A stretch of DNA of 64,000 nt, taken from an uncultured Acidimicrobiia bacterium. GTDB lineage: Bacteria; Actinomycetota; Acidimicrobiia; Spongiisociales; ZC4RG35. Positions 1 through 64,000 of this stretch are shown here, piece after piece; the first letter of the stretch is position 1, and each line of letters begins with the position of its first letter. Position numbers and translations under genes: made by a program. The stretch spans positions 9,288 through 73,287 of the forward strand of contig CAWIXU010000004.1 of the NCBI GenBank assembly GCA_963840175.1, given 5' to 3'. The notes beneath the pieces are model-generated. The model was given only the letters and a program-made list of their open reading frames with translations. It did no database searches and was not told the DNA's origin.

Positions 1-400
1 ACTCGACATCTCGATTGACAATGCACCCGGCACCGTGATCATCGCTATGACCCAGGCCGGCAACTCTGGTACGCCTGGTCTGTTGGATACAGGTGACATG
101 ATCCTCATCTACTTCTCTGAGGATGTCGTTGTCGCTCCCGGTGCCACGATCCAGCTTCTCGACCCTGACGGAACCACCGCCACGATCACATGTGGCGTCG
201 AGGCGACTTGCGCCTCCGGTCCTGCCGACCAACTGTTGATCACGATTACGGTTGCACTGCCCACCTCCGGCGGGACCACGCCCGGCATCGAGAATCAAGC
301 CGAGATAACAGCGGTAGGCGGCATCACCGCCTCTGACAACGGCGCTGCGGTCAACACTGCGGATTCGAGCGTTTTCGGCCGCACATTCTTCGACTTCTAG
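1..400 (+). CDS. C-terminal fragment of a secreted/surface protein (Thr/Gly-rich, beta-rich). It probably continues from upstream of the window.
   Basis: ORF 35..400 has no convincing start. Its composition resembles the Big-like surface domains further downstream, and it ends 40 bp before an SLH protein gene. Confidence 0.3.
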   Translation, partial: LDISIDNAPGTVIIAMTQAGNSGTPGLLDTGDMILIYFSEDVVVAPGATIQLLDPDGTTATITCGVEATCASGPADQLLITITVALPTSGGTTPGIENQAEITAVGGITASDNGAAVNTADSSVFGRTFFDF

Positions 401-441
401 CAGTTGACTCCAACGGGGAACGTGAGCGTCCCCGGCAACGT

Positions 442-1154
442 TTGACACCCATAGTGTCGAGGAAAATTTCGTTTGGGTTGGTGGTCGTTCTGATGGGCCT
501 TCTTGCGTCGCCGGCACAAGCTCATCCGGTTCCGATCGACACCTCGAGCGTCGTGCCCGGCGACCACCCCCAATGCGGGGTTCACCGACATTGGAACCTT
601 CGACGCCACTACTCGGACCGCCATCAACTGCCTGGCGGCCTTCGGGATCGCGCAGGGCACCACTGCTGCGACCTATTCGCCCAACGCCAACGTCGCCCGC
701 TGGCAGATGGCGCTCTTTCTCATTCGTCAGGCCGAGGACCATGGCCTGACCGTACCGGCGCCGGTCGATCAGGGTTTCACTGATATCGGCGGGCAGGCAG
801 CGGCGACGCAGAGACGCGATCAATCAGGTCGCGCAGATGGGGATCAGCAGCGGGACGACTTCGACCACCTTTTCGCCCAACGACACTGTTACTCGCTGGC
901 AGATGGCGCTTTTCCTCTATCGACTCGCCGTTCAGGCCGGGGTGACGGTCACCGACGATCCAACCAGCGATTCCTTTAGCGACATCGGCGGCTACGGCAG
1001 CGAGATTCAAACCGCGATCAACTTCCTCGCGGACGGGCACATCGCGCTCGGAACCAGCGAAGGAATCTTCTCGGGCAACGTAAATGTCACCCGCTGGCAG
1101 ATGGCTCTGTTCATCACCCGGGTGCTGGCGGCCGACGGCATCACGCAGTCGTGA
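442..1154 (+). CDS. SLH-domain protein: signal peptide plus about three S-layer-homology repeats; frame disrupted.
   Basis: N-terminus MGLLASPAQA is signal-like. Repeated FTDIG...AINxLAxxGIxxGTxxxTFSPNxxVTRWQMALFLxR motifs (the SLH signature) appear in two overlapping frames, 503..979 and 837..1154. Confidence 0.6.
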
Positions 1155-1164
1155 GAGCGTATCA

Positions 1165-3255
1165 TGCGCCGTTTGCTCATCGTTTCGGCAGTTCTTGCGC
1201 TGATTGCGGGCTGATGGCACTGCCCGCCGGAGCGTTGGTTTCGGAGGCCTGTCCTTCCAACCTGCCCGCCGGAGCGCTTCGGTGACCTGGCCGGTTTGAG
1301 CACGGATGCTCTGGATGCCATCGATTGCGTTGCCCATTACAAGATCGCCGCAGGGCACCTCGGCGACGACATTCAGCCCCAATTCTTCTGTGCTTCGCTG
1401 GCAGATGGCCCTGTTCCTCACCAGAACGGTGACGGCTCTGGGAGTCGCCCTTCCCAACGGAGCCGGCCAGGGGTTCACCGACATCGGATCTATGCCGGCG
1501 GCGACCCAGACCGCCATCAATCAGATCCGCCAACTCGGAATCAGCCTGGGGACCTCCGCTACCTCCTTCAATCCGTTGGGCGTGGTGCCTCGCTGGCAAA
1601 TGGCTCTGTTCCTGAGCCGGCTCCTCTCAAGCGGTCGGGGTCTCGCTTCCCAACGGCGCCAGCCAGGGCTTCACCGACATCTCGGCCATGCCGGTCGGCG
1701 ACGCAGGTCGCGATCAACCAACTTCGCCAGCTCGGCGTCGCGCTGGGGACAACCGCAACCAGACCTTCTCGCCGTTCAGCGACGTCTTGCGCTGGCAGAT
1801 GGCGCTCTTCCTGGCCCGGTCGACCGAAACCGCGGGTGGCCTTCCGTTCCGATTGGCGGCGGCGCTGCCAGTCGACCACTCCTCCGACCTCGGGCACTGT
1901 CCCCTTGACAGTCACCGTCCGCAATCCCGACGGAAGCCTGGCCAGCGAACCGGCGAGTGGACGTGTTCGTGGCGGCATCGCTCGACAGCAACGGGCGCTG
2001 CGTGCTCGACAACGATGCTCATGTCAACGGAGGCGATGCCGGCTACCAACAGCAACTGCGTGCTCGACAACAATGATCCGCTCACCAATGGCAGCGGTGT
2101 CGTTACGGTCAACCTCACCCACGATGCGACTCAGGAAGTCGACACGATTTACTCCTGGACCGGCGAGGTCGGTGAAACGTTCGATTTGCAGGACGTCCGA
2201 GGCGAAGCGGCGGTGCAGCTCACCTGGGGTGCGGCTCCAACCGGCCTGACCATTCCAGCAAACGTGAGCGCCGGATTTGCTACGTCAGCGCGCGGTCAGG
2301 GCCCAACTGATCGGGCCCGGGGGCGCGGCAGTGACCCTGTCGGGTCAGAACATCAGGTTCACGGTGCAGCGCGGCAACCAGACGATTCTCACCCAGACGG
2401 TGATGACGGGAGCCGACGGAAGCGCCACTCTGACCTATGTCGGTCCGGCCGATCCTTCGGGAGCAGACGACGCTGCGGTCATCGACAACGTCACGGCGTT
2501 CTGGGACAAGGACCGGGACAACGTCGACGACGGCGCGGCCGAGTTCGACGACAGCGGCACCGTTACTTGGGACGATCTGCTTGCCCCCGGTTACGACCGC
2601 CTCTCTCAGCCAGAGTTCCTTGACGCAATCTGCTCGGCGAGTTCGCTTCGATCTCGGTCACCGTCCGCGACAAGTTCAGTCAGCCGATCGCCAACGCCGA
2701 CGTGACGTTCCAAACCGGACAGGCCGGTCCGACCGTCGCCACCACCAACGCCTCTGGAGTGGCCACTTTCCAGTACACGGTCGTTGGCACGGGCTTGGCG
2801 GACTCCGTCGACGCCAGCGTGGATCTCAATCGAGATGGCGACACCAACGATCCCGGTGACCTGGGCTTTGGTGGCGTCACCAACCTCATTCACTACTGGG
2901 TCGCGACCGCGCCGACGCTGGCCGGGATTGACCGTCGTTCGATGTGATTGCGATCAATGCCGGCGCCAACACGGTCGACGTCGTCCAGATCGGCACCGCC
3001 AACTACTACCGGCTCACCTACGACGCGAATGACCAGTTCAATGTCAACGGGGGTGGCTCGGAGAGCCTGGACCAGTTCGAGTCGGCATTGGTCGGTATGC
3101 TGCTTCCGGATCTCGACGGTCCGGGAGGCCAGGAGCTGATCGACCAATCCCTACTCCACACCTGCCGGCGCCGCCAGCGCGTTCCTGCTGAATACCTAGA
3201 GCACGCTCTGGCTAGCGCCTCGAGCGATTTTTGGGACGCGGAGCCGTCGCCGTAG
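1165..3255 (+). CDS. Large S-layer/surface protein with N-terminal SLH repeats and C-terminal Big-like Ig domains; several frame disruptions.
   Basis: Signal peptide MRRLLIVSAVLALIAG at 1165. At least four SLH repeats (TFSPNSSVLRWQMALFLTR, NPLGVVPRWQMALFLSR, FSPFSDVLRWQMALFLAR). From ~2280 the pieces read as Ig-like repeats (GSATLTYVGPAD, ASGVATFQYTVVG). Confidence 0.5.
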
Positions 3256-4292
3256 GGGCTCGGGATGTCTCCGAGGTCGCTCCCATCCGACTTCGAGCAG
3301 GCGGCGCGCCTCGGCGCCGATCCCGGCACCGGCCGCGACTCGGACCGCGAACGTGCCCATGACCTCGGGGCGTTCGGTCGAGTTGCGGACCACCACCAAG
3401 GGTCGTTTCAAAACCGACACCTCTTCGGCGATCCCTCCCGAATCTGAAATCATCAACGCCGCCTCGGCCTCGAGAGCCAAGAAAGTCGCGATAGCCGATC
3501 GGTTCAACGACCATGAGCTTGTGCGAGCAGAGGCTCCGAGGCCGAACTCCTCGGCCCGGGCGACCGAGCGAGGATGCAACGGCAGCAGGACCGGCAGTGG
3601 CAGCGAGGCGAGCTCGATTCAGAATGGTCGAGTACGTGTCTCGCGTCGTCGACATTCTCGGGTCGATGAAAGGTCGAGAGGATGAAGCGGCCGCTTCCAC
3701 GCCGATACCGAGCCAGAATTTCTCCTACGATCCGTGGGAGCAAGGCGGCGACCGCTTCGACCACCGTGTTGCCTGTCAACGCCACCCGTCCGCCGCGATC
3801 CCCTCGGCGTGCGAGGTTGTCGACCGAAGTTGGCGTCGGGGCGCAACAGAGGTTGCTCAGGTGGTCGGTGACCACCCGGTTGTGCTCCTCGGGCATCCCC
3901 CAGTCGTGGCTCCGCAGCCCCGCCTCGATATGACAGAGGAAGACCGAGCGGGCGTTGGCGGCGAGGGCTCCGGCCGTCACCGAGTTGGTATCCCCTTGAA
4001 CGAGGACGGCACGAGGCTGCTGCTCGGCGAATAGTTCGTCGAGTGAAGCGATGGCCGAACCGATCTGTTGGCCGCGGCTGATCCCGCCGACTTCGAGGAA
4101 GGTGTCAGGGGTTGGGAGGCCGAGGTCGCGGAAGAAGACCTCAGAGAGGTTGGGGTCGTAGTGCTGGCCGGTATGGACGACGAAGGCGGCGTCGCCCAGC
4201 AGATGAATGATGTGGGAGAGCTTGACGATCTCGGGCCGGGTACCCAGCACGACCGCGATTGACTTGGGTGGGAATCCGTACTGGTTGGTCAT
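3190..4292 (-). CDS. wecB: UDP-N-acetylglucosamine 2-epimerase (non-hydrolysing), frame disrupted near the C-terminal third.
   Basis: N-terminus KSIAVVLGTRPEIVKLSHII...HTGQHYD. C-terminal pieces MISDSGGIAEEVSVLKRPLVVVRNSTERPE and SPYGDGSASQKSLEAL lie in other frames. These are typical WecB/MnaA motifs. Confidence 0.8.
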
Positions 4293-4325
4293 AACCTCGG
4301 CCGGGCATGCTACGGGCTCTCCTCC

Positions 4326-5200
4326 TTGTTCTTGAGCTGGCCCTCATCGCCCTCATCGCCTACAACCTGCGTTGTCGCTCTGCTTTGGATGGAGAAATCC
4401 CGTGACGAGGGCCAGCGGCAGTCGCGCAGCCACCGCTTCGTCATCGTGATCCCCGCTTACAACGAGGAGCGCGTCGTTGTCGCCCGGCCGGTCGCCGATC
4501 TGACACCACAACTAAGGGAAGGTGACGAGTTGTGGGTGCTCGCCGACCGATGCACCGACGACACGGCCGAGGTGGCGCAGGCGGCCGGAGCGCGCGTCGA
4601 CCGAACGCTCCGAGCGGGCCCGACGGAAAAGGCACCGGCACTGGCATGGTTCGTTGCCAAGCGACCGCTAGTTAGCGACGAGGCGCTCGTCGTGATCGAC
4701 GCCGACAATCGGGTCCCCGGCAAGCTCCTCGATCGGTTCGGCGCCGAACTGACCGACGGGCACTCGGTGCTGCAGGCCTACCTCGATGTGGCCAACCCCG
4801 ACGAGTCGGCGTTGGCGACCGCCTCGGCACTCTCGTATTGGGCTTCGAACCGCATGGTCCAGCTGGCGCGGGCCAACCTGGGTTGGACAGCCGATCTCGG
4901 CGGCACCGGCATGTGTCTGACTTCTCGAGGCGCTGAACGCACGCGGGCGGATTCGGGACATCGTTGGTCGAGGACCAGGACCTCGGAGTTCGCTGCTTTC
5001 TCGCCGGACACCCGGTCCGTTGGCTGCACGACGTTCGAATCGCCGATGAGAAACCTCCCACGGCCACCGTCGCTGTACGCCAACGGTCACGCTGGACAAG
5101 TGGACGTCGTCAGGTCGCTCGCCGTTGGTTGGAGAAGGTTGTCAGCCGAGCGACAGCCGGCGTCGCTTGATCTCGCGCTTGCGTCTGGTGCAACCTTCGC
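4326..5200 (+). CDS. Family 2 glycosyltransferase with a membrane N-terminus; frame disrupted.
   Basis: FVIVIPAYNEERVV, VIDADNRVPGKLL, then DLGVRCFLAGHPVRWLHDVRIADEKP and QRSRW in a second frame. These are the GT2 DXD and QxxRW hallmarks. Confidence 0.6.
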
Positions 5201-5458
5201 GGATGGGGATGGCGTTGCTCAGCGCCGCGCTGGCCGTGGCCTCGGCTCTCGGCGCGTCCTCTGCTTGCCCTGGCCGTTGTGGACGGCGGTTGCGCTGGTC
5301 CAGTTGCTCGCCCCGATCCCGTTTCTGATCCGCGACCGGGTGCCGTCTCGCTATCTGAGGAAATATCCGCTGCTGGCGTTGCTCCCACTGCTCAAGATTC
5401 CGGGCACGCTTCGTCGCAACCGGGAGTGGTATCACACGCCCCACGGGTTATCGGACGG

Positions 5459-6380
5459 TTATCCGACTGGGCCCTGACGGCCCGGGGCGAGCGGAGTAGC
5501 CCGCGAACCAAGCCCGACGCCGTAACTCAGGTGCATGATCGCGATTGACCCAATACCTCGAGCAGCCGTCCCCGACTCGCCGAGGGCGAGCACCACGATC
5601 CAGACGACGATCAGGAGAAGCAGCGGCCACCAAATCGTGGTGAGCAGGCCGAAGGCGACCGCGACGACCAGGCCGAGAACCAGGGCTAGCGGAGCCAGCG
5701 GTCGCCATGACGGGAATTCGCCGTTGAGATAGAGCATGTCGGCCTTGCCCAGTCCGTATCGGTAGAACTGGCGCCACAGAGCTGCCGGTGTGGACCGGGG
5801 TCGATAGGTCGTACGGATACTAGGATCGATGAGGATCCGTCCTCCACGTTGGCGAAGTCGATAGAAGAAGTCGGCATCCTCGGCGACACGAGACGGCAGT
5901 GATCTCATCCCGCCGTTGGCGAGGAAAGTCTGCCCGGGTCATGGTTCCGAGATAGACGGTGTCACCTTCGGTTGGCTCCTCGGTGTGATGAAACGGCGCT
6001 GGTCCGATTCCGAACTTTCGAGCGGTAGGCCGCCGCGACCGCCCGGCCAAAAGCGTTGTCGCCTTGCGGACGCATCGGACCGCCGACCGCTGCGGCTCCC
6101 GAAGCGAGGAGTGCTTGCACCGAACGAGTTACGTAAGTCAGGGCCGTAGGTGGTGTGAGCATCGGCTCGGATCAAGACGTCGGCTGCGGTGTTGTCCGCG
6201 GCGAGGTTGAGCGCGTGCGATTGCAGGCGTCGGGGATTGTCGACGACGCGCAACCTTGGTAGGCGAACCAGCCAGCGGGCAAGATGTTCGGGAGTGGCAT
6301 CGGTGGAACCGCCGTCGGCGACAACGAGTTCCCACTCCCCGGCGTAGTCCTGTTCCTCAATGCTCTGCGAGGCATTCGTC
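5459..6380 (-). CDS. Family 2 glycosyltransferase; frame disrupted.
   Basis: LRVVDNPRRLQSHALNLAADNTAADVLIRADAHTTY (N-terminus) and EDADFFYRLRQRGGRILIDPSIRTTY plus a C-terminal transmembrane segment, across two minus-strand frames. Confidence 0.55.
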
Positions 6381-6450
6381 GATACTCCCGGCCTCGTTGA
6401 AGACCGGAAGCAACACAGCGACCGAGGGCAGTTGATTACGTTCTATCGCA

Positions 6451-7802
6451 ATGACGGATTCGGCCTGGCGCCAGCGGTTGTTTCTGGCAATGGTGGCGGT
6501 GCTCCCGCTTCATACCGTTTATCTAAGCGCCTGGATTTCGTGGAAGCCGTTCATGGTCCTCCTGGCCGTCCTGGCCCTGTGGGACCTGGGCGACGGCATT
6601 CGGCTCCGGCAGTGGCCATGGCACAAGCGAATCACGCTCGCGTTCCTTCCCTTGATGGTGGCGGTTGCGATCGGGTTCCCAGGTCCTGAGCTATCGCGAA
6701 CGATTCATCCGGCTCGCCTTAGCGCTTGTCGTCGGGTTCGGGGTGCTGGCAGTTACCGAGCGACGACTGCGCGGCGTCAGGAATGGGAGCGCGCACCCTA
6801 CGGGTCATCTTCTGGTCCGCGGCCGCCATGGCGGTGACCGGCCTGATCTTCTCGGTGCTGCTTCTCGGCCTCGGGGGGGACGAAGGAATCGACTACCTCA
6901 CAGGGTCGCGCGGTTACGACCTTCCTCTCCTCGACAAAATTGGCAAGCCCGCCTATCTCTTGTCGGGTTTCCTCGCGCTTTCCAACTGGCATCAGGACCC
7001 GGGCTATGGAGCCGCTTGGGCGGTCCTCTGGGCGACATTGGCCCTCATCGCTTCCCTCCGCGGCCTCGGAACCAAAAGTCCTCTGATCGACGGAGCGATC
7101 ATCGGTGTTCTTTGGTCCGCAGTGGTGATGGGATTCTCCCGCACCGGGTGGGTGGCGCTGGCCGTGTCGTTGGTTCTCGTGGCCTGGAAGGTGACACGGC
7201 GAGGATTGGTCAAACGGATCGTCGCTGCAACCGTTGCCCTGATCTTGTCGATGGGGCTTCTCTTCGTCGCTGATGTCGAGAATGTCGGGGGGGAGCTGCC
7301 ACTTCAGTTCGCCTTTCGGCTCCGTCAGGGCTGGGACCTCCTGGCATCGATCACCGGGCTGTTCGAGTCATCCGCAGCCTTCGAGGACCAGTTCCAGCCA
7401 TCCGAGCAACGGGCCGACGTCTGGCCGGAGTACTGGCAACTGTTCCTCGACCACCCGGTCACCGGGGTGGGCTTCGGGGTTGGCTGGGAAACCAACTCCA
7501 TCGGCCAGGAACCGCACAACTTGTTTCTCGAGCTCGGAGCAGAAACCGGGATCATCGGTCTCGTCGCTTTTGCGTTGTTGTTGGGCTTGATCATTCGCGC
7601 CGGCAGCGGAGTTCTCGGGGCGGTGGCGCTGACCGTGTCGTTCTTGCCTGCGTTCACCCAGACAGTGCTCTTCGAACCAACCTGGTGGTTCGCCGCCGGC
7701 CTGTTCTTGGCCGCGGGAGGGAAGTTCGAGGATGCCGCGGAGATGCCTGTAGAGTCGTCTGACGAGTCAGGGGTTGTCACCCCAAAACAAGCTGCTGCCT
7801 AG
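6451..7802 (+). CDS. O-antigen ligase/polymerase family (Wzy_C) polytopic membrane protein; one frame disruption.
   Basis: Many transmembrane segments. The motif HNLFLELGAETGIIGLVAFALLL is characteristic of the Wzy_C/O-antigen ligase domain. Confidence 0.65.
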
Positions 7803-7816
7803 GGTTTTGGCGCGCC

Positions 7817-9727
7817 TTGCGTCTGCCTGGAAAGCTGGAAGGAGCGATTTTGCGCTCGCCAATCAGACAACTCCTCGCTGTGATTTTGGCCTTCGGGCTT
7901 CTCGGCGCGAACCTGCCCGTCGCCCACGCGCAGACGACCGATCCGACGTTCACCGTCACCGGATCGGGATGGGGTCACATGGTGGGAATGTCCCAATACG
8001 GAGCGAGGGCGCTCGCCGCGAATGGATCTTCGGCTGCCGATATCACCGGCTTCTATTACGCCGGAACCACCGTGCGTCAAACCACGGACGTCGTTTCCAA
8101 CTTCATGGTCACCGATCCCGATCCGCTCTGGATCGGACTGTTGCAGAACCGGTCGACCTTCAACTTCCGCGTCGACGGCGCCGGACCGGTCGGCCTTTGC
8201 AAAGCCAACGACGGCGAGGGCGAATGTCCCACCCAATTCGCCCTCTCGGGAGAAACCTGGGAGTTCCGCGCGTTGGGCGGCGGTGCCTGCCAGTACTTCA
8301 AAGCCGGGGTGGCAGTTGGCAATCCCGGAACCTGTCGCGGGGCCCTGACCTGGGACTTTGGCACGGGAACGAAGATCTTCTCACCCGATAACGGGCGGAC
8401 ATATGCCCGGGGCATCATCCGCTTCCGTCCGGCCGGAGCCGGATTCCATGTGGTTCTCGAAATCAACATGGAGGGATATCTCTATGGGCTGGGGGAGATG
8501 CCCTCGAGCTGGCCGATGGCGGCGATGCAGGCCCAGGCGATCGCGGCGCGCACCTACGCCTTGCGACAGGCATTGCGATACGGGCCGGAAGAGACGCTTG
8601 ACGCCTCCCGGCAGGCGACCTGTTGGTGTCAGCTGGTCTCCACGGTGGCCGATCAGGCGTACGTGGGTTGGGGCAAGGAGGTGGAGTCGCAAGGAAACCG
8701 GTGGGTCGAGGCAGTCAACACCAGTGCCGGCCAAGTGATCACCCACCCCCAAGCACCGGACTCGACAGTGATCGTCGCCTACTACGCCTCCTCCACGGGA
8801 GGCCACACCGATAGGAATGTCGAGGGCTTGGGCCACACCAATCCCTTGCCTTATCTGGTGGCGACGCCCGACCCCTGGTCCGTGTCAGCCGCCGCGGCTA
8901 ACCCTTTCGCGACCTGGACGCGCACGCTGACCGCAGCCGAGATCGCCACGGCCTTCGGGCTGGAATCAGTCACAGGCGTGGAGGTGACCCGACGCAATGG
9001 CTCCGGTACGGTGGCAGAGGTCACCATTGCCGGCACGCTTGGCGGACAGTCGACACTTCTTGTGCGCAGCGGCCGTAGTTTTCGTGATGCGTTTGCGATG
9101 CGTTCCACTGCCTACGCGATCAGCGGCGGGAGCGGGATCGGGACCGCCATCTGTGACGGCGTACCGCCCCCGGCGGGGTTCACCGATGTCGCGGTCGGCA
9201 ACATCCATTCCGAGGGAATCAACTGCCTGGCCGCCCTGGAGATCACCACCGGGACCACCGCCACCACGTTCTCGCCCGCCCAGGCGGTGAGCAGGTGGCA
9301 GATGGCAGTCTTCTTGATCCGCACCGCTCACGCCCTCGGGATTGCGGTGCCGGCACCCGTGCCGCAGGGATTCACGGACCTAACCGGCATGGCTCTCACC
9401 ACCGTCGATGCGATCAACCAGCTCAAACAACTCGGGGTCACCTCGGGAACGACCCCGACGACCTTTGCCCCCAACGCCAGCGTGTCCCGCTGGCAAATGG
9501 CGCATTTCCTCACCCGTCTTTTCGCGATCGCCGGCGGCGCACCGGCCGGAGCTGGCGCAAGCTTCAGTGATCTCAACGGCCTGAGCCCCGAGACGATCGC
9601 GGCGATTGGCCAGCTGGCCGGTCTGGGGATCACGCTCGGGACGGGTCCCGGGACCTTCGGCCCCAACGACGTGGTCACCCGCGAACAGATGGCGACCTTC
9701 CTCACCCGCCTGATCCGGCTCCTTTAG
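7817..9727 (+). CDS. SpoIID/LytB-domain protein with three C-terminal SLH domains (a fusion of an amidase-enhancer domain to a cell-wall anchor).
   Basis: Signal peptide; GWGHMVGMSQYGARALA and YYASSTGGHTD (SpoIID/LytB motifs); three C-terminal SLH repeats (TFSPAQAVSRWQMAVFLIRT, FAPNASVSRWQMAHFLTRL, FGPNDVVTREQMATFLTRL). Continuous ORF. Confidence 0.75.
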   Translation: MRLPGKLEGAILRSPIRQLLAVILAFGLLGANLPVAHAQTTDPTFTVTGSGWGHMVGMSQYGARALAANGSSAADITGFYYAGTTVRQTTDVVSNFMVTDPDPLWIGLLQNRSTFNFRVDGAGPVGLCKANDGEGECPTQFALSGETWEFRALGGGACQYFKAGVAVGNPGTCRGALTWDFGTGTKIFSPDNGRTYARGIIRFRPAGAGFHVVLEINMEGYLYGLGEMPSSWPMAAMQAQAIAARTYALRQALRYGPEETLDASRQATCWCQLVSTVADQAYVGWGKEVESQGNRWVEAVNTSAGQVITHPQAPDSTVIVAYYASSTGGHTDRNVEGLGHTNPLPYLVATPDPWSVSAAAANPFATWTRTLTAAEIATAFGLESVTGVEVTRRNGSGTVAEVTIAGTLGGQSTLLVRSGRSFRDAFAMRSTAYAISGGSGIGTAICDGVPPPAGFTDVAVGNIHSEGINCLAALEITTGTTATTFSPAQAVSRWQMAVFLIRTAHALGIAVPAPVPQGFTDLTGMALTTVDAINQLKQLGVTSGTTPTTFAPNASVSRWQMAHFLTRLFAIAGGAPAGAGASFSDLNGLSPETIAAIGQLAGLGITLGTGPGTFGPNDVVTREQMATFLTRLIRLL

Positions 9728-9775
9728 TCCTATTTCCTCTGTAGGGAGAGTTGGGCGCGGCCGATTGATGACAGG

Positions 9776-10960
9776 ATGGCGGTTGTTGGCAATGGACCCG
9801 AAACAGAGTGCAGGCGTGACGTCGAAGAGCTGGACTCACCGCGGGGCTTCAAGGCACCGGGCACTGCTCGCATGATCGCCGGCTCGCTGGTCGGCGCGGT
9901 GGCGGCCTACCTCTTCCAGGTGCGTCGGCGTGCGCAGCGTCTGGGGACGGAAGCCTTCGCGCCGATCGCCGTCCTGTGGACCGTCTTCTTCATCGTCGCC
10001 ACTGTGATCGTCTGATTCCTCTGGAGCATTTCGTGACCCGCGAGGTGGGGCGAGGACGACGGGTGCTGCGTTCGGATCGAGCGGCGATGATCCTCTGATC
10101 CTCCTCTCACCGGCAACGCTGATCGCGGCTGTTCGTATTATCTGATGCGGGACCGCCTCTTTGCCGGCGAGTCGATCTTTGCGTTCCAGGCCTTCCTTCT
10201 GACGATCGGGTTTGGATTGATGCAGGTCGGCAAAGGCATCCTGGCCGGACATCGGCAGTTTGCTCGTTACGGGGCGCGTCCTGGGCTCGAAGGAATCATA
10301 CGGCTCTTGGCGGCCGTCATCTTCCTCGCGCTGTCGGCCAGCGCCGTCTCGCTCGGTTGGGCCATGGTGGCCGCGCCTCTCGGCGATCTTCTTCGTCACG
10401 ACCCTGGAGCCACGATCGGGAGACCGTCGCCGGAGTCGTCGCGACGCCGGCCCGCGGGTTCTTGTCTTCTTACGTTGCGGGCGCGGCAGCTTCCCAGCTT
10501 CTACTGGCCGGAGCCCCGCTCGCGGTAGCAGCTCTCGGTGGCAACGAGCATCTGCGTAGCGTCATGTTCGTCACCTTCACTCTGTATCGGGCGCCGCTGA
10601 CGCTGATTTACAACCTGCAGGGCCGAGTTCTTTCACTCCTGGTCCGCCTCGAAAACGGCGACGCGATTCGACGTCTGGATCGACCAGGGTGGCGACCTTC
10701 GGAGTCGGCATGATCGCGGTCGCCGGTCTGGTCGGATGGTTGGTCGGGCCGGCCGTCGTCGAGCTGCTTTACGGGCAGGATGCTCGTCCGATCGCACTCG
10801 TCGCAGCTTGTGCGGCGGCCGGCGTTATCGCCGCCTCGATCACGCAGATCCTTTCGCAGGCGCTGGTGGCGGGAGGATCAACCGGCGAGTTGGCCGGCGC
10901 GTGGGTCGGCGGCCTCGTCGTCGGGCTGGGGACGATGGCGCTTCTGGAACGGGCCTCCCG
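9776..10960 (+). CDS. Polysaccharide biosynthesis/export membrane protein (MOP-superfamily flippase, Wzx/MurJ-like), fragmented over at least four frames.
   Basis: Successive hydrophobic pieces (LVGAVAAYLFQ..., FQAFLLTIGFGLMQ..., LLAGAPLAVAALGG..., VGMIAVAGLVGWLVGPAVVELLYG...) with flippase-like character and no soluble domain. Confidence 0.4.
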
Positions 10961-11029
10961 ACGTGCGAGTGGCGGTCGGCTTCCTCGCCGGCGGAGGTTG
11001 TTCGCCCTGGCTTTGGCGACTTGGCGCAT

Positions 11030-11450
11030 TCTCCGTCCGCGTTGACATCCACTCGATATGCGCTCGCCGCAATGCCGGCGACATTCTCTTGATGGCCCCG
11101 TCATCGAGGGGTTGAATTCGGTCCCGAGCGATGATCACGTTCCCGTCGAGGTGAACGAGCCCGGCTGATAGCAAAGTCGAGAGGTGCAAGGGCCGCCGTA
11201 GGGAGTTGCCGCGGAAACCTGCTTGCACGATGCGCAACAGGTCAGCGATCGCTTCTACGCCCAGAACTGCGGACCAAAATCTCCGGACGTACAGATCGGT
11301 TGGGGCGAACCCGGACTCGCTTTTCATGATGGAGACGAGATAGAGCGGACGGCGGGCGACTGTCGGTCGGAGCGCCTCGTCCGGAAGCGGTGCGGCCAAT
11401 GTTGCATAGGGAGGACATGGCAACGGCTTCCGGGACGAGACACTCCTCAC
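11030..11450 (-). CDS. Hypothetical protein, possibly a winged-helix regulator-like fold.
   Basis: Minus ORF 10878..11450. The central part LYLVSIMKSESGFAPTDLYVRRFWSAVLGVEAIADLLRIVQAGF...PLHLSTLLSAGLVHLDGNVIIARDRI looks protein-like; the tail is low complexity. No family recognised. Confidence 0.25.
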
Positions 11451-11565
11451 GCTTACGAAGTATCAAGAACCGTTAACTACCGTCAAGTCCCTTAGAAACC
11501 TTCTTTTCGCGACTTCTGGATGCTTCAGCTTCTCCCCGGAGCGGGGATAGCGCGCGATCGCGTTT

Positions 11566-12126
11566 TCTTCCCCCGGAGGGGGGAGTACCCGAGCGAAGCG
11601 AGGGGGTAGGGGGCGTTTTCTCGAGACCCAGGAGCTCAACCCTCTTCTATTCCCCTCGAAAAGGAACTACTCGTTCAACATGGCCCGACCCCGTCACACC
11701 GACCTCGCCGCGAACGAGAGCACGGGAGCTTCAGAAACGGGATGACCGTCTCAGAGGCGCGGGTGTGGCAGGTGATCCGCGGCGGACAATGCGGCGCCCG
11801 GTTCCGTCGGCAGGTTCCGATCGGACGGTGGATCGTCGACTTCGCCAGTCTGCAAGCCACGACTGGTGCTCGAAATCGATGACGAGTCACACGACTGGCG
11901 TGACGAAACGGAACGCATCGAGTACATCGAAGCGGAGGGTTTTCCGATTTTGCGGCTGACAAACAAATACGTCGCCGAGGACCTCGGCGCCGTTCAGCGA
12001 ACGGTGAGCTTGTGGGTGGCGGAGCTCAAGGCAGGGCGAAGGCCGGAGTAGGGATCGCGTCTGGAGAGAACGCCCCCCTCGTCTGCCTCCTTCGTCGGCA
12101 GACACTCCCCCCTCCGGGGGAGAAAC
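11566..12126 (+). mobile_element. Copy 1 of a ~560 bp element bounded by ~50 bp imperfect G-rich terminal inverted repeats, carrying a disrupted DUF559 ORF. Extra partial inverted-repeat satellites lie at 11529-11548 and 12131-12150.
   Basis: Left end TTCTTCCCCCGGAGGGGGGAGTACCCGAGCGAAGCGAGGGGGTAGGGGGCGTT. Right end AACGCCCCCCTCGTCTGCCTCCTTCGTCGGCAGACACTCCCCCCTCCGGGGGAGAAAC, approximately its reverse complement. About 85% identical to copy 2 at 41559-42118. Confidence 0.7.
11680..12051 (+). pseudogene. DUF559 (Vsr/endonuclease-like) ORF of element copy 1, frame-disrupted in the middle.
   Basis: MTVSEARVWQVIRGGQCGARFRRQVPIGRWIVDFAS then shift, then LEIDDESHDWRDETERIEYIEAEGFPILRLTNKYV. Compare the intact copy at 41675..42043. 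Confidence 0.65.
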
Positions 12127-12175
12127 GGGAGATCCCCTCCGGGGGGAGAAATTCAGGTCTGGGGATGAAACGGAT

Positions 12176-14752
12176 TTAGCCCGAGGGTGGCGCAGGGGCG
12201 GCGGCCTGGCCGACGGTGATGTACACCGGGCTCTTGTACGTCATCGCCGTTCCCGGCCCGGGGGTCTGAGCGAGAACGACATCGACCTGGGCGGGGTCGG
12301 TGACCGGCACGTAGGTCGCGTACACGTCGACCCAGGTCCCAGTTGAGTAGATGAATCGGTTGATCGTTCGGTAGGCCTCGCTGATCGGTAGGCCGATCAC
12401 ACTCGGCAACGCGCCGCCAGGGACCTGGCCGTTCGAGACATATATACGAATCGGAAGCCCGGCTTCGACTTCGGCTCCCGAACCGAGCGACTGGAAAACG
12501 ACGGTGCCCGCGGCCTGCAGCGAGGGAATCGGGGTTCACGTTGGGGATGAGTTTGGCCTCGGTCGCCAACGACACTGCCTCGGCTTCGGTCTTGCCGATG
12601 AGATAGGGAACGATGGTGGTCGGGGGCTTGAGGAACGGCTGGAGCTCCTCTTCGGTCAGGCGTGGAAAGTCGAGTGCTTCGACATCGGTCAGCACCATCC
12701 GCATGAACTCGGCCCAGATCGGAGCCGGGACCGAACCACCGAAGACCCGTTCGTAATACTCACCGTGGATGCGAACGTTGCGCAGGGGAACCTGATCTCG
12801 CTCGTACCCCACCCAGACCGCAGTCGTGTACTGCGGAACGAAACCGACGTACCAGGCGTCGCGATAGTCCTGGTGGGTGCCGGTCTTTCCACCCTGGGGC
12901 CGACCGATGGCGGCTCGCTCGGCCGTTCCTTCCGCGGTCGGCACTTCGAGCAGCGGGATTCGCGCTGCCTCGGCGATCGGCGCGGCGATCACCTGCTGCT
13001 GCTCGACCTGGTGCTGGTAGAGCACCTGGCCGTCCTCGTCGAGGATGCGGTCGATCAGATAGGGCTCGGCGTAGAGGCCGTTGGTGGCGAAGGACGAATA
13101 GGCGGAAGCCATCTCCAAGGTCGAAACTGCACCGGTCCCCAGCACGATCGAAGGCACCGGCTGGCAGCGGTGAGGTGATCCCCATTCGGTGCGCGGTCTC
13201 CACTACCTTCTCCGGCCCTACCTGCAAGGAGAGCTGGGCGTAGATCACATTGATCGATCGAGAGGTGGCTTCCTGGAGGGTGATGCGGCCGGCGCTGGCC
13301 CCGGCATTCGACACGGTCCACTTGTTGGGATCGGGCCCATCCGAGCAGATCGTCGGGCAGGTCAGGATGCGAGGGCTCGACCCGTCATATGTGTTGCCGA
13401 GCGTGATGCCGTTCTCGAGCGCCGCGACCAGACCAAACGGCTTGAACGCCGAACCGGGGTTACGTCGACCCTGGACGGCGAGGTCGAACTGGCTCTGTTC
13501 GAAGGGGAGCCCCGAAGCCATCACCTCGACCGCCCCGGTCTGGTTGTTGACCATCGTCAAAGCTCCAGTTGGTGAGCAAGAGTTGGCCTCGGCGTACGAG
13601 GTCAGGTTCTCGATCGGCTCGCTGGGAAAGATTCTCGTGCAGAGTTGCAGGTTCTCTTCGTAGGAATAGAAGGGGAGCCACTCGAGCAGCATCGCATTCG
13701 CCGCTTGCTGCAAATTGAGATCGATGGTCGTTTCGATGGTCAGGCCCCCGCCACCGACGCAGTTGACATCGTCGGATGGGCAACCGAAGACCGAGATGGC
13801 GCGCTCCTCCAGGGTCTGGCCGAGAAAATCGAACTCGTGACGCGAGAGGTCGGACAGCTGCCGCATCACCTCGGTGCGCACGTGTTCCGCCTCGCCGCGG
13901 AACTCGATGTGCTCGAGCACCCCAAGGGGTCTTGACTTGGCGATCTCCGCCTGAGATTCAGTGGTCCAGTCCTGTTCGAGCATGAGGTCGATGACGTCGT
14001 TGCGCCGATCGAGAACTACCTCTGGATTGTCGCCGAGGGTCGTAGAGCGAAGGGTTGCGGATGAGCACCGCGAGGGTGGCGGCCTGATCCAGGGTCAGCT
14101 CGGACATCTCGCGGTGGAAGAACTCACGGGCCGCGGTCTTGACCCCGTAGGCGCCGGCACCGAAGTAGACCGAGTTCATGTAGAACTCGAGGATCTTGTC
14201 CTTCGAGTGGCGACGCTCGAGCTCGGCGGCGATAAACGCCTCTTTGATCTTCCGCTCGATCGTGACCTCGTCGCCGACGAAGACGTTTTTCACGACCTGC
14301 TGGGTGATGGTCGAACCGCCGCGGGTGTTGCCGCTGCGGAAGTTGTCGAGGGCAGCCGAGGCGATGGCCGGGAACGAGACGCCCTGATGGTCGTAGAAGC
14401 CTTTGTCCTCCGCCGCCAGGATCGCGTGTTGAAGGAGCAACGGCACCTCGTCGATCGGGGCCGGCTCGGAGTTGCGCCCGTCGTGGAGCTCGCCGATGAT
14501 TTCTCCGCTTGCCCATATCCGCGACACCCGTGACAGGTCGGGGAGGGTCAGAGTCAACGTCTCGACTTCAGGGACGTACTCGGCTCTTACCTTGTCGATG
14601 GCGGCATAGGCGGAGTTGGCGCCGAGGAAAGTGAAGAGGCCAACCCAGGTGCTGCCCAGGAGCGCGATCGACAGCAGTCCCGCCAGAGCCGGGAACCAGC
14701 GGCCACGACGCTCGCGCGCTTCCAGTTGGTGGATGAGGGATCGATTGGCCAT
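12176..14752 (-). CDS. ponA: Class A penicillin-binding protein (transglycosylase + transpeptidase + C-terminal PASTA); frame disrupted.
   Basis: N-terminal transmembrane segment; EDKGFYDHQGV and GGSTITQQVVKN (GT51); SAFKPF (SxxK) and KTGT in the transpeptidase part; PASTA-like C-terminus (12176..12409). Confidence 0.8.
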
Positions 14753-14826
14753 AAATCAACCGGAGCCAAAGTCGAATGGATAGTCCCCGGTAGCATCAAA
14801 GGTTACCTCTCGACGTCAGGTATTCC

Positions 14827-16377
14827 TTGCGCACTCCCAGCGGAATCGAAATCGAGGTTGTCTACGACCAACCCGCCGATCCCGACAAAATCGGCAGTCC
14901 GGGTGAGTATCCGTTCACCCGCGGCCCTCATCCCACGATGTATCGCGGACGGCTCTGGACGATGCGTCAGTACGCCGGCTACGGCACCGCCGACGCCACC
15001 AATCGCCGGTTTCGTGAGCTCCTCGCCGCCGGGCAGACCGGCCTATCGACTGCCTTCGACCTGCCGACGCAGATGGGACTCGACAGCGACCACCCGTTGG
15101 CCGAGGGAGAGGTCGGCAAGGTCGGAGTGGCGATCGACACCCTCGACGACATGCGCCGTCTCTTTCGGGAGATCCCTCTCTCCGAGGTGTCCACCTCGAT
15201 GACGATCAACGCCACGGCTCCGATCCTGCTCCTGCTCTATCAGCTGGTGGCGGAGGAGCAAGGCGTCGATGGCAAGGAAATCCGGGGCACCGTGCAGAAC
15301 GACATCCTCAAGGAGTACGTCGCCCGCGGCACCTACATCTACCCGCCGGGGCCGTCGATGCGGATCGTCACCGACGTCTTCTCGTACGCGGCCAAGGAGC
15401 TCCCGGCCTTCAACCCGATTTCGATCTCCGGCTATCACATCCGCGAAGCCGGCTCCACCGCCGCCCAGGAACTCGCGTTCACGATCGCCCATGGCCTCGC
15501 CTACGTGGATGCCGCCCTGAAAGCCGGCCTCGACATCGACGACTTTGCTCCCCGGCTCTCATTCTTCTGGAACAGCCACAACCTCTTCTTCGAGGAGGTA
15601 GCCAAGTTCCGTGCAGCCCGCCGATTGTGGGCCGACCTGATGCGGAATCGCTTCGGAGCCAAAGACGAGCGGTCGTGGGCGATGCGGTTCCACACCCAGA
15701 CCGCCGGTTCGACTCTGACCGCGCAGCAGACCGGAAACAACGTGGTGCGCACGACCGTCCAGGCCATGGCCGCCATCCTCGGAGGGACGCAATCGCTGCA
15801 CACCAACTCTTTCGACGAGGCCGTTGGACTGCCGACCGACGAATCGGCCCGTCTCGCCTTGCGGACCCAGCAGGTACTCGCCCACGAATCCGGCCTCGCG
15901 GATGACAGTCGATCCGCTGGCCGGCTCCTACTTCGTCGAGGAGCTCACCAACCAGCTCGAAGCCTCGGCCCGCTCACTGCTCGACGCAGATCGAAAGGAT
16001 GGGGGGCGCGGTGGCGGCAATCGAGAGCGGGGTGGACGCAACGTCAGATCGAAGAGGCGGCCTACGAAGAGGCCCGTCGCCAGGAGTCAGGCGAATCGAT
16101 CGTGCTCGGGGTGAACCGATATGTAGTCGGCGATGAGGCTGAGATTCCGGCGTTGAGAATCGACCCTGAGCTGGAGCGCGAGCAAAAGGCGCGCCTCGGC
16201 CAATGGAAGGCAGAGCGCTCGGCAACTGAAGTCGAATCCGCCCTCGACGCCGTCACCATCGCAGCCGGAGACGGGACCAATTTGCTTTATCCCATGAAGG
16301 AAGCGCTTGTCGCCGGTGCAACCTTGGGCGAGTGTTCCGAGGCGATGCGGGCCGTGTTCGGGAGCCACCGACCGTGA
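14827..16377 (+). CDS. Methylmalonyl-CoA mutase-family catalytic (TIM-barrel) subunit without a fused B12-binding domain; one frame disruption near 15900.
   Basis: YPFTRGPHPTMYRGRLWTMRQYAGYGTA, TAFDLPTQMG, HTNSFDEAVGLPT, and a C-terminus ending VFGSHRP. This is the typical MCM/ICM large-subunit N-domain. Confidence 0.75.
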   Translation: MRTPSGIEIEVVYDQPADPDKIGSPGEYPFTRGPHPTMYRGRLWTMRQYAGYGTADATNRRFRELLAAGQTGLSTAFDLPTQMGLDSDHPLAEGEVGKVGVAIDTLDDMRRLFREIPLSEVSTSMTINATAPILLLLYQLVAEEQGVDGKEIRGTVQNDILKEYVARGTYIYPPGPSMRIVTDVFSYAAKELPAFNPISISGYHIREAGSTAAQELAFTIAHGLAYVDAALKAGLDIDDFAPRLSFFWNSHNLFFEEVAKFRAARRLWADLMRNRFGAKDERSWAMRFHTQTAGSTLTAQQTGNNVVRTTVQAMAAILGGTQSLHTNSFDEAVGLPTDESARLALRTQQVLAHESGLADDSRSAGRLLLRRGAHQPARSLGPLTARRRSKGWGARWRQSRAGWTQRQIEEAAYEEARRQESGESIVLGVNRYVVGDEAEIPALRIDPELEREQKARLGQWKAERSATEVESALDAVTIAAGDGTNLLYPMKEALVAGATLGECSEAMRAVFGSHRP

Positions 16378-17730
16378 CCACCGACCCCAAGCGAACCCGC
16401 TTTCTGATTATCGGCGCCGGCCCGGCCGGCACCGCCGCCGCCACCAACGCGGCCGCGCTAGGCGCAAAGGTCACTCTGGTCGAGGACCAGATCGTCGGTG
16501 GCGCGGCCCATCTTTGGGATTGCATTCCCTCCAAGACCATGATCGCCACCGCCGTGCGGATCGACTCGATGCGCAACGCCCCCCGGCTCGGGGTGACCGC
16601 CGCGCCCGGGCAGCGTCGACAGCGCCCAACTAGCCGAGCGAATCTCCATCATCTCCGGCGACATCAACCGCAGCTGGGTCGACCTCCTCAGCAGCCAGGC
16701 GGTCGAGATCATCAACGGGAAGGCCCGGCTGACCGGTCCAATCAGGCGATCGTCGAGGGAGATGACGGCGAACAGCACCGATCGAGCTTTGACGTCTGCC
16801 TGCTCTCGACCGGCTCGGCTCCCGCGTGTCCCGGCCTGGGCAGTCATCGACGGAGAACGAATCCTGACGACTCGCGACGCCTACGACCTCGAGCGAGGTG
16901 CCCGAACAGTTGATCGTGATCGGTTCGGGGGTCACCGGAGTCGAGTTCGTGCACATCTTCGAGTCGCTCGGTTCGGACGTCACCCTGGTGGTCAGCCGTC
17001 AGCAGATCCTTCCCCACCGCGATCCCGAGGTCGCAGCGGTGCTGGAAGAGAACTTCCTCGAAAGCGGGAGTGCGTCTGGTCATCGGCGCTCGCGCGATCG
17101 GGATTGATCGAACCGAAGACGGAGTCAGGGTTCGCTGCGACGACGGGCGGGTGGTCGAAGGCACCCACGCCTTGCTGGCGATCGGCTCGGTCCCGAACAC
17201 CGACTGATCTCGGACTGGGCGAGCTCGGCATCAAGGAGAGCGGCGGTTTCATCCAGGTCGACGAGCATCAGCGGACCTCGGTTCCCCACATCTATGCCGC
17301 AGGAGACTGCACCGGCCAGTTGCTGCTTTCCTCGGTGGCTGCAGTGCAGGGCCGGAAGATCGCCCGTCACGCGATGGGCTTGCCGGTCACACCGATCGAC
17401 TACTCCAAGGTGAGCCAGGCGATTTTCACTGAGCCCGAGATCGCCTCGGTCGGCCTTGAGGAGGCCGAGCTGGCCGCGGGAGGTCGCAAGGTGCGCACAA
17501 CCAAAGTGCCCTTTGCCGCCAACGCTCGGGCGGTGCTGCAAGGAAATCCCCGCGGCTTCGTCAAAGTCATGTCGGATCCCGCCACCGGAGTCGTCCTGGG
17601 CGGGAGCATCGTCGGCCACCGCGCCTCGGAGCTGATCGGGATCATGGCCCTCGCGGTCAAAGCGCGGGTCACGGTCAACGTCCTCGTCGACACCCTGATG
17701 GTGCACCCCTCCTCTCGGAAGCGATCAGCG
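16374..17730 (+). CDS. Flavoprotein disulfide-reductase family (LpdA-like NAD(P)H-quinone reductase, single-Cys CIPSKT type); frame disrupted.
   Basis: FLIIGAGPAGTAAA (FAD fold), WDCIPSKTMIA in place of CVNVGC, a second NAD fold (VIGSGVTGVEF), and a C-terminal dimerisation region. The GTG start overlaps the mutase stop. Confidence 0.6.
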
Positions 17731-17740
17731 AAGCAGCGGA

Positions 17741-17775
17741 GTGAGACGTCAGATCAGACGTCAGACATCAGAATG
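17741..17775 (+). repeat. Arm of the tandem GTCAGACAT/GACGTCAGA repeat family (GTGAGACGTCAGATCAGACGTCAGACATCAGAATG).
   Basis: Direct reading. Inverted relative to the arm at 18620-18656 and matching the left arm of the hairpin at 45427-45459. Confidence 0.8.
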
Positions 17776-17799
17776 TCGTTGTAGCCAACGTTCGTGAAC

Positions 17800-18630
17800 T
17801 GCCGACACACGGTTCCAGAGCGCATCTACGGCGCTCGGAGGTCCGTCGGGGCGAATGGCGAAGACATCTGCCAAGGCGGCGAACCAGTCGCCCGGATTAT
17901 CCAGCGTGGTTGAAGTCGACTCGTGCTCTCGACGTCGGGTGAGGACGCATCCCCGGAGAATGTCGGTCCCGTTCTCGAGTCGAAGCTGGGCGGTGACGAC
18001 TCCGGCAAAGCTCGATTCGGGGGACGTCGACAGGTGCTTGTGCCGTTCGCCGACACGCGTCCATCTCCACCTGGCCTGTCCGAAAGCTCATGCCCGAGAA
18101 GGAGCCGGTGGAATCGTGGGTGAAGTGCCAATCGCCAACCCCATCATCGGTCTCCTCGAAGCGAAAGGTCATTGGGTTCTGGGCATAAGTGCCCGAGATC
18201 ATTGGAAGCGGGTCGTATAGCCCGTCGCCAAGTCCCGCGTCCACCCACCAATCTCCATTCGGGTTCTCAGCCGTTGGGAGGTCATGGGCAACAAGCACCA
18301 GGTGATTCGACAACCACTTGACGTCGGGACCCTCGGGTCCATGTACGCCGCCGATGTGGCGGGTCACGTGATAGCCCAGCGAACCCAACACGAGGGATAA
18401 GGCTCCGTTCATCTGATAGCAGTAGCCGCCGCGGCTGTGGTTGGCGATTCGGTCCAGCGAGGCGGTCGGGTCGATGCTCCAGTTCTCGGACATATGAATC
18501 CACACGGATTCGTAAGGCACCCGTTCGACCCAAGCCCGATGGAGCCGGCTGCAGTGCCTCCGCGGAGGGAGGCTCCACCTCGACCCCGATGCGTCCTAGC
18601 GCCCGAACGACGTCCGGCTCTATCTGATGT
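17800..18630 (-). CDS. nat: Arylamine N-acetyltransferase; at least two frame disruptions.
   Basis: LGRIGVEVEPPSAEAL (N-terminus), VPYESV (IPFENL equivalent), and RGGYCYQMNG with the catalytic Cys, in successive minus-strand frames. Aligns by eye to the Mycobacterium smegmatis NAT N-terminus. Confidence 0.7.
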
Positions 18631-18656
18631 CTGAAATCTGATGTCTGATGTCTCAC
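18620..18656 (-). repeat. Inverted arm of the same repeat family (reverse complement GTGAGACATCAGACATCAGATTTCAGACATCAGATAG); overlaps the 5' end of nat.
   Basis: Direct reading. A possible GTG start for nat lies at the first base of the arm. Confidence 0.8.
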
Positions 18657-20154
18657 TGGTAGCTCACGTATACCGGTACGGGGTCGAGGGCTAGCACCTC
18701 CGCTGGAGTGGCTCCTCCCCGAGGGGTGTCTTCGTCGTAGAAGTTCTTCCAGCCCCAGAGGAAATTGTCGCCGTTTGCGGTTAGCGCGTCCCACGTGTCG
18801 TATTTGGTGCCGAGCGGTCCCTGTCCGTCCATCTGGATTACAGTCGCCAGCTCAGGATGAGTGACGATCTGGTCGCGGTTCTCGATCATGTCGAGACGGA
18901 ACTGATGGAGCAGGAAGAACTTCTGCGGGCAGCTTGTTCTCGCGGACGAGAGCGGCGAGCCACTCGGAAACCTGGTTGACCTCGGCGGCGTCGACCGATC
19001 CGATTTGGCGGAGATGGACCTGGTCGGGTTCCAGCCGCCACTCCGGGTCGAGGGCGAGACCGACGTGAGGCAAGCCGAGAAATTCTTCGTACGGCCTTGG
19101 CCTGGGTGAGGAAATCGGTGCGACCTGGTTGCAGATCGAGGATCACGTACACATCGTTGGCGGCGGCAACCTCGATCCACGGTCGGATGACGTCGAGGCT
19201 CATCTCTTCGGAGTAGTTGTTGTCGTCGCCCGGGAAGGCGGACGCGACGGTGGCGATGATTTCGAAGCCCAAGACGACTGGAGTCCCGTCGGCGTCATAG
19301 CCGGCGGCGATCTCAGCCGCCCTCGCGACGGCTTCCTCGGGACCCTGCTCGCCGAGGACCCCAAGCGCCGACGTGGTCGGGTTGCCATAGAGCGCCACCA
19401 ACCTTCGACCCGGGAACAGCTTGAGCCCGCCACCGGGGAGCTCTGGGGCGTTGACGAGCGCGCCGCTTTGCCATTCGATGAGCTCGGGATCAAAGCCCCC
19501 GGCGACGAACATCTCCTGCGCGGGGGTCGATCTCACCGACTCGAGCAACGCCTGGTCGCCGAGCATGTTGTGTGGATCGGCAAGGACGACCCGGTCACCC
19601 CGTAAGCCGGCGAGAGCGGTCACGGGAGCGACGAGGTCGGACCTGGTGGCGTCCGCCAGCCAGATATTTTCGCCTTCTGTGTCATCGGTTGGGTTTCTGC
19701 CGGCGGCCGCGATGGCTTCCTGTAGAGCGATCGAGTTGCTGGGAATTCCGGCCACCCCACTAGGGAGGGCGCCCCCAACGACCGAGATCGAGTGTGGTGC
19801 GAGGCGGCGTAGCTCATCTACGACCTCGGCGTCAGTCCCTGCGACCAAAAGCGGTGCCTTGATGGAGGCGGCGTAAGCGCCTGCTGCCTCGAGTTCCGGC
19901 GTCGAACCGCTCGCCACCACGACGTGGTCGGCGCACGCCAGGGTGGCCTTGGAGAGGGCGATCGAGAGCTCGACGGGGTCGGTGCTGGTGAAGATCTGCT
20001 GATCGGGTGCGATTCGACATTCCCGGGCCGTGGTTGTGGTTATCGCCTCAGTCGTGGTCGTCGCCGACGGTATTGACGAAGGCGTGCTCGTGCCACCGGC
20101 CGAAGTGCATGAAGCCAACACCAGCCAGACAATCACGGCCGATTTTTGGTTCAA
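18653..20154 (-). CDS. Lipoprotein: lipobox LASC, Thr-rich linker, N-terminal cell-wall-binding-repeat-like region and a C-terminal hydrolase-like domain; one frame disruption near 19100.
   Basis: Reverse complement of 20101-20154 gives (M)NQKSAVIVWLVLASCTSAGG. The TTG start overlaps the accA TGA. The remainder is spread over minus ORFs 18886..20343 and 18653..19180. Confidence 0.5.
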
Positions 20155-21909
20155 CGGATGACGGCCAGCACGGCTCCCAGCGAGACGGTGTCGCCGGCTT
20201 GCACCCGGAGGTCGACGACCTCGCCGGCGCTCGGGGAGCGCACCTCGTTCTCCATCTTCATCGCCTCGAGCACGCAGATCGGCTGGTTCGGCTTCGACCT
20301 TGTCGCCTGCCTTCACATGCACTTTGACGATCGTGCCCTGCATCGGCGCGCGTGACGACTCCGTCGTTGCGCACCCGACGCGGCGGGCCGGTCGAGCTTC
20401 GGCCGAGCTCTCCGCGTCATCCCGGGTCCAGTCGCGGGACCAGCGTCAGGTGACCAGTAGGTGACCGCAAACCGCCGTCCCACCGATCTCGACGGTCATG
20501 TCGCGGCGGGCGAGCTCCTCGTCCTCGGGCAGCGTTGGCTGCGACGAGCGGCGTGGCGTCGGGGAACTTGACCTGATCCTCGAGCCAGCGGGTGTAGTGA
20601 CGGCCTTCGAGAAAGTCGGGATGATCGAGCACAATGAGATGCGCAGGGATGGTTGTCGCCACCCCGGTGATCAGAAATTCCTCGAGGGCGCGACGGCCGC
20701 GTCGGATGGCTGGTCGCGATCGCTACCCCACACGACCAGCTTGGCCATCAGGTTGTCGTAGTACTGGCTCACCCTGGTGGTCGGGCTGGATCCAACCATC
20801 GACGCGCACGCCCGGCCCGGCCGGTTCGCGGTAGTCGGCGACCTGACCTGGCGTCGGCAGAAAGCCGCGCAGCGGATCCTCGGCGTTGATCCGGAATTCG
20901 ATGGCGTGGCCCCGCGGGCGTGACCGAGTCGAAGTCGAGCTTCTCGCCCTGCGGCGATCCGCAGCTGCCACTCCACGAGGTCGAGACCGGTGACCATCTC
21001 GGTGACCGTGTGTTCGACCTGGAGGCGGGTGTTCATCTCGAGGAAGTAGAACTCGCCCGATTCGGGATCGAAGAGAAACTCGACGGTGCCGGCGTTGACG
21101 TATCCGCACGAGCGCCCGGCGGCCAGGGCGGCTTCGCCCAAGAGCGTTGCGCTGTTCGGCGGTCATACCCGGGGACGGGGTTTCTTCGATCAGCTTCTGG
21201 TGTCGTCGTTGCACGGTGCAGTCGCGCTCGCCGAGGAAGACACCGTGGCCGGCTGGGTCGAAGAGGATCTGCGCTTCGACGTGACGCGGGCGCGGCAGGT
21301 ACTTCTCGACGTAGACCTCGGGGTTTCCGAAGTAGGCGTCGGCCTCGCGCCTGGCCCCGTCGAACGCCGCCACCGATCTCGCTCGCGCTGTTGACCACGC
21401 GCATTCCTTTGCCGCCGCCGCCGTGGGCGGCCTTGATCGCGATCGGATAGCCGAACTCTTCGGCGAGGGCGGCGACCGTCTCCACCGATTCGGCCGGTTC
21501 GGAGGTCCCTGGAACCGTCGGCAATCGCCGCCTCGGCGGCATGTCGCCGCGAGGTGATCTTGTCGCCCATCGCCTCGATGGCCGCGGGAGGAGGGCCGAC
21601 CCAGGTGATGCCGGCCCTGGTGACCGCCTCGGCGAACCCGGCGTTCTCGGCGAGAAAGCCGTAGCCGGGATGGATCGCATCGGCCCGAGCGGCCGCGGCG
21701 ACCTGGAGGATCTTTTGGGCGTTCAGATAGGACTCGGCCGCGGGCGCCGGTCCCACGTTCCAGGACTCGTCGGCCAACTGCACGTGCAGCGAGTCGCGAT
21801 CGAGGTCCGAATAGATGGCAATCGTGTGGATGCCCATCTCCTGGGCGGTGCGGATGACCCGCACCGCGATCTCTCCCCGGTTGGCGATGAGGAGGCGGGA
21901 AATGGTCAC
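20152..21909 (-). CDS. accA: Acyl-CoA carboxylase alpha subunit (biotin carboxylase plus C-terminal biotinyl domain); multiple frame disruptions.
   Basis: [17 protein letters not shown]-grasp [29 protein letters not shown], and the biotinyl motif [13 protein letters not shown], which is recovered only after shifting frame inside ORF 18886..20343. Confidence 0.8.
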
Positions 21910-21911
21910 TA

Positions 21912-23462
21912 GAGCGGCATGTTCCCATGCTTTTTCTGGGGGAGGTGCTCGCGTTTGGTGCGCAGCATCTCTAGCGCCCGGATGAGCTTGCCGCGGGTCT
22001 CGCGTGGCTCGATCACCTCATCGACCAGACCGAGTTCGGCTGCCCGATAGGGATTGTTGAATTGCTCCTCATAGTCGTGGATCAGCTCGGTTCGCTTTTC
22101 CTGGGCGATCGGTGGCCTCGGCGAGCTCGCGTCGGAAGATCACGTTGACCGCCCCCTGCGCACCCATCACGGCGATCTCGGCCGACGGCCAGGCAAAGAC
22201 CATGTCAGCACGAATGCCGCGGGCATTCATAACGAGGTAGGCCCCTCCGTAGGCCTTGCGCGTGATCACCGTCACCCGCGGCACGGTCGCTTCGCAGTAG
22301 GCGTAGAGGAGCTTGGCGCCGTGGCGAATGATGCCTCCGTGCTCCTGGCCGACGCCGGGAAGGAACCCGGGCACGTCGACGAAGGTGATCGAGAGGAATG
22401 TTGAACGAGTCGCAGAACCGCACGAAACGGGCCCCTTTCTCCGACGCCTCGATGTCGAGCGTCCCCGCCAGATGAGACGGCTGGTTGGCGACGATCCCGA
22501 CCGCCTGGCCATCGAGCCGTCCAAAACCGACGATGAGGTTGCGAGCCCAATGCTCGTGGACCTGAAAGAACTCGCCGTCGTCGACGACCAATTCGATCAG
22601 CGTGACCATGTCGTAGGGCTGGTTGGGCGAGTCGGGGATGATCGTGTCGAGGACATCTTCGAGCCGGTCGCGACTGTCGGTAGGGGGGAAGTAGGGCGGC
22701 ATCTCGAGGTTGTTCTGGGGGAAGAAGCTGAGCATGTAGCGCACCGCGTCGAGAGCGGTGCTTCCGTTCGGGAACACGAAGTGGGTCACGCCGGAAATGC
22801 TGGCGTGGGTGAAGGCACCACCGAGTTCTTCCATCGCTACCTCTTCGCCGGTGACGGCTTTGATGACATCGGGACCGGTGATGAACATGTGCGACGACCC
22901 GTCGACCTGGATGACGAAGTCCGTCATGGCCGGGGAGTACACGGCCCCGCCCGCGCACGGCCCCATGATCACCGAGATCTGCGGGATCACCCCCGAAGCG
23001 CGCACGTTGCGCTCGAAGATGCGGCCGTACCCGTCGAGGGAAGCAGACCCCCTCCTGAATGCGGGCGCCGCCGGAGTCCTTGAGACCGATGATCGGCGCT
23101 CCAACCTCCATCGCCAGATCCATCAGCTTGCAGATCTTGTCGGCCACCGCCCGGCCGAGTGATCCGCCGAAAACCGTGAAGTCCTCCGCGTAGACAAAGA
23201 CGGTCCGTCCGTCGATCGTGCCGTAGCCGGTGACCACCGCGTCCCCCGGGGGGCGCTTTTGCTCGATGCCGAACCCCGATGGACTGGTGACGGACAAACA
23301 TGTCCATCTCCTGAAAGCTGCCCTTGTCGAGCAGGTGGTCGATCCGCTCTCGAGCGGTGAGCTTGCCCTGCTCGTGCTGGCGGTCGACCGCTCGCCGGCT
23401 CCCGGCGTGATGGGCCTCATCTCGAGTTTGCGTAGTTGCTCGATGCGGGCTTCGGTGCCCAC
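21912..23462 (-). CDS. accD: Acyl-CoA carboxylase beta subunit (carboxyltransferase, PccB/AccD5-like); frame disrupted.
   Basis: [58 protein letters not shown], and a C-terminus [12 protein letters not shown]. Its stop abuts the accA GTG start. Confidence 0.8.
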
Positions 23463-23496
23463 CAGCCTCCTCCGTATGCTCTCCAGGGCCGGGATG

Positions 23497-24060
23497 TCTA
23501 CACCCTATTCGTCCCACGTTTACGAGGAAGTCACCTCGACCCAGGACGTTGCCCGTTCGCTCGGGATCGACAGGTCCGATCCTGGTGATTGCCGCCCGCC
23601 AGACCGAGGGTCGCGGACGGTCGGGCGCGAGCTGGGAAACGGCTCCGCGAGCCCTGGCCGCGAGCCTCCACTTCGCGCCGCGGAGCCTCGGGTGGCCCGC
23701 TGACCGTTGGACGCTGATTCCGCTGGCGACCGGCATCGCCGTCGCACGCTCTTTGCAGCTCAAATCTGAAGTGGCCCAACGATCTCCTGGTCGCGCCGGA
23801 AGAGAAGGTCGGAGGCATCCTGGTCGAGGCGACCGGTCAGACGATGACGATCGGCGTCGGGGTCAATCTCTGGTGGCCGGACCCTCCAGCCGAACGGGCT
23901 GCGACTATGGACCGACGATCCCGGTGCCTGAGGCTCTCACCGCGCCTCGGCGAGACCGTTGGCGAGGCGGTCTGGGAAGAGCTCGGTAACGGCGCCGAGG
24001 CTGGAGCTACGACGACTACTGCCGGGCCTGCTTGACACTCGGCAGCGAAATCACTTGGGG
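23497..24060 (+). CDS. birA: Biotin-[acetyl-CoA-carboxylase] ligase, divergent from accD; frame disrupted.
   Basis: [24 protein letters not shown] (the BirA GRGRxGRxW motif), then [21 protein letters not shown] in another frame. Confidence 0.6.
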
Positions 24061-24112
24061 GCGAAAACCGAACGCGGCAACCGATCGCTTCGCGATCGAC
24101 CGCACGGATGGG

Positions 24113-24900
24113 TCACTCGTAGTCGAGGAATCCGCGTGCGCCGGCGCAAATCCGCAACTGCCGGCGAGTGTGACGCCTCAACCCGTCCGTTAGCCCAGGT
24201 CCTCGGTGACGGCTGGCGGCAGAGGTGGATCGGAAGAACTCAAGCAAACGGGCGGACATGTCGGCGCCGGCTCCACTGTCGAACTCGGGAGATTCTTCGT
24301 TCCAGAAGTCGTGTCCGGCGCCTTCATAAAGGAGCCAGGTGCCATGCCCGTTGCGATTCTGCGCCTCGTCGACGGTGTCGTTGTCGATCAGCTGGTCGCT
24401 CTCGCCGTAGAGGCCGAGGACCGCGACCGGCAGACTTCCCAGGTAGGTCGGCCACCTGATGCTCGCGCTCCTCGTCGCCCGTAAGCGGGGTGGACGACCA
24501 CGGCCACCGAACCCACCCAGGGTCGCGTGGCGGCCGCGATCAAGGCCGGCCGACCACCGACGTCGATACCGAGCAGCCCAACCTTCTCCGGCAAGCGCCC
24601 AGAAGACGTCGTCGCTCTGGAGGAACTCGTATGTCTCCTCGAGCATCACCATCACCTCTCGATCGCTCGTTTCGGAGTAGGCAGCAAGGGCGTCGTCACC
24701 GGCTACCGCGAACAGTTCCACCACGACGGCTCGCGATCCCGTTGCGGGCCAGATCGCCGGGCAAGGGATTTCTCCCCGGAGGAGAGGCCCCCGAGCCCCG
24801 GGAAAGACGAGAACGACCGGAAAACGTCCCGGCTTCGTCGGGGCGGGAAAGGTACCCCGGCCGATAGCCGCGCTCCGATCGGCACCGCGCTGGGCGCCAT
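24113..24900 (-). CDS. Dienelactone hydrolase-family alpha/beta hydrolase; frame disrupted.
   Basis: RFPVVLVFPGARG, ATLGGFGG (nucleophile-elbow region), and a C-terminal His region, across minus-strand frames. Confidence 0.5.
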
Positions 24901-25054
24901 ACATGATTGAAAAAGTGCCCTCGTGGGGAAGTACTGCCAAAGGTTCTCCGGGTTGGTTTGGAGGAGGCTAGCGATTGTCGAATCCCATTGTCGTGCGCTC
25001 TCCGGGTGCAGATGGAACCGGCGTACCCGTATCATGCGTTCTTAGGGGTATTCG

Positions 25055-26377
25055 ATGACCACTGATCCCGATTCCAGTCCCCGTTTCAACGCGTCCACCC
25101 GCTCCCAACGGCCGCTGGTGGAAGCGCCTGGTGATCGGACTTTCTGGTCCTCGCCAACCTGGCTGTTGGCCTGGTTCTCTTCGCCCTCCACTCGAGCCAG
25201 GCCGCATTTGTCGCCAACGCCACCCAGAACACGGACGTCACTCCCGAACTGACGTTCGGCCCACCGCCAAGTCAGAGCCGCTCACGTTTTTGGTGATCGG
25301 CTCCGACACCCGTGAGGGCCTCGACAGCCTGCAGAACTTCGGCGAGTCGGAGGGGGCGCGCGGCGACGTGATCATGCTGATCAAGCTCTACCCCGATGGC
25401 GGCCGCGCCCAGATCCTCTCGCTTCCCCGGGACCTCCTGGTCGACATTCCCGGCCAGGGCACCGATCGAATCAATGCCGCATACGCCTTCGGTGGCGCTC
25501 CGCTGATGGTCCGCACCGTCGGGCAAGCGACCGGTCTCCCCGATCCACCACTACGTCGAGATCGATTTCGTCGGCTTCCAGTCGCTGGTCGACGAGATCG
25601 GAGGCGTCTACATCGACTTTCCCTACGCGGCCCGTGACGCCAACAGCGGATTGTCCGTCGAAGCGGCCGGCAGCTGCTCGACGGCTCCCAGGCTCTCGCC
25701 TATCGCCCGGTCGCGCCACTACGAGGAATTGCAGGACGACACCTGGGTCAGGTCGACGCCGACGACATCGGCCGCACCCGGCGCCAGCAGAGCCTGATCC
25801 TGGCGATCCTCTCGGAGCGTCAAGACTCCTTCGACCCTGACCGAAGCAGGATCGATCGTGGCGTCTTTGCCCAGCACCTGACTGTCGACTCGGCATTCGC
25901 CCGATCGTCGCTGGTCGAGTTGGCCTTTCGGATGCGTTGCATCTCGGCCGCGACGATGGAGACGGCAACCTTGCCCGGTTTACATCGACGACTACGAAGG
26001 CATGTCAGTCGTGAGCATGAGCCATCCTGAGGCGGACAGCATGATCGTCGCCTTTGCCGAACGGGTCAGCCGCTGCAGCGCCGATGACCGAGGCGCTTCG
26101 TTTGCAGGTCCTCAACGGCAACGGAATCAAGGGCTCTGCCGGGCGATGGGCGACCTCCTCGAGGAACAGGGTTTCGAGGTTGCTTCGGTCGGCGATGCCG
26201 AGCGGAACGACTTCGAGACCACGACCGTCATCGTTCGTCCCGGAGGCCTTCGGCCGGCTCAAGCGCTCGTCGACGCCCTTGGGTTCGGCGAGGTTTCGAC
26301 TGGCAGTCTTGACCGACGGCATCGACGCCGTGGTCATCGTCGGATTGGATGCTGACAGGACGGCCCAGACCGGTTAG
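25055..26377 (+). CDS. LytR-CpsA-Psr (LCP) family phosphotransferase with a C-terminal LytR_C domain; frame disrupted.
   Basis: N-terminal transmembrane segment; FLVIGSDTREG...GDVIMLIKLYPDGGRAQILSLPRDLLVDIPGQGTDRINAAYAFGG; C-terminal LQVLNGNGIKGSAGR...VLTDGIDAVVIVGLD. Confidence 0.7.
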
Positions 26378-26417
26378 CTTTTCCAAACGGGGCGGTATCG
26401 CAGGGGAGTCAATCGGA

Positions 26418-27680
26418 TGAAAATTTCTGTTATTGGGGCCGGTTACGTCGGTCTTGTGACCGCCGCCGGACTGGCCCGCCTCGGTCATGAAGTGGCTCTG
26501 GGAGAAGCCGATGCCCGATCGTGTGCGTCGTCTCGAGAACGGCGAGGTCCCGATATTCGAGAGTGGGCTTGACGAGCTGATCCACTGGGCCCGCGCGTCC
26601 CGCCGTCTCACCTTCCACGCATCCAATCGATGCAGTCAAAGGCGCCGATTTGGTCTTCCTGTGCCTTCCGACCCCGGCCGGCGAGGACGGCCGCGCCGAT
26701 CTGACGTTCGTCGAGGCGTCGTCGACGAACTGGCGCACTCGTCGAACCCGACACGGTCTTCGTCGTGAAGTCGACGGTCCCGCCGGGGACAGCCAGGTCG
26801 CTTCAGAAACGATCTCCAATCCTCGGAAGTGAGGCAGCGGTCGTCTCTCATCCGGAGTTTCTACGGGAAGGAAGTGCCGTCCGACTTCCTGGATCCGGAC
26901 CGGATCGTGATTGGAGCCGTCGATCCCACATGGCCAAGTCGGTCACCTCGCTCTACGACAGTCTCGACACCGAGGTCGTCACCACCGACCCGACGTCGGC
27001 GGAGATGATCAAATACGCCTCCAACTCCTACCTCGCCACGCGGCTGACGTTTGCCAACACGCTCGCCAATCTTTGCGAGGCGGTCGGGGCGGACATTCTC
27101 GACGTCCTCGAACGGCGTCGGTCTCGATCATCGGATCGGGCCCCACTTCCTCAAGCCCGGCCCTGGCTACGGAGGCTCGTGCTTCCCGAAGGACACGCTC
27201 GCGCTCATCGGCGTCGCCGAGGACGCCGGCTATGACTTCAAGCTCCTCAAGGCGGTAATCGACGCCGACGAGGAACAGCGTCGGCGGGTCGCCAACAAAG
27301 TCAAGGCTGCCGCCGGTGGGGTCTGCGGGGACGTCGGATCGCGATGTGGGGTGTTGCTTTCAAGGCCGGCACCGACGACGTCCGAGAATCACCCGCCACG
27401 CGGATTGCCGCTCCTGATCGAAGGAGGGGCCGAGGTCATGTCCTACGACCCTGAGGCTCACGCTCCGAACATTCGCCATGCCGACTCTGCGCTCGAGGCG
27501 GTCGACGGGGCCGATGTTCTGTTGATCGCCACGGAGTGGCCCGAGTTCGCCAAGGTCGATTTCGACGAGGTGGCAGCGCGGATGCGCGGCCACCGGATCG
27601 TCGATGCCCGCAATCTGCTCGACCCCGGCAGTGCGGGCCGCCGGTCTCGACTACTCGGGCCTGGGACGGCCCAACGCCTA
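26418..27680 (+). CDS. ugd: UDP-glucose 6-dehydrogenase; frame disrupted three or four times.
   Basis: MKISVIGAGYVGLVTAAGLA, EPGLDELI, VFLCLPTP, GYGGSCFPKDTLAL (catalytic Cys), and a C-terminus VDARNLLDP...GLDYSGLGRPNA. Confidence 0.75.
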
Positions 27681-27730
27681 GCGAACACATATCGGCGCTT
27701 GCCGGTCGCACCAGATCGGTAGCCCGGCCA

Positions 27731-28340
27731 TCACCCCGGGGTAGGAAACGCCCTTATCAACGCGGCCGGGGTGCCAGCAGCCTTGCCGATGGCGAGTTCG
27801 GCGGCCGCGGCCAGCTCGTCGGCGATCGCTATCTCGGTGACCTCGAGCACGCGGCCGTTCATGTCGGGCGTGCCACGAAGGTCGAGGATCGGCAGCATTC
27901 CTGAGACTCCAATCGCCACGTCGACCAGGCCCATGCGCCAGGCCCGACCGAAGGTGTCGGTGACGATGACGGCGATCTCAATCCCAAATTCCCGTTCGAC
28001 GCGGATGCGGATGCGGTGCGCGGACCGGTCGGGATCGGCCGGCAGCAACACCACCTGATCATCGAGCACGTTGGAACGATCGACGCCGGCATTCGCACAG
28101 ACGAATCCGTGCCGGGTCACAGTGATCACCATGGGCGCCCCGTCGACGAAGGATGGACACCGCTTCCCGTTCGACGACGTCCCGATAGTCCTCTTCGGTG
28201 GGGGCGTCGGCCACGGCTCCTTCGGCTTTGGAGACGACCTTTTGCGTTACGACCAGGACGTCGCCGTCGGCTGGACCGAGGGGTCGCAGAGCTTCGATCA
28301 GCAAGCCGGCGCAGGTCATCGCCGGGTCGAACCTCGCCGA
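27731..28340 (-). CDS. cofE: Coenzyme F420-0:L-glutamate ligase (CofE/FbiB ligase domain); frame disrupted.
   Basis: GDVLVVTQKVVSKAEG and LLPADPDRSAHRIR...VIVTDTFGRAWRMGLVDVAIGVSG...ADELAAAAELAIGKAAGTPAALIRA. Confidence 0.7.
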
Positions 28341-28559
28341 TGCCGGTCAGCGGGTGAGATCGTGATGATCATCAAGCTTGGCGATCTCGAGGACCCGTGG
28401 GCCAACTTGGTGGAGGCGGCGACGTCATCCATTCGGGTGTTCGCCGTGTGGATCCGCGGCCGTTTGTCGGTGTTCATCCTCGCTGTCGCTTTCGTCGATG
28501 ACGAGGTCGGTGAGGAGTCCCGAGTAGGACGGAGATCGACGCCGGCAGTATCCGCACCG

Positions 28560-29290
28560 TGACCCATCGACACCAAGCACTCGGTGGGCCGGTCCTTTGA
28601 GCGCGTGCCTCCGATCAGGGGCTCACGCCGATCACCTGCTCATGGCGGCAATCGTGTCGGCCACACCGGGCACGGCCAGGATCGGCCAGATCGATAGGAC
28701 CGGGTTCGAGGGGCCGATGACGACTACGTCGCTCTGCCGGCCAAGGCCTCCATGACCCCGGGCGCCGGCCGGCAGAAACCCGCTCCGCGGAAGCGCACGT
28801 CGCTCACTTCGTCGGCGTGGCGACGGAAGTACGAAATACTCCTGGAAGGAGATCCAGCCTTCACCGGCGAATCCGGACTTCGGTCCGCAGCGGGTCGTCG
28901 GTCACGGGCAGGATGGTGGCCGCGATCCCAAAGGCCGAGGCCAGCGCGGTCGTCACCCAGGTCAGCGACCACCCCGCAAGAAGACGATCCGTGCGAAACA
29001 GGTTGGTGGCAAGGTCGCTGTCTCCGATCCGGAATGTCGTGTCGATCGGCAGAGCGATCGAGGGCCTTCATCGCCGCGAAGGGATCATCGGCCAGGCCCC
29101 AACCGTGCGGCCCCTCGCGCCCCGCCATGGTGTAGATGATCGTGTCGATGTCGGGCGAGACCGCCAAGCCGTAGATGCGGTCGTCGTCGCCGACGTTGGC
29201 GATCACGGTCAATTCGTGGTCGGGCAGAGCCGCAAATCCACGGGCGAGCTTCGCCCCGCCCACTCCTCCTGAAAGCATTGTCACCCGCAC
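28560..29290 (-). CDS. cofD: 2-phospho-L-lactate transferase (CofD/FbiA); frame disrupted.
   Basis: MLSGGVGGAKLARG...VIANVGDDDRIYGLAVSPDIDTIIYTMAG...GWGLADDPF. Confidence 0.65.
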
Positions 29291-29440
29291 AGCGTGCCTC
29301 CCGACCTCGCTGAGAAGCTTGGCAGTCTCGAGAGAGATTGCAGTCGAAGTTAGGCTGCTCCACAATGATCCGGTCCATGAGCAGTCCGCCGCTTTCGTCG
29401 GCCGCTCCTTCCTCTGGCACATCGCAGGCTGTCGCCCGCG

Positions 29441-31600
29441 GTGGCCGTCGCGATCCTGGCCGCTGACGGCATCGATCCCCAGGGAACCCTGCAGGCCCTT
29501 CGCTCGCAAGTTTATGCGCCAACCCAGACTCTGGTCGTGGGCGGTGCCCACTGGTCGGAAAGGGTCGTGCGAGACAGCTCAGACGTGCTCGCGGCACTGG
29601 CACCTGACGTCTCCTTCGTGTGGTGGGTGCACGGCGATACGCGTCCGCGGCCGGACGCTCTGGGCGGGTTGGTCCGCGAGCTCGACCGCACGGAGGCCGC
29701 TGTCGCGGGGTCGAAGATTCTCATCGACGGCGGCAGCGATCGCCTGATTAGTCGGTCGGTGGGGCAACTGACGTCTACGGCGACGTCTACACCGGGCTCG
29801 ATCCCGACGAGCTCGACCTCGAGCAGTACGACGTGGTCCGTGAGGTCTCCTACGTCTCGGCTGTCTCGTTGTTGGTGCGACGCGATCTGTCTGCGCGGCC
29901 TCGGTGGATTCGACCCTGCCCTCGCTCCGCAAGCGTCGAGCATCGACTTTTGTCAGCGGGTGCGTCTCGCAGGAGGAAGAGTCGTCGTGGTTCCGTCCTC
30001 TGAGGTCTTCCACCAGTCTCCTTGCGCGGCCGAGGCTCCCGGGATGGAAGGAGCAAGGCGGTCGCAACAAGGCGATGCTGGTTGCCTATTCGCCGCTGAC
30101 CCTCGCCTGGGTGGTTCCGATCGGGCGCGCTTGTCGGCTTGCTCGATGGGCTGTCGCAACTCGTTCTCGGCAGGTTCCGACCATCTGCTGGCGACGATCG
30201 CCTCGTGGTTTTGGACCCTCGGCCAGGTGCCGTCGGTCATCGCGGCCCGGGCGCGCATGCGCCGGATCAGGGCGGTGGGAGATGAGGAGCTCTTTCGATT
30301 TCAGGTCAGCGGTTCGTCACGTCTGCGGCGCACTTTCTCCGAACTCGGTGATCGCTTCAACACGGCGATTGACGAGGAGGAGAGCGGGTCCTTGGCCGAA
30401 CGAGCTACGAGTGCTTGGCGGCGACCCATCGGCGGGTCTCTCGGCATTGTCTCCGGCCTTGGCGTCCTGGTTGCGTACTCGTTCGATCTGGTTCAGCGGT
30501 CCGCCTGAGGTGGGCTTCGCGCTGCCACCGTCGGGTTTGAGTGGGTTGGTCGCCTCCTACGGCGGCGGACCCAATCCGGCGGGTTTCGGGTCCGATTTGG
30601 TGGTCCCGCCGGTCGTCGGCCTCGGTTCGATCTGCCTATCCTCTTGCTCGGCCGCCGACCGAATCTGGCCTCCGCCCTTTTGCTTGCTGGCCGCGATCGC
30701 CCTCGCCCTCCTGGGCATGGCGCGACTGGCCCGACGGATGGGGGCAGGGTCGCTCGCGGGCGTTCGTCGCCGGCTGGGTCTACGTGGCCGGGGCGACGAC
30801 GGCCGCGGTCGATGCGACCGCCAACTGGCCCGCGCTGATGGCTGTCGGACCCTTGCCCTGGGCGATCGAGGCGATCGTTGCTCCTCCTGTCCAGGGTCGT
30901 CGACGGGTCGGCCGGTTGGCCGCGGCCGGGTTCGCCGCGGGCTTTGTGGCGATCGCTTTTCCGCCGCTTCTCTGGTCGTGGTCGCGCGAGCGGTTTGCTT
31001 TGGGCCGTCGTCGCCCGCCGTTTCGGGGCCGCTGGCCTCGGTCTCGCGGCGACTGCTCTCGGCTGCTCTCTGATCCTCCCCTATGTGTTGGGGGCCGATC
31101 TCAACGACGTGCTCTTTGCCGGCAAGCTCCGCCCCGATATCGCCAACGAGTGGCTCTGGCTGGCGGGGATCGGGCTCGGCTTCGCGGTCGCCGCCCTCTC
31201 TTCGCCGCGGACCCGGCTGCCTCGATCTGGTGGGCGGGAATCATGGCCGCGGCGGGTTATCTCGTTTCGCAGAGTCCCGACGTTGCCCCCGGGGTGGTGG
31301 TCGTGGCGTTGATGGCTGCGCGATTGGGGCCGGCGTGCTTGCGGCCAGTCTCATCGAAGTCGAGGCCGCGACCGAAGCTGCTCGGCGGTCTCGCGGCCGC
31401 GCTTCTCGCTATTGCCAGCCGTCCTCACCATCGCCCAGGGACGCTTTGGACTTCCCGGCCGATCGTTGGACCGACCGGCTCGACTTCGTGACCACGTTGA
31501 GCGCCGACGAGGCCCAGGCCGCGCCCTGCTCATCGGGCCCCGTGGATCTTTGCCTGGCCGTGCTCGGTCTCTGTTCGGGTTCGACTATCGCACGATCGAC
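29441..31600 (+). CDS. Family 2 glycosyltransferase fused to a large C-terminal polytopic membrane domain; frame disrupted.
   Basis: WWVHGDTRPRPDALGGLV and DFCQRVRLAGGRVVVVPSSEVFH (GT2), followed by about 1.4 kb of hydrophobic segments in shifting frames. Confidence 0.45.
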
Positions 31601-31699
31601 GGGGGCCAGACAACACTGACCCAGGCGTATCTGTCGAGTCCCGGCCCCCTCGATGACGAGCTTGCTGGGTGATCAACGATCATCTACTGGCCGGAGTCG

Positions 31700-33300
31700 A
31701 TCTCCGACCGGGTGCCGCGCCTGGCCCGGCTCGGCATCGAGTGGCTTGTGCTCGTCCCCGGCTCCGAGTTCCCGACCGAGATCCTCAATCGGCAGATCGA
31801 TCTCGTGGCCCGACCGGTCGACACCGATCTCGCGGTTTATCAGAACCTCTCCTACCGGCCGGCGGACCTCGCTCCGGCGTGGGACGGGGTCGGAGCTGGC
31901 GCGCACGCGCCGGCTGGGGTCGGGGGCCTTGCTCGTCGTGCTCGTCGCGGTCGCCTACTGGGGACGCAACCGGGGCCGGCAAGTTCCGATCGTGGAGCCG
32001 GTCCCGAGCCAGTGGATCGGGCCGGTGAGCGTCGGATGAGCGAGCGCGTAGCCCGCTGGGGCATCGTGTTGGTCGTCGTTCGCCGCACTGCTTTTCGGCT
32101 TCTTGCTTCCCGGCCGGCCCGGCGCCGGTCGTCGATCCAGCTGACGATCCCCGGTGACCCGCCCCTATGTGACCTGTGCCGCGGCTCTGGCCGGGTCGGG
32201 ATTCGAATCGACGGTGGGTGTGGTGACCGACTCATCCGTCAGCGGGACGCTCAGCGGGGTGGGGGTCGACAGCCCGGGCGACGACTTCGAACTGAGGGCG
32301 ACGAAAGCTTTCGCTTCGAGGTTGGGAGCGTGGCCGAGCTCGGCGTCACCCCGATCCTGGTTGAACGATTCACCGGTGGCGACCTGGGCGCGGGCGTTCT
32401 AGGGCGAGCAGGTGCGCAGGCGTCGACCGCCGGGTGCCAGCCGGCCAGTTCCGCTCCGGTCGCTTTGCTGGGCATGGCCACAAACGAGGGCGAGCAATCG
32501 ACGGTCGTGCTCGCCAATCCCTTCGCGGTCGAGGCCAGCGGCCGGTTGGTGGGGTCGTCGGAGTTTGGACTGGACATGGTCACCGAGCTCGAGTCCGTGC
32601 GGGTCCCGGCGCATTCGACGCTCACCTTGCCGCTCGGCCAGCTGATGGCCGGGCGTCAGCAGCTCGGCTTCACGCTCTACACCGACGGCGGAGCGATCGT
32701 GGCTGGCATGACCCGCTCGGGCGCAGACATCGCGACCTCGGAGGCGATCGCCGGCGCCCAGCAGTGGTTCGTTCCGCTTCCCGCCTTCGGTGTCCACGGA
32801 CAACTGATCGTTCGCAACCTCGCTTCGGTCGAGGCGACCTATCGCATCGACGCATTGAATCACGAAGGCGTGATCGAGGGCGTTGACAATGGCGCCCTTC
32901 CCCCCGACACCGAGTTCTGGCTTCAACTTCGAGGACCTTGGGGACAAGCGGCGGCTATCTCGTCACTGCCGACGAGCCGGTCGCGGTCGCGCTCGCTTAC
33001 GCGGGCGAGAACACCCGCATCGTTTCGACTGCATCTCCGACTGCCGACCGTCGCCTGGTTGGTACCCGTGTCGAGCAACGCCCCCGATTCCGAGACCGCG
33101 GTCTGGATCCTCAATCCCGAGGAGGCTGCGGTGACGGCGGAGGTGGCCGTCTTCGGCGGTGCCACCACCGAGTTCGAGGTTTCGACCGGGAACGACCTTT
33201 GGCCAGATCGTCCGCTTCAATGGCCGCGGCGGAATGATCACCGCCACCGGCGAGGTTGCGGTCTTCCACGGAGTCCTGAGCGACGGCGGCGCCGCGTCGA
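31700..33300 (+). CDS. Large exported, beta-rich protein of unknown function.
   Basis: Long protein-like ORF 31712..33514, e.g. STVVLANPFAVEASGRLVGSSEFGLDMVTELESVRVPAHSTLTLPLGQLMAG..., AVWILNPEEAAVTAEVAVFGGATTEFEVSTGND. No family recognised. Confidence 0.35.
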
Positions 33301-33315
33301 TGACTCTGGCTCATC

Positions 33316-33640
33316 CGCTCGAATGAGCGAGTTCACCCTTCGGCTGCTGGTCCTGGTGGCGCTCGCCGCGCTGGTTGCGGTGGCGGTGTTCTGGCAACGC
33401 CGGATGAAACGAGCGTCGCCCGTACTCCGGTTTTGCGTCCCGATCTCGGTGCCGGGATCCACTTCTTCGCCTCCGCTACCTGCCGACCGTGTCTCGACGC
33501 CCGCAAGGTGTTGACTCAGGCGTACGGCGAGCGGTTCAGTCGAGATCTCCTACGAAGACGATCCGACCCGTTTCGGCGAGCTCGGAATCTCGTCGGTCCC
33601 GACGGTCATGGTCCTTGACGGCGACGGCAACGGCCTCCTC
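33316..33640 (+). CDS. Membrane-anchored thioredoxin-like protein (CxxC); frame disrupted.
   Basis: Transmembrane segment MSEFTLRLLVLVALAALVAVAVFW, then GIHFFASATCRPCLDARKVL and ISSVPTVMVLDGDGNGL (thioredoxin-fold signature). Confidence 0.4.
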
Positions 33641-33731
33641 TGGGAGGGCGTTCCCCGCGCCCTCCGATCTCCCCCGCTGACCGTACGGTCGCTGGTGGAA
33701 AGGCCACAACGAATCCTCCAAGCGTTCTACC

Positions 33732-33959
33732 GTGCTCACGGTGTTCCCCAGCTGTCTCCGCTGTCCGTCACCGGCCTCGGCCGTGATGATGTACTCGTAT
33801 CCCGACCAGCACATGTGGGTCGAGGACCTCGCTGTCACCGACGTTCCTTCCTACGCCCTGTGCAGCGACCATTCCGCCCGTCTCAGCCCGCCGCGCGGTT
33901 GGACCTTGACCGATCGCCGGACCGTCGCCCGGCTCTTCGCCCCGCTCGAAGTGGCCTAG
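33732..33959 (+). CDS. DUF3499 family small zinc-ribbon protein (position equivalent to the one beside pmmA in mycobacteria).
   Basis: CLRCPSPASAVMMYSYPDQHMWVEDL...SYALCSDHSARLSPPRGWTLTDRR matches the DUF3499 pattern C.R.GC...A..TL.Y.Y......L......YDLC..H..RL..P.GW. Confidence 0.6.
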   Translation: MLTVFPSCLRCPSPASAVMMYSYPDQHMWVEDLAVTDVPSYALCSDHSARLSPPRGWTLTDRRTVARLFAPLEVA

Positions 33960-33965
33960 CCGGCC

Positions 33966-34238
33966 TTGGCGCTCGACCGCGACCTGCTTGACGCGGTACG
34001 CGACCTCGATGCACACGATCTGCGCCGGTTGCTGATCCTCACCCAGGCCCAGCTCGAGACGCGACGGGGTCTTCAACTCGGCCAAACGGCCCAAGATCAG
34101 AATGCGGAGCCAAATGGTCAAATGCGGCAAGGCCAGTTGCGCCGCCTGCCCCCATGGCCCCTATTGGTACGCCGTTTGGTGGGAAGACGGCGTCCGCCGA
34201 ACCCGTTACGTCGGGCGCCTGCTCCAAGACGAATAGAA
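33966..34238 (+). CDS. Small protein with a C-terminal KCGKASCAACPHGPYWYAVWWEDGVRRTRYVGR zinc-binding motif; one frame disruption.
   Basis: This CxxC...HGPYWY...R.RYLG motif is a recurring small actinobacterial domain of unknown function. Confidence 0.4.
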
Positions 34239-34322
34239 CGGCCGCCCAAGCGCACCAATCCAGGCCGGTCGCGGCAGCGAAAACCAGGTAGAAATCCGTC
34301 GTCCGATAGAATCCCCGCCTTC

Positions 34323-34535
34323 ATGGACTGCCCCCAATGTGGCGTCGTCGACGTCATCGAGATCAAGCATCGCCTGCCCGACGGCAGCGAGGTCCAGTTC
34401 TTCTCATGCCACAAGTGCGAGGAGAAGTGGTGGGACCGCTCCGGCGACCAGATCAATCTGACCCAGGTGCTCGAGCTGGTTCGCAAGGTCCCGGTCCTGA
34501 CGCACCTGATGCCGGGGAATCTGCGATGCAGCTAG
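34323..34535 (+). CDS. Small four-Cys zinc-ribbon protein.
   Basis: MDCPQCGVVDVIEIKHRLPDGSEVQFFSCHKCEEKWWDRSGDQ. Confidence 0.4.
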   Translation: MDCPQCGVVDVIEIKHRLPDGSEVQFFSCHKCEEKWWDRSGDQINLTQVLELVRKVPVLTHLMPGNLRCS

Positions 34536-34590
34536 CCGGACCACCCTCCGGTACAACGCGCCGTTTCATCCCCTTGATCGTGGGCGTGGG

Positions 34591-36770
34591 TTGCGCTCTT
34601 GGCGATCCTCGCGGTGCTCAACCCCCGGCTCCTCCTCGACGGCCACCACGCCGTCGGGAGGCGACATGGCTGCCCATGTGGCAGTCCCCGCCTATCTCCG
34701 CGATGTTCTGCTCCCGCAGGGCCGAATCCTCGGCTGGTCGCAGGATTGGTTCGCCGGCTATCCGGTCTTCTACTTCTACTTCCCGCTGCCTTCGCTCGTC
34801 ATCGTCCTGCTCGACGTCGTCCTGCCCTACGGCGTCGCCTTCAAAGTCGCCACGATCTCGGGCCTCCTCGCCACCCCGCCAGCCGACTTACTACCTGGCT
34901 CGCAGCCTGCGATTCGGAAGAGCCGGTGTCGACGGTGGCCGCGGCGGGCGGTGCCGCCTTCATCTTCATGGAGAGCTTCACGATCTACGGAGCCAATGTT
35001 CTCTCGACCATGGCGGGCGAGTTCTCGTTCTCGTGGTCGTTGGCCCTCTCGTCTCTTGTATCTCGCTTTTCTGATCCGCTCGATCCGCGACGACCCGAGG
35101 TACGTCCCCTGGCCGGACTCTTTCTGGCCGGCGCGGTCCTCTGCCACATCATCACGATCATCGCTTTCATGGCGGCGAGCCTCGACGGTGCTCCTCTGGA
35201 AAGGGGCCTGCGGCAGGCGCTCAAGGTGTGGGCCATCGGATTCGCCATCAGCCGGGTTCTGGGTGGTCCCGCTGCTTGCCCGTCTCGGGTTCAGCTCCGA
35301 CATGGCGTGGATACCGCTTCGCAGCTGGGATCAGCTGTTCCCGCTCGAGATCTGGCTCCTGCTGCCCGCGCGATCGGCGGAGCCATCTGGGCACTGCGGC
35401 GCACCAACCGCAGGCTTGCCGTTGATGGCGCTGACCCTGCTGCCCGATCATCTACTACCCGCTGCCAATCGTCCTCCCGGACCTGCTCCCCGGGATCTTC
35501 AACGCCCGCTGGAAGCTGTGGAACGGCCGCCTGCTCCCGTTCTGGTATTTCGGGGTCACGTTCTTTGCCGCGATCGGCATCGGCGGCGTTTGCGATGTGG
35601 CTGACGAAGCGCTTCCCCGACCGGGTCTCCGGATTGCTGCCGCGGATCCTGTTCCTCGCAGCCGGGACGGTGGCGGTGATCCTGCTCGCCCGGGAAGAGA
35701 ATGTTCCCAATCCGGTGGTTTGGGCGTGTGGCGATCTGATGCTCGGGGCCTTAGTTGCCTCGATGCTCTGGATGCGAGCCGGTCGATACCCGGTCGTTCC
35801 TGGCCCTGAGCGCAGCCGGGATCCTGGCCTTTGGCGCGCTGGCCGGGATCACGATCATGAACGGATGGGCTCGCTGGAACTACACCGGCTACGAAGGCAA
35901 AGCCAAATGGCCCGAGTACGAGGCGCTGATGACGACAGCGGCCACGACTGGAACCGGGGCGGATTCATTGGGAATACGACGAAGACGATGAACGACTTCG
36001 GCTCGCCGATGGCCCTGATGCTGTTTCCGTACTGGACTCAGGAGGCTTTCGGGTCGATGGAAGGGCTGTTCTTCGAATCGTCGCTCTCGACTCCATTCCA
36101 CTTCCTCAACCAGGCGGAGATGAGCAAGGACCCATCGAGCCCCGATTCCGGGCCTCGACTATCACCGGTTCGACTTCGAACGCGGGCATCCCCCATCTGC
36201 AGATCTTCGGGGTCGACTACTACGTGACCTTCACCCCCGAAGCCACAGGATCTGGCCGACAGCTGGCCGGAACTGACCGAGATCGCCAGCTCACCGGACC
36301 GTTCACCTTCTACGAAGTGGCCGACTCCGCCCTGGTCGAGGCTGCGACTTCCAACCCGCCGTTTACGAAGGCCCCCACAACAGCCTGCCCGGCCCGACTG
36401 GGAGGAGTCGTCGGGATCGGTCCCGGACGAACAGGCGCAACCTTCGAGGAGGTCTCACTCGAGTGGTACGGATGGATGGATCTCCTCGATCGATGGATCA
36501 CCACCGACGGCCCCGCGGATTGGCCGCGGATCACGATCGTCGACCAACTCGGAGCCGGTCTGCTCCGCTGCGGATAACCGAAGCGAAGATCACCGACGTC
36601 GTGATGACCGACGATCGGATCTCGTTCCGCACCGACGCGATCGGGGTGCCCCACCTGGTGAAGGTCTCCTACTTTCCCAACTGGCAGGCCACGGGCGCCG
36701 AAGGGCCCTTCCACGCCGGGCCTTCGCTCATGATCGTGGTTCCGACCAGTCGACGGTGACCCTGCAGTTT
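34591..36770 (+). CDS. Large polytopic membrane protein with a C-terminal soluble domain (GT-C-like envelope glycosyltransferase candidate); frame disrupted.
   Basis: About ten or more transmembrane segments across ORFs 34591..35604 and 34599..36227, then a soluble tail (FTFYEVADSALVEAATSNPPF, VKVSYFPNWQATGAEGPFHAGPSLMIVVP). Confidence 0.45.
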
Positions 36771-36799
36771 GGCAACACGGCCGTCGAGAACCTCGGCTG

Positions 36800-37640
36800 G
36801 ATTCTGACCATCGCCGGACTGGCCGCCGGCCGGGCTCTGCTGCTGGTCAGGAGCCGGGCGAGCCGCAAGCCGCTCGGACGCGGGCTACGCCGTAGCCGAC
36901 GTCCGGCGGTATCCGCCCGCTGAGCGTCCACCACCAGCAGTCGGAGCGTGTCGCGGGCCATCTGCCAGAGCATGCCGCCCCGCACCGGCGCCTGCGGAAG
37001 CGCCCGGTCCCAACTCCACCGGCAGTCTCTTTGATTGAAACCCGCCCGCTGGGCCCGAACCAGCATCTCGAGGTCGTAGGCATATCCATCGATCCGCATC
37101 TGGGGAAGACCTGATCGAGGATCGATCGCCGGAAGATCTTGAGCCCGGTCTGGGTCTCGGGCACGGGCAGCCGAAACAGACCCACCGTCGCCAGCGAAAA
37201 CAGCCGGCTCAGCACTCGCCGGATGAACGGGTAGCGGCCCGTCGCCCATCGAGTCGCGCTTGGCACCGACCAGCACGTCGGCTCGCCCATGTCTTCGAGC
37301 AAGGCCGGCAGCTGCTCGGGCGGAAGGTCGAGATCGGCGTCGAGAAAGACGATCAGGTTCGCCGCGTGGCCCGGGCGCCCGTGAACAGCGCCTGGCCTTT
37401 GCCCCGGTTGACCTCGTGACGGAGGACCCGAACTCCCTCGGCATGTCGCGGTGGCCCGCAGCGCTTCGAGCAGCGTGTTGTCGCGTGCTGCCGTCGTCGA
37501 CCACGACGATCTCCACGGGCCCCATCGCCGACAGGACGGACGCGCACCCGCTCGATGTTGGCGGCGATCACCTGCGAACCCAGGTTGGCAGGCGGCAGGA
37601 CGACGGCGACATCGGACGAGAGGACTGTAGCCATCGAACG
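36800..37640 (-). CDS. Family 2 glycosyltransferase of the polyprenol-phosphate sugar synthase type; frame disrupted.
   Basis: VEIVVVDDGSTD, IVFLDADLDLPPEQLPALLEDM, RRVLSRLFSLATVGLFRLPVPETQTGLKIFRRSILDQV, YAYDLEMLVRAQRAGFN. Confidence 0.6.
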
Positions 37641-37728
37641 GCGTGGAGTGTAAGCATCGGGTCGAAGCCATACAATCACCGGCGACCTCGACCTCAATCC
37701 GCCGAGCCGCCCTGCAAGGCGGCGCACG

Positions 37729-39070
37729 ATGAGCGGAGTTTTCAAGGCCTACGACATCCGAGGGCGAACCGACATCGGTGAGCTCACCCCGGAGCTGGCC
37801 ACGGCGGTCGGAGCCGCTTTTGCCGACCTCACCGGCGCCGAACCAGATCGCGGTCGGGCGGGATTGTCGAGCGTCGTCACCGGCGATGTCGGAGGCACTG
37901 ATCGATGGGATCACCGGCCAGGGGAGCCTCGGTCCTCGCTCTCGGCGAGGTCGCGACCGACTTCGTCTACTACGTCTCCGGCAGCCGGTCGGTCCCCGGG
38001 GTGATGATCACGGCGTCGCACAACCCGGCCGAATACAACGGGATCAAGCTTTGCCGGGAAGGAGCGGCCCCGGTGGGCGAGGACACCGGCCTCAAGGAGA
38101 TCGAGAGGATGGTGGCCGAACCGTCCATGGCCGAGCGACCGTGCGGGGGCATCGGTCGAGACCCTCGATGCCCGCGAGGGCTACGTCAACCATCTGCTCG
38201 CGATCGTCGACGAAGCGGCAATGTCGCGCTGCGAGGTGGCGGTCGACGGCGGGCAACGGCATGGCCGGGGCGGTGGTCGAGGCAGTCTTCGAGCGCATTC
38301 CTCCCACCATCATCGGGCTCTATCTCGAACCCGATGGGACCTTTCCCAATCATCCCGCCGATCCGCTGCAGCCCGAGAACCTGGTCGATGTCATCGCGCT
38401 GGTCAAGCGCGGAGAATGCCGATCTCGGGGTTGCCTTCGACGGCGACGCCGATCGGGCGGTCTTCATCGACGATCAGGGCGAGCCGCTCTCGGGAAGCAC
38501 CACCACGGCCCTGATCGCCCGGTGGTTCCTGGCCCGCCAGCCCGGGGCCACGATCGTCCACAACCTCATCACCTCACGGGCCGTGCCGGAGATCGTCGAG
38601 CTCGCTCGGCGGCAAACCGGTCCGAACCCGGGTCGGTCACTCCTTCATCAAGCAGGTGATGGCCGAGACCGGAGCCGTCTTCGGTGGCGAGCACTCCGGT
38701 CACTACTACTTCGCCGACAACTTCCGGGCCGACTCCGGGATGCTGGCGATGCTGGTGCTCCTCCAGGTCATCTCCGAGTCGGGGAGGAAGCTGTCGGAGA
38801 TCCGGAGCGAAGTCGAGCCGTACTGCCGCCTCGGGCGAGATCAACATTCAGCGTGGCCGATCAGAAGGCTGCCATGGATCGGGTCGAGGAGGAGTTCGCG
38901 GACGCCGAGCTCGACGATCTCGACGGGCTGACGGTCTCGTGGCCCGACCGCTGGTTCAATCTGCGGGCTTCGAACACCGAACCGTTGCTGCGCCTCAACG
39001 TCGAAGGCCCGGACCGACACAGTCGGTCGAAGAGCTGAGCGCGAAGGTCCAAGCCGTGATCGGAGGTGAG
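37729..39070 (+). CDS. pmmA: Phosphomannomutase/phosphoglucomutase; frame disrupted.
   Basis: MSGVFKAYDIRGRTD, MITASHNPAEYNGIKL, and downstream PMM/PGM domain pieces. Confidence 0.75.
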
Positions 39071-39074
39071 CCGA

Positions 39075-39293
39075 TGCCGCTCATTGACCCCGTGCTTGCT
39101 GCGATCATGGTCTGCCCGTTCGATCACGGCGACCTCTTCGAGGACGAGGCCACGTCCCGGCTCGTCTGCGCGGTCTGCGGCCGTGCCTACCCGGTTGACG
39201 ACGGGATACCGATCATGCTCATCGAGGAGGCCGAGCTCCCGGGGGACGGCCCAGCAGAACGGGACGGTCCCGATGCCGGCTGAGGAAATGGAG
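39075..39293 (+). CDS. Trm112-family small protein.
   Basis: MPLIDPVLAAIMVCPFDHGDLFEDEATSRLVCAVCGRAYPVDDGIPIMLIEEAE. Confidence 0.55.
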
Positions 39294-40273
39294 AAGATGA
39301 TCGCCGGTCTTGGCGGACAGCTGCGTTGGGCTGCCGAGCCTGACGCACCGCGACCCGATCCCGGTCCCGGGCGGGTCTGATTGTGGCCGGGATGGGCGGC
39401 TCGGGCATCTCGGGCGATTTGGTCGCGGTGCTGGCGGCGGTGCCCGGTAACCGTCCACAAGAGCTACGGGTTGCCAGCTTGGGCGCGAACCGGCCCCCGG
39501 CTCGTGGTCGCGATGTCCTACACCGGCAACACCGAGGAAACGCTGAGCGCCGTCGAAGCGGCGACCGGCCTTGGGCTGACTCCCGGCGGTGGTCACGCTC
39601 GGGAGGGAAGCTCGGGGAGATGGCCGCGGCCAACGGATGGCCGATCGTCACGGTGCCCGGCGGGCTCCAGCCGCGGGCCGCCCTCGGCTACATGCTCGGG
39701 TCGTCTGCTGCACCTGGTCGAGGATGCGGTCGATCTCAAGCCCGGCGATCTGGCGGCGGCGGCCGACCTGGTCGATCGATCACCGAGCGGGCTCGGGCAC
39801 GACCTGGCAGCCGACCTCGCCGCCGGACTCCACGACCGGATCGCGATCGTCTACGGGATCGGCGGTCTCACCGCTCCGATCGCGCAGCGTTGGAAGACCC
39901 AGATCAACGAGAACGCCAAATGGCCCGCGTGGTGCAACGCGATGCCAGAGCTCGATCACAACGAGATCGTTTCCTGGACCTCGTTGTCGGCGGTGACGAG
40001 CCGCCACGTCGGGATCATCAGCCTCAGCGACGACTCCGAGAGCCCCGGATCGATGGACGCTCGATTCCGCCACACCTCCCGGCTCACCGAGCACGATGTG
40101 CCCTGGGTCGGCGAGGTGTGGTCGCAGGGGGTCAGCCGTCTGGAACGGATGGTGAGCCTCTGCGCCATGGGAGACTTGGTCTCCTCGAGCTGGCCCAGGC
40201 CGGAGGCATCGATCCGGTGCCGCGATACCCGAGCTCGAATCGCTCGAAACAGCTACTCGCCAAGGAGTCCTGA
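39290..40273 (+). CDS. SIS-domain protein (bifunctional phosphoglucose/phosphomannose isomerase-like); frame disrupted.
   Basis: MAGMGGSGISGDLVAVLAA (SIS P-loop-like) and (V)YGIGGLTAPIAQRWKTQINENAKWPAWCNAMPELDHNEI in a second frame. Equivalent to the gene beside pmmA in mycobacteria. Confidence 0.5.
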
Positions 40274-40274
40274 A

Positions 40275-41526
<1,252 letters not shown>

Positions 41527-41558
41527 GCCGAGGCCGGAAGACCAGAAGACCGTTTCTG

Positions 41559-42118
41559 TCTCTCCCCCGGAGGGGGGAGTACCGAAGCGAAGCGGAGGGG
41601 AGGGGGGCGTTATCTCTTAACGACGACGCTCAACCCTCTTCTATCCGGCCCGAAAAGGAACTAGTCGTGAGTGGATGCCAAGACCTGGTCACACCAACCT
41701 CGCCGCGACGAGAGCACGCGACCTTCGAAAGGAAATGACCGTCTCTGAGGCCCGGGTGTGGCAGGTGCTGAAAGGCAGGCAATGCGGGGCCCGGTTTCGC
41801 CGCCAGGTCCCGATCGGTTGTTGGATCGTGGACTTCGCCAGCCTGCGGCCTCGTCTTGTGCTCGAAATTGATGACCAATCACATGACTGGCGCGACGAAA
41901 CGGAGCGCATCGAGTACATCGAGGCGAGGGGCTTTCCGATTCTGCGCCTGACCAATGAATACGTAGCGAAGGATCTAGGTGCTGTTCAGCGAACGATCAG
42001 CTACTGGGTCGCAGACCTCAAAGCAGGACGACGACCGGAATAGGTTTCGAGCTAGAGAAAACGCCCCCCTCGTCTGCCTCCTTCGTCGGCAGCCACTCCC
42101 CCCTCCGGGGGGAGAAAC
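41559..42118 (+). mobile_element. Copy 2 of the inverted-repeat-bounded DUF559 element (intact cargo ORF).
   Basis: Left end TCTCTCCCCCGGAGGGGGGAGTACCGAAGCGAAGCGGAGGGGAGGGGGGCGTT. Right end AACGCCCCCCTCGTCTGCCTCCTTCGTCGGCAGCCACTCCCCCCTCCGGGGGGAGAAAC. Collinear with copy 1. Confidence 0.75.
41675..42043 (+). CDS. DUF559 domain protein (Vsr/restriction-endonuclease-like fold).
   Basis: EARVWQVLKGRQCGARFRRQVPIGCWIVDFASLRPRLVLEIDDQSHDW...RIEYIEARGFPILRLTNEYV is a textbook DUF559 pattern. Confidence 0.8.
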   Translation: MPRPGHTNLAATRARDLRKEMTVSEARVWQVLKGRQCGARFRRQVPIGCWIVDFASLRPRLVLEIDDQSHDWRDETERIEYIEARGFPILRLTNEYVAKDLGAVQRTISYWVADLKAGRRPE

Positions 42119-42421
42119 CGAATTGGGAGACGTGGCCACTCCCCTGCAGGGAGAGCCGAAGGAGAGACAACTAGGCGGTCGACCAGCAGGGGTCGTATTC
42201 GCAGCCGAACTCGAACGGCGGAAGAGTTTGCGGGATCGCCAGCGCCAGCACAACCGTGATTATCGCGAGCACGAGAAAAGCGGTTAAGTCAGTTTTTCGC
42301 GAAGATTGATGGGTGAAGGCACTGAGGTCAGTGCAGACCTTGTACGAAACCAGGGTGATCGCGACCAGATAGAGAACCGTCACCGTGCCCTGCCCCGAGC
42401 CCACATGGGGCGATCATAGAA

Positions 42422-43585
42422 CTACGCCTCCCATACAGCGGGAACCGAACGCGGCTTGCGGAACACCAGACCGGTTGGTCCGTCGACTTCCTGGGCCAGG
42501 CGCAGTCCCGGCCAGTGGTCGAGGGCCGCGTCGAGAGCCGCCAGAGTTTCAAGCTTGGCGAGATGGATGCCAATGCACGCATGCGGACCTTCCGCGAACG
42601 CAAGATGAGTTCGAGCGTTGGCGCGATGAATGTCGAATCGGTCGGGATCGACAAAGACGGACGGATCGCGATTCGCGGCTGTCAAAGAAACGATCACCAA
42701 GTCACCCCGGTTGATCTCTGCCCCGGCCAGCTGCACATCTCTTGTCGCATACCGGTCGACGCGTCCTGCCGCTGGCTCCAACCGAAGCGATTCCTCCATC
42801 GCTTGACGGCCGAGCGACCGATCTTCGATGATCATTTGCAGCTGTTCGGGATGGGTGAGGACATGCCAGAAAAGGCTCGTTGTCATTCCCTCGCTGGTCT
42901 CGATGCCACCGAACATCATCACGGCGGCGTTCGAGACCACCTCTTGCTCACCCAGCTGCCCACTCACTTCGGTCAGAAGCCCGTGCTGGCGGGTAGCGCT
43001 TTCCCGAACTGCGCGCCCGAGATCGCCCATTGCCTCGTGGCCAGCTCCAGTGACGTCTTGACCGGCTGAGATTCGATCGACGTCAGCCACGATCCGCTCG
43101 TACCAGCTGAGAACCGTGTCGACGTCCTCATCGACCAGATCGAGGGCTGCAGTCACCACGGCCACTGCCAGAGGACCGGCCAGCTCACGACGAATTTCGG
43201 CTTGGCCGGTGTCCGCCAAACGTTCGGTAAGGCGGCGCGCCTCTTGATGTACTCGATCAACGAATCGCTCCTTGACTTTTGCATGGACCAGCGCTGCCGC
43301 GAAAGGATCTCGATGTCGACGATGCTCTTCCCCGTCGAGTGACAACATGCTCGGACCGACCACCTGGCCAGTCGAGAAACGAGGGTCATCAACCGTGTAG
43401 GTCTGTGCGTCGCGCATCACTTCAACACAGAGGTCACGCCGGGTCACTAACCACCCATCGAGGGCCGGAACCCAACTCACCGGCTCGTGAGCGCGCAACG
43501 CCGCCAGATGCGGATAGGGGTCACCAGCCAGCTGTTCAAGCGTGACGGCCGCGCCGAGCGGGAATGCCATGAAGCCAATCTTGTC
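42422..43585 (-). CDS. Cytochrome P450.
   Basis: FAEGPHACIG heme loop, EESLR, and N-terminus DPYPHLAALRAHEPVSWVP. The upstream 5' part of ORF 42422..44101 is antisense to comF. Confidence 0.8.
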   Translation of the reverse strand, partial: DKIGFMAFPLGAAVTLEQLAGDPYPHLAALRAHEPVSWVPALDGWLVTRRDLCVEVMRDAQTYTVDDPRFSTGQVVGPSMLSLDGEEHRRHRDPFAAALVHAKVKERFVDRVHQEARRLTERLADTGQAEIRRELAGPLAVAVVTAALDLVDEDVDTVLSWYERIVADVDRISAGQDVTGAGHEAMGDLGRAVRESATRQHGLLTEVSGQLGEQEVVSNAAVMMFGGIETSEGMTTSLFWHVLTHPEQLQMIIEDRSLGRQAMEESLRLEPAAGRVDRYATRDVQLAGAEINRGDLVIVSLTAANRDPSVFVDPDRFDIHRANARTHLAFAEGPHACIGIHLAKLETLAALDAALDHWPGLRLAQEVDGPTGLVFRKPRSVPAVWEA

Positions 43586-43609
43586 ACACCGTTCCGTCAT
43601 GGTGAACCG

Positions 43610-44173
43610 ATGCTTTGTGTGGGCTGCGGAAGGTTGGGCGATGACCTCTGTCGCGCCTGCCGGCAAAATCTGGTGGAGGCGCCCGACCGTTTGCTGGCCT
43701 CCGGATTGCTGGTTCGCTCGTGCTTCGAGCACACGGGCGTCGCCAAAACAGTCGTGCACGCCTTCAAATATCAGGGAAGCGATCGCGCAGGGTGGCTGCT
43801 TGCTCGAGCCCTCGCCTGCCTGCTGCCGCCGACGTGGCACTCTGGTGCCGCTACCTCCGCGAGCTGGCGCACCGTCACTTACGGAGTCGACCCCGCTCGT
43901 GAGCTGGCCAAAAAAGTTTCGTTGCTGACCGGCAGACAGATTTGGATGGGTTTGGAGCCACCATTGCACAGCTCCGCCCAGGCCGGACGCGTACGAACCG
44001 AACGCGACCCTCCGGCGTTTACGGTCAGCGAGGAGCCTCCCACCGACTTGATCCTGATCGACGATGTTGTCACCACTGGCCGAACCCTGATGAGCGCCCA
44101 ACGTTCGCTCGGCCAGGGCGACCGTCCAAAACCGGTTCTTTTGGCCCTGTCCGCGACAGCTACCAGTGACTAG
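43610..44173 (+). CDS. ComF-family phosphoribosyltransferase-domain protein.
   Basis: CVGCGRLGDDLCRACRQ zinc finger and LILIDDVVTTGRTL PRTase motif. Confidence 0.65.
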   Translation: MLCVGCGRLGDDLCRACRQNLVEAPDRLLASGLLVRSCFEHTGVAKTVVHAFKYQGSDRAGWLLARALACLLPPTWHSGAATSASWRTVTYGVDPARELAKKVSLLTGRQIWMGLEPPLHSSAQAGRVRTERDPPAFTVSEEPPTDLILIDDVVTTGRTLMSAQRSLGQGDRPKPVLLALSATATSD

Positions 44174-44228
44174 TCTTTTCTCGGGAGTGTCGATAGTCCA
44201 AGTGCCAAAAGCTCTATTGGGGGAGTGA

Positions 44229-44765
44229 ATGGAAGTTCGTGTTCATACGCGTAACACCAGCATCGACGATCGGGTCAGGGAACTAGCCGCCGAAAAGCTC
44301 GGCCACGCCGCGCGGGTGTTCGAAAGCCAGGTGGCCGACATGGATGTCGAGTTCTCCGAGGAGCACAACCCCCGCCTGGCAGCCGAGCGCTACCGCCTCG
44401 AGGTCACCACGGCGGCAGCTGGCAAGGTGATCCGGGTGGTTTCAACGGCGGCCTCGGCCGAAACGGCCGTTGATCAGGCCGTGGACCGCCTCAACCTCCA
44501 ACTACGGCGTCTTAAAGGGAAATTGATCGAAAAACACCGGAAACACGCCGTCCATGACGGTTTGGTCGAGCCTCCCACAGAACCCACGAACGAGATTGTT
44601 CGTATCAAGCAATTCGTTATGAAGCCGATGACCGTAGAGGAAGCAGTGCTGCAGATGGAGTTGCTTGGTCATGACTTTTTCTTCTTTCACAACGACGGCA
44701 CCCAGCGCCAGAGCGTGCTGTATCGCCGTCGGGACGGTCAATTGGGTTTGATCGAATCAGCGTGA
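44229..44765 (+). CDS. hpf: Ribosome hibernation-promoting factor, long form. Intact.
   Basis: MEVRVHTRNTSIDDRVRELAAEKL and C-terminal domain FFFFHNDGTQRQSVLYRRRDGQLGLIE. Confidence 0.85.
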   Translation: MEVRVHTRNTSIDDRVRELAAEKLGHAARVFESQVADMDVEFSEEHNPRLAAERYRLEVTTAAAGKVIRVVSTAASAETAVDQAVDRLNLQLRRLKGKLIEKHRKHAVHDGLVEPPTEPTNEIVRIKQFVMKPMTVEEAVLQMELLGHDFFFFHNDGTQRQSVLYRRRDGQLGLIESA

Positions 44766-45418
44766 AGAATCCGACTGTTCTTGTTGTCGACGACGCGCCT
44801 ATTTTTCAGGCGGGTTTGGCGGCTGCCCTCAAAGTGGAGGGCTTCGACGTCGTGGCGATTGCCTCCGATGCCCTCACTGCAATTGCTGAAGCCCGCCGTC
44901 ACCGCCCGGCTCTGGTTGTTCTGGACGTGTTGATGCCGGGGATCTCGGGTCTCGATGTCGTTGACAAGATCACCGACGCCTCGCCGGGAACCAAGGTTGT
45001 GCTGCTGACGTCGAGCGACTCCGAGGAGGACTTGCTCACGGCGATCAAGGCAGGAGCTTCCGGCTACATCATCAAAGACACGCCATTCCCCAAGCTGGTG
45101 GCGGCGATGAATGAAGTCGTCAAAGGGGGAGCCGTAGTGTCGCCCAAGCTTGCGGCCCGGCTCTTTGATGTGGTGGCCCATCTGCTGCGCAATCGGGATC
45201 TCAACGCCACCCGCCGGCCCTCTCTCACCGGTCGCGAGGTGGAGATCCTGCAATGGATCGCCGATGGTCGAACCTCGCGCGAGATAGGCGAACAGCTCTA
45301 CATCTCCGAGAACACCGTCAAGAACCACGTCCGCAACATCTTGGACAAGCTGGGGATGCAGTCCCGGCACGAAGCGGTCCGCTACGCCGAACACGCGGGA
45401 CTTCTGAATCGCCGATAG
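44762..45418 (+). CDS. NarL/LuxR-family response regulator (REC + HTH). Intact, with no adjacent kinase.
   Basis: VLVVDDAPIF...LVVLDVLMPG (phospho-acceptor Asp region) and LTGREVEILQWIADGRTSREIGEQLYISENTVKNHVRNIL. Confidence 0.85.
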   Translation: MKNPTVLVVDDAPIFQAGLAAALKVEGFDVVAIASDALTAIAEARRHRPALVVLDVLMPGISGLDVVDKITDASPGTKVVLLTSSDSEEDLLTAIKAGASGYIIKDTPFPKLVAAMNEVVKGGAVVSPKLAARLFDVVAHLLRNRDLNATRRPSLTGREVEILQWIADGRTSREIGEQLYISENTVKNHVRNILDKLGMQSRHEAVRYAEHAGLLNRR

Positions 45419-45426
45419 GCGATTCA

Positions 45427-45506
45427 GAGACGTCAGACATCAGACGTCAGACATCAGACTGGGATTCCATCTGAAGTCTGAAATCTGATGTCTGATGTCT
45501 TCTCAC
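45427..45506. repeat. Imperfect palindrome of tandem GTCAGACAT-type units (33 bp arms, 16 bp loop) between the response regulator and secA. Candidate bidirectional terminator/REP-like element.
   Basis: GAGACGTCAGACATCAGACGTCAGACATCAGAC-tgggattccatctgaa-GTCTGAAATCTGATGTCTGATGTCTTCTCAC. The arms match those at 17741-17775 and 18620-18656. Confidence 0.8.
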
Positions 45507-45528
45507 CCCCGATACCATTCCGGCCTGA

Positions 45529-48124
45529 ATGTCCATCTTTTCCAAGCTGCTCAAGGCCGGTGAAGGCAAGACCCTGCGCGAATTCGAGCGTCTCGTCGTC
45601 GAGGTCAATGCCCTCGAACCGACCATCTCAGCGCTGGATGACGCTCAACTAGCCAACCAGACCGTCGAGTTCCGGCGCCGGCTCGACGCCGGGGAGCCGC
45701 TCGATGACCTGGCCGTCGAGGCCTTCGCCACGGTCCGGGAGGCAGCGCAACGAGTCATCGGGGAGCGTCACTTCGACGTCCAGGTGATCGGCGCTTTGGC
45801 ACTCCATCGGGGGATGGTGGCCGAGATGAAGACCGGCGAGGGCAAAACCCTGGTTTCGTCGATGCCCGCCTATCTCAACGCCCTTCCTGGCACCGGCGTG
45901 CACATCGTCACCGTCAACGACTACCTCGCCTCCCGCGACGCCGACTGGATGGGCGCCATCCATCGTTTCCTCGGGCTCAACGTCGGGCTCATCCAAACCG
46001 GTATGGAACCCGGAAAGCGGCAATCCGGCCTACGCCGCCGACATCACCTACGGAACCAACAACGAGTTCGGGTTCGACTATCTGCGTGACAACATGGCGA
46101 TGCGGGCGAGCGACCGTGTCCAGCGCGGCCACGTTTATGCGATCGTCGATGAGGTCGACTCGATCCTGATCGACGAAGCCCGCACCCCGTTGATCATTAG
46201 CGGCCGGCTGTCGGATGCGGCCAAGTGGTATCGAGACTTCGCTCGAATTGCGAACCGGTTACGACGCGATGAGCACTACGAAGTCGATGAAGCCAAGCGA
46301 CAGGTATTGACCACCGAGGAAGGCGTCGGATTCGTCGAAGAGATACTCGGAGTCGAAAACCTCTATGACCACGCCGCGGTCGACTTCGTCCACCATCTCG
46401 AGTCATCGCTGCGAGCCAAGGAGCTCTACCAGCGGGACGTGGAATATCTCGTTGACCAGGGCGAAGTCAAGATCGTTGACGAATTCACCGGGCGCGTACT
46501 CGAAGGTCGTCGTTATTCAGAAGGGCTTCACCAGGCCATCGAGGCGAAGGAAGGGGTGAAGATCAAAGAAGAGAATCAGACCCTCGCCACGATCACTCTC
46601 CAGAACTACTTCCGGCTCTACCAGAAGCTTGCCGGGATGACCGGCACCGCCGAAACCGAAGCGGCCGAGCTGGCGCAGATTTATGGACTCGAAGTGCTGG
46701 TCATCCCGCCGAACCGGACCGTGGCGCGAGCCGACCAACCCGACCTGGTCTTTAAGTCAGAGGATGCCAAGTTCCAAGCAGTCGTCGATGACATCGTCGC
46801 GCGCCATGAGGCGCAACAGCCCATCCTGCTGGGCACCGTCTCGATCGAGAAGTCCGAGCGTCTCTCGAAGATGTTGCAAAAGCGGGGCATCGAGCATGAA
46901 GTGCTCAACGCCAAGAATCATGCCCGGGAGGCTGAAATCATCGCGCAGGCGGGGCGTCCCGGCGCGGTGACCGTGGCCACCAACATGGCCGGGCGGGGAG
47001 TCGACATCAGGCTGGGTGGGAATCCCGAAGGTCTGGCGCGCGTCGAGCTCAAGCGCCAGCAGGTGCCGGAAGAGGAGTTCGAGAAAAAGCTCGCCGAAAC
47101 CACTGCCCGCTACGCCGCCGAGATCGCTCCGATCAAGGAAAAGGTGATCGAAAGCGGTGGGCTTTACGTCGTGGGCACCGAGCGTCACGAATCCCGCCGG
47201 ATCGACAATCAGCTGCGTGGTCGTTCGGGCCGCCAGGGTGATCCGGGCGAGTCCCGGTTCTATTTGTCGCTGGGAGACGACCTGATGCGTCGTTTCTCTG
47301 GGGATCGAGTTTCGTCGTTGATGGATCGGATGAAGATTCCCGACGACGTACCCATCGAGGCCGGCATGGTGACCAAGGCCATCGAACGAGCGCAGAAAAC
47401 GGTGGAAGCACAGAACTTTGAGCTTCGCAAGAACGTCCTCAAATTCGATGAGGTGATGAACAAGCAAAGAGAAGTCATCTACGACTGGCGCGTGGATTTG
47501 CTCGAGGCGTCGGGTGAGGATCTGGTCACAGAATGGATCGAGGTCGTAGTCGCCGATACCGTCGAGGCGGTTTTTCCACCCGAGCTCGCACCGTCGGAAT
47601 GGGATTGGGAATTGCTCAACAAAGAGCTAGTTCAGATTTATCCGTCAACGCTCAAAGAGCCGGGACCGGAAGGATCCTCGCTGGAGGATGTCATCGACGC
47701 GGCCGTCGAAGAGGCCAACGCGGCCTATGCAGCGAAGAGCAAGGAATTGGGGCTCGAGAACATGCGCCAGGTCGAGCGCCAGGTGATTCTGTCGGTGATC
47801 GACAACAAGTGGCGCGAGCACCTATCCGAAATGGACTACCTGCGCGCTGGAATCGGCCTGCGCGCCATGGGCCAACGCGATCCGCTGGTCGAATATCAGC
47901 GCGAGGGCTACTCGATGTTCAGCGAACTGGTCGAATCGGTGAAGCGTGACACCGTTCGCTATTTGTTCCACGTCCAATTGGCGGAGCCCGCCGCCCCGGC
48001 TGCCCCCAAAGTCGTCAACGATGATCAGTCAAAGTCAATTCGAAGCAGCGGCGCCGTGGGCCGCAACGATCCCTGCCCATGTGGCAGTGGCAAGAAATAC
48101 AAACGCTGCCACGGTGCGGCGTAA
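45529..48124 (+). CDS. secA: Preprotein translocase ATPase SecA; one frame disruption near 46030.
   Basis: [42 protein letters not shown], and C-terminal zinc finger [14 protein letters not shown]. Confidence 0.9.
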
Positions 48125-48145
48125 CCAGGTGCTAGAAGTTCGCTC

Positions 48146-49284
48146 ATGACCGTAGAGACGACGGAACCGCACGCTTTGATCGCCGACATCCGCAACCGCC
48201 TGGCTGAGGCCCGGAGGTTTCTTTGACCTTGACCGCAAAGCCACCGAGCTCGCCGAGTTAAAGGAGCAGGCGGCCGATCCCGGCCTGTGGAACGACCCCG
48301 ACCAAGGGCGCCAGGTCACCCAGCGCCTGGCGGCGTTGGAGCGGACCATCGACAGCGTCGCCAAGCTCGAGCGAACTCTGGATGATTCGGAGGTCCTGCT
48401 CGAGCTCTCCGAAGAGGCCGCCGATCCCTCTGTGCGGGCGGAGGTCGTGTCCGAGCTGGCTGCTCTCTATCGCAGCCTGGCCGGTCTCGAACGCGAGTCG
48501 CTCTACTTCGACGAGTACGACGATCACAACGCCATCCTCTCGGTGCACGCCGGCGCCGGCGGCGTCGATGCGCAGGATTGGGCGGAGATCCTCGTCCGCA
48601 TGTACCAGCGCTTTCTCGAGGAGAACCGGTTCTCGGTAATCGTCGAGGAGATCAGCGAAGGGGAGGAGGCGGGCGTGAAGTCGGTGACCATGACGGTGCG
48701 GGGGGAACACGCCTATGGAACGCTCGAGTCCGAAAGGGGAACCCACCGCTTGGTGCGGATCAGTCCCTTCGACTCGAACTCCCGGCGGCACACCTCCTTT
48801 GCGGGTGTCGATGTGGTGCCCGAACTCGCCGACGAGGAGGGGATGGAGATCGATCCCGATGATCTCCGCATCGACACCTATCGGTCACAGGGAGCAGGCG
48901 GTCAGCATGTGAACAAGACCGACTCGGCCGTGCGGATCACCCACCTTCCCACGGGGATCGTGGTTCAGTGCCAGAACGAGCGGAGTCAACTGCAAAACCG
49001 GACCCGGGCCATGGCGATTCTGAAGGCGCGGCTCCACGAACTCGCTCGTCAGCAACGGATCACCGCAAATCGATGAGATCCGCGGTGAGCAAGGCGCAGC
49101 CGCCTGGGGCCAGCAGATTCGCAGCTATGTCATGCAGCCCTATCAAATGGTCAAAGACCTCCGCACCGATGTCGAGGTCGGCAACATCTCAGGCGTGCTC
49201 GACGGCGATCTCGACGAGTTCATCGACGGCTACCTCCGCTGGCGCCGCCTCCAGCACGAGGAATTGCGAACCCAGGGTTCGTAG
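48146..49284 (+). CDS. prfB: Peptide chain release factor 2, with the natural programmed +1 frameshift at codon 27 and an additional unplanned frame disruption near 49075.
   Basis: Frame 0 reads [26 protein letters not shown] then TGA. The +1 frame continues [15 protein letters not shown]... to [17 protein letters not shown] and ...[19 protein letters not shown]. Confidence 0.85.
48213..48227 (+). promoter_or_regulatory. prfB programmed +1 ribosomal frameshift cassette: internal Shine-Dalgarno GGAGG, a 3-nt spacer, then the slippery CTT TGA C.
   Basis: GGAGGTTTCTTTGAC matches the E. coli AGGGGGTATCTTTGAC architecture. Confidence 0.85.
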
Positions 49285-49393
49285 GTGCGTTGGACGTCTC
49301 TAACGGCCCACAGAACGGACGGAAGTTCGGTTTCGCACTCTGAGCCGGTTACCCTGAACCGGCCATCCGGGCATTCACGATGGGTCAGGACCA

Positions 49394-50111
49394 ATGATTC
49401 GGCTGCGTGACGTCACCAAGGTTTATGAGGGCGGAGTTGTGGCCGTCCGTGACATCAATCTCGACATCCAAAAAGGGCGCTTTCGTCTTCCTGGTCGGCC
49501 CCTCGGGGTCGGGCAAGTCGACGCTGATCCGGCTGTTGCTCCGTCAGGACACCGTGACCCGGGGCACGATCTGGGTCGCAGGCAAAGACATCACCCAGCT
49601 GCCCGCCTGGAAGGTGCCATTCCTCCGTCGTTCGGTCGGCACCGTCTTCCAGGACTTCAAGCTCCTGCCCAATAAGACGGTGAGTGAGAACGTCGCTTTC
49701 GCTCTCGAAGTCCTCGGCAAGCCCCGGGCAGTGATCGGTCCACAGGTCCAGCAAGTGCTCGAACTGGTCGGGCTCAAGGACAAGGCCGATCGCTATCCCC
49801 GCCAGCTGTCCGGTGGCGAACAGCAGCGAGTCTCGATTGCTCGTGCTTTCGTCAACCGGCCACCGATCCTCCTCTGCGATGAGCCCACGGGCAACCTCGA
49901 CCCGGCGACGTCGGTGGGGATCATGCGTTTGCTCGATCGGATCAACCGCTCGGGGACGACGGTCGCGATGGCGACTCATGACCACGCCATCGTCGATGCC
50001 ATGCAACGACGAGTGGTGCAGCTGGAGAACGGACGGATCATCCGCGACGAGCAGGCCGGGCGTTATGAAGAGCAGGTCGCCGAAGTCAGCGACGGGAGTG
50101 TCGCCCCGTGA
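49394..50111 (+). CDS. ftsE: Cell-division ABC ATPase FtsE; one frame disruption near 49470.
   Basis: [35 protein letters not shown]. Confidence 0.85.
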
Positions 50112-51050
50112 ATCGTTTCGGCTTCCTGGCGCGCGAGGCTTTCATCAACCTGCGTCGCAACCTTTTGGTGGTGATGGGAGCGGTGCTCGCGGTGTTCATC
50201 TCGCTGGCCCTTGCCTTCGGAGCCCTGGTCATCAACCAGATGCTGCGGATCAACACGCTCGCCTGGCAAGACGGAGTGCACATCATCGCCTTCCTTCATG
50301 ACGAAGGTCTGCCCGGAATCCCCACGGGCGCCCATGACGCACTTGTGGCCGAGGTTGCGAGTTGGGAGGAAGTCGCTCAACGTCAGCTACATCGACAAGG
50401 CCGAGGCTTACGTCGAGTTCCAGCAGATTTTCGCCGACCGTCCCGAGTATTTGGAGAATGTCGATCCGACTGTGTTGCCGGCGTCGGTTCGGATCGAGTT
50501 AACGGATCTCGAGCTCTACCGAGATGTTCAGTTCCGGCTGGCGAGCGAAAGCCAATTGATCTTTCGGGTAGCGACCTTCGGCGAGCAGATCGAACAACTC
50601 TCTTCACTGTCGACCGTACTCAATCTGCTCGGACTGGGTCTCGCCCTTGTGCTCGGCGTCTCGGCAGTGATCCTTATCGCCAACACCATCCGCATGGCCA
50701 TCTACGCCCGACGCGACGAGGTGGCGATCATGAAATTGGTTGGCGCCTCCAACTGGTTTGTCCGCGTCCCCTTCATCCTCGAAGGGATGATCGAAGGACT
50801 GATCGGGGCGGGTCTGGCGGTCGCCGCGGTGTGGGTGGCTTTCCGCAATCTTCGGTCCCTCGGTGACTCGATCGAGATCGTCTCGTTTGCGGTGCCCGAC
50901 CGGTTCTTCCTCACCTGGTCGATTGTGATTCTTCTCTTCGGAGCGGCAGCAGGAGTGCTGGGCAGCGTGCTGGGGCTCAGCCGATACCTGAAAGACGACG
51001 AGGGGAGCCGGCCGGTTGCGGTCGGTGCGCGGGTCTTAGAGCCGCTGTGA
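50108..51050 (+). CDS. ftsX: Cell-division permease FtsX; one frame disruption near 50370.
   Basis: N-terminal transmembrane segment, periplasmic domain, and C-terminal four-helix region [29 protein letters not shown]. Confidence 0.8.
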
Positions 51051-52243
51051 AGTCCGCACGGCTCGCCGTGCTTTTCGTCGCCCTCGTCCTCTTCTTTGGG
51101 GCGGCTTCACCTGTGGTGGCGCAAGATCCGGCGGCCGAGCTCCGCGAGGTCCAGAACGAGCTCAACCGGGTCGAACAGGCAATCAGAGCCGCTCGCACCG
51201 AAGCCAGTTCAGTCGGCCAGCAGGTTGTCGCCGCCCAAGCCGCCATGGCTGCTGCACTCGACACCTACAACGCCGCCCAGGCCCGGGTCGAGGAACTGAT
51301 TCGCGCCGTTCAACGGACAGCGGCGCAGGTGGTTTCCCTCAAGGGACAGGTGGCGACGCTCGAACGCCTCCTGGCGAAGACTGCGGTCGAGCTCTCGAAC
51401 ACCAAGGAACGACTCGAACAGACCGCGGTCAACCTCTATATGACCGCTAGCGCCGTGCCCGGAGCCGACCTCTTTAGTCGGGCATCCGTCGCCGAGGCCG
51501 CTACTGCTCTGGCTTATTCGTCGGTGCTCTTCGATCAGGACACCGATGTCTTCACTGCGTTCGAGCTACTCCAGCGCGAAGAGGAAAGGCAACGCACACA
51601 GATCGTCGGGATGAAGACTGAAACCGAAGGCGAACTGGCGCGTCTTGGTGAGGAACGAGCGAATCTCGAGATTGAGCGCGACCTTGCCGCCGCCGCCCTG
51701 GCGGAAGCGCAAACCCAAGCCGCCAAGGTGCAGACGCTGCTCGACTCGATCCGCAACCAGATCGCCGCGGCGGAAGAACACAAGGACGGTCTCGAAGCCG
51801 ATGCAGCGGCGCTTGAAGCTGAGATCGACCGACTCGCTACCAAAGAGGGAACTGCGCCCTCGGTCTTGTCGTGGCCGGTCAACGGCGCGGTGAGCTCGCC
51901 GTTCGGCTATCGGGTTCATCCCATTCTCGGAGTGAAAAAGCTTCATACCGGCGTCGACATCAACGGCGCGAGTGGCGCGCCGATCGTCGCGTCCGGTGCA
52001 GGCACCGTGATCCTCGCTCAGACTTATGGGGGTTACGGTCGTGCCGTCGTGATCGACCACGGCGGCGGGTTGACGACTCTTTACGCCCATCAGTCGCAGA
52101 TGGCGGTGTCGGTAGGGGAGGAGGTGAGCCGGGGCGAAGTTATCGGTTACGTCGGTTGCAGTGGAAGCTGCACCGGCCCGCATCTCCATTTCGAGGTTCG
52201 GGTGAGTGGCGTTCCGGTCGATCCGCTTGGCTATCTCCGATGA
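51047..52243 (+). CDS. Coiled-coil M23 metallopeptidase (EnvC/RipC-like FtsEX partner). Intact.
   Basis: Signal peptide, about 250 aa of coiled coil, then HTGVDINGASGAPIVASGAGTV...GHGGGLTTLYAHQS...GCSGSCTGPHLHFEVR (LytM/M23 motifs). Confidence 0.8.
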   Translation: MKSARLAVLFVALVLFFGAASPVVAQDPAAELREVQNELNRVEQAIRAARTEASSVGQQVVAAQAAMAAALDTYNAAQARVEELIRAVQRTAAQVVSLKGQVATLERLLAKTAVELSNTKERLEQTAVNLYMTASAVPGADLFSRASVAEAATALAYSSVLFDQDTDVFTAFELLQREEERQRTQIVGMKTETEGELARLGEERANLEIERDLAAAALAEAQTQAAKVQTLLDSIRNQIAAAEEHKDGLEADAAALEAEIDRLATKEGTAPSVLSWPVNGAVSSPFGYRVHPILGVKKLHTGVDINGASGAPIVASGAGTVILAQTYGGYGRAVVIDHGGGLTTLYAHQSQMAVSVGEEVSRGEVIGYVGCSGSCTGPHLHFEVRVSGVPVDPLGYLR

Positions 52244-52704
52244 AGAAACCCGAAGGCGTCAAGGTCATCGCCTCGAACCGGCGGGCGCGCCACGACTACG
52301 AGATCCTCGATACTTTCGAAGCCGGCCTCGTCCTCATCGGCTCGGAGGTAAAGAGCTTGCGGGAGGGCCAAGGGCAGCTCAAGGACAGCTTCGCCCATAT
52401 TCGCGACGGCGAGATCTTTTTGGTCGGTTGTTATATCGCTCCCTACGTCTTCTCCCGGGCTGGCGGCCATGAACCGGAGCGAACCCGGAAGCTTTTGATG
52501 CACCGTCGCCAGATCGATCGCCTGGCGTCCGAGCTGGCCGAAAAGGGGCTCACCCTGGTTCCGCTTCAGCTCTACTTCAAAGAGGGCAAGGCCAAGGTTG
52601 AGCTGGGGCTGGCACGGGGAAAGCGCACCATCGACAAGCGAGAGACCGTCAAGAAGAGGGAGCAGGAGCGAGAGATGGAGCGCGCGCTCCGGCGTCGGCC
52701 CTAG
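52240..52704 (+). CDS. smpB: SsrA-binding protein. Intact.
   Basis: IASNRRARHDYEILDTFEAGLVLIGSEVKSLR...KLLMHRRQI. Confidence 0.9.
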   Translation: MKKPEGVKVIASNRRARHDYEILDTFEAGLVLIGSEVKSLREGQGQLKDSFAHIRDGEIFLVGCYIAPYVFSRAGGHEPERTRKLLMHRRQIDRLASELAEKGLTLVPLQLYFKEGKAKVELGLARGKRTIDKRETVKKREQEREMERALRRRP

Positions 52705-52709
52705 GTCTT

Positions 52710-53620
52710 GGCAGCGAACAGGTGTTCGACTAGGCTGTCGGAGTGGCGGAGTTTCGGTGGAGCCAGCTGGCGACCTCGCAGGACGGTCTCTTCGAGCAAG
52801 TCACGCCGGGTCGTCGGTCGTGGCGAGTACAAGGGACTGACCTTCCACGAGATCGAGGCTCGCTCGATCATCAGCAAAGCCCCTCCCTCGACCCCGTGGT
52901 TCGGCTACTCGATCAACGCCTACAGGGGATGCTCCCATGCTTGTGAATTACTGCTTCGCTCGGCCTACCCATGAATACCTCGGGTTCAACATGGGCGAGG
53001 ACTTCGAACAGCAGATCGTCGTCAAGACCAATGCGGTCGAGTTGTGTCGCGCCGAGACCGAGCCTGCGCGCTGGGCTGGCGATTCGATCGCGATGGGAAC
53101 GAACACCGATCCGTATCAAGCCGCCGAGGGCAAGTACAAGCTCACCAAGGGGATCATCGAGGTGCTTGGCCGAGCGTGGCAACGGATTCTCGATCCTCAC
53201 CAAGTCACCGCTGGTCCTTCGGGATCTCGACCTGATCGCAGAGGCTGCCAAGACGAGCGCAGGTCTCGGTCTCGTTTTCGGTGGCGACTCTCGACGAGGA
53301 CGTCTGGCGTCGAACCGAGCCCGGTGCACCGCATCCCCGCAAACGACTCGATGCCCTCGCCAAGCTGCGGGAGGCGGGTGTCAGCGGAGGCGTCATGGTG
53401 GCGCCGGTTCTGCCCGGCATCTCTGACAGTCCAGAGCAGGTGGCCGCCGTGAAGAAAGCGGCGCGGGAGGCTGGCGCCGAATGGGTCAACGAGGTGCAAG
53501 CTCCACCTGCGCGGTGTCCGCCCACACTTCCTGAAATGGCTGGCCCAGGACAGCCCGAATCTGGTTGCCAATTATGAGGCAAGCTATCCAGAGCGGCGGC
53601 CCACGCGAGCCCAAGCGAGC
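52710..53620 (+). CDS. Radical-SAM protein of the SPL/photolyase-like (Rv2578c-type) family; frame disrupted.
   Basis: FHEIEARSIISKAPPSTPWFGYSINAYRGCSHAC.YCFARPTHEYLGF and MGTNTDPYQAAEGKYKLT. Confidence 0.55.
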
Positions 53621-53673
53621 CCGACGCAGCTTCTCTCCCCGACCAACTTCGGCTCGGCCGTTCTTCGTAATCG

Positions 53674-54025
53674 TGGAGGCGGCGGGAATCGGACCCGCGT
53701 CCCATGAGTCGTCAGCGCCGGCATCTCCGAGCGCAGCCGTCGGCGAGCTTGTCGGCAAGAAGGACCCCAACGGCGGGCTTCCCACTCGCTTATCCGGAGT
53801 TGATCTTTGCCCTCCGGTCCCGGATCCCGGAGGACGCATCCTGCATTGCGACGCCCGATTCCGGCGAGGCAGGCGCCCACCGGGCGGACGGGCTGCGTTA
53901 TTTAGGCAGCCAGTGCGAAGTTGTCTTCGGCACTTGTGTTTGTTTCCGGCTCTTTAACGAGGTTCCGGAGACCTCGGCTCGCTTCCGACGCATCAACACT
54001 CATGGTCGAAACCATTTCGCCCCCA
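53674..54025 (-). ncRNA. ssrA: tmRNA (ssrA). Predicted tag peptide AEDNFALAA.
   Basis: Minus-strand 5' end GGGGGCGAAATGGTTTCGACCATGAG. Tag reading frame GCC GAA GAC AAC TTC GCA CTG GCT GCC TAA. The 3' end is tRNA-like: GGACGCGGGTCCGATTCCCGCCGCCTCCA. Confidence 0.85.
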
Positions 54026-54086
54026 TGGGCTGATCGCAATTCTACGGGTATTCAGAGAATCCGTGTTCGCCTATCTTCTGCGGAAA

Positions 54087-55226
54087 TGACGATCTACGAC
54101 AACGAGGATCTCGAGGCGATTCGCCAGCAAACCCGGCGCTTCGTCGAGGAGAAAGTCATTCCGGAGGCGGACAAATGGGAGGAGGCCGGTCGGGTCCCCC
54201 GTGAGATCCTCGACGAGATGGCCAGGATCGGCTTCTTCGGTCTGCGGGTCCCGGAGGAGTACGGGGGAGTCGGTTTCGGACCCCTCGCCACCGTCGCCTA
54301 TGCCGAGGAGCTCGGGCGTTCGACCTACGGCGGCTTCGCCATCACCGCCCTGGTCCACACCGAGCTCGCCATGCCGTACCTCTTCAACTTCGGCTCGGAA
54401 GAGCAGAAGCAGCGCTGGCTCCCGGCCATGGTCAACGGCGAGATCATCACCGCCATCGCGGTCACCGAGCCCGACGCCGGTTCGGATGTCGCCAACATTC
54501 GCACGAAGGCGGTGCGCGACGGTGACGGCTGGCGGATCAACGGCTCCAAACTCTTCATCACCAACGGGGGAATCGCCGACCTGGTCTTCGTCGCGGTCAA
54601 GACCAATCCCGAAGCGAAAGGGTCGAGGGGCATATCGATTCTCGCCGTCCCAAAGGACGCTGAGGGATTCAGTGTGAGCCGGGCGCTAACGAAGATGGGA
54701 TGGCACTCCTCGGACACAGCTGAGCTCTCGTTCAACGATTGCTGGGTTCCCGCCGACCACCTCGTCGGCGACGAGAACCGCGGCTTCTACTACATCATGA
54801 CCAACTTCCAGAACGAGCGGCTCGCCATCGCCGCGCAGGCAATCGGCGAGGCGAGCGAGAGCGATCGAGCTCACGCTCGAATACACAAAACAGCGCAAAG
54901 CGTTCGGCAAACCGCTTTTCGACAAGCAGGCCATTCGTCAGCGCCTGGCTATGGCCTCCACCGAGGTCGAGGCTGCCCGACTACTGGTCTATCACGCGGC
55001 ATGGTTGATGGAGCAGGGCGAGGATGCCGTCAAGGAAGTGTCGATGGTGAAGGCGCTAGTCGGCGAGCTCGTCAACGACGTGCTCTACGAATGCGTCCAG
55101 TTCCACGGGGGCATGGGATACATCGCTGAGACCGCGGTGGAACGCCTCTATCGCGACGTTCGCATCCACTCGATCGGCGGTGGTGCCACCGAGGTGATGC
55201 TCGACGAGGTCGCCAAGCGCCTCTAG
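54087..55226 (+). CDS. Acyl-CoA dehydrogenase; one frame disruption near 54860.
   Basis: AVTEPDAGSDVANIRTKA, WRINGSKLFITNG, C-terminus QFHGGMGYIAETAVERLYRDVRIHSIGGGATEVM. Confidence 0.8.
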
Positions 55227-56077
55227 CGGATCCACTGCGTCGACTCGATGCGAGCGGCCTCGACGGCAGATCCGGACTGCCGCCTCGACATGCGTCGGAG
55301 GACCCTTGGCGCGACCGCCATACCGATGACCGCCCAGCCGGCGAGGACAGCCACCGTCTGCAGGGTGCGCCAGGACCCGCCGATCTCCAAAGCGGCCGCC
55401 GCTTCCGGTAGGAACGCCGAGCGCATACCGAGCCCCAGCCAATACATCGGAAAGACCTGGGCCACCCCCTCCAGCCAATCCCACAGATCTTGGATTGGAT
55501 AGAAGATTCCCGATATGCCGAGGAGCACCAGGATCGGCAGCATTCCCCAGGTTCCGACCTTCTGCACGCCCGGAACCGTCGCCCCGATGATGATCCCGAT
55601 CGGCAGGGTCGCAAGCAGACCGAGCACGACAACCCAGGCGAACGTGAGCCAGCCGTTGAGACCGTTGTACATGAAGTTGTCGAACAAGAAAGAAGCGGGG
55701 ATCAGAATCACGGCGAGCGAGGGGAGCAAGCCAAGTGCGTTTCCGAAGATGTGGGCCGACATGTATCCGACGATTCCGTACGGTGCCGCCTTCGATCTCA
55801 GCACGGTTCCGTCCTCACGCTCCATTGCCAATGAATACGCGGGTCCGACGACCAGGCCGAAGGCGATCATGGCCCCCAGGAGGCTCGGCATGGCCAAGGT
55901 CGGGTAGGACAGAGTGGTTCCTTCCACTTCGGTGTTTCGACGAAGGAATAGGTAGCCCAGAGTTGCCAGGGCCATGAACAGGAAGAAACCCTGGTCCTGG
56001 GGACTCTTGAGGCTCAGGACGAATTCCGTCCAGCCTCGCTTGAGGCCGTTGCGAACCGCATGCAGACGGGGATTCAT
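55223..56077 (-). CDS. ABC-2 type exporter permease. Intact.
   Basis: Six transmembrane segments and an ABC-2 family pattern; its stop/start is coupled to the upstream ATPase. Confidence 0.7.
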   Translation of the reverse strand: MNPRLHAVRNGLKRGWTEFVLSLKSPQDQGFFLFMALATLGYLFLRRNTEVEGTTLSYPTLAMPSLLGAMIAFGLVVGPAYSLAMEREDGTVLRSKAAPYGIVGYMSAHIFGNALGLLPSLAVILIPASFLFDNFMYNGLNGWLTFAWVVVLGLLATLPIGIIIGATVPGVQKVGTWGMLPILVLLGISGIFYPIQDLWDWLEGVAQVFPMYWLGLGMRSAFLPEAAAALEIGGSWRTLQTVAVLAGWAVIGMAVAPRVLRRMSRRQSGSAVEAARIESTQWIR

Positions 56078-56992
56078 TTCTCGACCTCCTCAAATCCGGT
56101 CGTACTCGCTTCACCAGCCACTTCGAATTGCTGGACCATCGCTAGATAGGTGTCTTCGAGAGTTGCCCGTCTTACCTCGAGTTCTTCGACCGCATCGCCA
56201 TGTTCGTTCAACAGCGACCGGACGAAACGGCGTCGCGTCCGGCGTGGTTTCGACATGGCGCTCACCGTCGAGCCGCCACCGGACCTCGGAATCGCGCGTC
56301 ACCCTTCGCGCCAGGTCCTCGACTGTGCCGTCCGCCACGATCCGGCCGCCGGCGAGGATCAGAATTCGATCGGCAAGCTTGTCGGCCTCGTCCAAATCGT
56401 GAGTGGTCAAGAGAATCGTTGTGTCCTCAAGCTGGGAGAGCTGAAGAACGAGCCCGTGAAAGTCGCGCTTGGCTTGCGGGTCGAATCCGGCGGTGGGCTC
56501 GTCGAGAAATAGCAGCTCGGGCCTTCCGACGATCCCGATGGCGACGTCGAGTCGACGTCGCTGTCCACCAGAAAGCGTGCGGATCTTCTGGTGGGCCTGC
56601 CCCTCGAGACCGATCATGGAGATCAGTTCCTCAGGCGGGTAGGGGCGGCGCCGTTCCGGTGTCGAGTAAGGCTCGTAGTAGCGGCCGAGATGCTCGAGCA
56701 AACCGAGCGGCGTCCAGCGGGCGTGGTCGCGCCAAGATTGCAGCACCACCCCCACCCGGGCTCGCCAATCCTCGGGGGCATCTTGCGGATTCGTGCCGAG
56801 CACATCGACCCGACCGGCCGAAGGAGATCGAAAACCTTCCAGGATCTCAATCGTGGTGGTCTTGCCCGCGCCATTGGGACCCAGCAACGTCACGACCTCG
56901 CCTCTGCGCACCTCGAAATCGACGCCGTTGAGTACATCGACGTCGCCGTAGCGCATCCGCAAGCCTTCGACTTCGATGACAGGCTGGTCCAT
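56074..56992 (-). CDS. ABC transporter ATP-binding protein; frame disrupted near the C-terminus.
   Basis: GPNGAGKTTT, LSGGQRRRLDVAIG, LFLDEPTAGFD. Confidence 0.8.
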
Positions 56993-57018
56993 GGGCGCAA
57001 ATATTCCTACGGGGCACT

Positions 57019-57420
57019 TTACGAAGCCGTTAGTCGGGACTGAGCGCGCCGGATCTCCTCCTCTTCGAGCGGGTGGACGTAGAGGTCATAAGCCATCCAC
57101 AACGACCGTGCCCAGGGGTAGAAGAACAGCGGCACCAGACCGGTGAACGAGACGACGACAATCGTGAGCCACGTCCATGGGACATCCGGCCAGGTCAAGG
57201 CGAGAAAGAGGCCGAAGGACAGAAACATCGCCAAGATGGCCAGGATCGTGTTGAAGATCACCGCGCCCACCCAGTAGCCCGGCTCGCGTTCGAAGCGATG
57301 CCCGCAGCGGGGGCAGAAATCAGCTAGCGCCCACCAGCGGAAGATTCCTCCCTGCCCGCAATGGGGGCACTGGCGGCGGAAGCCGCGGGCCAACTGAACA
57401 GTGAGCTTCGGCCGGGTCAT
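57019..57420 (-). CDS. DUF983-family small membrane protein with a zinc ribbon.
   Basis: CPHCGQGGIFRWW...CPRCGHRFEREPGYW followed by two transmembrane helices. Confidence 0.5.
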   Translation of the reverse strand: MTRPKLTVQLARGFRRQCPHCGQGGIFRWWALADFCPRCGHRFEREPGYWVGAVIFNTILAILAMFLSFGLFLALTWPDVPWTWLTIVVVSFTGLVPLFFYPWARSLWMAYDLYVHPLEEEEIRRAQSRLTAS

Positions 57421-57448
57421 GTCACTCAGGCTAAGTACCGTGCTGGAC

Positions 57449-58078
57449 ATGAGGCCGCCCCGAATCGAGTACGAGAGCGCCCCGCTCGATCTGATCGACC
57501 TTGACCCCGACCCTTTCGCCCAGTTCTCCCGCTGGCTCGACGACGCCTTCGCCGCCGAAGTGCCCGAACCGGAGGCCTTCGTCCTCTCGACAGTCAGTGC
57601 AGGCGGCAGTCCTTCCTCGCGCACTGTTCTCCTGAAGCAATTCGATCAGGACGGCATCGTGTTCTACTCGAACTACCGCAGTGCCAAAGCAGTCGACCTC
57701 AGCGGCGAGCCGCGAGTGGCCGCTTTGTTCCTGTGGCTGCCAATCCACCGCCAGGTCCGGGTCGAGGGCCGGGCGGAAAAGGTCGAGGCGGAACTCTCCG
57801 ATGCATACTTTGCCACTCGCCCTCCCGAGGCCCGGCTGGCCTCGGCCGCTTCCCCGCAAAGCCAGGTGGTCGTTAGTCGGGAGGAGCTCGATGGAATGCT
57901 CGAGCTCCTAACCCGCCAATATCCCGACGGCAATGTTCCCCGCCCCGCCCATTGGGGCGGCTACCGCATCAAGCCCACGCTGTTCGAGTTCTGGCAGGGG
58001 AGGCGGGCACGATTTCACGACCGTTTCCGCTTCCGACTCGACAAGGAGCGCTGGCTGATCGATCGGTTGGCGCCATGA
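57449..58078 (+). CDS. pdxH: Pyridoxamine 5'-phosphate oxidase.
   Basis: SRTVLLKQFDQDGIVFYSNYRSAKA and C-terminus FWQGRRARFHDRFRF. Confidence 0.8.
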   Translation: MRPPRIEYESAPLDLIDLDPDPFAQFSRWLDDAFAAEVPEPEAFVLSTVSAGGSPSSRTVLLKQFDQDGIVFYSNYRSAKAVDLSGEPRVAALFLWLPIHRQVRVEGRAEKVEAELSDAYFATRPPEARLASAASPQSQVVVSREELDGMLELLTRQYPDGNVPRPAHWGGYRIKPTLFEFWQGRRARFHDRFRFRLDKERWLIDRLAP

Positions 58079-58809
58079 AGCTGGATGTCGTCGGTTCCTC
58101 GGGCACCTATCCCACCCGTGGCCGCCCCGCCGCCGGCTATCTGATTTCTCAGGGCGAAACTCGGATCTGGTGCGACACCGGGCCTGGAACTTTCGTCACG
58201 TTGCCACTCGAGATCGACCTCGTGAGCGCGATCGTGATCTCACACGAACATCCCGATCACTGGCTCGACCTGGTCACCGCCTATCACGCGATTTGCTACG
58301 GACCGAACCCCCGCCAGGGGATCCCAGTCTTCGCTCCCCAGGCGACAATCGAGCACATGTTGAAGATCGGCGGGGAAGACGAATACGAAGGAACCTTCGA
58401 CTTCAAAGCGGTGGCAGGAGGCGACTCGATCGAGATCGGCGGGATCGACGTCACTTTCGCCTGGTCGGATCACTCGGTTCCCACCGTCGCTTCGCGCTGG
58501 GAAGCCAACGGTCGGGTCCTCGCCTACAGCGCTGACACCGGCCCCGGCGGTGACTGGGAGAAAGTGGCCGCGGAAGCTGACCTTTTTCTCTGCGAGGCGA
58601 GCTATCAGGGCGACATCGCCGACTATGCCTATCAGCACCATCTCACCGCGTCTCTCGCCGGATCGATTGCCCGCCGCCAGGGAGCCAAAAAGCTGATGCT
58701 CACTCACATCCCCCCACATCTCGATCCGACGCTTTCCATCAATGAAGCCGAGACTTCCTTCGATCGACCGGTGGAGCTTGCCGTCCCCGGGCTGAGCCGG
58801 AAGATCTAG
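58075..58809 (+). CDS. MBL-fold metallo-hydrolase.
   Basis: ISHEHPDHW (HxHxDH) motif. Confidence 0.7.
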   Translation: MKLDVVGSSGTYPTRGRPAAGYLISQGETRIWCDTGPGTFVTLPLEIDLVSAIVISHEHPDHWLDLVTAYHAICYGPNPRQGIPVFAPQATIEHMLKIGGEDEYEGTFDFKAVAGGDSIEIGGIDVTFAWSDHSVPTVASRWEANGRVLAYSADTGPGGDWEKVAAEADLFLCEASYQGDIADYAYQHHLTASLAGSIARRQGAKKLMLTHIPPHLDPTLSINEAETSFDRPVELAVPGLSRKI

Positions 58810-58814
58810 CGCGC

Positions 58815-59519
58815 ATGCCCCGGGCCCGGCCGTTCGACGAGATCCGTCCCCTGCGGATGCATCTGGGGTTCACCGACATGACCCCGGGGTCGGTGCTGAT
58901 CGAGATGGGCCGCACCCGGGTCCTTTGCACCGCGGTCATCGAGCTCGAGGTTCCGCGCTGGATGCGCGACAGCGGCAAAGGCTGGGTGACCGCCGAGTAC
59001 GGGATGCTGCCCGGATCGTCATCCGAAAGAATCGGGCGCGACCAGTACCAGAAAGGTCGCGCGCTCGAAATCTCCCGCCTCATCGGGCGAGCTTTGCGCT
59101 CGGTCGTCGACCCCACGGCGATGGGGGAGCTGATGGTGCGAGTCGATTGCGATGTCATCCAGGCTGACGGCGGCACCCGCACCGCGGCGATCACGGGTGC
59201 CTGGGTCGCTCTCCACCAGGCTTTCAGCGAGGCAATCGCCAAGGGTCGACTGGCCAGGAATCCGATCGTCGATCAAGTTGCCGCCATCTCGGTGGGGCTG
59301 GTCGAGGGGGAACTGTTGCTCGACCTCGAATACGAGGATGACGCCCGCGCCGAGGTCGATTTCAACGTGGTGATGTCGGGCCGGGGACTCCTCGTCGAAG
59401 TGCAGGGTTCCGCCGAAGGCGCCCCCTACACGCGGGAGGATCTCGACCGCATCCTCGATCTCTCCACTCTCGGCATCAACGTGTTGCTCGATGCCCAGAA
59501 ACAGGCGGTTGCCGAATAG
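58815..59519 (+). CDS. rph: Ribonuclease PH.
   Basis: RPLRMHLGFTDMTPGSVLIEMGRTRVLCTA, VDCDVIQADGGTRTAAITGA. Confidence 0.9.
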   Translation: MPRARPFDEIRPLRMHLGFTDMTPGSVLIEMGRTRVLCTAVIELEVPRWMRDSGKGWVTAEYGMLPGSSSERIGRDQYQKGRALEISRLIGRALRSVVDPTAMGELMVRVDCDVIQADGGTRTAAITGAWVALHQAFSEAIAKGRLARNPIVDQVAAISVGLVEGELLLDLEYEDDARAEVDFNVVMSGRGLLVEVQGSAEGAPYTREDLDRILDLSTLGINVLLDAQKQAVAE

Positions 59520-59529
59520 GGATCGACCA

Positions 59530-60112
59530 GTGATCGAGCGGCTCAAAATCGATCGAGCTGGTCGTCGCTTCGAAGAACCCCGACAAGATCGCCGAGATCG
59601 AAGCCGTGCTGGTTGCCACTGGCGCGGTGGGCGAGATCGTGCAGGGTCTCGACTGGCCCGACGTCGAGGAGACCGAGGACACTCTCGAAGGCAATGCGCG
59701 CCTGAAGGCACAAGCGGTCTACGACGCGACCGGCTTGCCGGCGTTGGCCGACGACACCGGTCTTTTCGTCGACGCCCTCGGCGGTCTGCCCGGAGTGAAC
59801 ACCGCTCGTTACGCCGGTCCCCACGCGAGCTATACCGACAACGTCGCCCTCCTGCTCCAGACTTTGGGCGACCGGGACGACCGTCAAGCAGTCTTTCGCA
59901 CGGTGATGGTGATAGTCGGAGCCGGCAGGAGCCTGGTCGCCACCGGCGAGCTCAACGGCCAGATTGCGTTCGGACCGAGAGGCGCCAACGGGTTTGGCTA
60001 CGACCCGATCTTCGAAGTCGAGGGCCGCACCCTCGCCGAGATGTCCGAAGATGAGAAGAACGAGATGTCGCACCGCGCCCGCGCTATTCGGGCACTGGTC
60101 GCGCTGCTCTAG
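59530..60112 (+). CDS. rdgB: Non-canonical purine NTP pyrophosphatase (RdgB/Ham1); frame disrupted at the 5' end.
   Basis: IELVVASKNPDKIAEI, DTGLFVDALGGLPGVNTARYAG, NGFGYDPIFEV. Confidence 0.8.
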
Positions 60113-61039
60113 CCCTTGGTCGCTCCGGCGGTGAGGGCGCCGATGATCTGTTTCTGGGCGATCAGGAACACCGCCACGATCGGGAGCGCACCCAGCAGCG
60201 CCGTCGCCGCCAGCAGACCCCACTTGGCGTTGTAGCCCTCACCGAGGAAGGCCTGCAGGCCGACCGGGAGCGTGAACTGCTCGGTTCCCTGCAAGAGGAA
60301 CGACGCCAGGATGAACTCGTTGAAGATTCCGACGAAGCTGATGATGAAGATCACCGCGAGCATCGGGCGAGCCAGGGGCAGGATGATGCGCGAGAAGATT
60401 CCGAACTCGGTCGCACCGTCGATCACCGCCGCCTCGTCGAGGGAGGCCGGGATCGAGTCCAGGTAACCCTTGATCAAGAAGGCGTTGAAGCCGGCCGCGC
60501 CACCGAGATAGACCAGGATCAGGTAAAGGTGGGTGTTGAGCCCGACGGCGGGGACGATGCCGCCGATCTGCTGCGCCAGACACAAAGAAGGCGATGAATC
60601 CCAGGAATTGCGGGAAGATCTGCAGCACCAGGAGCAACGTCAGCAATCCCCGCCGTCCTCGGAACCGAAGGCGAGAGAAGGCGTACGCGGCGAACGACGC
60701 GATGATCACGTTGAGCCCGGCCGCGACCAGCGCCACCTTGAAGCTGTTGAAGAGCCACGTCGGGACTGGGGCGACCGTGCTGCGGAAGAGCTGGACGAAG
60801 TTGTCGAGCGTGACCTGCTGGGGGATGAGCCGCGAGGCACCCAGGTTGTCGACGGCGTTGAACGAGGCCGAGATGATCCACACCACCGGAAACAGCGCGA
60901 ACAGGGCGGCAATGATGGCGACCAGGTGCCGCCAGCCGCGCAGCTGGAACCCGCGCTTGTAGTGCGCCCAGCGAGCCTCCCGGGTTGTCTCCGCTGGCCT
61001 GGAGGCGGTGCCGACGACAACGCTCGAATCACCCGCCAT
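60109..61039 (-). CDS. Carbohydrate ABC transporter permease (MalG-like); frame disrupted.
   Basis: EAAVIDGATEFGIFSRIILPLARP (EAA loop) and multiple transmembrane segments. Confidence 0.75.
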
Positions 61040-62790
61040 AGATCTCCTCCAGTCGCTTGGTGAGTCGGAAGCTCGTGGCCGACGAGACGGCGAGGATCAC
61101 GAAGATGATCACGATGACCGCCGAGGCGAGGGCGAATTGATTGCCGCGTCCCGCTCCTTGGGCCAGGTTGAAGGTGAAGGAGATCAGCAGGTCCGACGCC
61201 CCCACCGGGACGTCGTAGCCGCTCAGAGGCGGCCCACCTCCGGAGAGCAAGAAGATCAGGACGAAGTTGTTGAAGTTGAAGGCGAAGGCCCCGATCAGAA
61301 GCGGCGCAGTCGACACCAGCAGAAGCGGCAACGTGACCGATCGAAACACCTTGAACGGGTTGGCACCGTCCACCCGAGCTGCTTCCTGCAATTCGACCGG
61401 AACTGAGGTCAGAGCGCCGGATGAGATCAAGAACATATAGGGGAAACCGAGCCACAAGTTGACAATGAAGATGGCAACGAGGACCCACCATGGGTTCCCG
61501 AGCCAGTCGACTCCCGGTATCCCGAACGTTTCGAGGATGCCGTTGACCTTTCCAAACCGATCATTGAGCAAGCCGCGCCAGATCAGGATCGAGAGGAAAC
61601 CCTGGGATGGCATAGGGGATGATGTAGATCGACCGGTAAAACGCCCGGCCCTTCATCGCCTTCGTCTTGGAGGGCAATGGCCAGGACAAGACCCAAACGC
61701 GAAGTTGAGGATCACCGAGCCGAATGCGAAGACGATGTTCCACGTAAAGACTCGTAGAAAGGGGCCGCGGATTCGTTCGTTGGTGAGAATGTTGGCGTAG
61801 TTGTCAAAGCCAACCACCGAGCGCCAGCCGATGAAGCGGCTCTCGATCGCCGAGGTGGGAACCTGATTGCACACCCCACCAGAACAGGTGATGCTCGTCT
61901 CCGTTGCCGCGATCGCGGTTCGGGCAACGTCCTCTTCGGGCACTCCGTCGCAGAGGAAGTTGCCCGTGCCGGCCACACAGACGCGTTGGGTCTGGTTATC
62001 GGTGAGGGTGTCGGTGGCCGGGTCATAGCTAAAGCGCTGCCCGACGTTGCGGACATTGACGCTGGAAAGCGTCTCGAGAGCTGCCTGCCGGCCATCGGGC
62101 AAGTCGAGGATCAGGTCCTGCAAGGTCCCTGACATCCCGGCCAGACGCAAACGGGGAATCAACGTGTAATCGCCCAGCGTTTCGGGGGGAGCGGCAGGAT
62201 CGATCGCGGCGTCCCCGGTGTTGAGGTGCGAATCGGTTATCGGATCAGAATCGCTCGGCCGCGGAGTGCCAAAGAACGGCTCGGCTTCGCCGCCACCGAT
62301 CAGGAAGGCGAGCTGGCCGTCGTCAGTGGTGTAGACGGACAGCGGCAGAGTTTGATCGGTGCCGTCGCTTGCCATCGGGATCGCCTCGAGGGCGCTGATG
62401 GCCTGCGGCTTGGAGAGGAAGTTGCCAGTTCGCCAGTTGGTCAGCGAAACGTAGAAGGTATAGAAGACCGGGTAGACGACGAAGATCGCCATCAGGATCA
62501 GGCCGGGAGTCAACCAACGCGAAGCCGAGGCTCGCGGGCTCAGATAGGCCCAGTTGACGAGCACCGCGGCCCCAATCAGAAATCCGAACAAGGGTCCAGG
62601 ATTGATTGGCAACGAGCTGGGGGATCGCAAAGATGATCAGCGCGTCGAAGATCGCGACCGCGATGGTGCGAATCCACATTCCTTTCGCGGTTCGCTGCAA
62701 ACCGCGGTCCCACGCCACCTGTTCCTCCTCCCACCAGGCGTTCGAGTTGTGGAGCGAGCCCACCACCGAAGTGGTGGGCTCACTCGGATG
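61029..62790 (-). CDS. Carbohydrate ABC transporter permease with a large periplasmic loop (MalF-like); frame disrupted.
   Basis: EAARVDGANPFKVFRSVTLPLL, an N-terminal transmembrane segment, and a ~250 aa extracytoplasmic loop. Confidence 0.7.
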
Positions 62791-62805
62791 GATCAGCCTC
62801 CGGCG

Positions 62806-64000
62806 ATAGCCGAGCGGACTGCTTCGGCCGCCGTCGTCATCGCTTCGTCCGCGGCGATTTCGCCGTTGCGAATCAGCAGCATGTTGTCGCCAAGGGGACC
62901 CCACACCGAGGCCATCTCGGGCACGTTGGGCATCGGAATCCCGTTGCCTGCCGCCTCGGCGAAGGTCTGCGACTTGTGGATCGGAGCTCAAGCCGTCCTG
63001 CACCGCCTGCCAGGCCGTCCCGCGGGGATCGGCGTCGTACATTGCCTGCATGACTTCATCGGTGGCGATGAAATCGAGCAGGAAGGTCTGGGCCAGGAGC
63101 TTCTGCTCGGAGAAGGCCGAGATGAAGAAACCCTGTGCTCCCACGAACGGCTGGGTCGGCTGGTCACCGATCTGGGGAATCACCGCCACATCCCAGTTGA
63201 CCGTGGTCTGCTCGCGCAGGGCGCCGAGTTCCCAGGGCCCGGTGATCCAGAACGCCGAGGACCCCTCGAGGAAGAGGTTCTTGGCGGTGTCATAGTCGGT
63301 CGACGCAACAACTCCCGCCGACACCTGGTCGGCCAGATATTGCGCTCCCTGGATCGCCTCGGGAGTGTCGAGACGGACTTCGCTCGGGTCGTAGCTCCCG
63401 GTCTCAGGGTCGTAGGCGAAGATCGAGCCGCCATAGGCGGAGACGAACGGGTAGTTGTGGTAGGCGTCGGTGGCTGCGCCGCCGCCGGGGATGCCGAGGC
63501 AGGTATCGACCGCGGCGGCTTCGCAGGCTGCCGCCACCTCGTCGAAGGTCGCCGGGGCCGTGGGGACCAGGTCGGTGTTGTAGTAGAGGGCGATGGTTTC
63601 GGTGACATAGGGCACCGCATAGGTCTGACCCTCGAAACCGAAGGCATTGACCGCAACGGGTACGAAGCTGTCGGCCTTGGCGCCGAGATCGATCGGATCG
63701 ATGACGCCGTTGGCGACGAGCTCGCCGGTCCAGTCGTGGGCACCGACGAAGATGTCCGGACCCTCACCGGCGGGGCCGGCGGTCGAGACCTGGTCACGGA
63801 TCTCGCCGAACGGCACCAACTCGACGATTACCTCGACTCCGGTCGCCTCGGTGAAGGCGGGAGCGATGGCCTGGAGCGGCTCGACCCGCCGTTCGTCCGC
63901 CCAGATCACCAGCGCTTCACCGGCCGCGGCCGCGGTGGTTTCGGCGGCCGCAGAGGTAGTCGTTTCCTCGACCCCGGCGGTAGTGGTCGTTGCCAGATCG
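62806..64000 (-). CDS. ABC transporter sugar-binding lipoprotein (MalE-like); frame disrupted; the N-terminus lies beyond the window end.
   Basis: ORF 62323..63909 reads like a family-1 solute-binding protein (FGEIRDQVSTAGPAGEGPDIFVGAHDWTGELVANG..., TGPWELGAL). A Thr-rich lipoprotein linker continues to 64000. Confidence 0.7.

Follow-up and report, generated by a model that had tools for sequence, protein, structure and literature searches.

The window (the whole stretch of DNA that was analysed, 64 kb from an uncultured Acidimicrobiia bacterium) contains, behind the ahcY gene, a compact unit of 567 bp at positions 41552-42118. The unit consists of a left repeat that starts 25 nt past the ahcY stop codon, a leader of 57 nt, an intact open reading frame (ORF) for a DUF559 protein of 122 amino acids, and an inverted right repeat. 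The features of this unit (copy B; a second unit, copy A, is described below) and of its surroundings are as follows, with handles of the form L206 denoting homologous or orthologous loci.

41527..41551, + strand: left flank, from the ahcY stop codon to the element; it repeats the 3' end of the small ORF in degenerate form and represents the left copy of a target duplication of about 30 bp
41552..41617, + strand: left end repeat, block order C-G-G; motif finder match at 41560-41607
41618..41674, + strand: leader, from the left repeat to the ATG, 57 nt; 68% identical to copy A
41675..42043, + strand: intact ORF of 122 aa for a predicted DUF559 / Vsr-fold PD-(D/E)XK nuclease (Pfam, PDB and fold comparisons)
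42054..42118, + strand: right end repeat, an inverted copy of the left one, block order C-C-G; motif finder match at 42064-42115 (- strand)
42119..42170, + strand: degenerate additional hairpin module, CTCCCCTGCAGGGAG .. GGAGAGACA, separating the element from the small ORF
42171-42404, - strand: conserved small membrane-type ORF, between the element and the P450 gene; 76% amino acid identity to L206

The first-pass annotation described this site as a discrete unit comprising a complete ORF (41675..42043) with DUF559 motifs and terminal inverted repeats at 41559-41611 and 42059-42118. The ORF is indeed open over 122 codons and matches Pfam DUF559 with an E-value of 9.6e-25, and the repeat coordinates are right within 7 nt. 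The accompanying statement that the element fills the whole space between ahcY and the P450 gene does not hold because the hairpin module at 42119-42170 and the small ORF at 42171-42404, which is kept in four relatives, intervene. The hairpin module is probably part of the inserted DNA, and comparable extra terminal modules are found also at copy A and at the loci L003, L005, L006 and L212.

Inverted repeats of about 65 nt form the two ends of the unit, which extends from GTTTCT (41552) to AGAAAC (42118). In the left end repeat, the terminal GTTTCT (41552-57) is followed by a hairpin, CTCCCCC-GGA(G)-GGGGGAG, at 41562-41579, a small second hairpin region at 41582-41596, a mirror G block, GAGGGGGG, at 41600-41607, and the inner arm GAGGGGGGCGTTATCTCT (41600-41617). 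The right end repeat includes the inner arm AGAGAAAACGCCCCCCTC, a C block at 42064-42071, a hairpin CTGCC..GGCAG, a second hairpin, CTCCCCCC-TCC-GGGGGGAG, at 42096-42114, and the terminal AGAAAC at 42113-18. The arms at 41564-41580 and 42095-42111 (17 nt) are 100% complementary, the inner arms at 41600-41617 and 42054-71 (18 nt) are 94% complementary, and folding of the two ends as single strands predicts that they pair into one stem of about 65 bp (z -3.3). Each end is built of a C-run, the complementary G-run, a short further hairpin and a mirror G-run (GAGGGGGG), the block sequence in the window being CTCCCCC / GGGGGAG / GAGGGGG. This is the block order of the BoxC/PIT/TMECO “intrastrand triplex” motifs, which are known from E. 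coli and many other bacteria, and the likeness is architectural: the TMECO consensus, CCCTCNCCC N3-6 GGGNGAGGG N3 GGGNGAGGG, is not matched by the blocks in the window, so that the architecture is the same but the sequence differs.

A search of the 64 kb for the three-block motif, in which a pyrimidine run is followed by its complement and then by a mirror purine run (minimum 6-7 nt), yields exactly four matches, which are the two ends of each of the two copies (0-1 matches in shuffled sequences). In both copies, the match is on the + strand upstream of the ORF and on the - strand downstream. A simpler scan for C-run hairpins finds the same four sites, and a search with 18-mer hairpins gives four matches against 0.33 expected. 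There is no repeat away from the DUF559 genes in the 64-kb window, the dispersal of ORF-less repeats being known from related metagenomes. The first loop of the motif is 3-4 nt long and the second one is 20 nt (41580-41599) and holds the small hairpin, whereas the loop limits for triplex motifs are 1-6 nt (ITxF; Holder 2015) or 0-10 nt (Hoyne 2000) and the corresponding loop of TMECO is 3 nt. The length of the second loop makes a triplex doubtful here, and a hairpin or cruciform is the more likely structure of the window repeats; the end hairpins are predicted by folding in which only Watson-Crick pairs were modelled. The survey of triplex motifs by Holder (2015; PMC4666352) found no triplex formation in vivo, linked such motifs to local rearrangement, and reported that they had been given no function, mobility gene or protein partner and that a mobility function had never been found in their vicinity.

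An Rfam search of positions 41300-42400 with E-values up to 1 identifies no family, which rules out known structured RNAs such as HEARO/omega RNA, a riboswitch or an intron. Likewise, the region shows no integrase or attC-only layout, no arrays and no reverse transcriptase, so that an integron cassette, a CRISPR repeat (considered in view of the GTTTC..GAAAC termini), a retron and a group II intron were all rejected. Scans for sigma-70 promoters and intrinsic terminators detect none on the + strand inside the element. The leader (41618..41674) might nevertheless function as a promoter, the basis for this suggestion being the CTTG..N17..GAAATAGTG pattern that is conserved in the leaders of relatives; transcription would be predicted to begin about 7-10 nt ahead of the ATG. 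Another leader segment, CTCGAAAAGGAAC, is kept in the ORF-less relative L089.

The sole Pfam match of the ORF at 41675-42043 is DUF559 (PF04480), with a score of 87 bits against a cut-off of 20.6 and an alignment that covers profile positions 4-105 of 109. The score against the NCBIfam model PRK09767 (YcjD) is 60 bits, below the equivalog cut-off of 218. The nearest solved structure by sequence is that of an uncharacterised protein from N. gonorrhoeae, NGO0050 (PDB entry 3HRL; E 1.4e-26). An AlphaFold (AF2) model of the 122-aa protein has a pLDDT of 87, and a Foldseek search started with this model retrieves 3HRL with a TM score of 0.92 and the catalytic domain of the homing endonuclease I-Bth0305I (3R3P) with a TM score of 0.70 (E 1e-3); Vsr (1CW0) appears lower in the list, with an E-value of 0.15, i.e., above 0.1. 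As judged from the model, the fold is thus predicted to be of the Vsr type. Alignment of 27 homologs reveals invariant E25, E64, D66 and H70 and near-invariant D53 (at least 90%), so that the residues that may correspond to the EDxHD catalytic set (E25, D53, E64/D66, H70) are conserved, whereas position 71 varies. DUF559 is, to our knowledge, a very large family in which hardly any functions have been assigned.

No recognised transposase of the DDE, HUH, serine or tyrosine types is encoded in the element, and its protein is not of the HUH/Y1 IS200/IS605 type. None of the PADLOC defence-system models matches (0 families). The family is represented in 34 of 72,556 plasmid records, mostly megaplasmids, and no homolog was detected in the phage collection. 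Given this absence from phages and rarity on plasmids, the element is not typical phage or plasmid cargo.

Copy A is located about 30 kb upstream in the window and has the same organisation.

11562..11623, + strand: left end repeat; motif finder match at 11567-11614 (+)
11680..12051, + strand: DUF559 ORF, which reads through only without three single-A insertions (11713, 11733, 11854)
12063..12126, + strand: right end repeat, followed by an extra hairpin at 12127-12151; motif finder match at 12073-12147 (-)

Alignment with the 11500-12200 region shows that the two copies are collinear over the ORF and both ends (41552-42118 and 11562-12126). The second collinear copy noticed in the first-pass annotation was accordingly confirmed, with collinearity extending beyond the ORF through both ends. 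The similarity ends exactly at the repeat termini, and identity outside 41552-42118 is about 38%. When the three single-A insertions are removed from copy A, its ORF contains no stops and its product shares 85% amino acid identity with that of copy B; the dN/dS ratio between the two, calculated with the insertions removed, is 0.11 at a dS of 0.81. The right ends of the two copies are 95% identical over 60 nt and include a 33-mer that is 100% identical. This identity is far above the neutral expectation at a dS of 0.81 and, together with the low dN/dS, indicates that the protein and the ends are both constrained, selection being strongly purifying on the protein as well as on the repeat ends. 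The dS value further implies that both copies are old, without a sign of recent activity.

Some caution applies to the apparent disruption of copy A. In the same assembly, the ahcY gene of the window carries about 8 single-base indels compared with the intact ortholog in L212, and two further genes of the window are split, one of them PGI-like and the other for a penicillin-binding protein. Given these single-base indels elsewhere in the assembly, the three insertions in copy A may be errors. The contrast previously drawn between an “intact reference” and a “decayed” copy is therefore unsafe, since copy A differs in this respect by three single-A insertions only, possibly introduced in assembly. 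Neither is copy B a reference in the evolutionary sense, because copy A occupies the older locus and copy B the younger one, as the orthologous loci reveal.

A search for AhcY homologs identifies orthologous loci in which ahcY is flanked by PGM-Trm112-PGI on one side and by ComF-HPF-response regulator-SecA on the other. These loci, together with those reached via the P450 gene, represent four states.

L220-L222, outgroups (AhcY 89-90% identical to that in the window): ahcY is followed directly by ComF; no P450, small ORF or DUF559 gene
L214-L219 (AhcY 93%): P450 gene and small ORF present; the stop codons of ahcY and the small ORF overlap; no repeat and no DUF559 gene
L212/L213 (AhcY 95%): ends like those in the window, including the odd TTCTGTCTCTCC; the centre is an inverted 95-nt remnant of the 3' end of the ORF
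L206/L207 (found via P450, 83% amino acid identity): a solo repeat pair and a DUF559 gene interrupted near codon 62 by a 1.26-kb cassette

Among the P450-based matches, only the 83% relative, L206, is syntenic; the 71-73% matches that were checked (L208-L211) lie in a different context. The empty orthologous site in L214-L219 confirms that the unit is a discrete insertion, which bears out the original description of an ORF with terminal inverted repeats as one unit. About 31 nt of empty-site sequence are found on both sides of the copy B insertion, the right copy being offset by 50 nt. The left flank (41527..41551) aligns to the L214 empty-site sequence GCCAACGACCAGCAGGGCCCGAGACCGCAA, and the equivalent stretch of L212 matches at 24 of 31 positions. 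No short direct target-site duplication abuts the ends at either copy, and a search for a flanking duplication at copy A found none. The arrangement in L212/L213 implies that the inverted ends recombined and that an internal deletion came afterwards. L223, on the contig that also carries the empty site L214, has an intact DUF559 element at the copy A locus. The protein identities are 85% between copies A and B, 72% between copy A and L223, and 70.5% between copy B and L223. The simplest reading is that copy A is the older resident, whereas copy B was derived from the copy A lineage, entered the junction of ahcY and the small ORF and was inherited vertically thereafter. Thus, the unit was copied at least once in this lineage before vertical inheritance, this being the only gain documented there, and in sister lineages it has decayed through inversion between the repeats, through an internal deletion that left an ORF-less pair, or through interruption.

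The association of the gene with the repeats extends far beyond this lineage. For this comparison, 82 homologous loci were picked by protein pattern only, from Acidimicrobiia, Acidobacteriota, Alpha-, Gamma- and Deltaproteobacteria, Chloroflexi and other groups. The three-block motif reaches a density of 3.0/kb up to 250 nt from the ORF, compared with 0.136/kb in the rest of these loci (22-fold enrichment), and a motif is present nearby in 66 of the 73 loci with complete flanks. The nearest upstream motif is in the + orientation in 48 of 62 loci (p 2e-5) and the nearest downstream motif in the - orientation in 46 of 57 (p 3e-6); among the 46 loci that have motifs on both sides, 32 show the inverted “+ -” bracket. 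The median gap between motif and ORF is 50 nt upstream and 28 nt downstream. The block sequence depends on the lineage but the layout is kept: the block is CTCCCCCC in Acidimicrobiia and CCCTCCCCC or CCCTCTCCC in proteobacteria and Chloroflexi. Proteobacterial DUF559 loci contain near-TMECO sequences, CCCTCCCCC..GGGGGAGGG..GGGTGGGGG, many of them with loops of 2-3 nt. No methylase is a conserved neighbour in the inspected loci. Nearly all genes of this DUF559 subfamily, whatever the phylum, thus have the same kind of bracket. The first-pass annotation had recognised the inverted repeats correctly but missed both their BoxC/PIT-type three-block nature and the bracketing throughout the subfamily.

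Most of the repeats are gene-less. An exact-pattern scan of metagenome contigs with a left-end 20-mer provided 68 repeats, sampled among the matches listed and with at least 500 nt downstream. In 63 of the 68, there is no protein match within 1 kb, about 94% of the sampled copies lack the ORF, and a real DUF559 ORF adjoins only two. The motif finder places 25 of 67 sampled repeats in inverted pairs (with gaps of 3-144 nt) and 42 as singles. Some repeats are nested within another repeat's loop, and one such composite is found at three loci. The L089 locus represents an ORF-less version of the element type found in the window, which retains both ends and part of the leader (CTCGAAAAGGAAC); it is predicted to fold into a very stable hairpin (-69 kcal/mol, z -6.8).

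The DUF559 gene of E. coli K-12, ycjD, is located 168 nt from TMECO no. 9 of the list of Holder (2015). A degenerate motif overlaps the stop codon of ycjD, and between the gene and TMECO no. 9 there is a duplicated piece of the ycjD 3' end. In the E. coli pangenome, ycjD is present as one copy at one fixed locus in 3378 of 5426 genomes; no extra copies in inverted TMECO pairs were found and there is no evidence of activity in this species. In some phylogroups, ycjD replaces the eefRABCD operon at its locus. BoxC was reportedly first described, by Bergler in 1992, beside envM (fabI), which is the gene on the other side.

The closest known counterparts of these repeats are the BoxC/PIT/TMECO motifs (Bergler 1992; Hoyne and Maher 2000; PMC4666352), which have the same order of three G/C-rich blocks as the repeats in the window. 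Both are intergenic and multi-copy, occur as singles or close inverted pairs and are associated with local rearrangement, and TMECO no. 9 adjoins a DUF559 gene, namely ycjD. The second loop differs, with 3 nt in TMECO against 20 nt with a small hairpin of its own in the window. No protein or mobility function has been reported for BoxC/PIT/TMECO (PMC4666352), whereas here a nuclease gene lies between the members of an inverted pair. In this respect, the element resembles the REP/REPIN repeats with their RAYT genes, which are likewise of low copy number, vertically inherited, under purifying selection and flanked by inverted structured repeats, the REP repeat being otherwise scattered, like the repeats described here, as singlets and hairpin-forming doublets. 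The hallmark of a REP/RAYT-type system, a gene flanked by inverted copies of a repeat that is dispersed elsewhere without the gene, is found here when the related metagenomes are included. The differences are that RAYT is of the HUH/Y1, IS200/IS605 type whereas the protein in the window has a Vsr/PD-(D/E)XK fold according to the model, and that REPs are palindromes whereas the window repeats are three-block motifs of G/C-runs.

Among proteins of known function, I-Bth0305I (3R3P; Taylor et al. 2011, PMC3239194) shares the Vsr-type core (Foldseek TM score 0.70, E 1e-3). It contains N-terminal NUMOD/HTH DNA-binding modules and is encoded in a group I intron in recA (PMC3239194), whereas the protein in the window is a bare 122-aa core encoded in an intergenic region between inverted repeats, with no intron or intein. 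By analogy, the EDxHD homing endonucleases and this element may both be likened to selfish genes that persist by cutting DNA, and an ORF-less counterpart of the site exists here as well. Nevertheless, the ORF-less form in L212 arose by deletion, unlike an uninvaded homing target, the polarity being readable at that locus. By sequence as well as by fold (TM score 0.92), NGO0050 (3HRL) and E. coli YcjD are members of the same family; they are of similar size but uncharacterised. Vsr and Caulobacter VsrA have the fold of the same superfamily and a comparable pattern of conserved acidic and histidine residues, and VsrA carries a DUF559 domain; the similarity to Vsr itself is weak (Foldseek E 0.15), and the gene in the window has no adjacent cytosine methylase. 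We know of no description of Vsr genes bracketed by inverted repeats.

These observations lead us to favour, with somewhat better than even confidence, the hypothesis that the element is the protein-coding form of a structured-repeat family, in which the predicted Vsr-fold (DUF559) nuclease acts on the repeats that bracket its own gene. The nuclease would probably recognise the structure of single-stranded or extruded repeats, be it a hairpin, a cruciform, a fold-back or a mismatch; given that the 122-aa core has no separate DNA-binding domain, a long sequence is a less plausible target than such a structure. Repair of the nick or break made in this way would proceed by copying and would thereby spread the repeat unit or make its copies uniform, whether the ORF is included or not. 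Such a system would be comparable to REP/REPIN and RAYT, or to a free-standing homing endonuclease and its target, with another nuclease fold. A wider generalisation, that DUF559 nucleases are the missing trans-acting partner of BoxC/PIT/triplex repeats throughout bacteria and constitute a second REP/RAYT-like system, of the Vsr fold and recognising non-B DNA, is tentative, and we consider it possible rather than probable.

Several facts count against a nuclease that acts on its own repeats, namely, that a single gain is documented, that the copies are old, that neither copy has a short target-site duplication of the classical kind and copy A has no flanking duplication at all, that the repeats of this 64-kb window are confined to the DUF559 genes, that triplex formation was found neither likely here nor in vivo (Holder 2015), and that ycjD occupies a single fixed locus in E. 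coli. The Caulobacter DUF559 protein, which behaves like a methylation-linked repair or damage nuclease, counts against it as well. This protein, VsrA, is functionally tied to a cytosine methylase and speaks for an alternative that appears unlikely overall: a housekeeping Vsr-like nuclease involved in repair or linked to methylation, in which case the hairpins would insulate or terminate transcription (e.g., as U-less terminators that shield a potentially toxic gene from read-through) and the two copies would result from ordinary duplication without any mobility. Strong purifying selection, long vertical persistence at both loci, the low copy number along with the rarity on plasmids and absence from phages, and the position of the left repeat, 25 nt past the ahcY stop codon, where a terminator is expected, are all compatible with such a role. 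It is contradicted by the empty site with overlapping stop codons and a target duplication, which shows that the whole unit was inserted together with its repeats, and by the exact coincidence of the limits of similarity between copies A and B with the repeat termini. Hundreds of ORF-less repeat copies, some in nested composites, and a three-block layout and orientation that are kept across phyla despite sequence change also fit it poorly, and a methylase is not among the conserved neighbours at the loci inspected. Moreover, in the part of PMC4666352 that summarises Maher's work, PIT motifs in E. coli are given as having neither terminator nor promoter activity.

The abundance of ORF-less repeats, which weighs against a housekeeping function, is also consistent with the three-block repeats being an independent mobile or recombinogenic family that gathers at DUF559 genes, or into pairs of which the ORF lands, through a passive target preference and with no action of the nuclease on them. 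The nesting of repeats in one another, the extra degenerate modules beside many elements and the link of the motifs to local rearrangement (Holder 2015; PMC4666352) agree with this view, to which we give little credence, because the enrichment per gene end is about 20-fold relative to neighbouring genes in the same loci and because a passive process would hardly yield the orientation rule and the constant short spacing from the ORF in many phyla. Furthermore, the ORF and the ends move and diverge together, and the four motifs in the 64 kb are all at the two DUF559 genes. Least probable of all is that the element is an autonomous transposon of the classical type that has given rise to MITEs, with DUF559 as the transposase making the excision or insertion cuts at the terminal inverted repeats. 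This reading is favoured by the presence of such repeats, by the ORF-less derivatives, including L212, which was derived from a full copy by internal deletion, and by the flanking duplication at copy B. That duplication, however, is about 30 bp long and lies 50 nt from the right end, whereas target duplications made by transposases are typically 2-14 bp, and none was found at copy A; the copy number is very low and the copies are old. We are aware of no strand-transfer activity of a lone 122-aa PD-(D/E)XK core, and TnsA requires TnsB. Altogether, the oriented bracket, the shared boundaries and the empty site are explained less well by each of these alternatives than by a nuclease that acts on the repeats around its own gene.

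The BoxC/PIT/triplex motifs have been known since the early 1990s and are present in hundreds of genomes. No paper that links DUF559 to BoxC/PIT/triplex repeats was found in open-access full text, although it is possible that such a link has been described elsewhere. In the window, the element is an old insertion whose gain, duplication, inversion and decay can be reconstructed. The oriented bracket that recurs across phyla merges two open questions, the partner of the repeats and the function of DUF559, into one testable hypothesis. If true, this hypothesis would explain the spread and uniformity of the repeats as well as the instability of the loci that carry them. Should the protein cut or bind its own repeat, it would represent a new class of enzymes that generate and maintain bacterial short interspersed repeats and a small structure-specific nuclease.

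The gap between the element (copy B) and the P450 gene holds one further small reading frame:

42171-42404, minus strand: small ORF of about 70-87 aa, located between the element and the P450 gene

The encoded protein contains two hydrophobic stretches and a conserved C-terminal CEYDPCW sequence, and is conserved in L206 (the locus of the closest P450 relative), in the ahcY locus L212 and in two of the loci with an empty site, L214 and L216; it has no family assignment. In the outgroup ahcY loci L220-L222, a ComF-like gene and HPF directly follow ahcY. The P450 gene and the small ORF (window 42171-44101) are themselves an insertion relative to these outgroup genomes.

Immediately ahead of the insertion point, the 3' end of ahcY (GGGAGGGAACC / GAGAAGGAACC; window 41505-41526, L214 5228-5248) is similar to the terminus of the element, GGGGGAG(G/A)AAC, and in the homologous DUF559 loci L003 and L006, the full element likewise lies ~10 nt downstream of a terminus of this kind. 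A target preference may be reflected here.

In L206, a 1.26-kb cassette (4147-5404) interrupts the DUF559 gene near codon 62. It contains a gene for a DUF6941 protein plus two small ORFs, of which one shows a faint similarity to NikA, and may be another small mobile cassette.

Several genes of the window are split. The ahcY gene (40240-41526) differs from an intact, 95% identical ortholog by ~8 single-base indels; the PGI-like gene upstream of it (39381-40273) is broken into several frames, and so is a penicillin-binding-protein gene (12153-14752). These genes contain either patchy indel errors of the assembly or else are pseudogenes.

Two other repeat types are present in the window:

18619-18653 and 45430-45500: AT-richer repeat of the TCTGATGTCTGA type, in two places
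600-1800 and 9200-9700: 56-nt coding repeat (..CGCTGGCAGATGGC..), nine copies spaced by ~196 nt

At 45430-45500, the AT-richer repeat forms an inverted pair (AGACATCAGAC.. / ..TCTGATGTCT). The 56-nt repeats lie at least in part inside ORF 7817-9727, whose product looks like a cell-wall protein of the S-layer-homology (SLH) type; the counterpart in L223, the copy A locus on the same contig as L214, matches SpoIID, and its SLH match is weak.

The metagenome loci L092, L097 and L106 share one recurrent composite: a right-type repeat whose second hairpin has a left-type repeat nested in its loop. Some metagenome repeats are enclosed by a larger inverted repeat, CCTGAGGTACGTAGCGCC, and some metagenome repeat loci are flanked by simple repeats similar to the TCTGATGTCTGA type.

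At the E. coli K-12 locus of the DUF559 gene ycjD (L085), one interval is relevant:

L085 4209-4422 (E. coli K-12 1,351,208-1,351,421): interval between ycjD and no. 9 of the TMECO list of 'intrastrand triplex' motifs

Fragments of the motif are found in this interval along with a second, 90% identical copy of 39 nt from the 3' end of ycjD, which suggests that these are remnants of repeated events at the ycjD locus.

Follow-up and report, generated by a model that had tools for sequence, protein, structure and literature searches.

Of the long simple repeats of bacteria, those with heptamer units are the most abundant, and their origin was ascribed to polymerase slippage (Mrazek 2007, as summarised in PMC4679880 and PMC4692102). 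According to a paper of 2015, detailed literature on intergenic heptamer repeats was not available at the time (PMC4692102). In Cyanobacteria, STRR sequences are tandem 7-bp units, dispersed, intergenic and often positioned near gene 3′ ends, and their complementary arrays fold as intergenic hairpins, such as those between hupS and hupL, for which transcript stabilisation, translational coupling and termination were proposed (PMC2670836). Tandem units, foldable arrays and the functional proposals are shared by the element studied here, a hairpin of GACRTCA units at 45427-45500 of the window, by which we mean the whole stretch of 64,000 nucleotides analysed. Its units are 7 bp long and its complementary arrays can fold between genes; as regards dispersal, the 64 kb contain two loci with four arms in all, each placed in intergenic sequence or at a gene end. 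On the other hand, the hosts are Acidimicrobiia and other non-cyanobacteria, the STRR1-3 units are absent, and the unit is GACRTCA instead of CCCCAGT, TTGGTCA or CAACAGT. Merging with stop codons and a dominant polarity, both seen here, are features for which no such report was found for STRR. The element is therefore identified with high confidence as an STRR-like, heptamer-based intergenic palindrome which, judged from its sequence, is expected to work like STRR yet lies outside the named STRR families.

Other heptamer families show further parallels. The GGGAATC arrays of Xanthomonas and the GGGGAYT arrays of Nostoc are also intergenic and vary in length among close relatives, and some of the GGGAATC repeats form inverted pairs able to fold into stem-loops (PMC4692102). 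Unlike these units, GACRTCA is not G-rich, which makes a G-quadruplex impossible. TAACTGA, present in Beggiatoaceae, Cyanobacteria and Bacteroidetes, is likewise one unit found across phyla without a known vector (PMC4679880). However, its arrays precede start codons closely, share a single orientation and hardly ever form inverted pairs, whereas GACRTCA arrays adjoin stop codons and are typically palindromic. What is new in our case is a non-cyanobacterial heptamer family with a placement rule, consisting of one polarity and of outer units merged with stop codons, the significance of which would grow if the rule reflects function or an insertion mechanism.

Among elements not built from heptamers, the REP, REPIN and BIME sequences of proteobacteria are short, dispersed, intergenic palindromes as well, and many of them follow a stop codon or separate convergent genes. 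Messages that end in a REP hairpin can be shielded by it from 3′ exonucleases, while REPINs are tied to the RAYT transposase and reach hundreds of copies per genome. The arms of REP are not tandem repeats, and the unique palindromic arm of such elements (a unit of 20-40 nt, arranged as a doublet) is not what is found here, where the arms are heptamer arrays with a unit number varying by strain. A RAYT-type gene was not seen near any array examined, and two loci in 64 kb stand against the hundreds of REPIN copies. The terminal inverted repeats with target-site duplication that define MITEs do not describe the hairpin either. Inverted pairs of the neisserial DUS (GCCGTCTGAA) share the GTCTGAA core with the units of the right arm and form hairpins acting as terminators after genes (PMC2397512). 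Yet DUS is a single 10-12-mer occurring about once per kb, while the motif here is confined to tandem arrays, with single units (CAGAC[AGT]T) at chance level, 20 in the window against 17.1 expected; an uptake sequence was rejected because of this density. Finally, Rho-independent terminators are also stem-loops immediately after coding regions, including those of convergent genes, but they combine a GC-rich stem with a U-tract, whereas here the U-tract is missing, the stem of about 30 bp is far longer, and such hairpins are found inside operons before essential genes. Our preferred reading, to which we would assign a probability of about 0.5, is that the hairpin belongs to a dispersed group of heptamer palindromes, gained recently, shaped by slippage and acting as an RNA stem at a gene end.

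The hairpin between the response-regulator gene and secA

The hairpin is located between a response-regulator gene (44762-45418, plus strand), which comes after hpf, and secA (45529-48124, plus strand). The regulator is an ORF with a REC domain and a GerE/LuxR HTH domain (PF00072 and PF00196, detected in L001 and L002, which encode an identical protein). Its distance from the start of the hairpin is 9 nt, measured from the stop codon (TAG, 45416-45418), and the secA ATG lies 29 nt past the end of the hairpin. Repeat finding recovered 45428-45458 and 45470-45500 as an imperfect inverted pair with 31-nt arms, 87% complementary and 11 nt apart. The left (alpha) arm (45427-45459) starts with GA, continues with alternating GACGTCA and GACATCA units, two of each, and ends with GAC; it was detected as a direct repeat and by TRF with periods of 7 and 14, and corresponds to 4.6 heptamer units or, with a match of 100% in TRF, to a 14-nt double unit repeated 2.3 times. 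The right (beta) arm (45470-45500), delimited by TRF and by the fold, consists of TCTGAAG, TCTGAAA, two TCTGATG units and a terminal TCT, and holds TGA in all three frames. Between them, the loop TGGGATTCCA (45460-45469) is a near-palindrome with a small apical stem in the fold; in related strains it is the perfect palindrome TGGGATCCCA. The initial annotation had described arms of 33 bp made of tandem 8-9 nt units around a 16 bp loop. Their tandem construction is confirmed, but the unit is the heptamer GACRTCA and its complement, with TRF period 7 and 4.4-4.6 copies per arm, and the loop is 10-11 nt long.

In the minimum-energy fold the arms pair over 30 bp, with 3 mismatches and one G.T. The 136-nt region folded as RNA reaches -72.5 kcal/mol in comparison with -36.9 +/- 4.0 for shuffled sequences (z = -9.0; none of 200 shuffles was equal), and folding of the hairpin region as DNA gives z = -7.5. 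Together with the inverted pair, this bears out the hairpin as annotated from the letters alone, and it answers the RNA folding proposed there as a check. In a 90-nt sliding scan the hairpin has the second-lowest energy in the window (-53.0; mean -30.8, sd 6.1), reached at 48% GC, while the remaining top-scoring 90-nt segments have 67-80% GC. Strong gene-end hairpins are not general in the window, which indicates that they are not a general requirement here.

The absence of other copies had been named as a finding that would speak against the initial interpretation, and copies do occur, around the arylamine N-acetyltransferase (NAT) gene discussed below, in other genomes and in metagenomes. 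Within the window, the motif CAGACRTCAGAC (at most 1 mismatch) has 11 matches where 0.87 would be expected, and none of them is outside four arms, two at the solo hairpin and two at 17742-17775 and 18622-18655. All 12 window matches of GACRTCAGA are inside the same four arms, and no isolated seed units or degenerate copies were detected in the window beyond them. The arms correspond to the generic definition of long heptamer SSRs, i.e. head-to-tail units of 5-11 nt in arrays longer than chance. At the Rfam gathering score the only hit in the window, and none at the hairpin, was a tmRNA gene (53671-54024, minus strand; RF00023, 157.7 bits) located downstream of smpB; at a permissive threshold the hairpin draws only sub-threshold matches to generic miRNA and snoRNA hairpins. 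In the full-text literature, no mention of the repeat sequence or of any phase of the heptamer was found. Three further candidates were discarded: an attC-like site has its core motifs wrongly placed and lacks an integrase, resemblance to the Tn3 terminal repeat (GGGGTCTGACGCTCAG) is due to chance, and a coding repeat is incompatible with stops in three frames on one strand.

A second, small and perfect hairpin (45403-45428, plus strand), overlooked in the initial annotation, precedes the large one. Its 11-bp arms (45403-45413 and 45418-45428) enclose a 4-nt loop that contains the regulator stop codon. The 5′ arm is formed by the last codons of the regulator, and the 3′ arm, GGCGATTCAGA, which does not code, looks like these codons copied in inverted form, as would result from strand switching. 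This stop-codon hairpin is partly conserved in L001, L002 and L281.

On the secA side, alignment revealed the hexamer TACCAT, a -10-like TANNNT (45513-45518, plus strand), 10 nt before the ATG. Relatives devoid of the hairpin keep an equivalent hexamer (TAGCAT, TAAACT) 7-9 nt 5′ of the secA ATG, and TACCAT could possibly be secA's own promoter; a scan for sigma-70 consensus promoters around the hairpin gave no match. The nearest homologues of the neighbouring genes are from Acidimicrobiia. In the assembly, secA carries a frameshift near 46090, and frameshifts are also present in the lpd-like gene (16332-17744), in the NAT gene (17761-18656) and in the neighbouring gene X (18653-20343). The genes are intact in relatives (L002 and L281 for secA; L002, L281 and L122 for the whole set), and the frameshifts look like homopolymer indel errors of a long-read metagenome assembly rather than marks of real pseudogenes.

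Gain and strain variation at the regulator-secA site

The hairpin is present in the window, in L001, L002 and L281-L285 and in the metagenome contig L396, and the carriers fetched by protein have a regulator identity of at least 97%. It is missing in L291 (regulator 90% identical), which has a plain 55-nt spacer, and in L292-L299 (81% identical), with a plain 42-nt spacer, while the downstream segment CCGATA..ATG is conserved in all of these hairpin-less loci. From these alignments, the simplest reading is one gain on the branch to the clade of the window, and the solo copy therefore represents a filled site and not an empty one. The proposal that it is the empty-site form of the structure flanking NAT is not supported, given both the plain spacers of the sister lineages and a related locus, L124, where NAT is present without array B. 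In comparison with the empty sites, about 30 nt are replaced at the solo hairpin and nothing is duplicated; no target-site duplication was found at the solo copy (flanks GCGATTCA and ACCCCCGA).

Such a dated gain at a conserved locus, followed by changes of unit number at the strain level, is a new observation. Over the aligned spacer region the strains are about 92% identical (mean column identity), yet the left arm has 3, 4, 5 or 7 units depending on the strain, and the hairpin lengths differ in steps of 7 or 14 nt. The apical unit CTTCAGA precedes the palindromic loop in some strains and follows it in others. In L396 the arms are unbalanced, with 7 and 3 units, which indicates that full pairing is not maintained. 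The differences in unit number suggest that arrays would grow and shrink by replication slippage in 7- or 14-nt steps, and the position of CTTCAGA suggests that the apex could be rearranged through strand switching within the palindrome. It should be noted that the repeat units can shift in register, so that neither alignments nor counts of covariation are reliable.

These data lead to the main rival of our reading, a purely neutral origin, according to which the array is a neutral or selfish slippage microsatellite that persists where it is harmless, i.e. in intergenic sequence just past stop codons. The unstable unit numbers and unbalanced arms are in line with it, as is the fact that close relatives without the repeat show no visible consequence. 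The palindrome itself would require little explanation, because the GACGTC core is self-complementary and GACGTCA differs from its complement GACGTCT in one base of seven, so that a plain array is already a near-palindrome and nearly a hairpin. Nevertheless, as a complete account we consider a neutral origin doubtful, for reasons of arm similarity and placement given in the next sections.

Short-read contigs of the same locus (L286-L290) mostly break off within the left arm or some 40 nt short of its end, and the arm sequence was confirmed at the contig end in 4 of the 5. The heptamer repeat breaks short-read assemblies, which is a practical point for metagenomics.

Arrays around the arylamine N-acetyltransferase gene

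The remaining two arms of the window surround the NAT gene (17761-18656, minus strand; two frameshifts; PF00797 on the 120 homologues listed). Arm A, of the alpha type (17742-17775, plus strand), begins with the lpd stop codon (TGA, 17742-17744) and contains the NAT stop codon (17761-17763, minus strand), so the protein ends with RHSDV derived from the array. Arm B, of the beta type (18622-18655, plus strand), is joined directly to the gene X stop codon (18653-18655, reading TCA on the plus strand). NAT has a single in-frame start, a GTG at 18654-18656 on the minus strand, overlapping the X stop as GTGA, with an ATG in L123, and array B would be read as the NAT residues MRHQTSDFRHQ. A homologue with 85% identity (P0002) is annotated with the array-derived start. 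In addition to the placement rule and the dated gain, a third novelty, seen at this locus, is that a gene takes its first and last codons from array sequence.

The solo arms were initially said to match those around the NAT gene, and this holds arm for arm: identity is 97% between the left arms and 94% between the right arms, while cross pairs reach 83-88%. Such arm-specific similarity of the two window loci points to copying between loci and is unexplained by plain slippage; a neutral microsatellite likewise leaves it without explanation.

Similarity of this kind could also be expected if the element were mobile or recombinogenic, with NAT as a cargo in the loop of a former X-lpd hairpin. The arms around NAT follow the canonical left-right order, each with its outer end on a stop codon, and arms A and B together have a pairing potential of -41 to -45 kcal/mol. 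The junction between X and lpd is variable, being occupied by NAT in four lineages, by a 2.1-kb cargo in L421 and by a heptamer hairpin alone in L422, and NAT homologues at 65-66% identity are found in other gene contexts. Moreover, 33-nt arms composed of the same units are numerous in an Oscillospiraceae genome, where they form inverted pairs. Yet L124 keeps the X-NAT-lpd order without array B and has only two proto-units, at the 6-nt spacer between NAT and lpd. Its NAT is 69% and its X 67% identical to those of the window; from this parallel divergence NAT was seemingly at the locus before the arms, arrays of this kind being variable among strains about 92% identical. In L124 the NAT gene has a non-repetitive N-terminal extension of similar length (13 vs 14 residues), and its last codons, TCCGATCTCTGA, are homologous to part of arm A, while L122 retains a single heptamer unit beside the lpd stop. 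NAT thus appears, from these comparisons, to be older at its locus than its arms. Furthermore, a target-site duplication is not visible, and the hairpin of L422 consists of a different heptamer. ORF clustering within about 8 kb of some 240 arrays found no recurring mobility or binding protein, only generic clusters of ABC ATPases, DEAD/RecQ helicases, ECF sigma factors and epimerases. Taken with the evidence on both sides, a cargo origin of NAT is improbable. We regard as similarly improbable its extended form, in which alpha/beta hairpins would be a transposase-less copy-and-paste family spread across soil phyla, with arms or loops as landing sites and NAT as a captured cassette. According to the preferred reading, the arms around NAT would be two more arrays of the heptamer family at the ends of a long-resident gene, parts of which may now be read as its first and last codons.

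The lineages with other contents at this junction deserve a short description. In L422, also from Acidimicrobiia, X and lpd are directly convergent and NAT is absent; the 73-nt spacer (5151-5227) is a (GCAGTAG)n hairpin fused to both stop codons, with an RNA fold of -42.9 kcal/mol (z = -4.3). Its like architecture indicates that the phenomenon is wider than one unit. In L421, a REP-like hairpin of 57 nt (GTTTTCGCGCATCAAACGCAACC..GGTTGCGTTTGATGC) is present twice in direct orientation (4959-5016 and 7071-7129), once directly after each flanking stop codon, and the two copies bracket the 2.1-kb segment, which carries a permease-like ORF and an alpha/beta hydrolase. In L122, an unrelated insert of about 250 nt (6832-7085) with CCCCCCGGAGGGGGG-type palindromes, absent from the window, separates NAT from lpd.

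Placement of the heptamer family and its possible role at gene ends

Outside the window, a scan of genome collections with the query AGACRTCAGACRTCAGA gave at least 119 matching stretches, in most of which the unit is repeated 3-15 times in tandem; hairpins are present in about 20 of the loci fetched. The matches listed include several Acidimicrobiia and Gemmatimonadota MAGs, but also Bacteroidota, Gammaproteobacteria, Firmicutes and others, and more loci were found in the related MAGs L046, L070, L096 and L010. In metagenomes, at least 120 stretches match a 22-mer in which three unit variants are specified, and the GC of these loci ranges between 0.31 and 0.73. The occurrence across phyla was at one point considered a sign that the motif is special, and this was dropped after a comparison in viral contigs, where the heptamer has 24 stretches vs 35, 29 and 68 for three composition-matched control heptamers with palindromic cores. 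As it is no commoner than the controls, presence across phyla alone is no evidence of a shared function.

Placement, on the other hand, obeys clear rules. Among the matches listed, about 88% of the arrays are intergenic and the polarity (CAGACRT)n-loop-(AYGTCTG)n is favoured 50 to 6. The 34 non-redundant high-GC hairpins include 10 between convergent, 14 between tandem and 4 between divergent genes, with stop codons 1-15 nt from the arm and start codons mostly at distances of 16-60 nt or more. Of 99 arm ends, 49 have a stop triplet whose last base is no more than 7 nt from the outer unit, compared with 18% at random positions, and the usual stop-fused forms, TAGAC.. and TGAGAC.., are repeat units with one base altered. 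In L046 the hairpin extends from stop codon to stop codon, while in L096 and L010 it separates rplK from rplA and pafA from pafB, respectively. A neutral repeat would account for the intergenic bias, since a 7-nt unit with TGA in all frames is not tolerated inside genes. However, tolerance alone does not predict a polarity of 50:6 or stop fusion at about half of the arm ends.

Hairpins lying tight against stop codons and between convergent genes fit a role at the gene end. In the mechanism we favour, transcription of the hpf-regulator operon would let the repeat fold as an RNA stem of about 30 bp right behind the stop codon, the long stem that had already been anticipated from the sequence. 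This stem would most likely mark or protect the 3′ end of the upstream message, either as an obstacle to 3′ exonucleases or as a site where read-through is paused or attenuated, and cleavage by RNase III is a further possibility. Expression of secA would probably continue, with transcription either reading through the stem or being driven by the conserved -10-like hexamer that follows it. Considering its structure and position, a role of the hairpin at RNA 3′ ends, as marker, stabiliser or attenuator, is plausible. If such hairpins do set mRNA 3′ ends, they matter for operon and terminator annotation in uncultured high-GC soil bacteria, in which U-tract terminators are scarce.

The two functions initially suggested, terminator and mRNA stabiliser, are plausible as candidates, a terminator of the classical kind being the less likely. 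A canonical Rho-independent terminator of the hpf-regulator transcript would agree with a strong stem right after the stop codon and with related hairpins between convergent genes. But the stem is followed by UCUUCUCACCCCC, without a U-tract, on which intrinsic termination by mycobacterial RNA polymerase depends. A scan of 44500-46200 returned 0 terminator-like sites (tail TCTTCTCACCCCC), the essential secA begins only 29 nt further, and like hairpins lie inside the conserved operons rplK-rplA and pafA-pafB. A bias towards the sense strand is absent too, sense RNA being the more stable in 9 of 17 cases (p = 0.49). The missing U-tract, the proximity of secA and the lack of strand bias make a classical intrinsic terminator very unlikely. 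The same count is compatible with a neutral repeat, and it does not single out RNA over DNA as the selected level.

It is also conceivable, if quite unlikely, that the array is a set of binding or cleavage sites for a protein, such as an RNA-binding regulator or RNase E, or a DNA-uptake signal. The unit core CAGAC recurs across phyla, and each CAGACRU unit fits the mycobacterial RNase E motif RN|CNU (PMC10641625). For an uptake signal speaks the GTCTGAA core of DUS, whose inverted pairs act as terminators (PMC2397512), and the TAACTGA repeats offer a precedent for an RNA-binding regulator (PMC4679880). These sites are, however, base-paired and hidden in the hairpin, and by our own estimate a random heptamer array holds RNCNU with a chance of about 0.2 per strand. 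Single arms, counted by hand, are without bias relative to the transcription strand (21 vs 17), no candidate protein was found beside the arrays, and the chance-level frequency of single units given above stands against the roughly one copy per kb of uptake sequences. As for the positions of the RN|CNU fits, they are at 45429-45459 and, on the minus strand, at 18622-18652, while the complementary arm does not fit.

Several arrays from other genomes depart from the forms described so far. In Oscillospiraceae/Acutalibacteraceae MAGs (L038, L065, L072, L094, L101 and L114), a conserved arm of 33 nt, GAGACRTCAGAYGATCAGACRTCAGACRTCAGAC, which consists of the same heptamer, is found many times in each genome, arranged in a MITE-like manner as inverted pairs 110-290 nt apart around hairpin-rich spacers. 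The rare reverse order (TCTGAYG)n ... (CAGACAT)n was found in L097 (5396-5486) and L109 (3613-3711; Chitinophagaceae MAG), where the arrays bracket a canonical terminator composed of a GC-stem and a T-tract. Much longer arrays, with 9-15 units, are present in Acidimicrobiia MAGs from another study (L010, 4235-4294; L021, 775-910; L088, 26-219), and their hairpins pair a CAGATCT or CAGACTT arm with a GTCTGAT arm, with a regular mismatch in each unit.
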